Source: a virus (Duplodnaviria; Caudoviricetes). Taken from it: a DNA stretch of 32,179 nucleotides. The stretch covers positions 1-32,179 of IMG/VR virus record IMGVR_UViG_3300032305_000084. One strand, written 5' to 3'. The notes below the pieces were generated by a model, which did no database searches, was not told the origin of the DNA, and saw nothing but the letters and a program-made list of their open reading frames with translations. A program made the position numbers and the translations under genes. How positions within the stretch are numbered: position 1 is the stretch's first letter; each line of letters starts with the position of its first letter. This document shows, piece after piece, positions 1-32,179 of the stretch.

Positions 1-459
1 AATGCAGCTATGCAATGGGGTACTGAGACAGAACCTTTAGCTAGGGCAGCGTATGAAGCCCATGCTGACGTTTTAGTGGATGAAGTTGCCATGATTACCC
101 ATCCAACAATTGAAGCGTCTGGTGCTTCTCCTGATGGCTTGGTGGGTGACGATGGGATGCTAGAGATTAAGTGTCCTAACACAGCCACGCATATTGACAC
201 CTTGTTGAGTCAAACTGTGCCAGGTAAATACATCACCCAGATGCAATGGCAGATGGCTTGCACAGAGCGTAGCTGGTGTGACTTTGTGAGTTTTGACCCA
301 CGAATGTCAGATGGACTTCAGTTGTTTGTAAAGCGCGTTCCCCGTGACGATGCTTACATTCAAATGCTTGAAGAAGAAGTCAAAAAGTTCCTCACAGAAC
401 TGGATGGCAAAATTACGAAACTTAACGAATTGAAAGAAAAACATGGCAACAATCTATGA
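1..459 (+). CDS. YqaJ-like / lambda-exonuclease family viral nuclease (5' truncated by window)
   Basis: Motifs MQWG..TEP.AR.AY, GASPDG, LEIKCP, Y..QMQWQM, W.DFVSFDPR. The frame is open from base 1. Confidence 0.9.
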   Translation, partial: NAAMQWGTETEPLARAAYEAHADVLVDEVAMITHPTIEASGASPDGLVGDDGMLEIKCPNTATHIDTLLSQTVPGKYITQMQWQMACTERSWCDFVSFDPRMSDGLQLFVKRVPRDDAYIQMLEEEVKKFLTELDGKITKLNELKEKHGNNL

Positions 460-676
460 AGTGACTGTTCGCGCAGGAACGTATCAGAAAGACGGACAAG
501 AGAAAGTGCGTTACCAACGTATTGGTAGCGTCATTGAGACTAAGAAAGGTCCGATGCTTAAACTTGACCAAGTGCCTTTGGTTGAGGGTGGTTGGGAAGG
601 TTGGGCATACTTGTTCACCCCCAAAGAAGGCGATCATAAGCCTAAGAAACAAGAGTTTGACGATATAGATTTCTAA
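443..676 (+). CDS. small single-stranded DNA-binding protein-like
   Basis: Follows the exonuclease. Beta-rich core (GTYQKDGQEKVRYQRIG...LKLDQVP) and an acidic C-terminal tail ending EFDDIDF, typical of SSB tails. Confidence 0.6.
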   Translation: MATIYEVTVRAGTYQKDGQEKVRYQRIGSVIETKKGPMLKLDQVPLVEGGWEGWAYLFTPKEGDHKPKKQEFDDIDF

Positions 677-681
677 ACAAC

Positions 682-733
682 GGGGTGAAAGTCAGCAATT
701 TGCAGTTGCCAATGGCAAGTAGCCCCACCTTTT
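682..733 (+). ncRNA. intergenic stem-loop with GAAA/AGUA (loop E-like) internal loop; possible terminator or small structured RNA
   Basis: GGGGT(682-686)/GCCCC(722-726), GTCA/TGGC and GCAATT/AGTTGC stems, with a GAAA x AAGTA internal loop, followed by ACCTTTT. Confidence 0.45.
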
Positions 734-743
734 ATGTACCAAT

Positions 744-1040
744 ATGAAAACATTTCAAGAGAAAAAAGAGGCTTGGTGGGAATGGCACAAAGCAAACCCC
801 CATGTCTGGCAGTTGTTTGAGCGTTTTGCTTACGAAGCTGTCAACAAAGGCCGAACACGCATCAGCCATTGGCTAATCATCAACAGGATTAGGTGGGAAA
901 CAAACATTGTTACCACGGGTGATGACTTTAAGATCAGCAACGATTACATTGCGTTTTATGCTAGATTGTGGAAAGCCAAGCACCCACAGCATAAAGACTT
1001 GTTTACTACAAAAAGAATGATTGGAGAAACAGATGTTTGA
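744..1040 (+). CDS. phage hypothetical protein
   Basis: 98-aa ORF co-directional with the operon; aromatic/basic motifs (NPHVW..FE.FA, IRWE, FKISND..AFYAR). Confidence 0.75.
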   Translation: MKTFQEKKEAWWEWHKANPHVWQLFERFAYEAVNKGRTRISHWLIINRIRWETNIVTTGDDFKISNDYIAFYARLWKAKHPQHKDLFTTKRMIGETDV

Positions 1041-1104
1041 GATAACAGATATGCACATCTTGGCGGGTCTAGTTCTTATAGTTACATTGGTGACAACATG
1101 GTAA
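1033..1104 (+). CDS. 23-aa hydrophobic peptide MFEITDMHILAGLVLIVTLVTTW (not in ORF track)
   Basis: GGAG at 1023-1026. The ATG overlaps the end of the upstream gene and the stop overlaps the start of the downstream gene, filling the gap exactly. Confidence 0.55.
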   Translation: MFEITDMHILAGLVLIVTLVTTW

Positions 1105-1292
1105 AAACAGTTTTAGTGCCAGGTGCGCCTTGGCCTAAACCAGAAGAAAAACTGGTAAGAAGAATATTGCCAAGGTTAAAGATTAAACACGAAAGTACAA
1201 ACCTAGATTACTTTCTAGATGTACATGAACAAATAAAAACCTCCCCGAAGCACAGTAACCGTGACAAATCGGGAAGGTTTAAAAATGATTAA
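1098..1292 (+). CDS. phage hypothetical protein
   Basis: 64-aa ORF, last + strand gene; C-terminal RDKSGRF. Its stop overlaps the convergent gene's stop (TTAA). Confidence 0.6.
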   Translation: MVKTVLVPGAPWPKPEEKLVRRILPRLKIKHESTNLDYFLDVHEQIKTSPKHSNRDKSGRFKND

Positions 1293-1546
1293 TCTTCAAT
1301 TTTAGTGACAACGTAGGTGGAGACGGTCACTGGCTCGTCTTCTTCTTCTACAAAGCCAATTTCGTTTTCTTCGTCTTCTTCGTCTTCTTGGTCATCTTCA
1401 AGGATTGCATAGTCAGCAGCCCATCCGCTGTTTATTTGCAACTCAATGAATTCTTGAATGATCTGAACTTTGTCAAAGTCGTTAGTCTCAATAACAACCT
1501 TTTCATCACCGCCCCAAGCCGAAATGTCGATCTCTACTTTATACAT
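1289..1546 (-). CDS. highly acidic small protein
   Basis: ATG at 1546 preceded by AAAGGA SD; D/E-rich tract EDDQEDEEDEENE...EEEDE. Confidence 0.75.
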   Translation of the reverse strand: MYKVEIDISAWGGDEKVVIETNDFDKVQIIQEFIELQINSGWAADYAILEDDQEDEEDEENEIGFVEEEDEPVTVSTYVVTKIED

Positions 1547-1556
1547 AGTAAATCCT

Positions 1557-2534
1557 TTAAACATCAATGATTTGCCCACGAAACTCGATTTGCCCGTCAG
1601 CCCACTTGTGAACTAACTCAGGCCAAAGCAGTTTCCCATTCTTAAATGACAAAACAGCGAAACCTGAACGCCAGTTCACAGGAGCATCTTCTAAGTAGTC
1701 CATGAATTGTGGCCCATCTGTTTCTGCTAATGTACCCGTATCAACTCCAAAACGATTGCCGTTGTAGTCAGCGTAAGGAGTTACTTTTAAGCTGTGTAGA
1801 TGGCCTGTAACCATTGTTTTACCCGACCCAACTGTGTTGTTATGTGTCGCGTGAATTCCACCCTTCCAGCGGTGTTTAACGACCACATCGTTTGTTATCC
1901 AAGCCGACCAACAAGGCTTCCACGCAGGGAAATGGTCTTTTAATGAAAAACCTTTGACTTGCTCATACTGAGGCGCATTGGCTGCAAGACGGTTCTCAAA
2001 TCGTGCGTCATGGTTTCCAAGTGTCCAAACCAACTGTACGTTATGACGCGCTTTCTTTGCGGTTTCTTCAATTTCACCTAAAGCAAGTTCACAGGCTTTT
2101 AGTTCTTGAATGACAGAAGGAGTTGAGTCCCACCCAATACGAGGGTGACGACTAATGGAAGCACCGTCAAAAACATCCCCGTTAGCAATAACTGCCTTCG
2201 GTTGCAATTCCTCAATAGCCCATAACAAACCACGATAAGCAGTAGTGTGAATACCTGGCCAAAAATGTGAATCACTGAAAACAATGACAGTTCCATTTTC
2301 TATCCCCAAGTGCGCTCTAGCAGGATTACGATTAGACTGATTTACGTTGTAATTGTTAAACTTTTGTTTTTCTTCACTTGCATCAAGATTTATTGTTAAT
2401 TTTTGTTCAATACGCCTACGCCGAGCATTGATTTTTCTAGGTGAAGTTTTAAGAATTTCAGCAAGTTTTGTAGATGAAGCATAGGTTTGCCACAACTCAA
2501 TAAACTCTTGTTCACTACATAACGCTTTGGGCAT
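1557..2534 (-). CDS. calcineurin-like metallophosphoesterase with N-terminal HTH-like extension
   Basis: All MPP motifs are present: DSH, GDVFD, GNHD, H, GHLH. Confidence 0.88.
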   Translation of the reverse strand: MPKALCSEQEFIELWQTYASSTKLAEILKTSPRKINARRRRIEQKLTINLDASEEKQKFNNYNVNQSNRNPARAHLGIENGTVIVFSDSHFWPGIHTTAYRGLLWAIEELQPKAVIANGDVFDGASISRHPRIGWDSTPSVIQELKACELALGEIEETAKKARHNVQLVWTLGNHDARFENRLAANAPQYEQVKGFSLKDHFPAWKPCWSAWITNDVVVKHRWKGGIHATHNNTVGSGKTMVTGHLHSLKVTPYADYNGNRFGVDTGTLAETDGPQFMDYLEDAPVNWRSGFAVLSFKNGKLLWPELVHKWADGQIEFRGQIIDV

Positions 2535-2535
2535 A

Positions 2536-2964
2536 TCAATCCTTTAAATTTAATCGCCAATACAGGGTTTCTTTGTCCCCCCAAGGCTTTGAAGGCTCAA
2601 ATAATTTAAAACCGCAAGCGATCAAACTATTTGAAGATGCAGGGTTTTTATGCGTATCGGTAATTAACCATTTCCAACCTAATGCGCGGGCTTGCCGAAC
2701 TCTTGCGCGAATAAGCCTTTTCTGTATTCCTTGTCCACGATGACTAGGTAACACACCTGCGCGACACAGATAGCCAGTATCAAACCAGCGCACACTAGAA
2801 ACAAGACCTGCAAAAGCACACGGCAAATTAAATGCGTCATACGTTATCCACCAATGACCAAAGTTAGTGTCATAAGGCGTATCGTAAGGTAGGCACTTCT
2901 TTTGAAGTACCGACAATTCATTCTGTATTTGAGAATGGCGAATGTCTACGCGCTTAATTTTCAT
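2536..2964 (-). CDS. GNAT-family acetyltransferase
   Basis: Acetyl-CoA motif A V.PSHRGQGI, then N.AS...L..CGF. Confidence 0.85.
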   Translation of the reverse strand: MKIKRVDIRHSQIQNELSVLQKKCLPYDTPYDTNFGHWWITYDAFNLPCAFAGLVSSVRWFDTGYLCRAGVLPSHRGQGIQKRLIRARVRQARALGWKWLITDTHKNPASSNSLIACGFKLFEPSKPWGDKETLYWRLNLKD

Positions 2965-2995
2965 AAGCGCATTAGACGTTAGCAGTATGAACTAT

Positions 2996-3424
2996 TTATG
3001 AATAAGCCCGTGTTCCTTGCTTATCAATGATAAGTGCTTGGCGGCGCGGCGCAGAATCAGGGGTGTTTGGCACAGAGATATGTGTCCAGCGGTCAAACTC
3101 ACGAATTACTTGGTCGTAACCAATGTTAGCGGCAATGACAGCCTTGACCACTTGATCTGGCGTCATGCCTGGCACACGAATGTCAGCAGCACAACCAATG
3201 CGGTGCTGGCTTGTGTCTTTAGAGCCAACAGCATCGTTGACTTGCTTAGACCTAAAAGCAGAATTAATCATGATTGGCTTGCCACCTAAAACAGCTTTAA
3301 CCTGTTCTAAGAAGTCAGCTAGACGCACTAGGTTAGCTAGTTCAGCATCATTGGGCGTGTTGTCAAACTCACGGTGGTCGGTGTGCGTAAGTTCTTCAAG
3401 AGTAAAGTGTGGCGTTAAGTTCAT
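2996..3424 (-). CDS. endolysin, peptidase M15 family
   Basis: HFTLEE, INSAFRS..VN.AVG, SQH..G.AAD and W.H.S zinc-peptidase motifs; adjacent to the holin. Confidence 0.88.
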   Translation of the reverse strand: MNLTPHFTLEELTHTDHREFDNTPNDAELANLVRLADFLEQVKAVLGGKPIMINSAFRSKQVNDAVGSKDTSQHRIGCAADIRVPGMTPDQVVKAVIAANIGYDQVIREFDRWTHISVPNTPDSAPRRQALIIDKQGTRAYS

Positions 3425-3921
3425 TTGATTGTCCTCATCATTTCTTCAGTTTTTGATTTGCTACCAGCAGACGAACCACGATGGAAGTTAAGAACAGTAC
3501 CGCACATGGTAATTAGCGAACCAATTGCCATGTAAGCAATCTCTTTGTTTTCAACAGGAACGCCCTTAAAAAACACAATCCAAGTCATGATGATAGTTGC
3601 ACTCACAATTGCAAAATCAAGCACATAAGCCGCGTTTTTAGCCACCCATGAGGCATTTGCAGATTCTTGAATTTTGGCGTTCATGTTTCTTGCATCTGCG
3701 GTGTTTGCCATATCTAGCTTGGCATATTCAAGTTCTAGCTCTGCCAGCTTTTGTGCGGCAGCAGGGTCAACAGTTAACGCTTTTGTAATTTCTTCCGCCG
3801 TCTCGCCAACGCCTAATTTGTTAGCAATAGCATTAATGGCAGCGCCACCAAGAGGGCCAGCAACGGCAGTAGCAAGGGTAGGAGCTACGTTTTTAAGAAG
3901 TCCAGCAAGTAGTTCATTCAT
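3421..3921 (-). CDS. holin-like membrane protein
   Basis: N-terminal APTLATAVAGPLGG, two C-terminal hydrophobic helices and an F..GSS.GS tail. Overlaps the endolysin start (ATGA). Confidence 0.7.
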   Translation of the reverse strand: MNELLAGLLKNVAPTLATAVAGPLGGAAINAIANKLGVGETAEEITKALTVDPAAAQKLAELELEYAKLDMANTADARNMNAKIQESANASWVAKNAAYVLDFAIVSATIIMTWIVFFKGVPVENKEIAYMAIGSLITMCGTVLNFHRGSSAGSKSKTEEMMRTIK

Positions 3922-4199
3922 TTTGAATCCTTAATTTCCTGTTTCAATTTCCGTAATTCACGCGCTTCTTGTTTAATCTCAGCTTTCATCCACATTGTTT
4001 CAATGTAAGCCACAACCGTCAAACCAATACAAAGACACAAAGCAACCATTGCTAAGACACCAGCCAAAACTGCGATCTTGCTATGTCCTGAATCCGCAAA
4101 TTCCAAAGAATTACCGCTAGTATCGTCAAAACGAATGTCGCCCCTGCTAGAGCCACCCACAGATCGACTAATTTGTTGTGTAGGCGCTCTCGTTGCCAT
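3918..4199 (-). CDS. single-TM hypothetical protein of the lysis region (start at 4199 or 4049 uncertain)
   Basis: Hydrophobic stretch IAVLAGVLAMVALCLCIGLTVVAYI plus a short coiled coil; the stop overlaps the holin ATG. Confidence 0.6.
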   Translation of the reverse strand: MATRAPTQQISRSVGGSSRGDIRFDDTSGNSLEFADSGHSKIAVLAGVLAMVALCLCIGLTVVAYIETMWMKAEIKQEARELRKLKQEIKDSK

Positions 4200-4828
4200 T
4201 TCTTGTACCTAGCCCTTCTGATCTGTTGCAACCTTGCAAATTCTTGTTCTTCTTCTATCTTTCCATACATTGCCAAGAATCTAGAATAAAAATCCTTTAA
4301 CTCTTTTGGCGCGTAAACCATCGTTTCCCGAATGTCTACCGTCATTTGTTCCAACTGAAGCTCAACAAAAACCCTGTCCTTTGCTTTGGTTGCAGCGTTC
4401 TGGTTAGGGTTGTAGTCGTTTATAGATTCATCTTCTAGGTTTCGGTAGTAATCTTTTAGCTTTTTTTGTATTTCAAAGAATTCGCCCAATTTGTCGCTAA
4501 TGCCAGCAATTGTTTTAAGTTGCAGAACCTCTGGCTCTTCTTGTCTTTTTAATGATGCTTTAGGAGCTTTGTGCGCTATTTGCGAGCTTTTATTTTGTTC
4601 AGGATAAGAAACAGTTTTTTCTTTGTTTCCTGTAAAACCCAATAAATTTTTAACCCAAGCCCACAGCCCTGTAACGGTTTCAATCGTTGCTTTGACTTCT
4701 GCAACAATGCCTTCAGCATCGCCTTTAAATTCATCAATAAGCGCACGACCTTCTTGTAGATAAGCGCAGCCCTGCTTGACAAAGCTGACAGCCGCTTGTG
4801 CAGCCAACAATAGGCTGAATGGGTCCAC
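4052..4828 (-). CDS. helical membrane-anchored hypothetical protein
   Basis: 258 aa; MDPFSLLLAAQ start, coiled-coil-like middle, C-terminal TM segment. Confidence 0.75.
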   Translation of the reverse strand: MDPFSLLLAAQAAVSFVKQGCAYLQEGRALIDEFKGDAEGIVAEVKATIETVTGLWAWVKNLLGFTGNKEKTVSYPEQNKSSQIAHKAPKASLKRQEEPEVLQLKTIAGISDKLGEFFEIQKKLKDYYRNLEDESINDYNPNQNAATKAKDRVFVELQLEQMTVDIRETMVYAPKELKDFYSRFLAMYGKIEEEQEFARLQQIRRARYKKWQRERLHNKLVDLWVALAGATFVLTILAVILWNLRIQDIARSQFWLVS

Positions 4829-4830
4829 AT

Positions 4831-5034
4831 TTAGATGCCTAACAACTTTTTGACAAACTCAGCCGCTACGCCTGGGCCAAGCAGCACAGCCGCAATGACC
4901 GCGTACAGCAGATATTCAATCTTGGTCATGCGCTTTTCGCCATGCGCCAACGAATCATTGATTTTTTCGTACCTGAACGCGCACACTTCTTCGTGCGTAC
5001 TCAGACGGGCTTCGGTGGAGTCAATGGTCGCCAT
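4831..5034 (-). CDS. small coiled-coil + C-terminal TM protein (holin/hemolysin XhlA-like architecture)
   Basis: HEEVCA.RY...RM.KIE followed by a hydrophobic helix; first gene of the lysis region. Confidence 0.6.
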   Translation of the reverse strand: MATIDSTEARLSTHEEVCAFRYEKINDSLAHGEKRMTKIEYLLYAVIAAVLLGPGVAAEFVKKLLGI

Positions 5035-5037
5035 TGG

Positions 5038-5571
5038 TTACTCATACAAGATATTGATTGAGCCAGCATCAAAGGTGTCTGTGCCGTTTACGGTTGTGAT
5101 GCGAACTTGAGTAAGTGTGTCTGACAGTGTTTTTGCTCCACTAATGCTCATAAATCTTGAATCACCTGTGTTAGAAATACTCCCTTGACAAACCCAAATA
5201 TTGGAAGACAGCGTTGTTAAAACAATTGCGCCGCTATACAAATTAGACGAAGACCCAACAGAACCACCATCAAAGCCAGCGGTGCTGTTTGTGGTATTAA
5301 CCGCCCCAGATGTGCTACTTGTCAATGCGTTACTTGCGTACCCAGTAGTTTCAACCCCGCCGCTGTCGCCTATTTGAAAACGCAATGGTGATGTTCCGCT
5401 TGTACTTACACCATTTAACATCACAGTAATACGCTTTACCCAAGAAGGGATAGACGTAAAGTCAATGCTAGTGCCAGATGTGGATGCTTGTGCTGTAGCC
5501 GATTGGATGCCGTTATACACAGCACCTACGTTGGTTGTAACTCCAGCGGAGCCATCAATTGTTACTGCCAT
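5038..5571 (-). CDS. tail fibre / receptor-binding-like protein, paralog 3
   Basis: S/T/G-rich; shares ASTSGTSIDFT...KRITVM and TFDAGSINILYE with its two neighbours. Confidence 0.75.
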   Translation of the reverse strand: MAVTIDGSAGVTTNVGAVYNGIQSATAQASTSGTSIDFTSIPSWVKRITVMLNGVSTSGTSPLRFQIGDSGGVETTGYASNALTSSTSGAVNTTNSTAGFDGGSVGSSSNLYSGAIVLTTLSSNIWVCQGSISNTGDSRFMSISGAKTLSDTLTQVRITTVNGTDTFDAGSINILYE

Positions 5572-5573
5572 GA

Positions 5574-6173
5574 TTAGCCTTCGTAGAGAATGTTGATTGA
5601 ACCAGCGTCAAAGGTAGCAGTGCCAGCAGAGGTTGTAATGCGTACTCGATCTAAAGTACCGCCAAGCGTCACCGTTCCGTTACCGCCATAAAGAACACCC
5701 GACCCAGTGTTTGCACCACTTAAAGAAGAGACCCAACTGTTAACGCTTGGAGTCACAATAACCATTGTGCCAACTTGACTATCGCCAGCACCTTGAGTAT
5801 AAAAAGCACCAAAGCCTTGTGTTGTTGTTGTTGCAGAACTAGCGCCAGCATTTTGGAAAAACCCGTACGCTCCAGCATACCCAGATGTTGTAAAAGAACC
5901 AGCGCCAACTTGAACAATAATTGAACCAGAAGCGTTTAAGCTAGTTCCGTTAAACATTACAGTGATGCGTTTTGCCCAACTAGGCAAACCTGTAAAGTCA
6001 ATAGACGTACCTGACGTAGAAGCTACAGCAGTACCAGATTTAAGCTGACCGTAAGCGCCAGTAGAACTAACAGTCAACTGCGTTGTGCCGCCGCTTTGTA
6101 GTTCTAGCGTTCCGCTATTGTCAGCAGTCTGGGTTAAGCCAGACGATGTTGTGGCGTTAATTAAGACAGACAT
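5574..6173 (-). CDS. tail fibre / receptor-binding-like protein, paralog 2
   Basis: Same C-terminal domain with a different N-terminus. Confidence 0.75.
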   Translation of the reverse strand: MSVLINATTSSGLTQTADNSGTLELQSGGTTQLTVSSTGAYGQLKSGTAVASTSGTSIDFTGLPSWAKRITVMFNGTSLNASGSIIVQVGAGSFTTSGYAGAYGFFQNAGASSATTTTQGFGAFYTQGAGDSQVGTMVIVTPSVNSWVSSLSGANTGSGVLYGGNGTVTLGGTLDRVRITTSAGTATFDAGSINILYEG

Positions 6174-6313
6174 TATTCAGCCTCTTCAGCAGGTGGTGTC
6201 TCTGCTGGCACTTCAGCCGCCAACGAAGCGTTGTACGCCTCCAACTCAGCACCTTCAAGTTCAACTTCTGTAACTTGACCAGTTGCAAGATCAACAATGA
6301 TTTTTGTAGGCAT
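6173..6313 (-). CDS. 46-aa acidic protein MPTKIIVDLATGQVTEVELEGAELEAYNASLAAEVPAETPPAEEAE (not in ORF track); possible fibre assembly factor
   Basis: Fills the gap between fibre paralogs exactly; TAATG coupling to the next gene. Confidence 0.7.
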   Translation of the reverse strand: MPTKIIVDLATGQVTEVELEGAELEAYNASLAAEVPAETPPAEEAE

Positions 6314-6318
6314 GATGT

Positions 6319-6897
6319 TTACTCGTAAAGAATGTTAATAGAACCAGCATCAAACGTGTCTGTGCCGCCTACGGTGGTGACACGCACGCGGTCAAGGGAA
6401 CCAGAAAGAGTTTTGCCCCCAGCCAAAATCATACCTCTAGAGCCTTGAACATCCCATCCGTTTCCATTTGCAACCCAAATGTTTCCAGAAACAAGAGTTA
6501 AAACAATTGTTCCATATACTGAAGTTGATGCGGAACCCGCTGTATTCCAAGCAAATCCAGTTGTAATTGAACTAGTACCTGTAACGTTTGAATTTAATAC
6601 AGCTGCTTGGCCTCCTGTGTAACCTGTTGTATCAACAGAACCAGAACCAATTTGAACTTGTTGGGGGCTAGTTCCGTTAGTAGACACGCCGTTAAACATT
6701 ACGGTGATGCGCCGCACACCATCAGGAATGTTAGTAAAGTCAATGCTTGTGCCTGAAGTAGACGCAACAGCCGTACCGCTAACTAAAAGACCTACTGTGC
6801 CGCTAAAAGTCGGCAGCGTAAGCGTAGTCGTTCCAGCTACGGCTTGTTCTTGTAGCGTACAGCTTCCGCTAGTTGAGCCTGTTAAAACAAGAGACAT
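6319..6897 (-). CDS. tail fibre / receptor-binding-like protein, paralog 1
   Basis: Same C-terminal domain; AAGGA SD upstream. Confidence 0.75.
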   Translation of the reverse strand: MSLVLTGSTSGSCTLQEQAVAGTTTLTLPTFSGTVGLLVSGTAVASTSGTSIDFTNIPDGVRRITVMFNGVSTNGTSPQQVQIGSGSVDTTGYTGGQAAVLNSNVTGTSSITTGFAWNTAGSASTSVYGTIVLTLVSGNIWVANGNGWDVQGSRGMILAGGKTLSGSLDRVRVTTVGGTDTFDAGSINILYE

Positions 6898-6906
6898 AAG
6901 TTTTCC

Positions 6907-7641
6907 TTAAAGAATAACCCAACGGCTACCGCTAGGAAGAGTGACTGTAGCGCCACCAACAATGGTGATCGGGCCAACAGAGTTAGCGTTAAAGTTAGTT
7001 GGAAACGTGTAGCTTGTGTTGACGGTCTTGCTGTTCAAGTTAAACACCTGATCTGTTCCACCACCCGTTGCACCGCCACCCAATTGACCCCAAGCGCCGT
7101 TGCTATAGCCTTCGTATTTCAATGTGGTTGTGTTGTAACGGATGTCGCCATCTACAGGAGAAGCAGGCCGTTGAGCAGTCGTACCTACGTTGAGCTTGAT
7201 AGCGCCTGTGCCTGTAAAGTCAACGCCTGCATCAAACGTCACATCTTCTGTGAAGTCAGCGGTGCTTTCAAAGATTGCAGCGCCAGTGACGTTCAGGGTT
7301 GTAAAGGTCGCAGAGTTTGGTGTGCCTGTACCAATGGCAGGAGGCGAAGCAAACGAGTTGGTTGTCAGCGGGATTGACACATAGTCAACCGTGTACAGCG
7401 TTGTCTCAGCCGCTGTTTTAAGGATGTACTTAAAGCTAGTTGTCTCAGGCAACCACACGTTAGCCTGTCCGTTGGAATCCAAGATAACAGGGTTGGTGTT
7501 GGTGGTTGTGCCAGTGTGGTCTACATAAGTAGCCAATGGCGTAGTTGTGCCAGCCGCATAGGTGTACAGCTTACCGCCAACAAGTGGCAAACCATCAGTC
7601 CCGAAGAACTGTAGCTTTGGTGGGGGTGATAGTGATGCCAT
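6907..7641 (-). CDS. proximal tail fibre/spike adaptor with podovirus virion-binding N-terminus
   Basis: G.PL.GGKLYTY.AGTTTP.ATY...NPVILDS.G N-terminal domain; GTTAQRP...G.IRYN.T...EGY fibre motif; follows the ejection genes, as the P22 tailspike does. Confidence 0.75.
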   Translation of the reverse strand: MASLSPPPKLQFFGTDGLPLVGGKLYTYAAGTTTPLATYVDHTGTTTNTNPVILDSNGQANVWLPETTSFKYILKTAAETTLYTVDYVSIPLTTNSFASPPAIGTGTPNSATFTTLNVTGAAIFESTADFTEDVTFDAGVDFTGTGAIKLNVGTTAQRPASPVDGDIRYNTTTLKYEGYSNGAWGQLGGGATGGGTDQVFNLNSKTVNTSYTFPTNFNANSVGPITIVGGATVTLPSGSRWVIL

Positions 7642-7644
7642 TTT

Positions 7645-9552
7645 TTAATCCTTGTTAGCCATGCCAGTTAATTCTATTCGTAGCGCATTTTTAGAATTTT
7701 GCGTAGGAGCTAGTTTGTTTGGTTGCTTTAATGCTTCTTCAAGTTGTTTAGTGTATTGTCTTTCACGCGCCCACTCCGCTGCTGTTTTTGTGCCAGGCAC
7801 TTTTACTGGCAATTTCAACAATGTTTCCAAGCCACGCAAAACAACACCGCCAGTGTTTGGATAGTTCACCGCACCTGGCTCTTTGACCATTACATCTTTA
7901 ATGGTTTGTCGCAAATCAAGAAGTTTATCTCTGCCAGTTTTGCCAAACATATAAGCTAATTTGTCCTCTCGATCAAGTTGAGTAACAAAATTATTAAAAT
8001 TGTTTAGCAAAATAGCATCAGTTTCGTCACCTTTTTTAAGCAACAAATCTTTCATGCGTTGTATGGTATAGCCTTGCAACTCTTTGTATGCTTGTTGCCC
8101 TTCTGGACCGCCTTTTTTAAGCAACTGTGTGACGGTTCTCATTTCTTCCAATGAGCCATCAACGACAATATGGTTGTAAACGTCATCAAGAGCAACTCGG
8201 CGGTCTTTGTAACCAGCCTTAGTACCTAACAACTTGTCAACGCGAGACACATCTTCAAATTCTTTAGCCAATTGCTTTCTAGCTTGACGAGCCTCTTGAT
8301 ACAACTTGCCGCCTGCACTGTCGCCAATTTGCGTAATTAAGTCTTTTAGTGTTTTAGCACTTGGAGAATCTTTGGCAGTTCCAACTACTTGAAAAATGTC
8401 TTCCAAATTACGAATTGAGATAGTTCCCGTTTTTTGCGGGTCATTCATGGCTAACAATTCAGCCACATCATTCAAAATTGGGTCTAGCTTTTCACGGCGT
8501 GTAGTGCTTTTTGTTCCAATGTAATCAAGCAACGCTTGGTAAGGAACTTGCTCTAAAGTTTCGCCAGACTCATCGGCTAGTTTGTATTTTTCTTTGTAAG
8601 CATTAAACTTTTTGGTGTATAGATCGCTTATTGTTTTGTCAACAATATTACCAACTGCGCGAGGCGTTGTGCGATCAACTTTGCCGCCAACTTCTTCAGT
8701 CATGCGCTCAAATTGATTAAGAATGTCCTCTTTTTGACTAACCTTAAACCCACGCATTTTTTCAGTTAATTTGGTTTTAGTATCTTCGGAAATGCCAGTC
8801 AATGCGCCTCTTTGAACCTCAGATTCAAATTGTTGTTGAGCCAAGTTTTTAGAACGCTCACCAGCAGTTGCACGAATACCAAACTGTTCTAATCTTTGCT
8901 CACGCATTAAATCTTCAGCGGTTTTGGCAGCACCCATTCCTTGCATTGCAGGGGCTTGCTCACGGCGAACCACATTAGCCAAAGCATTAGCGGCTGGCAC
9001 AGATGCTTGACGAGCCATTGCGCTTGTTTGTTGCATAGCAGGGACAGCCAAAGCGTTGAGGCTTGTACCAGTTGCGCCAAGGGTTGGTGGCAATGCTGAC
9101 AATGGCTGCAAAAACTCACCAACAGCACCTAAAGCCTCTCTAGCTGTTTGTGTGCGCGGTTGATATTGCACCGACTTCATGGCTTCTTGACCAGCACGAA
9201 CGCCCTCTTGCGTTCCATATTTTCCACTAGCTAAAGAACCAACAACACCAACAATAGGGGAAATTAAACCGCCGCCCAAAGTAGCGCCAAGCGCCAATGG
9301 AGTTTCAATCACACCCATAACACGATCTTGCATTGATGGTTCTGTCTTTGCCACAGGAGTCATGCTTTTTGGCAAAGTGATCATCTTTTCGTTGTCAGGA
9401 ATCAGCGCGGCAGGACTTAAAGCAACAGATTTAAAAAAGTCAGCCTTTGGCATATCTGCATAAAACTTTTCATGCAAAGAGTTAGCCAATGCCAAGTCTG
9501 GCATATCGTTATATTGAGGATATTTAGAGCGAAACTCAACAAGCGTAGCCAT
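7645..9552 (-). CDS. DNA ejection (internal virion) protein, P22 gp16 position
   Basis: 635-aa helical protein, third of three large genes after the tail hub; N-terminal EFR.KYPQYND..D..LA..LH.KFY.D motif. Confidence 0.65.
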   Translation of the reverse strand: MATLVEFRSKYPQYNDMPDLALANSLHEKFYADMPKADFFKSVALSPAALIPDNEKMITLPKSMTPVAKTEPSMQDRVMGVIETPLALGATLGGGLISPIVGVVGSLASGKYGTQEGVRAGQEAMKSVQYQPRTQTAREALGAVGEFLQPLSALPPTLGATGTSLNALAVPAMQQTSAMARQASVPAANALANVVRREQAPAMQGMGAAKTAEDLMREQRLEQFGIRATAGERSKNLAQQQFESEVQRGALTGISEDTKTKLTEKMRGFKVSQKEDILNQFERMTEEVGGKVDRTTPRAVGNIVDKTISDLYTKKFNAYKEKYKLADESGETLEQVPYQALLDYIGTKSTTRREKLDPILNDVAELLAMNDPQKTGTISIRNLEDIFQVVGTAKDSPSAKTLKDLITQIGDSAGGKLYQEARQARKQLAKEFEDVSRVDKLLGTKAGYKDRRVALDDVYNHIVVDGSLEEMRTVTQLLKKGGPEGQQAYKELQGYTIQRMKDLLLKKGDETDAILLNNFNNFVTQLDREDKLAYMFGKTGRDKLLDLRQTIKDVMVKEPGAVNYPNTGGVVLRGLETLLKLPVKVPGTKTAAEWARERQYTKQLEEALKQPNKLAPTQNSKNALRIELTGMANKD

Positions 9553-9554
9553 AA

Positions 9555-11009
9555 TTACCTTCCTGGCAAGCCAAGTGGGTTGTCTGCTGTTGCACCAGCA
9601 AAACCGCCAGAACCACCGCTTGGCAATCCTTTTAGAGCTTCTCTAGTTGCTCTAGGTACGCGACCATAGGTGTTTTCTACGTTTGTTGCGCTACGCTTTA
9701 GCATATCTTCAATGACTTGAATTTGCTCTTCAAAACCTTTTTTGGTTGTGAACTTTCCAGACCAAGAAGCAGGGTTTGTAAGTTGAGATTCAATAATTGC
9801 CATGTCAGGACCAGCCAACGCACCAAGCGTGTACAAGTCTTTCACACCCATCAACAAAGATGTGTACTTAGCTTGCATCCTAGCTGTATCTGCGCCAGTT
9901 GGTAAAAACTTTGCACTTGTAAATAAATTCTTGCCAACTTCGTCTTTAAACTCTTTAAGCGAACCAGCCAATCCAGCCAATTGCATATCCGTGTCATTAA
10001 ATTTAACTGGCGCTTCTTTGCGCGCACCTTTTAATGGCATACCAGCTTGTGGCATTTGTGGTGTTGTAGCCGCCATAGGAGCAGTAGGCGCACGTTGATC
10101 TAACACGCTATTCATGCCTGGGATTACTTGCGAGTTTGCTGGTGTTAATCTATTAACATTTGCTGGCGTTGGGGCTAGATTGTTAGCAGGAATTCTTGGG
10201 CTTCCACCCATTGAAGTAGCCGCAGGAGCAGCACCACCCATCATTACAGGGAAGGCTTCCAATGTGCGCTTGTTTACACCAACAACATTTCCGTCTTCAG
10301 TTTCTCGAAGTTCAAAGCCAGGGTTGGCTTTTTCCCAAGTAAATTTCTCACGCGCTAGTTGATCAGCAATGGTTGCAGTCTTTTTGAATTCTTGAACTTG
10401 TTGTTTATATGTTGGACTGTTGGGGTTTGTGTCTATAACAACAATCTTTCCATTTAAATCAAATTTTTCAGGCTTTGGCTGTACAAAGGTTAAGGCTTGG
10501 CGACCTTCTGGATTTGAAGTCACATACTGCGTGATAACTGCTTTACGTTTTGCAAGATCAGGCTCAGACAAGAGGCTTTGGCGAAAGCGTGTAGTATCAA
10601 CGCCCGTTGCGTCTAAACGATCAAAAGCCGCCGTTAAGCTAGAGTCAGAAGGGTCGTTTAACACCGAAGTCAAACCAGTACCAAGCGCAGTCATTTGTTG
10701 ATCACGCACTTTGCCTTTCAGTTCTTGACGCTTCAACTCATTTGTTTGTTGTTCAGTAAGTAACTTTTGGTAACCTAAACCAGTTTTGCCAAATTTGCTT
10801 AAACCTAAAACACCAGATGGCGTTGACAAGTCTGCCCTATTCAAATAGTCAATTACGCCTTGCTCTTGCTCCATTTGCTGACGAGCCAACTGGTTTTGCA
10901 ATTGAGAAGTTTGGAGTTGTTGGATTTGTGCGTATTCCTGCAATGGATTGCGCTGTTCAAACTGTATTGGTCTGAACCCCATTGCAATGTTTGGGTCAAC
11001 GAGTGCCAT
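9555..11009 (-). CDS. DNA ejection protein, P22 gp20 position
   Basis: 484 aa, Q-rich helical N-terminus; synteny. Confidence 0.6.
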   Translation of the reverse strand: MALVDPNIAMGFRPIQFEQRNPLQEYAQIQQLQTSQLQNQLARQQMEQEQGVIDYLNRADLSTPSGVLGLSKFGKTGLGYQKLLTEQQTNELKRQELKGKVRDQQMTALGTGLTSVLNDPSDSSLTAAFDRLDATGVDTTRFRQSLLSEPDLAKRKAVITQYVTSNPEGRQALTFVQPKPEKFDLNGKIVVIDTNPNSPTYKQQVQEFKKTATIADQLAREKFTWEKANPGFELRETEDGNVVGVNKRTLEAFPVMMGGAAPAATSMGGSPRIPANNLAPTPANVNRLTPANSQVIPGMNSVLDQRAPTAPMAATTPQMPQAGMPLKGARKEAPVKFNDTDMQLAGLAGSLKEFKDEVGKNLFTSAKFLPTGADTARMQAKYTSLLMGVKDLYTLGALAGPDMAIIESQLTNPASWSGKFTTKKGFEEQIQVIEDMLKRSATNVENTYGRVPRATREALKGLPSGGSGGFAGATADNPLGLPGR

Positions 11010-11018
11010 ATTTATTCC

Positions 11019-11981
11019 TTAATAATCATAAACTGGGTTAGACCTGTTACCTTGATTACGCAACGCTTGTTGCAGCAAATTATTGGTTGCTTGGTTTTGG
11101 GTGTAGTTTAAATATTGGCTGACCCCTTGGTTGGCAGCATTTGCCACCCCCATGTATCCAGAAGCCGCTGCTTGACCAGCCGCGCCAATAGCTTGACCAG
11201 CATTGTTGGCATAATTTTGACCAGCCGCGCCAATTTGATTAACTGAACTTTGACCAACACCAGCCAATGATTGCAAAGGATTGAGGCGTGCGTTGCGCTC
11301 GGCTTGGTAACGGTTAAAAGCATTGGTGTATTCTTGCGAACCCATTTCTTGACCGTAACGGGTAGCGGCTCTTAAAGCATTACCAGAAATCAAGCCTCCA
11401 CGCGCCGCCGCAGACTGTTCAAGTGCCTTTTGGCCTTCTTTTAAACGAAAAGCATAACCTGGGTCTTGTTGAAACTGTTGCATCCCAAACGGGGTGTACT
11501 CAGAAGCCAATTCAAGTTTACCAAGAGCGCGTTCTCCCGCTTGGCGATAAGGCGCTTGCAATTCAATTTGTCGTTCAAATTGATTTTGCTGAAGTTGTGC
11601 GGCACGATTTGCGGCATCAGCTTGCGTTCTTGCTGCGCTAGTGGCTGCGGTAGCTCCCAACAGCGAGCTACCAGCCATAGTTGCAGGAATAAGGTAGTTG
11701 GACATACTAGCACCAGTAGCGCCAGCAGCACCAGTAGCACCAGCACCACTAGCAGCATTAGCACCTCCAACAACTTGAGACGCAGGAACTGTAGCGCCTG
11801 ATGGATTTACATACGCACGAATTTCAGGTGCGTAATAATACCCACCAGCTAACAAAGCTGCGGTTGTCCAACCACCTGGTACTACATCACGGACAGTGCG
11901 GTCAATGCCAGCGCCAAGGTCGCCAACAGCGTTGATTGCGCCTTGCCCAATATCACCAACTTTTTCTACTACCTTGCCCAT
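11019..11981 (-). CDS. DNA ejection protein, P22 gp7-like
   Basis: A/G/Q-rich; QAPY..AG..AL, DPGY.FRL.EGQ.AL..SAAARGGL.SG motif typical of gp7-like pilot proteins. Confidence 0.75.
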   Translation of the reverse strand: MGKVVEKVGDIGQGAINAVGDLGAGIDRTVRDVVPGGWTTAALLAGGYYYAPEIRAYVNPSGATVPASQVVGGANAASGAGATGAAGATGASMSNYLIPATMAGSSLLGATAATSAARTQADAANRAAQLQQNQFERQIELQAPYRQAGERALGKLELASEYTPFGMQQFQQDPGYAFRLKEGQKALEQSAAARGGLISGNALRAATRYGQEMGSQEYTNAFNRYQAERNARLNPLQSLAGVGQSSVNQIGAAGQNYANNAGQAIGAAGQAAASGYMGVANAANQGVSQYLNYTQNQATNNLLQQALRNQGNRSNPVYDY

Positions 11982-12340
11982 GATGAATTCTCCAATCGAA
12001 TTACGCCGTGATTACGACTGACTTCTTTAAAACCGAAACCCTTTGCTAATCGCAGTGACGGCTTATTGTCTTCATAAATTCTTACAACCATTGTATCGTG
12101 TAGCTTTGACATTTTGTTAAGAAAATTTATTCCATCCCCCCTAACGCTCCATTTACACCGCTTCTCAGGAACAACAAACAAATCAAACTCATTACCACTT
12201 GCCACAAAAGCACCGCCATCAAAAGGCGTAATGTCTAAGTTCTCTTCCATCCATTTGCGCGTTTCTTGCGTTGCGTTAAACCCCATCCTGTCATGCAGGT
12301 AGGTTTTTATCACGTTCCAGACATCATCGGTTAATTTCAT
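11969..12340 (-). CDS. GNAT-fold protein at the P22 gp14 position
   Basis: C-terminal N.PSLRLAKGFGFKE GNAT motif; lies between the needle and ejection genes. Confidence 0.6.
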   Translation of the reverse strand: MKLTDDVWNVIKTYLHDRMGFNATQETRKWMEENLDITPFDGGAFVASGNEFDLFVVPEKRCKWSVRGDGINFLNKMSKLHDTMVVRIYEDNKPSLRLAKGFGFKEVSRNHGVIRLENSSWAR

Positions 12341-12355
12341 GGCTAATTAACCATT

Positions 12356-12940
12356 TCATATGATCTGGCTCACAGTTAGCACTACACTTGGAGATGCTGG
12401 CTTGGCAGGAGATGTAGTAGCGGCAATGGTTGTAAGTTGAGCCGAACCACTAACGGTTAGCCAGTACAACTGAAGATAGTCACCAGCGGCATATTCCTCA
12501 AAGAAGTTGACCGTTAAAATAGCCGCCCCGTCAACTGCACCTACTTTTTTGGGAACAGTAATTGTGCTGGCTGTGGCGGTAGTATCAACGCCATTCTTAC
12601 GCAACCAAACATAAACAGCATCTTCAGTCGCTGTAGCATTTGTGAATTGCAGGCTAGCAGTTACCGTTGTCAAACCTTCAGCATTGAACACAATCCTAGA
12701 TGTAGGCGTTCCTATTGTGGTGTTTCGAGTTACACCAGTTGTGTTAAACGTGATTGCCGTAGGTGTGTTTGCCGCCGCAGTCTGGTTGGTTGTGTCGTAA
12801 AAAGACCCAAATGGCAGGCTTATGAAATAGTTGTACAAGTTTGTGAAAAACCGATACCAAGAACGCTCCATAAGCTGACCAAGGGAATCCACCACGGGAA
12901 CCCGTGAAGATGGAATTCTGGTGTTGGCTGCGTCAAGCAT
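12356..12940 (-). CDS. tail needle/plug-position protein with beta-sandwich C-terminal knob
   Basis: Directly after the gp10-like gene; short helix (M.RSWYRFF) then a beta-rich domain (VWLRKNG, GDYLQLYW). Confidence 0.55.
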   Translation of the reverse strand: MLDAANTRIPSSRVPVVDSLGQLMERSWYRFFTNLYNYFISLPFGSFYDTTNQTAAANTPTAITFNTTGVTRNTTIGTPTSRIVFNAEGLTTVTASLQFTNATATEDAVYVWLRKNGVDTTATASTITVPKKVGAVDGAAILTVNFFEEYAAGDYLQLYWLTVSGSAQLTTIAATTSPAKPASPSVVLTVSQII

Positions 12941-14375
12941 TGGTAGGCGTTACGTTAAGTTGTGCGCCCATGATTGTAATTTTCACAGGGTCTGTGCCTG
13001 ACAATTCATATACACGGTCACGCAACTTTAGCGTCATGCCCATGCGTCTAGCAAATGCGCGGTTGTAATACTCGCCAATTCTGCCCATTGACATCCAATG
13101 TTCGTTAGACCAAGTATGACCACCGTCATCAGACCAGCGCAACATCATCTGTGGGTTGCTACCTTGTCCAGTATCCGTTCCAACACCAGCTTCGCAGTCA
13201 ATCTGCAATGTGTGCTGAGATGTGCGTTTTAGGTCGTTAGTCCCTGTTGGCAACGCTCTCCAAGAACGAAGCCACTTTTGGATGTCTCCGTTGTCTGTGT
13301 AATCTTCTAGGTCAAACGCATACAAATTGCCGTTTTCGTAGTCACCCACAATGATTTCATTGTTGTAAACCACTTGGCAATTAGATCGGTGGCGGGTGAA
13401 ATCTCCATTGTCCCAACCCGCACGTTCATGCCATGCTTGTGTAGATGCGTCATAAACCCATGTCGTGTTAGCCGTAGGGAAGATCAACACATAGAAAGCG
13501 TGTCCATCTTGTTGGTAGGTATACGCCAACGCATCAGAAATATCAGAGTATTGTTGGATTTGCCACTCAACAGCATGGGTTGATACGCGCTGACCTTTGT
13601 AGCCATTGTTACGGTAAACAATACCGCGACCACGGGCATCAGAACCTAGCCAGAAAACAGAGTTATCTACCTTTGCCACAGAGTAAGGCGCGGCACAACC
13701 AATTTCGTTAAACGCACCTTGGATTCTTTGCAAAGGAAAATCTGCGGTTCCTGCGTCATACCAAACTTCAGTTGAGTTAGTGCCAAACAACCAGATTTCT
13801 CGATGGTCTACGATCAAAGAAACTAAATTATCAGGGTCGCCTTCTGCGCTTGCAAAATCTAACGGGTCTACCGAAGTACCGTCAAGCAACTGAGTTACCC
13901 AAAAACGAGAACTGTTGGGTTCGTTGAACACAAAGTAACCATCAATGTATCCGACAGTTACAGCGCCAGCAAAGTCAGGGTCGGTGATCTCAGCAAAGAC
14001 TTCTGTGCTTGTGTTGTAGATAAACCCGTCTGGGTTGCAAGCAATAAAAATCTGAGTGCCGTTGTCAGACATAGAAACAGGACCAGTGCCTGTAACTGTG
14101 CCAATAGCTGTACCTTTTAAACGAGTCCGACCATACGTTTCAACTTTGTAAAACGTATCACCAGATACCGCATACATGATGTCGTTGACTTTCCACAAGC
14201 CACGAATTGGACCATTGCCAATTGATGATTTGCGCTTCAAGCCAGGGCAACGCGACAAGAACGCAGGCTCTTTACCCGCCTCTGGAACAATCTCTGGAAA
14301 CAAATTAACCATGCGGTTGTCCGCAGCGTTAACGCTACGAGCCACATAGGAAGAACCAAGGATTGGAGAATCCAT
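12933..14375 (-). CDS. tail hub / DNA stabilization protein, P22 gp10-like
   Basis: 480 aa; NLFPE...PGL, FASAEG.PD, GC.A..S, Y...GH.FY.L.FP, SDDGG.TW motifs. Confidence 0.9.
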   Translation of the reverse strand: MDSPILGSSYVARSVNAADNRMVNLFPEIVPEAGKEPAFLSRCPGLKRKSSIGNGPIRGLWKVNDIMYAVSGDTFYKVETYGRTRLKGTAIGTVTGTGPVSMSDNGTQIFIACNPDGFIYNTSTEVFAEITDPDFAGAVTVGYIDGYFVFNEPNSSRFWVTQLLDGTSVDPLDFASAEGDPDNLVSLIVDHREIWLFGTNSTEVWYDAGTADFPLQRIQGAFNEIGCAAPYSVAKVDNSVFWLGSDARGRGIVYRNNGYKGQRVSTHAVEWQIQQYSDISDALAYTYQQDGHAFYVLIFPTANTTWVYDASTQAWHERAGWDNGDFTRHRSNCQVVYNNEIIVGDYENGNLYAFDLEDYTDNGDIQKWLRSWRALPTGTNDLKRTSQHTLQIDCEAGVGTDTGQGSNPQMMLRWSDDGGHTWSNEHWMSMGRIGEYYNRAFARRMGMTLKLRDRVYELSGTDPVKITIMGAQLNVTPTNA

Positions 14376-15091
14376 TAATAGTTACCAGCGTAAATGTTAA
14401 AACGCTGACGGGTTGCCACAATTGCGTAAGGCATGGACATCACATCATCAGGGTTGTTGATGCGCTTGAGATTGCGCTTGGATGTCATAGCAATGCGCTG
14501 AACTTGCGGGCTTGGCTCAATGCCGTACTCAGGCGCAATTTCCATTGCTAGGTTGTAGGTAAACGCTCTCAGATAGCCAGGCGGGAAAAGAATCTCAGTC
14601 ACCAAAGTGGCTGGTTGACTTAACTCTTGGACACTAATAAAGTGCCATTCCAAGGCCCGTGTTGGGCGGGGGTAAATAGACATTGTTACGTCTGGATACC
14701 CCATGTTCACAAAGATTACTTGCGGATAAGTGCTAGTGACTGTTTTGACCGCAATGCCGTTGTATTGCTGTTGGTTGATGAACTTAATGCCATAAGACAC
14801 GTTAGTGCTTGGGTCGCGGTAGTAAGTCGCCTCATCTAACAAGACAGGGCGTAAGCCCACAAAGTTACCTGACGGGCCAAGGGTGCGGATGTATTCACCA
14901 GCAGGCCAAGTAAAAGTTTGGTCTTGGGTACAAAATACGGAAAGGCGTTCTGTATTCCACGAATCAATCATCTGATTCAAGGACATTAGCGCATCTTGCG
15001 ACATAGAGGCAGATGGAGTCTCCCCCTCAGCAAGAACACCTAACAGACGCAAGGCTCGATTGATCTGGTCACCCGCTGTATATGTAGCCAT
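14375..15091 (-). CDS. head-tail adaptor, P22 gp4-like
   Basis: TAGD.I..ALR.LGVLA.GE.P...L..LN.M...W N-terminus and YNLA.E.APEYG C-terminus. Confidence 0.8.
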   Translation of the reverse strand: MATYTAGDQINRALRLLGVLAEGETPSASMSQDALMSLNQMIDSWNTERLSVFCTQDQTFTWPAGEYIRTLGPSGNFVGLRPVLLDEATYYRDPSTNVSYGIKFINQQQYNGIAVKTVTSTYPQVIFVNMGYPDVTMSIYPRPTRALEWHFISVQELSQPATLVTEILFPPGYLRAFTYNLAMEIAPEYGIEPSPQVQRIAMTSKRNLKRINNPDDVMSMPYAIVATRQRFNIYAGNY

Positions 15092-15093
15092 GC

Positions 15094-15279
15094 TTAGACC
15101 TCTTCAGTAGTCACTTTTCTACGGCGTTTGACTTCCAGCACGTTGATAGGAGCCACCTCCTTAACAGGTGTATCTAGAGTATAGCGCACCCATCCATTTG
15201 CCTCATCAGCAATGGCTTCAAGTTCCATAGTGGCTACTTTAGCACCATGAACTTCGTGCTTCATGTAAATCACACTCAT
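15094..15279 (-). CDS. small hypothetical protein
   Basis: AAAGGA SD; 61 aa with basic C-terminus, in the structural operon. Confidence 0.7.
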   Translation of the reverse strand: MSVIYMKHEVHGAKVATMELEAIADEANGWVRYTLDTPVKEVAPINVLEVKRRRKVTTEEV

Positions 15280-15291
15280 GAGAATCCTTTA

Positions 15292-15313
15292 AAACAGGGC
15301 CGAAGCCCCGTTT
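15292..15313 (-). terminator. cUUCGg hairpin (terminator/attenuator) 3
   Basis: Minus strand AAACGGGGC-TTCG-GCCCTGTTTT. Confidence 0.65.
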
Positions 15314-15316
15314 AGT

Positions 15317-15835
15317 TTACGCAACGCTGAAGTTAAGACGATAGACGGGGAACGTCACCGTGTTAGCAAGTGTGCCAGAAGCGGCTGCACGAATACGCAG
15401 ACGATCACCAGCAGCCACCACCAAATTGGCAGCAGTACCGTTGATAGATAGCGTACGTGCGGCGTTAGCCGTTAACGCAGTTCCACCAGTAGTCTTGGTT
15501 GTATTGGCATCGGTAGCCGCCAGCATAACGGCAGTGCCAGAACCCGTAGTCCCAAGATTGGTAATGGAAAACGTAATGTAGTTGGTATCGCTTGCAGCCA
15601 GCGCGTCTACACCCGAAAACACAGCAGAAGTCAACACCCCCGCCGCAGGAGCAATGACGAAAACATCGCTGTTGCTGGTAGTGGCAATAGTCGCACCTTG
15701 TTGAGATGCGGTAAAACCGTTGGCAATGTTGGACAAAACTTTTGACGTGCTGTCAATGATTGCGCCAGTGATTGTTGTTCCAGAGGTAAGTTCAGGGTCG
15801 CTAAACGCAACGCCTACAGGTTTTGTATTAGGCAT
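15317..15835 (-). CDS. capsid decoration-like protein
   Basis: Start MPNTKPVGVAFSDP at 15835 with AAAGGA SD; A/T/G-rich beta protein downstream of the coat gene. Confidence 0.65.
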   Translation of the reverse strand: MPNTKPVGVAFSDPELTSGTTITGAIIDSTSKVLSNIANGFTASQQGATIATTSNSDVFVIAPAAGVLTSAVFSGVDALAASDTNYITFSITNLGTTGSGTAVMLAATDANTTKTTGGTALTANAARTLSINGTAANLVVAAGDRLRIRAAASGTLANTVTFPVYRLNFSVA

Positions 15836-15849
15836 GATGGTTCCTTTAA

Positions 15850-15873
15850 AAATGGGAGCCGAAGCCCCCATTT
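15850..15873 (-). terminator. cUUCGg hairpin (terminator/attenuator) 2
   Basis: Minus strand AAATGGGGGC-TTCG-GCTCCCATTTT. Confidence 0.65.
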
Positions 15874-15877
15874 AGGT

Positions 15878-16285
15878 TTAGCCGAGACGATACACAACGT
15901 AAGTACCGTCACCAGTTTTACGGAAGCGGAACAACTGGCTAGTTGTCACAGCGATAGCAACCAAAGCGTTGCCGCCATCGGTCACACCAGTGTTAACTGC
16001 CAAAGTCACTGCGCCAGAGCTAGTGCCAATGTTCACGATTGACAAGTCAAAAGTGCTACCAACAGTAGCGTTAGGAACAGCATCGTCAATTGCAGTGCCT
16101 AGAGGCAATGTGTAAGTTGCAGCAGAAGTGGAAGGGTTAGCCACCAACATCTGATTAGTGATTTGTGCTGCTGTCAGGGTTGCTGTAGCAGTAGCTGTTT
16201 GAGGAGCAGCCATTGCGCCCAAGAGAGTTTCTTGACGATTGCCTGCACCGACTTGATAGCCGCCTGCGCCGTTTGGGAGTGCCAT
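15878..16285 (-). CDS. capsid decoration/minor head protein
   Basis: Immediately after the coat gene; TAAGGA SD; A/T/G-rich 135 aa. Confidence 0.65.
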   Translation of the reverse strand: MALPNGAGGYQVGAGNRQETLLGAMAAPQTATATATLTAAQITNQMLVANPSTSAATYTLPLGTAIDDAVPNATVGSTFDLSIVNIGTSSGAVTLAVNTGVTDGGNALVAIAVTTSQLFRFRKTGDGTYVVYRLG

Positions 16286-16316
16286 GATAAATTTCCTTAA
16301 AAAAGATGAAACAAAG

Positions 16317-16337
16317 AACGGGGCCGAAGCCCCATTT
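16317..16337 (-). terminator. cUUCGg hairpin (terminator/attenuator) 1, after the coat gene
   Basis: Minus strand AATGGGGC-TTCG-GCCCCGTT followed by T-rich sequence. Confidence 0.7.
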
Positions 16338-16340
16338 CAA

Positions 16341-17549
16341 TTAACCCCAGAGGCGGCAAGCCATTTGTGGGCGAATAGTGCTGAAGCCGTAGAGAACGTC
16401 AATACGGCAAGGCAGACGGTCGTTGTTGATGTCGTACTGACGCACAACACGCAAGCTGATACCGTTGTGAACAGCGCGAGAAGCCATGTCCACGCCTTGT
16501 GGCAACAGCAAGTCGGCAGTAGCGAAGGTGATCGCATCTTTGTGGTACACCAAGTTTTGTGGGTACTGAGTAGATGCTGTACCAACGAACACAACAGCCT
16601 TACCGTTTTGTGGCAAAACATCCACAGTAGCCAAAGCATTGCCAGCAGAGTACATAGCAGCAACAGTCACGTTACCAGCGCCAGCACCACTCAAGGTCAC
16701 ATCAGCAGTAGCCACGAACTGGAACAACGAACCAGTAGATTCACGGGTTTGTGGGTTCACAGCGTAGCAATCAGCAACGGTAAACACATCGCCAATCTTC
16801 ACGGTTGCGTTAGCACCAGCGCCAGTAATAGCGATAGTAGTTGCGCCTTCAGTAGTCACAGCGGCTGACAAAGTACCGCCAGTAGCGGTGCGTGAGCCAG
16901 TAGTGAACTGCTTGATAGACTGAGACATATTGACTTCTTCAAAGCCCAACACGCCCACACCCATCATGCCGTTCTTGAACTGCTTGCTGATAGTGTCTGT
17001 TGGGTTGAACAGACCTTTCATGCCTTCAACCAAGCCAGCGTTAGCGGCAGGGTTCACAGTTGCGTAACGGGGAGACATCACGGCAGCGTTTTCGTTCAGT
17101 TTTTGTTGAGCTTGCAACAGAACCAAAGAAGTGGCTGGTGTAGTGCCAGGTGTACCAACGGTGTTACCAATGCTCTTAAAGCAGTTAGCAACGTCAGCAT
17201 CAATGCTAGATGCCAATTGGCTAATACGAGGCTTCAACACACGCTCTGCGAAATCATCCAATTGCATGGTCAATTCAGCAGATGTGAAGTTCACGCCGAT
17301 GTGCTTTTGAGAAGCAACGCTCAAAGTGGTGAACTGTTCGTTGTCATCTTGCACTTGCAAGGCTGCACCGTCAGTTACCAGAGCGCGGTCGGGCAAACGG
17401 ATACGCAATGTAGAACCGATTTTTGCGCCTTCAACAGCAAAGCTGTCATCGTACTGGCGGTTCACGTTACGGGTGATCACCAGATTGTTCTCAAGAATTT
17501 CGAGAGCCTTACGGGTGATCATGTCAATGGTTAAGATGCTATTAGACAT
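16341..17549 (-). CDS. major capsid protein, P22 gp5 coat family
   Basis: 402 aa; MSN.ILT..MIT..AL..LENNL, KIG.T..IR.P, LDDF.ER.LKP...LA..ID, R.DVLYG....RP; follows the scaffold gene. Confidence 0.93.
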   Translation of the reverse strand: MSNSILTIDMITRKALEILENNLVITRNVNRQYDDSFAVEGAKIGSTLRIRLPDRALVTDGAALQVQDDNEQFTTLSVASQKHIGVNFTSAELTMQLDDFAERVLKPRISQLASSIDADVANCFKSIGNTVGTPGTTPATSLVLLQAQQKLNENAAVMSPRYATVNPAANAGLVEGMKGLFNPTDTISKQFKNGMMGVGVLGFEEVNMSQSIKQFTTGSRTATGGTLSAAVTTEGATTIAITGAGANATVKIGDVFTVADCYAVNPQTRESTGSLFQFVATADVTLSGAGAGNVTVAAMYSAGNALATVDVLPQNGKAVVFVGTASTQYPQNLVYHKDAITFATADLLLPQGVDMASRAVHNGISLRVVRQYDINNDRLPCRIDVLYGFSTIRPQMACRLWG

Positions 17550-17567
17550 TTTGGTCCTTTAAAAAAA

Positions 17568-18356
17568 TTAGCGGTTGCGCTGCGCTTCCCACTTCTTTGT
17601 CTGTCGTAAGCGTTCAGCTTCAATCCACTGCGAAGTTGTCATGCTCTTGATAGAGCGCGGGTCCGTAGTGTCTAAGGCTGGTGAACCAGTAGTTCTTGCT
17701 GTAACAGGCGAAATCGGTGCTGGCGCAGAAGTCGTTTTTTTAACTGGCGGGTTATCGGCTAACTTAGCCTCAATCTTGCCAATCTCTTTTGCTTGCATGA
17801 AAGGCGATAAACGAGAAATACGTTCCGCATCCTTTGGGTTGGTTCCGAGATAGTAAGCTAACTCAGGGCCAATTTCTGAATGTTGAATCGTCTCTGCCAT
17901 CACGTTTGTGATTGGTAGGTTGGGGTTATATGCGACTTGTTCAAAGTCATCATATTTATCCCGCGCCATCTCTTCACGCTCTTGATAGCTTTCTAGAACT
18001 TGCGACTGTTGCTTTGCGGCTTCCCGTTGCTGGACTAATTTCTCTGCCTCTAAACGGATGAATTCCGCATAGTCATTAGGAGATTGAAACTGGTCTGGCG
18101 TTGGAATCTCACTTGGCACGACTTGTCTTTCAACAGATCGTTGCGCTTGTTCACGTTCCCACTTTCGTTGCTCTCTTGCGAGGCGTTTGCCAATCATTGC
18201 ATCAATATCAGCTTGTGAGTACTTCTTTTCCTCAACAGGCTGTTCGGTGCTTTCATCAGCAATTACCGACTTTTGTTCTACATTCTCAGGAGTGGTCGTC
18301 ACTTCAGGAGATGGCGCGGAGTCAACTTCCGCTAGGTTTTGGACTTCTTCAGTCAT
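17568..18356 (-). CDS. capsid scaffolding protein
   Basis: Acidic, helical; GPELAYYLG.NP...RI..L.P..Q..EIGKIE..L and Pro-rich linker; directly upstream of the coat gene. Confidence 0.85.
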   Translation of the reverse strand: MTEEVQNLAEVDSAPSPEVTTTPENVEQKSVIADESTEQPVEEKKYSQADIDAMIGKRLAREQRKWEREQAQRSVERQVVPSEIPTPDQFQSPNDYAEFIRLEAEKLVQQREAAKQQSQVLESYQEREEMARDKYDDFEQVAYNPNLPITNVMAETIQHSEIGPELAYYLGTNPKDAERISRLSPFMQAKEIGKIEAKLADNPPVKKTTSAPAPISPVTARTTGSPALDTTDPRSIKSMTTSQWIEAERLRQTKKWEAQRNR

Positions 18357-18360
18357 TTTT

Positions 18361-18392
18361 GAATACTAAGATTCCCTGATGTTCTGCACCAG
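18361..18392 (-). promoter_or_regulatory. two small hairpins in the scaffold gene leader
   Basis: Minus strand CTGGTG-cagaa-CATCAG then GAAT-cttagt-ATTC, 4 nt before the ATG. Confidence 0.35.
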
Positions 18393-18408
18393 TACAGTTT
18401 TTTGTGCA

Positions 18409-18897
18409 TTATGCACTCAATGCGGCAACTTTGTCTTGGAAAGTTTTAACACGTTCATCAAGTGCAGATTGGTCTGCCGCCAACTTAGCCGCCAATGCGG
18501 TTAGGTTAGCTTGGGTTTTCTCTGCTGCGGCATCACGCGCATCAGCGGTTTTTTCCCGACTTGCCAAGATAGCTTCACGTTCTGCGCTAGATGCACCAAA
18601 CGCTTTTAGTTGGTCATCCAAGGCTTTTTCACGGGCTTTGACTTCTGCTGTTTTAGTCTTAGCGGCATCAGCTTCTGCTTTTGCGTCTGCCAAGATAGCG
18701 GCGGCTTCATCTTGCGCGGCTTTTAATTGTGCGGCGGCGGCGGTACGATCTGCCAACGCATCTTGCGCGGCTGATAAAGCACCTTGGCGCACAGCCAATT
18801 CGTCACGCAAAGCCGCCATATTAGCTAGGTCAACAGGCAATTGCTTGGTGAAATACTCAACGTAATTCATTGCTGGCGTATCGTTAGAGATGTTCAT
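18409..18897 (-). CDS. Ala-rich coiled-coil hypothetical protein
   Basis: 162 aa of heptad-like A/K/E/D sequence; GAGG SD. Confidence 0.75.
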   Translation of the reverse strand: MNISNDTPAMNYVEYFTKQLPVDLANMAALRDELAVRQGALSAAQDALADRTAAAAQLKAAQDEAAAILADAKAEADAAKTKTAEVKAREKALDDQLKAFGASSAEREAILASREKTADARDAAAEKTQANLTALAAKLAADQSALDERVKTFQDKVAALSA

Positions 18898-18906
18898 TTT
18901 GGCCTC

Positions 18907-19212
18907 TTATGAGTAGTAAGTGACGTTGAGCTTTGCGCTTGCAGTCTGCTCAATAAATCGGATTTGTGAAAGATCACCGTCATACTGCAAAGTAACGCCA
19001 GCAGCCAATGGCATACCAACGGTTGCGGTAGGAGCAACACCGTCATCACGCCAACGCACACCTTGTGTTTCAGGGGTAATGATTGCGATACGAGGAGTTC
19101 CAGCCAAACCGTTTAAATCTTTTTGCGGGACAGTCAGGGCAGTAGATGCGCTCAAGCTGGTTATCTGCTGATAACCCAAGGTTGAGGTAACTGCTTTTAA
19201 GTTAATAGCCAT
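18907..19212 (-). CDS. small beta-rich virion-associated hypothetical protein
   Basis: ATG at 19212 with AGGAG SD; VRWRDDG.APTA.VGMPL motif. Confidence 0.75.
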   Translation of the reverse strand: MAINLKAVTSTLGYQQITSLSASTALTVPQKDLNGLAGTPRIAIITPETQGVRWRDDGVAPTATVGMPLAAGVTLQYDGDLSQIRFIEQTASAKLNVTYYS

Positions 19213-19328
19213 CAAAATCTCCTTCGTTCGGTGAATGACCGAATTTTAACCACCAATTGGTCTGCGTACACAACAATAGACTGAAAAAACCCACCACTAA
19301 AGAAAGAACCGCCAAAAAACGGGTTCAT
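19212..19328 (-). CDS. 38-aa protein MNPFFGGSFFSGGFFQSIVVYADQLVVKIRSFTERRRF (not in ORF track)
   Basis: ATGA overlap with the upstream stop and TGATG overlap with the downstream start; fills the gap exactly. Confidence 0.7.
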   Translation of the reverse strand: MNPFFGGSFFSGGFFQSIVVYADQLVVKIRSFTERRRF

Positions 19329-19594
19329 GCGTCTTCTGCGCCTTCAAACTCAGGCTTTTGCTTAATGATTGCGTACAAGGCAGCACGATCAGCACCAGCA
19401 ACGTATTCGTCACCAGCAATCTGAATCTGGATTACGCTAATAGGTTGTTTACCTTCAAATCGAGCCTCTTTAGAAACGTAACCATAAAAAGTAATACTAG
19501 TGCCTTGACCTTTGAAGTCTTCTTGGACTGCACCAATATTCCAGTAAGTTACTGGGATGCCAAAGTTTGTGTCTGTTGATTTTAAAAATGCCAT
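19325..19594 (-). CDS. small protein following the fibre gene; probable fibre assembly chaperone
   Basis: 89 aa ending Y..IK..PEF.GA.D; TAAGGA SD; position after a fibre-like gene. Confidence 0.6.
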   Translation of the reverse strand: MAFLKSTDTNFGIPVTYWNIGAVQEDFKGQGTSITFYGYVSKEARFEGKQPISVIQIQIAGDEYVAGADRAALYAIIKQKPEFEGAEDA

Positions 19595-19606
19595 GTTTAT
19601 GTTTCC

Positions 19607-21136
19607 TTAATAAGCCTCAAAAATTATAATACCCTGTCTTCCAAAGGCATTAGTAGCTGAATTGTGTGATCCACTAGCTCCGCTACCACGCCCTGATCCA
19701 TCTTGACCAATAGCGGTTGTTGCCCCAAAAGCACCTCCACCAGTGCCAAAGCCTGGGCAATCTCCACCAGCACCAGAGAAATTAGTTGCTGTGGTTGTTG
19801 AAGACCCGTAAGAATTACCACCTTGACCGCCACCAATATTTATATCGCCACCAGTAGCTGTACCACCAGCAGGGCCAGATGTTGATGAGTTTGCATAAGC
19901 CGTTGTAATGCCGTCAGAACCTCTTGCGGCAGTAATTGTGTCAATTGTTAGCGTACCAGAGGATACGGTTGCTGCACCGCCAGCGGGTAAGTTGTATGTC
20001 AAAGTTTGTCCAGCAGTCATAGCAAGCCATTTAATTGCTACACCACCAGAACTAGCACCAGTACATCTTCGGCCTACTACACCAGTTGTGTTTCCACCAG
20101 AACCTACTGCGGTGATTTTTACCCATTGAGTATTGGCTGGAGCTGTGTAGGTTGCACTACTTGCTTCATCAAACACATTGGTTTGCTTCGCTAATGCACC
20201 ACCACCACTTGCAGTAGCCCAAGACATTACCCCTGAACCGTTTGTAGATAAAACTTGTCCGCTTGTACCGTCTGCGGCAGGAAGTGTGTAAGTTGTTGAA
20301 CCCGCTACAGCAGCACCTTTTAAGCCTACGTAGCCAGATGTAGCGCCTACAAGTTGAATTCCTGTTCCTGAAGTTCTAACTGTACCTGTTCCCTTTGGTG
20401 TCAGGGTTAGGTCTATGTTTGTGTCTGAGCCAGCAACTCCAAATACAGGAGCAGAGCCAGCAGCAGCACCAGTAACTGTTCCGTAATTTACAGCAGAAGA
20501 CGTTGTATGTAACACCCTAAAGTTAATATTTGAGCCGCTTGCATTAGATGCAAAACGAATCTCACCAGAGCCTTTGGATACAAAACCAAGGTTGACGTTT
20601 GTATCACTTCCTTGCCCTGAAATAATTGGAGTGCCTGTTGTTGCGTTACCAGTAACCTGTACGTAGTTCACAGCAGAGGCTGTGTTGGCTACTTGAAATT
20701 GAATGTTAGTGGATGAACCACCAGTTCCAAAAGTATAAGCCCCTGTTCCTTTTATTCGAAAAGCCAAACCAGCGTTTGCACCAGTGCCGCCAGATGCAAT
20801 TAAGGGGTTGGATGAGCCAAATGTGCCAAAAATATTAACATAATTGTTGCTTCCCGAACCGCCGCCAGATGCGCTAACTCGCAACGATTCAACATCAGCA
20901 ACACCACCCAAAGATGTCTGACCAGTAGCAGTCAACGTAGTAAACGTACCAGCAGCAGGGGTTGTAGCTCCTACTGTAGTGTTGTCAATCGTGCCACCTT
21001 CAATGTCTACAGATGTTTTATTCTGTTCAGCCATTGTCCCCACGCCTGACAGCGCATGGTCAGCGTTCCACGCCGCAGCGCCAGTAGCACTAAACGAACC
21101 ATCGGCGGGTGTAGTGTGGGTTACAACTACGGTCAT
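19607..21136 (-). CDS. Gly/Ser/Thr-rich fibre-like protein with internal repeats
   Basis: Three NY...G...P.....G...N..L....KG.G repeats, YTLPAADGTSGQVL.TNGSG..SW fibre motif, glycine-rich C-terminal domain. Confidence 0.75.
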   Translation of the reverse strand: MTVVVTHTTPADGSFSATGAAAWNADHALSGVGTMAEQNKTSVDIEGGTIDNTTVGATTPAAGTFTTLTATGQTSLGGVADVESLRVSASGGGSGSNNYVNIFGTFGSSNPLIASGGTGANAGLAFRIKGTGAYTFGTGGSSTNIQFQVANTASAVNYVQVTGNATTGTPIISGQGSDTNVNLGFVSKGSGEIRFASNASGSNINFRVLHTTSSAVNYGTVTGAAAGSAPVFGVAGSDTNIDLTLTPKGTGTVRTSGTGIQLVGATSGYVGLKGAAVAGSTTYTLPAADGTSGQVLSTNGSGVMSWATASGGGALAKQTNVFDEASSATYTAPANTQWVKITAVGSGGNTTGVVGRRCTGASSGGVAIKWLAMTAGQTLTYNLPAGGAATVSSGTLTIDTITAARGSDGITTAYANSSTSGPAGGTATGGDINIGGGQGGNSYGSSTTTATNFSGAGGDCPGFGTGGGAFGATTAIGQDGSGRGSGASGSHNSATNAFGRQGIIIFEAY

Positions 21137-21495
21137 GCTAAGAACCTTAATTTGTACAGGGTGGACAGGTACAAGCCAACAATTTCATCAATAATGTTTT
21201 GAATTGGGGTGTCTGTCTTTTCACAAACATCGTAACGCCCCTTTTCAATCTCATCAATCTGACCTTGAAGAAAATCAATAATGTTGGCTGTTTTCTTGGT
21301 CGCAGGGATTGCAATAGCGCCGACCAAACCGTGACGGCCTTGGTAGGCTTCAGCAAACTTGTCAGCCAATTCAATCACATCTTCATAGAAGTGACCTAAT
21401 GCCTTGTGTTTGCTGTAACTGCGGGTGTTCAAGTGAACAGAATGAGCCACGTTACGACCCAAAAAAAGCAGACCTATAAGTTGAGAAGCGTTCAT
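21133..21495 (-). CDS. ferritin/Dps-like four-helix protein (DUF5856-like)
   Basis: H..H.NT.SY..H.AL..FY......D..AE..QG pattern resembling the Dps ferroxidase helices. Confidence 0.65.
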   Translation of the reverse strand: MNASQLIGLLFLGRNVAHSVHLNTRSYSKHKALGHFYEDVIELADKFAEAYQGRHGLVGAIAIPATKKTANIIDFLQGQIDEIEKGRYDVCEKTDTPIQNIIDEIVGLYLSTLYKLRFLA

Positions 21496-23702
21496 TGTGA
21501 AATTCCTTCAGGTGGCATTTGTTGCATTTCTTGAGGCATTTCTTGCATTTGTTCAGGCATCATTTCTGGGCCAATATCTATGTCTTGGCCTGGCATTTCT
21601 GCCATCAAATCACCCGAAGTGATCATTCCGTGAACCGTACCCAAGACAATTTCTTGGATTTGTTCTGGAGACATACTAGCTTGGACAGCGGTTAGACGTT
21701 TGGTTTCAGCATCAAACGCCTTGACTTGAGCCTCAAAGTCTTTGCGTTGCATTTCCTGAACCTCAATGGACTTGCCAACATTGTTAATCATGTTGTGCAT
21801 GGCTTCCATCTCTTGACCCATCGCCTGAATTTGTTGTTCAGCCGCTTGCAGTTCAGGAGACTTGTCGTTGCTGGCAAGAATCTGCGGGTCAATCGTCTTT
21901 TTAAAGCGTTCAGCCATTTCTTGTGCGCCAGGCCAATCCATGTTCTTGACAAACAGATCACCCGCCACAGTCCACAGTTGGGGATTACCCTGAAGCAGTT
22001 GAGCCATAGCTTCCAATGCTTCTTGGCGTTTAGTAGCGTAGCCTGGGCCTGTGGTAGCCACGACATCGTATTTACCAACGCTAGGGTTGTAGATTTTCTC
22101 AATCACAACGCCCATTTCATCCACAATTTTCTTAACTGGCTCTTGTTGGTCAGGGTTGATCTTTGCCATCTTTGTTTCGCCATCTTCTCCGATAACACGG
22201 GCAATGCGCTCTGTGTCGTAGATTTTGGGAATCAAGTCAATCAACTGACGGGCAATGTGACGAACGCCACGGGCTAAGTTGTCACCATAATGGTATGTTC
22301 CTACGTCACCTTCACGCTGACGCGCAAGGATAGCTCTACCAGAACGCTCATTTGACCCCATGCCCAACGAGGCGTTGTATTGACCCGTTGTAGATTTGAT
22401 GTCTTCCGATGCACCAGCCTTGGCTTGAAGCAGACCGCTAGAAGCCATTGGTGGTTGCGCCCTTGCAGGAAGTGGCAGCACAGCGCCTTGACCATCGGTA
22501 ACGTCAGGGTTTACTTCTAGGTAAGGCCAGTTATTGGTGTTGGCTGTCTTCCACTTGTCTTCATATCCTTCAAACTGACCGCCATAACCAATGAACGGAG
22601 CTTTAGGAGCAAGCGCCAGCATCTCTGCTTCTTGAGAAACCCAGTAGTTGTACATACGTTGGGCATCTTTGGCGTTACGCACCAAACCCGAAACGTACAA
22701 ACGACCGTCAACTTCAAATTCGTTTCCTACGATACGAACGACAGGAATCCACTTACCCGCCCATTCTGCTTCTTCAAGGATTTCATATCCGTTGATCTTG
22801 CAGTATTTGACTTTGGGGTCTTGAACAATACGCTTGTTCTTAGGTTTTCCGTACAAGACTTTGAGTTGCTTGTCTTCCATTGTCCCTTCAAAGGCGGTAA
22901 TGTTGCCTGGGTACAGGTTCAATGTGCGCTTTTCGTAGTCAACGTAGTAGTAATCAGCGATACGGATGGTGTTTTCATTTAACCAGTTACTGATTGACTG
23001 ATCACCCACGCCCAAGGATTGCAAAGTGGAAATAGGCGCTGAATTGGGATATTCACGCTCATACTGTGCTTTGGGGATGTCCTCAGTAATAAAGCACCAC
23101 TTAGCGTCTGCGCCAGTTGGGTCTTGAATCAGCGGGTCCATGTAGACCGAGAAAGAATTACGAATCCGACCAATCTTGATGTCTTGATTGAAAGAATTGG
23201 GGTCGCAATACTCAGTCAGGATGCGGATATAGCCTTCGCCATAAGCCACTTGGTTTTCGCAGGCTGTATCGTAAGCCACATCCGCATCAGAGATGTATTC
23301 AATGTGGCGAATCATGCCGTTGTAAATGTCGGCAACTTCAACGTCAGCATTATCGTCAACGGGAATGACTTTAGCGCCTGGTCGGTTCTGCCGTTGGTCA
23401 TTCGTCACTTGACGAACGTGTTGGGGCAGCTTGTTAATGGTTAAACAAGGTCTAGCGTTGATGGTTTGACCTTGAACTGCACCGCGAGTGGCTAAAACGT
23501 CAGCAGGCCATTGCCATTGGTTGTCTGGTGAACCAGCGTAGAAGCGCAGATCGTCAATTTCGTCTTCACGGCTTTCGGATAGAGCAGAGATTGCTTGGTC
23601 TAGGCGGCTACGCGCTGTTGCCAAGACATCGGATGAACTATTGGCTTTGCCGCCACCGTTAGATACCGCACCTGCGGCGGCAATTCCTGTGTAATCAGCC
23701 AT
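21492..23702 (-). CDS. portal protein, P22-like
   Basis: 736 aa; DLRF..G..QW, RPCLTINKL, GLVR.AKD.QRMYNYW.S, SG.AI.ARQ..G, GKYDV....GP.Y.T.R. Confidence 0.93.
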   Translation of the reverse strand: MADYTGIAAAGAVSNGGGKANSSSDVLATARSRLDQAISALSESREDEIDDLRFYAGSPDNQWQWPADVLATRGAVQGQTINARPCLTINKLPQHVRQVTNDQRQNRPGAKVIPVDDNADVEVADIYNGMIRHIEYISDADVAYDTACENQVAYGEGYIRILTEYCDPNSFNQDIKIGRIRNSFSVYMDPLIQDPTGADAKWCFITEDIPKAQYEREYPNSAPISTLQSLGVGDQSISNWLNENTIRIADYYYVDYEKRTLNLYPGNITAFEGTMEDKQLKVLYGKPKNKRIVQDPKVKYCKINGYEILEEAEWAGKWIPVVRIVGNEFEVDGRLYVSGLVRNAKDAQRMYNYWVSQEAEMLALAPKAPFIGYGGQFEGYEDKWKTANTNNWPYLEVNPDVTDGQGAVLPLPARAQPPMASSGLLQAKAGASEDIKSTTGQYNASLGMGSNERSGRAILARQREGDVGTYHYGDNLARGVRHIARQLIDLIPKIYDTERIARVIGEDGETKMAKINPDQQEPVKKIVDEMGVVIEKIYNPSVGKYDVVATTGPGYATKRQEALEAMAQLLQGNPQLWTVAGDLFVKNMDWPGAQEMAERFKKTIDPQILASNDKSPELQAAEQQIQAMGQEMEAMHNMINNVGKSIEVQEMQRKDFEAQVKAFDAETKRLTAVQASMSPEQIQEIVLGTVHGMITSGDLMAEMPGQDIDIGPEMMPEQMQEMPQEMQQMPPEGISQ

Positions 23703-23940
23703 GTTCTAAAACTCCAGTTACATGAGGCTCACGCATAACAAGATATTGCTTGTTCTCATGTTTAAATTCTTGTGCAACGCCAAAATACAGATGGTCGCCC
23801 ACTTTGATGTCTTTGCAATCTGGGCCAATGGCTACGACAACGCCTGTTTCCATTGGGTCGCCAACGGGAAGCACAAATAACTCATGCTTTTCTACATCGC
23901 GCTCAATGATAACGCAGTCTTTTAGTGCTTTAAGGGTCAT
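23695..23940 (-). CDS. groES: GroES-like co-chaperonin
   Basis: LKAL.D.VII, G.VVAIGP...IKVGD...F, YLVMRE..V.GVLE match the Cpn10 pattern. Confidence 0.85.
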   Translation of the reverse strand: MTLKALKDCVIIERDVEKHELFVLPVGDPMETGVVVAIGPDCKDIKVGDHLYFGVAQEFKHENKQYLVMREPHVTGVLEHG

Positions 23941-24389
23941 TTTTTGTTCTTTAAAAAATTAGCCGCATCTTCAGCCGATTTTAAATTTAACGCATCTGGA
24001 TTTATCCCAGTGTCTCGCATGAAATATTCTTTCCATGCAGTTGGATGGTTTGCGGATTTAAGCATCTGACCATCTGGCAACGATGAAGGCCAATGAAAAC
24101 GGTTTTTATCATAGGGGTCGCGTTCAGGCATTATTCCCGCCTTCCAAGCCGCCCTGTAATCATAGTCTTTGGTGTTCAGATCAGGTTCTTCGTTGTATTG
24201 GTTTTTAAATTCTTTAAACCAATCTGTGCCACGAATCCAGTTTTGGAACAATGCTTCGTCATCTGGCGCTTTAGCCATGCGTGTACGAGCAACTTGTGCG
24301 GCAAGCATTGGATAGCCAATATACGCGCCCACTTGACTTGCAAGCGCATTTGATGGGTTAGGCGCTAACCTATTTGCTATCTGTGGCAT
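23937..24389 (-). CDS. hypothetical protein with NxLAP leader and YDYRAAW...HWP...HPT domain
   Basis: 150-aa ORF tightly coupled to its neighbours. Confidence 0.75.
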   Translation of the reverse strand: MPQIANRLAPNPSNALASQVGAYIGYPMLAAQVARTRMAKAPDDEALFQNWIRGTDWFKEFKNQYNEEPDLNTKDYDYRAAWKAGIMPERDPYDKNRFHWPSSLPDGQMLKSANHPTAWKEYFMRDTGINPDALNLKSAEDAANFLKNKK

Positions 24390-24390
24390 T

Positions 24391-24528
24391 TTATTTTTTC
24401 TTGGCAGCGGCTTCGCGTTTTACGTTGTAGGCAATAGCAACGGCTTGCTTGACAGGTTTGCCAGCCTTGATCTCAGCTTTCACATTCGACTTAAACGCCT
24501 CTTTGCTTGTGGATTTTTTTAGCGGCAT
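24391..24528 (-). CDS. 45-aa basic protein MPLKKSTSKEAFKSNVKAEIKAGKPVKQAVAIAYNVKREAAAKKK (not in ORF track)
   Basis: Fills the gap; GGAG SD upstream; GKP.KQAVAIA motif. Confidence 0.8.
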   Translation of the reverse strand: MPLKKSTSKEAFKSNVKAEIKAGKPVKQAVAIAYNVKREAAAKKK

Positions 24529-24529
24529 A

Positions 24530-24958
24530 TTAACTCTCCGTGTGGAAAATAGCGTAATTCAACTTAATTGCTTCAGAATAGGCGTTGTTCGTGACGTTTT
24601 TAATTTCAATGGTAAACGAACCATCACTAATGGCCGAAATAAAAGCGTTATACGCGCCCAAAGTGCCGCCAGAAGCTACGCTAACCACCACCACATCTCT
24701 GTTGCTGACTGTGCTGCAATTAACCACAAAAACTCCGCTAGCGTTGGGGGCTAGTTGTGATGATGCAGTGGTAATTTGTCCAGACGGCGTGTTAAGTGTT
24801 ACCGCTGTGTTTTTATTGTTGCCTTGAGTTACCGTTCCAAAAGCACTAGCCGAATATCCAATCGTGCCAGTACAAGCAATGTCGGTAGCCTTAACAATAT
24901 CAGCGTTGATGATGTTTTGGTCTTCGTATGCAACGCCAATCGGTTTGGTATTTGCCAT
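24530..24958 (-). CDS. decoration-like virion protein, N-terminus paralogous to 15317..15835
   Basis: MANTKPIGVAYED vs MPNTKPVGVAFSD; GTVTQ......VTLN..SGQIT beta domain. Confidence 0.65.
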   Translation of the reverse strand: MANTKPIGVAYEDQNIINADIVKATDIACTGTIGYSASAFGTVTQGNNKNTAVTLNTPSGQITTASSQLAPNASGVFVVNCSTVSNRDVVVVSVASGGTLGAYNAFISAISDGSFTIEIKNVTNNAYSEAIKLNYAIFHTES

Positions 24959-24959
24959 G

Positions 24960-25112
24960 TTATTTCTTCTTTGCTGTTTTGGCAGATTCTTTAAATGCTT
25001 TGGCGGTAGGAGCGCCAGCAGTGCCTGGCTTTCTCATCTTTTCGCCAGAGCCAGCCTTGATGCGCTCTTGCTTTCGGTGAATATTCTCATACAAGCCTTG
25101 TTTAGTAGCCAT
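24960..25112 (-). CDS. 50-aa basic protein MATKQGLYENIHRKQERIKAGSGEKMRKPGTAGAPTAKAFKESAKTAKKK (not in ORF track)
   Basis: Fills the gap exactly between its neighbours; K/R-rich. Confidence 0.8.
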   Translation of the reverse strand: MATKQGLYENIHRKQERIKAGSGEKMRKPGTAGAPTAKAFKESAKTAKKK

Positions 25113-25115
25113 GAT

Positions 25116-25376
25116 TTAACACTTCCATCGTTTAAGGGCTGCTTTTGCGCGTTCACCGTCTTTGGCGTTAGCGGCTACTGCGCCCATCCTTGCACAAAAT
25201 GAATCCTTGCGACCTTGGTCTGCCTTGGTTTTAGGGTTAGGTGCTGGCGCTTTCAAGTTTGAGCCAGTAGCGGCATTGTATTTCTCGCGCCCTTTGGCAG
25301 TTAGACCAGCGCCTTTTGATACTGGCAATTTCTCGCCACGACCAACGGATAGTGAAACATTCTTCTTTGTTGCCAT
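25116..25376 (-). CDS. small basic phage protein (GLTAKGR...RKDSFCARM...W.C)
   Basis: Likely start MATKKNV at 25376, 1 nt after the terL stop. Confidence 0.75.
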   Translation of the reverse strand: MATKKNVSLSVGRGEKLPVSKGAGLTAKGREKYNAATGSNLKAPAPNPKTKADQGRKDSFCARMGAVAANAKDGERAKAALKRWKC

Positions 25377-25377
25377 G

Positions 25378-26901
25378 TCAAGCCCCCATCCAACCACTAG
25401 ATACCGCACTGCGTTCAGTCACAATGCGCCGAGCCACTTCTGTGTACGAACGATGCGCCACAGGGAAAGCAAACGTCACAGCGATAGCATCCGCTGCGTC
25501 AGGAGAAGCCAAGCCGCGAGCTTTCATCTCTTTTTTGCCTTCCAAAAATATAGTTCCTGACGAGTTGGGCTTCTTTGTCGGACCTGTCAGGTCTGCCCTC
25601 AACTGTCTGTCTTGCGGAATACTAGCAGATTTTAGCCAATTCCTCATATCATTCCACATCTCAGCGCGTTTATTTCCAAAGGCTTGTGGCTGTTTTGCCT
25701 TGTTTCCAAAGTTTACGCCTCTCACTTTGTACCGCTGTTCGTTCAATCGGTCTAATATTCCGTAACCCAAACCACCCTCATCAATGACCGTTAGGGTAGG
25801 TTTAAATTCTTCAATGGCATCAATGACGCGACCCACAATCTCCATTGTGTCTTCGCCCTTATATCGCTTGATCGCCACAATATCTCGCCCTTGTCTGACA
25901 GCAATGACCGTAGAGTCAGCGCCACCCCTTGCAGGGTCAACCCCCACCACTATTGGTGCGGTTAGGTCTTTCCATTTGGGGCGTTTCATAGCGTCATCCA
26001 CGATCATTGGAGAAATAAACTGGTCTTCACCCGCAGATGGGAACTCTCCGTAGACCTCAACCTTGGCTTGGCTTGAGTCTTCGCCATATTCAGCAATGAT
26101 TTGCTCATAAATTGACTTGTCTGTGTCCTCAACAGTCCGAGCGTCAACGATTTTTGATGTCCAGAAGTCCCGTTTGGCGTGAAAGCACTCAAAGAAGTAG
26201 CCTTCGTTCCTACGGGGGTTGGAAAACGCAAACCAATAGCGATCAGGGCTGTTTTCTGTAAAGAAGCCTGCGCCCACTTCCCAGATTGGGTTAGGAATAC
26301 CGCTAGATTCATCAAAAATAAGCATCATGCCGTCTTGGTTGTGGACACCAGCGTAAGAATCGGGGTTTTCAGCGCTCCACAACTTACCTTCACACGACCA
26401 GTAACGCGTTCCCTTCTTCAGATCACGCTCTACTAGCTCAGTTAGCCATTGTGCGGGGATTAACTTTGTCGCTGAAATCTCCCACCAATGCGAATTGATG
26501 AGCATTGCTGCCCATTTTGTCAATTCAGCCCATGTGACCGAGCGCAATTGGTTCTCGCTGTTGGCAGAAACCACAACCGAGCCGCCGATTCTTGTGGTCA
26601 GCATCCAAAGAATGAGCCAAGAAACCAAAGCAGACTTACCGATACCGCGACCAGATGAGACAGCCATGCGGATGGTTTCGTAGTTGATCAACCCTTTTTG
26701 CCGTTTAATGTGAGCCGTGATCTCCCTCAGAACTTCTCTTTGCCACTTTCTTGGACCGCTGAAGTTAGCCAAAGGTGTGTTTTTCTGTCCCCAAGGAAAG
26801 GCAAAGAGAACAAAGGCTTCAGGGTCATCTGCAATTGCAGGCGACCACAGTTCTACCATTAGCTTTTGTTCTTCTTCGGATTTATAGATTGGAGTTTGCA
26901 T
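25378..26901 (-). CDS. terL: terminase large subunit
   Basis: Walker A SGRGIGKS, Walker B LIFDE, coupling motif SNP, nuclease GVDPARGG.D and SPD.ADA. Confidence 0.95.
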   Translation of the reverse strand: MQTPIYKSEEEQKLMVELWSPAIADDPEAFVLFAFPWGQKNTPLANFSGPRKWQREVLREITAHIKRQKGLINYETIRMAVSSGRGIGKSALVSWLILWMLTTRIGGSVVVSANSENQLRSVTWAELTKWAAMLINSHWWEISATKLIPAQWLTELVERDLKKGTRYWSCEGKLWSAENPDSYAGVHNQDGMMLIFDESSGIPNPIWEVGAGFFTENSPDRYWFAFSNPRRNEGYFFECFHAKRDFWTSKIVDARTVEDTDKSIYEQIIAEYGEDSSQAKVEVYGEFPSAGEDQFISPMIVDDAMKRPKWKDLTAPIVVGVDPARGGADSTVIAVRQGRDIVAIKRYKGEDTMEIVGRVIDAIEEFKPTLTVIDEGGLGYGILDRLNEQRYKVRGVNFGNKAKQPQAFGNKRAEMWNDMRNWLKSASIPQDRQLRADLTGPTKKPNSSGTIFLEGKKEMKARGLASPDAADAIAVTFAFPVAHRSYTEVARRIVTERSAVSSGWMGA

Positions 26902-28613
26902 TAACGACCTTGACGAAGTTTATTTTTAATTTCTTCTGCTTGTTTCATGTAAGCATCTATGCTCATAGAACTTGGAGGCTTGTTTTGCATTAAACCTTCT
27001 TTGATTGCAGTTTCTGAAGCGCCAATGTCAAACATCTTAGACGCTTGAAGTCGATCAATTATCTGACCGTCTTTAGTCATAAAAAGATCGCTGTCAACTT
27101 CAGCGCCTTTGGGATAAATGTATTTCCCTCCTTCTTTTCTTACAACACCCTCATAAATTGCCCTATTAAGAGCATCACCATGAGTGCGACCAGTAAATAT
27201 TTTGTCGCCAATTAAAACTACAGCACTTTGAATTGGATTGCCTTCTCTAACAATGCTTTGAGCATTATTGCGGCTTTCACGCAATCCGTTAGTTGATTCC
27301 GCTATTCCGTCAGTTTTCTTAATAATTAAATTATTGGGCGCAACGTCATAAGATTCGTAAGGATAGATAACTCGCCTTTGCACATCGCTGTAGTTCATGC
27401 GTTTTTGAACTGCTCTAGCTTCAGCCTCACCCGCCAATCTGCGGTAAGCCTCATCTGCATCTGGTGGCTCATACAACTTTTGGTTCATCAAGTCATCATA
27501 TTTTGTGCGAAGCACATCGTATTGAGCTTGTTTGGCTTTATTAAACTTTCTCTCAAATTCAGGCAACGCATCCATTTGCTTAGACAACGAACTCAATTCG
27601 CTATTAATGCCTGCGTACCAATCATTCAAAACAGTAGACGGGCTTCCACCTTTAGCAAAGCCTTCTTTTCGTTGGATAGCGTGTTGCAACTCATGCAAAG
27701 CCACACCCCTTTCAGGCTCCATCGCTTTTTGACCCATTGTGATTACGTTGTCATTAGGGTCAAAAGTAGCGCCTTGATATTCTTCTTTAGGCCAATGTTG
27801 GAACTTAACCTCATTTAACTCAGGATAGGCTTGTTGCAATCTAGGATGCTCCAACGCACCCTCAAATGTCTTAGCTTCAATAGCGCCATAGGCATCAGGC
27901 TTGCCCTGACCCAATGTCAACTTTGCACCCGTGTCGCTAATCTCTTGACGCAACTTACCTTCTGGACCACGGAAAGTTCCCGTAGCCATCCAAATGTCTT
28001 CTGGCGTATTCCCTGCCTTTTCCATCTTTAAAGCAAGTTCTTCAGCGCCCTTATTCCAACTCTTTGATTTTTGACCAATAAAAATCTGTCTACGCGACCC
28101 TTGGCTCAAGTCACCAAGCAACTGAGCAGGCATCCCACCACGCGCCATAACCTGCGGAACAACCCTCTCCGCATATCTCTCCCCTGCCTTACCCACAGCC
28201 ATCACAGCCTTATCCCCCGCTAACGCCGCCTGTCTAGCAAGTCTCGCAGCCTTCAATGCTTCCGCAGGCGTCATCGGCGCAACCGAACCAATTTCCCCCG
28301 CTACCTCACCAACCCTAGAAGTAGGCGCTAGTGGCAATTCTTTCAATAACTGGCTAGTCCCATAAGGTAGAAGTTTCTGCTGACTGTAATCAACATCCCC
28401 AAACATCTCCATCGGCATAGGGCTTCTGACCACATTCAACACATCAGACGGCAATCCCAACGTACCCGCCACCCTACCCCTAAGCATCTGTAAAGGCACT
28501 TCAGTAGCACCTATAGGGTCTTGCACAGTCCTATTCCTGCGTAATTGCGGGTAATAGCCAAAGGCGGCTCCAAGTTCGTTTTGACCTGATGGGGTTAGCG
28601 AATTTTTAGGCAT
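26901..28613 (-). CDS. polyvalent-type protein: LPD23-like domain + zincin metallopeptidase-like (HExxH) + C-terminal unknown domain
   Basis: IW..TG.FRG.EGKLRQEISD, L.HP.L..AYPEL, HELQHAIQ..EGFA.GG, Y.RLAGEAEAR. Confidence 0.75.
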   Translation of the reverse strand: MPKNSLTPSGQNELGAAFGYYPQLRRNRTVQDPIGATEVPLQMLRGRVAGTLGLPSDVLNVVRSPMPMEMFGDVDYSQQKLLPYGTSQLLKELPLAPTSRVGEVAGEIGSVAPMTPAEALKAARLARQAALAGDKAVMAVGKAGERYAERVVPQVMARGGMPAQLLGDLSQGSRRQIFIGQKSKSWNKGAEELALKMEKAGNTPEDIWMATGTFRGPEGKLRQEISDTGAKLTLGQGKPDAYGAIEAKTFEGALEHPRLQQAYPELNEVKFQHWPKEEYQGATFDPNDNVITMGQKAMEPERGVALHELQHAIQRKEGFAKGGSPSTVLNDWYAGINSELSSLSKQMDALPEFERKFNKAKQAQYDVLRTKYDDLMNQKLYEPPDADEAYRRLAGEAEARAVQKRMNYSDVQRRVIYPYESYDVAPNNLIIKKTDGIAESTNGLRESRNNAQSIVREGNPIQSAVVLIGDKIFTGRTHGDALNRAIYEGVVRKEGGKYIYPKGAEVDSDLFMTKDGQIIDRLQASKMFDIGASETAIKEGLMQNKPPSSMSIDAYMKQAEEIKNKLRQGR

Positions 28614-28714
28614 AAGGAAAAAAATAAAAAATTGTTCGTGAGTCCACCGTTACTGTGACCTTTCCCTCTCGGCCCTCCCCCCTCCCCCTCGGCAGGATTT
28701 GGCGGGGCAACTGG

Positions 28715-29221
28715 TCAGTCTGGGTCTTTGGGCGTGACATCTGTGGCTGCTGACTTGTCGAATGTTACCCTCGATTGAGCCTCGGTGATCGCATCAATGA
28801 CGCTTATACGCGCATCTGTAACGCTTACATCTATCTTATCGCCATATGTCCTTGGCTTCAACTTACTTGCTACCCACTTCCTGGCATCCACTTGGAGTCT
28901 CTTCTGTTGTACCCAAGCACTAGCCTCTGGTCCTTTCAATCCTTCAGGCATCTCTGCGTCTGATAGCTCGATGATCTCCTCTGCTAGCTTGTCTGCCCTG
29001 TCCTCTACCGCCTTCTCATACATGGCGCGAAACTCAGCGTTGTCCGAGATCATGTTCCTAGCCAACCGATAGCTTGGCATCCCATCTTCCTTCAAGACTG
29101 ACGTTAGGCTCTTACCCGCGCTGATGCCATCAACAATCCTTTGCCAGCATGGATTTGTCAGCGGATAAAGCATCGGCCTTCCCATCTTTGGGCGGTCTAG
29201 CGGATGAAGTGCGTTTGCCAT
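28715..29221 (-). CDS. terS: terminase small subunit
   Basis: GRP..Y, HTH (I..G.SL..V....GMPS), RLQVDARKW.ASKLKP..YGDK, typical of Sf6-like TerS; AAAGGA SD. Confidence 0.85.
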   Translation of the reverse strand: MANALHPLDRPKMGRPMLYPLTNPCWQRIVDGISAGKSLTSVLKEDGMPSYRLARNMISDNAEFRAMYEKAVEDRADKLAEEIIELSDAEMPEGLKGPEASAWVQQKRLQVDARKWVASKLKPRTYGDKIDVSVTDARISVIDAITEAQSRVTFDKSAATDVTPKDPD

Positions 29222-29422
29222 CTTGTTCCTTTGTGCGCGTGCGCGTATAAATGCAGATTGTCTTCGAAAAGTGTTCTAAGCGTCTATTTATGCGGTTTGT
29301 CTATTTTCTGTCATTTCTTTAGTCATGCAAATAGTCTCTCTATCTATCCTTCTACTATCTCTTACCTTACCTATGAGAACAGTAGAGATAGCTTCTCCGA
29401 GACTAATGCTTTTTCATTAAGT

Positions 29423-29515
29423 GTAGAAGCCTCGATTTGGTCGTTCTAGCGTAAGGCAGAAAGCCAGAAAATTCCTTACTTCAACATCCTCGATTGCTGG
29501 CTTAACGGCTTCTAC
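29423..29515 (-). ncRNA. putative pseudoknotted structured RNA (~93 nt), family unassigned
   Basis: Four nested stems (9, 4, 7 imperfect, 6 bp) plus a perfect 7-bp loop-junction pairing AAGCCAG/CUGGCUU. Confidence 0.65.
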
Positions 29516-29814
29516 GAAATCCACTTGTTCTCTTCTCTCAGTTTTTCTTTAGTTCTCTCAAACGCTGCTTCCCACATTTGCCTTCTCTGTTCCTTGCTCA
29601 GATGTTGGCCTTGGTCTAGTTCAGCATGGCAAGTCTGACATAAAGCGGCTACGAACTCGTCACTTGCCTTAATTCCTCTTCCCTTCCCATGCTCTGCCCA
29701 GTTTGAGTGTGCTGCTTGTGTCTGTCCTTCAATCCCACAGTTCTGACAGGCTAGGCTTGCTACGTTCTTTAGGTGGGCTTTGCTACGGAAGTAGTTGAAC
29801 TTAGGAATCATCAT
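29512..29814 (-). CDS. Zn-binding HNH-like putative nuclease (DUF968/DUF1364-like)
   Basis: RS..HL..V..L.C..CG, AAH, GKG.G.K..D.....LC..CH...D. The true start is probably the ATG at 29814 overlapping the upstream stop. Confidence 0.75.
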   Translation of the reverse strand: MMIPKFNYFRSKAHLKNVASLACQNCGIEGQTQAAHSNWAEHGKGRGIKASDEFVAALCQTCHAELDQGQHLSKEQRRQMWEAAFERTKEKLREENKWIS

Positions 29815-30272
29815 GTGATCTCCACCACGTTCTTGCCCTTGCTCTTGATGTGATTGGCTGTCTTTGTGATCATCTTCTCGTATTCCGACCTTGGGATACT
29901 TGTCCTCTGAAGGTCGTGAAACTCCCACACATCCTTAATTGCTTTGATTCCTGTCCCTGATAAGCCCATCTTCTTGGTTTCCTGATACCTTTTGGCAGAT
30001 TCCAACATGGCAATCTGGGCTTCTTGGCAATATGGCAAAACTTCAGGACCAATCCCTGACTTTCCCATTGTTTCGGCAATGTTGATGATGTCTGCCAACC
30101 AACGCCAATCTTCTGTCGTTCCCATGCCCTTGGTCATTGCGTCAATGGCTGATAGCTCACAAAGCCTCAGTTTGTCCAAGGATTCCTTGTCAGCAATAGA
30201 TGCACCTGAGATAGCATGAAGAATTGGGTTGATCGCTGTTGACCAAACCTTGCGCTTACAACGCTTTTTCAT
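29811..30272 (-). CDS. phage hypothetical protein
   Basis: 153-aa ORF overlapping both neighbours. Confidence 0.75.
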   Translation of the reverse strand: MKKRCKRKVWSTAINPILHAISGASIADKESLDKLRLCELSAIDAMTKGMGTTEDWRWLADIINIAETMGKSGIGPEVLPYCQEAQIAMLESAKRYQETKKMGLSGTGIKAIKDVWEFHDLQRTSIPRSEYEKMITKTANHIKSKGKNVVEIT

Positions 30273-30672
30273 TTGTCTCTACTCCATGTTCGGCACACCA
30301 AGCGTTCAGATAGTCCACAAACTCACTTGCTTGCTCTTTAGTGAACTTGCGGGTCTGCTGTCCAAGTTGGACTACGCCCGTCATGTCTAAACTTGGCACA
30401 ACCTTGCCAGAATCTATTGCTTTTTCCTTGCAATACTGCCAAACCAATAGCCTTTTCCAATCTTCTGCATCCCAAACCGACCCCATGTGTTGAGACTGCT
30501 CGGCAATGTCTCTCAGAATTGCGTGATATTTGCGCTCTTGATCTCTGCTTTTACTCGCAGGCTTGATCTCTATCGTCATCTTTTGACCAGCAGATAACGC
30601 CTCTTTAACTTTAGGCCAAAGATTCAGCATTAACGCTGTGGCTTGTTGTGGGTTGTCAAGGTCGTATCTCAC
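30256..30672 (-). CDS. ninB: NinB/Orf-family recombination protein
   Basis: S..Q..KYHA.L.DIA.Q, W..EDWK.L, VPSLD..GVV.LG..T..F...Q.SE..DY..AW.AE.GV. Confidence 0.85.
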   Translation of the reverse strand: MRYDLDNPQQATALMLNLWPKVKEALSAGQKMTIEIKPASKSRDQERKYHAILRDIAEQSQHMGSVWDAEDWKRLLVWQYCKEKAIDSGKVVPSLDMTGVVQLGQQTRKFTKEQASEFVDYLNAWCAEHGVETNEKAL

Positions 30673-30935
30673 TTAACCACACCGATCATTCGTAAAGCCG
30701 CTTCAGGGCCATCAATCCTGCAAAGGGTACTACCAGTCCAACCTTCAAAAAAACCCTCTTGTAGCTTCGTTAAACGCTTTTTAGGGCCATCTTTGACTTC
30801 CATCAGGAATGTATGCCCCTTGTAACCCACTAAAAGGTCAACAGGTAGCCCAATAATCCAAACATAAGCGCCAGCAGCGCGTAAAGCACTAACGATTTGT
30901 TCTTGGTTTGCGTCTACCCGCGCAGCGTATCTCAT
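30669..30935 (-). CDS. small PD-(D/E)xK nuclease (VRR-NUC/resolvase-like)
   Basis: RVDANQ..IV.ALR..GA, P.DLLVGY.G...L.EVKD, LT..Q..F...W.G. Confidence 0.75.
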   Translation of the reverse strand: MRYAARVDANQEQIVSALRAAGAYVWIIGLPVDLLVGYKGHTFLMEVKDGPKKRLTKLQEGFFEGWTGSTLCRIDGPEAALRMIGVVK

Positions 30936-31033
30936 TCTTCAATGCTCATGTAAATGATGATGGCTATGACCAAAAACACTGCAAAAGCGCCTAATCCAAA
31001 CAAAACAATGATTCCTGCAACATTTTCAATCAT
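30932..31033 (-). CDS. 33-aa membrane peptide MIENVAGIIVLFGLGAFAVFLVIAIIIYMSIEE (not in ORF track)
   Basis: Single hydrophobic helix; ATGA overlap with the downstream gene. Confidence 0.6.
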   Translation of the reverse strand: MIENVAGIIVLFGLGAFAVFLVIAIIIYMSIEE

Positions 31034-31068
31034 GTAACACCTGTATGTACAAATTTATAAGTTTTGTA

Positions 31069-31251
31069 TCACTGTATGTGTACAACGTACTCACATTGAC
31101 CATTTTTTAACGGCGGCTCAGTAAACCAAGGCGTTATCTCACCGCTTGGTTGTTGTTCTAAAACTCTGCGGCAAGTTGCACAAGGTGTAACCAGCTTATT
31201 TGTTTCATCACGCCACCCGTTACAGCGGCAAATGTCAAACGGCAGGGTCAT
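31069..31251 (-). CDS. small Cys-rich hypothetical protein
   Basis: DI.RC.G...C..C.R...C.Y; ATGA overlap with the upstream gene. Confidence 0.7.
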   Translation of the reverse strand: MTLPFDICRCNGWRDETNKLVTPCATCRRVLEQQPSGEITPWFTEPPLKNGQCEYVVHIQ

Positions 31252-31604
31252 GCTTCGCCTCTTGCTCGGATTGCTGCGCGATATTTTTCAACGCCATCAC
31301 GATAAGATTTATATTCAGCCATCGTTGCAAACATTGCAGGCGATTTTGCTAAGTCATACTCTATCGACTCACACGCCTCACGCTCATTTAAAATTGCAGC
31401 GCGTGTTTCTGCGGCTGTAACTATTTGAAAGCGCTCTCTTAACGCCTCACGCTCTTTAGCCGCTACCAGTTTGGCAAAGGCTTCAAGACTTGGGCCTGTA
31501 TCTGTTCCATCTCTACGGTCAAATGCAAGGCCCATATACCCATCATGCGGATTGGGGTGTCTAAAACCAGCCTGTCTAGCCATCTCAATGATGTCTTGTG
31601 TCAT
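31248..31604 (-). CDS. hypothetical protein, MTQD..IEMARQ/AIRARGEA family, copy 2
   Basis: Shares three blocks with the adjacent gene. Confidence 0.75.
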   Translation of the reverse strand: MTQDIIEMARQAGFRHPNPHDGYMGLAFDRRDGTDTGPSLEAFAKLVAAKEREALRERFQIVTAAETRAAILNEREACESIEYDLAKSPAMFATMAEYKSYRDGVEKYRAAIRARGEA

Positions 31605-31740
31605 GCTTCACCTCGTGCTCGGATTGCTTGGGCTAAAGGTTGGCGAATCTTATTAGGCCATTCTGGTAGCTCAAGCGTTTCACAGACCTTTGCACACTCC
31701 TCACGTTCTTTAGCTGCTACCAGTTTGGCAAAGGCTTCAA
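31462..31740. repeat. 25-bp exact direct repeat GCTACCAGTTTGGCAAAGGCTTCAA (31462-31486, 31716-31740) within tandem paralogs
   Basis: Direct sequence comparison; further shared blocks at the gene starts and ends. Confidence 0.9.
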
Positions 31741-31819
31741 ATTCTTCGGGTGTATTCCCAAGTCCATGAAAAATTATTCCAACTTGTCTAGCCATCTCAA
31801 TGATTTCATCTTGTGTCAT
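31601..31819 (-). CDS. hypothetical protein, MTQD..IEMARQ/AIRARGEA family, copy 1
   Basis: IIEMARQ, EAFAKLVAAKERE and AIRARGEA are identical in both copies. Confidence 0.75.
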   Translation of the reverse strand: MTQDEIIEMARQVGIIFHGLGNTPEEFEAFAKLVAAKEREECAKVCETLELPEWPNKIRQPLAQAIRARGEA

Positions 31820-32019
31820 TCATCCACCCCATTCATTTCAAACTCAACACGCTGAATGGCTAGGCGCTCGTCATCCCAAATCAACCTGTCGTAGTCAGAT
31901 TGGGTCATGTTTAACCACGCTTTTTCTGTAGCGTTTAAAACATCAATGACGCGCTGGATTTCTTCAGGCGACTGTTCATAGTCCAATTCAGCAAATGCTT
32001 GATTCAATTTCGTGTTCAT
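31816..32019 (-). CDS. small acidic hypothetical protein
   Basis: AAGGAG SD; ATGA overlaps at both ends. Confidence 0.7.
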   Translation of the reverse strand: MNTKLNQAFAELDYEQSPEEIQRVIDVLNATEKAWLNMTQSDYDRLIWDDERLAIQRVEFEMNGVDE

Positions 32020-32179
32020 GATTTCTCCTTTAAGCGCTTACGCACTTCATCGGTGATACCTTTAAACAAGTCTTCTTTCTCAAGTTCCTCTGACCTTGCC
32101 TTGGCATAAGCTATCCAGCCAGGCTTGCGAGCCATACTTAAAAGATGCTGGATTTGCATCTCCCTCGCTGTCTCCAATG
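32016..32179 (-). CDS. hypothetical protein, 5' truncated by window (...LETAREMQIQHLLSMARKPGWIAYAKARSEELEKEDLFKGITDEVRKRLKEKS)
   Basis: Open frame from the window edge, ending in a TGA that overlaps the next ATG. Confidence 0.6.
   Translation of the reverse strand, partial: LETAREMQIQHLLSMARKPGWIAYAKARSEELEKEDLFKGITDEVRKRLKEKS

Follow-up and report, generated by a model that had tools for sequence, protein, structure and literature searches.

Between an HNH-like gene and the gene for a terminase small subunit, the viral DNA considered here carries 93 nt in which several mutually compatible helices can be drawn, and the question is whether this is a genuine RNA, to what it is related and what it might do. 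The window (the whole stretch analysed, 32,179 nt) is from a 32-kb virus record that is 92% complete, and the element, a compact kissing-loop RNA of the At1/Ti2 type, occurs in it once, at 29423–29515 on the minus strand. On that strand the genes run in the order NinB, an ORF of no assigned function, a DUF968/HNH gene (phrog_131, 29512–29814), the element, an Sf6-like terS (28715–29221; PF20901, E = 2e-30), a gene for an LPD23 protein, terL, and the P22-like portal and coat genes; the two genes next to the element serve here as context only. A reading made from the sequence alone had given the element's letters, coordinates and strand correctly, and had rightly put its start at the HNH-like stop, which overlaps the closing stem and lies upstream of a terS ATG 201 nt further on. 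The same reading took the setting for that of a P22-like TerS/TerL motor; TerS is instead Sf6-like, and the gene after it encodes not TerL but the LPD23 protein (570 aa, 26901–28613, minus strand).

Conserved fold and kissing loops

The minimum folding energy of the element is ordinary (z = −1.07; 31 of 200 shuffles were equally good), and such folding recovers the closing stem P1 and none of the remaining helices. In a test devised after the element had been seen, 3 of 20,000 dinucleotide shuffles contained disjoint perfect helices of 9, 7 and 6 bp together; a control with a sliding 93-nt frame (0 of 6418 positions) carries no weight, since its step skipped the element itself. The homologues described below were then aligned, giving 86 sequences (the window copy and 85 of 103 distinct elements, near-duplicates having been removed by eye). 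Here 90.7% of the cells are paired and covariation is 0.53 against 0.20 in shuffled alignments, with none of 500 shuffles as high; P1, P2, P3, P4 and the 7-bp helix between loop and bulge all covary, and slid registers score far lower. Related sequences can beat such shuffles without any structure, but we disfavour a signal of kinship alone because of the slid-register controls and the many independent pair types. The pattern used to find most phage copies partly builds in invariance at its own positions, and the counts of one alignment (A6), which was fitted to the model, lean towards structure; a joint MAFFT alignment of the phage copies with the rhizobial ones was misaligned in its 3' part and went unused. 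We conclude that the element is a real, conserved, structured RNA, and covariation among homologues thus bears out the initial claim of a pseudoknotted RNA that exceeds the needs of a terminator.

All of its parts lie on the minus strand. P1 joins 29507–29515 to 29423–29431; its 5' strand includes the UAG stop (29514–29512) of the HNH-like gene, and its 7-bp core covaries at all pairs. Next comes a small 5' loop (29496–29506), closed by G29506–C29496 and carrying the kissing strand AAGCCAG (29503–29497). P2, the UCGA/UCGA stem (29490–29493 with 29435–29432), is 98% paired with double changes at three of its four pairs, and leads to a conserved internal loop in which GGAU (29486–29489) faces CAAA (29439–29436), the equivalent in At1 being GGAU/CAAC; G29489 and C29439 may pair across it (G-C in 79 and G-U in 6 of 86 sequences). 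P3 (29483–29485 with 29442–29440) is 98.4% paired, with 14 and 20 double changes at two of its pairs, and P4, the 6-bp apical stem (29474–29479 with 29456–29451), has double changes at every pair. The 13-nt apical loop (29459–29471) consists of U4, then the kissing strand CUGGCUU (29467–29461), then UC. On the 3' side of P3 lies a junction linker (29443–29450); it measures 8–12 nt in 88 of the 103 copies and is a full hairpin, P5, in the other 15 and in At1 and Ti2, the window element having no such second hairpin. P1, P2, P4 and the AAGCCAG/CUGGCUU complementarity had each been recognized from the letters alone. An imperfect 7-bp middle stem proposed with them fared badly (69.4% paired in the family, 67 of 500 shuffles as high), and the helix supported in its place is the 3-bp P3, in a register 3 nt away.

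The proposed pairing of loop with bulge was right as to complementarity and wrong as to the bulge, which is a small loop with a closing pair of its own. This pair is G-C in 29 and A-U in 4 of 33 sequences and unpaired in none, and since it covaries in this way the contact is a loop–loop kiss between the small loop and the 13-nt loop. The kiss is 99.8% paired in the 86 sequences, with double changes at six of seven pairs in the set of 33. Because the first search pattern contained AAGCCAG, the scan was repeated with N at those positions: 23 of 32 matches, from two variant scans, were real elements, 22 of them fully paired (three via G-U) and one with a mismatch, and the other nine matches were removed as chance. 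A metagenome scan with at least 120 matches contributed 24 copies confirmed by model R1, additional versions of the kiss among them, after removal of 96 unconfirmed matches. In the final parse, which required at least six of seven pairs, 90 distinct cores contain 13 different fully Watson–Crick versions of the kiss, and the two strands are spaced 28–30 nt apart in all 90, the pattern having permitted 27–37.

It had been argued that loop and bulge sit at opposite ends of an arm of about 17 bp, so that a dimer might be needed. No such rigid arm is seen in the family; with a 3-bp P3 and a flexible junction the kiss can close within one molecule, and a dimer is unnecessary. At the standard helix rise of about 2.8 Å per pair we estimate that P4 and the four U residues can be long enough to span P2, the internal loop and P3 when folded back on them.

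Distribution and genomic surroundings

Among 80 loci found via the HNH protein, the element lies directly after the stop codon in 11 and slightly further on in a few more. It is cleanly missing from two of them (L082, L083), where the stop codon joins the next conserved stretch, and the closest relatives of the window terS (L010, L011), on the same contigs, are without it as well. A pattern scan of IMG/VR yielded at least 120 stretches of an estimated 290, from which coding-region matches were removed, and a structure-aware parse of the collected loci gave 103 distinct elements from 146 occurrences; five further phage records hold one copy each. Upstream genes (47 ORFs scanned) encode a gp2.5-like SSB, two other SSB families, HNH proteins, TerS, TerL and Dps-like proteins, where the families phrog_18140 and phrog_9528, for which annotation is lacking or doubtful, are read as SSB-like from their acidic tails and their place before polymerase or exonuclease genes. 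Downstream (34 ORFs scanned) are two DNA polymerase families, exonucleases, methyltransferases, terS, terL and Dps-like genes, and one copy is flanked by a tRNA on either side. Of two sets of 80 loci chosen by protein, the first has the element in 53 loci and the second in 4. It is a portable, optional, single-copy module of many uncultured phages; its link to the terminase is incidental, and it is not tied to terS.

BLASTn of three versions of the element against GenBank phages gave no match, and model R2 found the element in none of four GenBank phage records. A pattern scan of genome contigs gave four matches, two of them real, in bins labelled Methylopumilus and Rhodoferax, and two due to chance. 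In RNA-type runs, short contigs cover the element in four cases (X1, X2, X3, X5) and the start of terS in one (X4), with none in X6; these contigs are small shares of runs found with the window stretch itself, give no ends, strand or level, and so speak neither for expression nor for a habitat. The openly accessible literature covered describes neither the phage family nor its kiss, and the phage RNA may be among the unnamed candidates of Fremin 2023 (PMC10690425).

Terminators are a recurrent feature of these surroundings. In the clade with SSB-like genes (the set with 53 of 80), at least five T residues follow P1 in 46 of 52 full copies, and 17 of 27 loci without the element carry a plain terminator at the same site, some with a nearly identical stem. 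Since a plain hairpin does the terminator's job in these relatives, the inserted domain would add something else. Across all 103 copies a U-rich tail is present in 25, P1 has 7–9 bp in 85, and ACC follows a 7-bp P1, as it might at a tRNA-like stalk cut by RNase P, in only 20; 62 of 89 copies begin within 30 nt of a stop codon. A −10-like box stands 4–9 nt before P1 in 14 of the 103 phage copies versus 0.75% in controls. The window copy has no −10-like box and no U-tract behind P1, and so lacks the combination of GC-rich stem and U-tract by which an intrinsic terminator is recognized.

Several further motifs recur at these sites. Directly upstream of 20 of the 103 elements (L095, L135, L166 and L176 among them) lies another module, in which a stem whose internal loop is fixed (ACACGCATG...CAGCCGTGTT) encloses variable inserts; as it shares its 3' strand with P1, the two stems compete. 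After the SSB-like stop codon in two loci (L415, L441), a P1-like stem encloses other inserts of 40–55 nt that model R2 does not match, and further uncatalogued RNAs may use a P1-type frame. The motif CAGTTGC(C) recurs at many loci just 3' of stop codons and before terminator hairpins, upstream of 20 of the 103 elements and in the window at 703 on the plus strand and 28713 on the minus strand. Three loci (L146, L241, L268) share the intergenic motif GGGTTAGCGCC ... CTGCTTTATG, which has no Rfam match, and in L204 the element is followed after about 170 nt by a Betaproteobacteria-1 RNA (RF02932, 91 bits; 1147–1264, minus strand).

Kinship to At1 and Ti2

Although the sequence-only reading could assign the element to no family, that statement has been superseded. 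At the gathering threshold no Rfam model matched anywhere in the window, and an E-value scan of 1.2 kb missed Atu_At1 (RF02496), which appeared only in a scan of 141 nt. The comparison with Rfam thus gave no strong match to a characterized family, and it did give a weak full-length one: RF02496 scores 20.8 bits on the window element, with model positions 1–108 aligned, and 34.7, 31.9 and 27.9 bits full length on three other copies (L546, L268, L561), all short of the 60-bit cut-off. In the reverse direction model R1, made solely from phage-type copies, matches the 543-kb pAtC58 at one place, At1 (E = 0.22), and with filters off it matched 8 of 10 alphaproteobacterial plasmid loci over its full length at the element. 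With Rfam scores far below 60 and an E-value of 0.22, the kinship rests on agreement in motifs and structure. At1 shares the unpaired motifs, the closing pair and a complementary kiss of its own (AACCGGA/UCCGGUU), and the conserved loops (the 5' loop, the GGAU loop and the U-rich apical loop) come in the same order and at the same spacing.

In both RNAs P1 joins the two ends, the 5' loop reads G-YY-AA-N5-C, GGAU stands opposite CAAN, and the U4-N7-UC apical loop is complementary to the 5' loop at a spacing of 28–30 nt; both have unrelated neighbours and, in some copies, a promoter directly before P1. The phage RNA differs in being about 90 rather than about 110 nt long, in having P5 usually reduced to the linker, in a P2 of 4 bp rather than 5–6 bp, and in a kiss that is mostly AAGCCAG rather than AACCGGA. 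Phage copies lie mostly behind stop codons or inside terminator stems, whereas those of Atu_At1 stand behind sigma-EcfG-like or vir-box promoters, and the phage RNA scores below the family's Rfam cut-off. Judged by these shared features, the phage element is a distant, compact, sub-threshold relative of RF02496. The same Rfam model scores 80.5 bits on Ti2 of pTiC58 (L612, 872–982), and by this measure At1 and Ti2 are paralogues within one family, a relation on which the accessible part of Wilms 2012 (PMC3384568) makes no statement.

Outside phages, BLASTn with At1 matched 202 plasmid records; nine examples fetched from these have unrelated neighbours where annotated, and one of them is at the position of Ti2. 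BLASTn of one phage copy (L546) against plasmids gave no match. With a joint model, members turned up in 3 of 151 genomes of a phylum sample, the Rhodoferax bin included; two families of 41 genomes each yielded 10 and 9 genomes with members, and among 151 genomes of that bin's order no genome besides the bin had one. Of 20 cellular copies, 15 have a sigma-EcfG-like site (GGAAC-N15–17-SRTT) just upstream, where controls have it in 3.3%, GGAAC and CGTT being described as sigma-EcfG promoter elements in the part of PMC5869019 available to us. The neighbours of cellular copies include catalase, Ku, LigD and PRC-barrel genes with no constant partner, and often no co-oriented gene follows. A link to Ku and LigD (At1, L623, L625) was considered and rejected as too sparse to separate from co-location in stress islands.

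Published data on At1 and Ti2, taken here from the accessible parts of each source, describe discrete transcripts. Sequencing puts At1 at 113 nt and Northern blots put it at 115 nt, with the strongest signal at high density, and Ti2 measures 113 nt, depends on VirA/VirG, is the most abundant Ti-plasmid transcript under virulence induction and far exceeds its downstream mRNA; both are TEX-enriched and, unlike eight other sRNAs, give a single full-length Northern band each, and deletion of Ti2 left tumour formation unaffected (Wilms 2012, PMC3384568). The mapped ends of both, as given there, coincide with P1. RACE and Northern blots have confirmed At1, which rises from 45 to 866–3597 RPKM under stationary or acid minimal growth, and Ti2 has been considered possibly part of a 5' UTR (Lee 2013, PMC3738593). 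Neither is among the 208 Hfq-enriched ncRNAs of Table S6, by name or coordinate (Moller 2014, PMC4201532), an absence that for Ti2 its possible place in a 5' UTR could also explain. The accessible parts of Schluter 2013 (PMC3616915) and of bioRxiv 10.1101/533729 add nothing specific. The cellular relatives recall GsrN of Caulobacter in their sigma-EcfG-type promoters with GGAAC and CGTT (PMC5869019, in part). GsrN, compared here by description, is however stabilized by Hfq, processed, and pairs through an exposed C-rich loop, whereas the loops of our element are locked together.

What the RNA may do

The phage branch is a new, compact form of the At1/Ti2 class which fails the Rfam cut-off and would work like that class. 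For its function we favour, without quite calling it probable, a stable RNA of about 90 nt that acts in trans by binding a protein and not by pairing with mRNA. P4 would fold back over the P3–P2 arm at the junction, the 7-bp kiss would lock the molecule, and the unpaired invariant residues (the GGAU/CAAA loop, U4 and UUC) would form the protein-binding surface. Acting through its shape, the RNA would accumulate as a P1-bounded, nuclease-resistant species, as At1 and Ti2 do, its 5' end made by a promoter or by a cut after the upstream stop codon and its 3' end by a terminator U-tract or by 3' exonuclease trimming, with P1 joining both ends. Phages would place it downstream of highly transcribed genes, or where the late operon begins, so as to produce much of it, and the window copy, with no promoter or U-tract of its own, would be cut from a NinB–HNH read-through transcript.

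A protein ligand is suggested because the seed-like stretches are locked together and vary freely, targets are absent from the flanks, and what phages and rhizobia have conserved are residues left unpaired in the loops. The discrete At1 and Ti2 RNAs, the stand-alone cellular genes with their promoters, the −10-like boxes of 14 phage copies and the absence of At1 and Ti2 from the Hfq-enriched ncRNAs also speak for such an RNA. Against a protein ligand, the T-runs and stop-codon proximity of the phage copies fit a purely cis role just as well, the Ti2 deletion had no tumour effect and Ti2 may belong to a 5' UTR (both known from partial sources), and the 150 other sampled genomes of the Rhodoferax bin's order hold no close copy, so that a host counterpart is missing in the likely hosts.

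Going further, and with more doubt, it is possible that diverse freshwater phages have captured and miniaturized a bacterial general-stress sRNA and employ it as an auxiliary non-coding gene, the product of which, locked by its kissing loops and independent of Hfq, would be a decoy for a conserved host protein. If this were so, phages would share one undescribed RNA–protein system with the rhizobial stress regulon and with the Agrobacterium vir regulon, and should a host-type stress RNA be phage cargo, auxiliary genes would extend to non-coding RNA. Since 2012 At1 and Ti2 have stood as orphan RNAs, with no function assigned to Ti2. It is the sequence diversity of the phage branch that brings out the conserved tertiary fold, with its 13 Watson–Crick kisses, and marks the residues to mutate, and the 90-nt minimal version is a good target for structure determination and pull-down.

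The main rival to the protein-binding RNA is a cis-acting 3'-end or read-through element, in which the knot, within a leaky terminator or mRNA 3' end, blocks exonucleases or tunes read-through so that the upstream gene (SSB, HNH, terS) is expressed above the downstream one; we hold it possible but rather doubtful. It accounts for the T-tracts of the SSB clade, for the near-identical stems of the plain terminators that replace the element there, for the closeness to stop codons, and, on the partial published record, for the excess of Ti2 over its downstream mRNA. Like intrinsic terminators, P1 is followed by T residues in one clade and is interchangeable with plain hairpins; unlike them, it encloses as its loop a conserved tertiary domain of 75 nt, and the T-tract is absent from most other copies and from the window. 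For termination a simple hairpin would be enough, phages and rhizobia have unpaired residues in common, and cellular copies begin at their own promoters, several without a co-oriented gene behind them.

A second cis reading, which we think improbable, is a leader gated by a ligand or protein, a riboswitch-like attenuator that, through binding to its core, would govern the closing of P1 and with it the end of transcription. The c-di-GMP-II and SAM-I riboswitches have a bent hairpin and a loop-to-base pseudoknot, an architecture that the element resembles; At1 lies 51 nt before ligD, Ti2 heads the atu6155–virK operon, and some phage copies begin at a promoter before late genes. The downstream genes, however, share no pathway and in several copies no co-oriented gene follows at all, and an unsystematic look at the alignments noticed no alternative antiterminator pairing.

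An antisense RNA of the C4/CI type, whose loop and bulge pair with target sites and bring about termination, strikes us as very improbable. The P4 CI and P1 C4 RNAs, which we take to be RF01695, are phage-borne like the element and resemble it in a stalk with a bulge, a partly complementary major loop and an optional minor hairpin, and the predominance of a 7–9-bp P1 would also suit this reading. In P4 CI, however, the bulge is 3' and targets lie on both sides, whereas the bulge of the element is 5' and no targets were found: 7-mers like the two expected targets occur 11 and 7 times in the 600-nt flanks of the 103 copies versus about 6.5 expected for each, in no fixed place. Model R2 has no match in the P4 region, no C4-family Rfam match was obtained, and the neighbours scanned include no antirepressor gene.

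Equally improbable, and disfavoured, is a self-assembling dimer or ring formed by intermolecular pairing of loop and bulge, whether for packaging, as with a pRNA, or otherwise. The phi29 pRNA oligomerises by loop–bulge pairing, and the element shares with it such complementarity in a phage RNA; covariation is blind to whether pairing is within or between molecules, and some of the copies do have terS or terL nearby. Unlike the pRNA, however, the element has no fixed association with packaging genes: many copies belong to replication modules, homologues follow SSB-like genes and precede those for DNA polymerase, exonuclease, methyltransferase and Dps-like proteins, rhizobial plasmids and cellular genomes carry relatives, and the closest terS relatives do without it. 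The junction permits fold-back, and the strand spacing is fixed.

Also disfavoured, and still harder to credit, is a self-cleaving or other ribozyme that separates genes. The compact fold, the invariant internal-loop residues, the loop–bulge contact across a three-way junction and the position-independent insertion, between two tRNAs included, are what such a reading would explain; it fits poorly with the single full-length bands of At1 and Ti2 on denaturing gels (PMC3384568, accessible part), and no Rfam ribozyme model matched. Least credible of all is a put-like antiterminator for the late operon, also disfavoured: the element does lie at the early/late boundary in the window and a few HNH-linked copies directly follow a sigma-70-like promoter (L106, L112, L125), but elsewhere it sits at terminator positions with T-tracts, P1 doubling as the terminator stem in one clade, it is missing from close relatives with the same terS, and its relatives accumulate as short RNAs, with Ti2 well above its downstream mRNA (Wilms 2012, PMC3384568, accessible part).

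Two motif-level readings of the element were set aside: a CsrA site in the AGGAUG motif, as P2 covaries at long range, and attC-like ends of the GTTGG/CCAAC kind, as many P1 stems do without them. In the window the element is followed on the minus strand by a second conserved stretch (29422–29329) with an A-run, GCATTAG and a long imperfect hairpin, which is kept in the two loci that lack the knotted RNA (L082, L083) and the start of which recurs in three others (L051, L146, L149); possibly it is a late-promoter, packaging or second RNA element. Beyond the terS stop codon, 28714–28614 (minus strand) carries CAGTTGCC, G-runs and a long T-run in an arrangement like that of a packaging site, and a similar T-rich stretch precedes L161.
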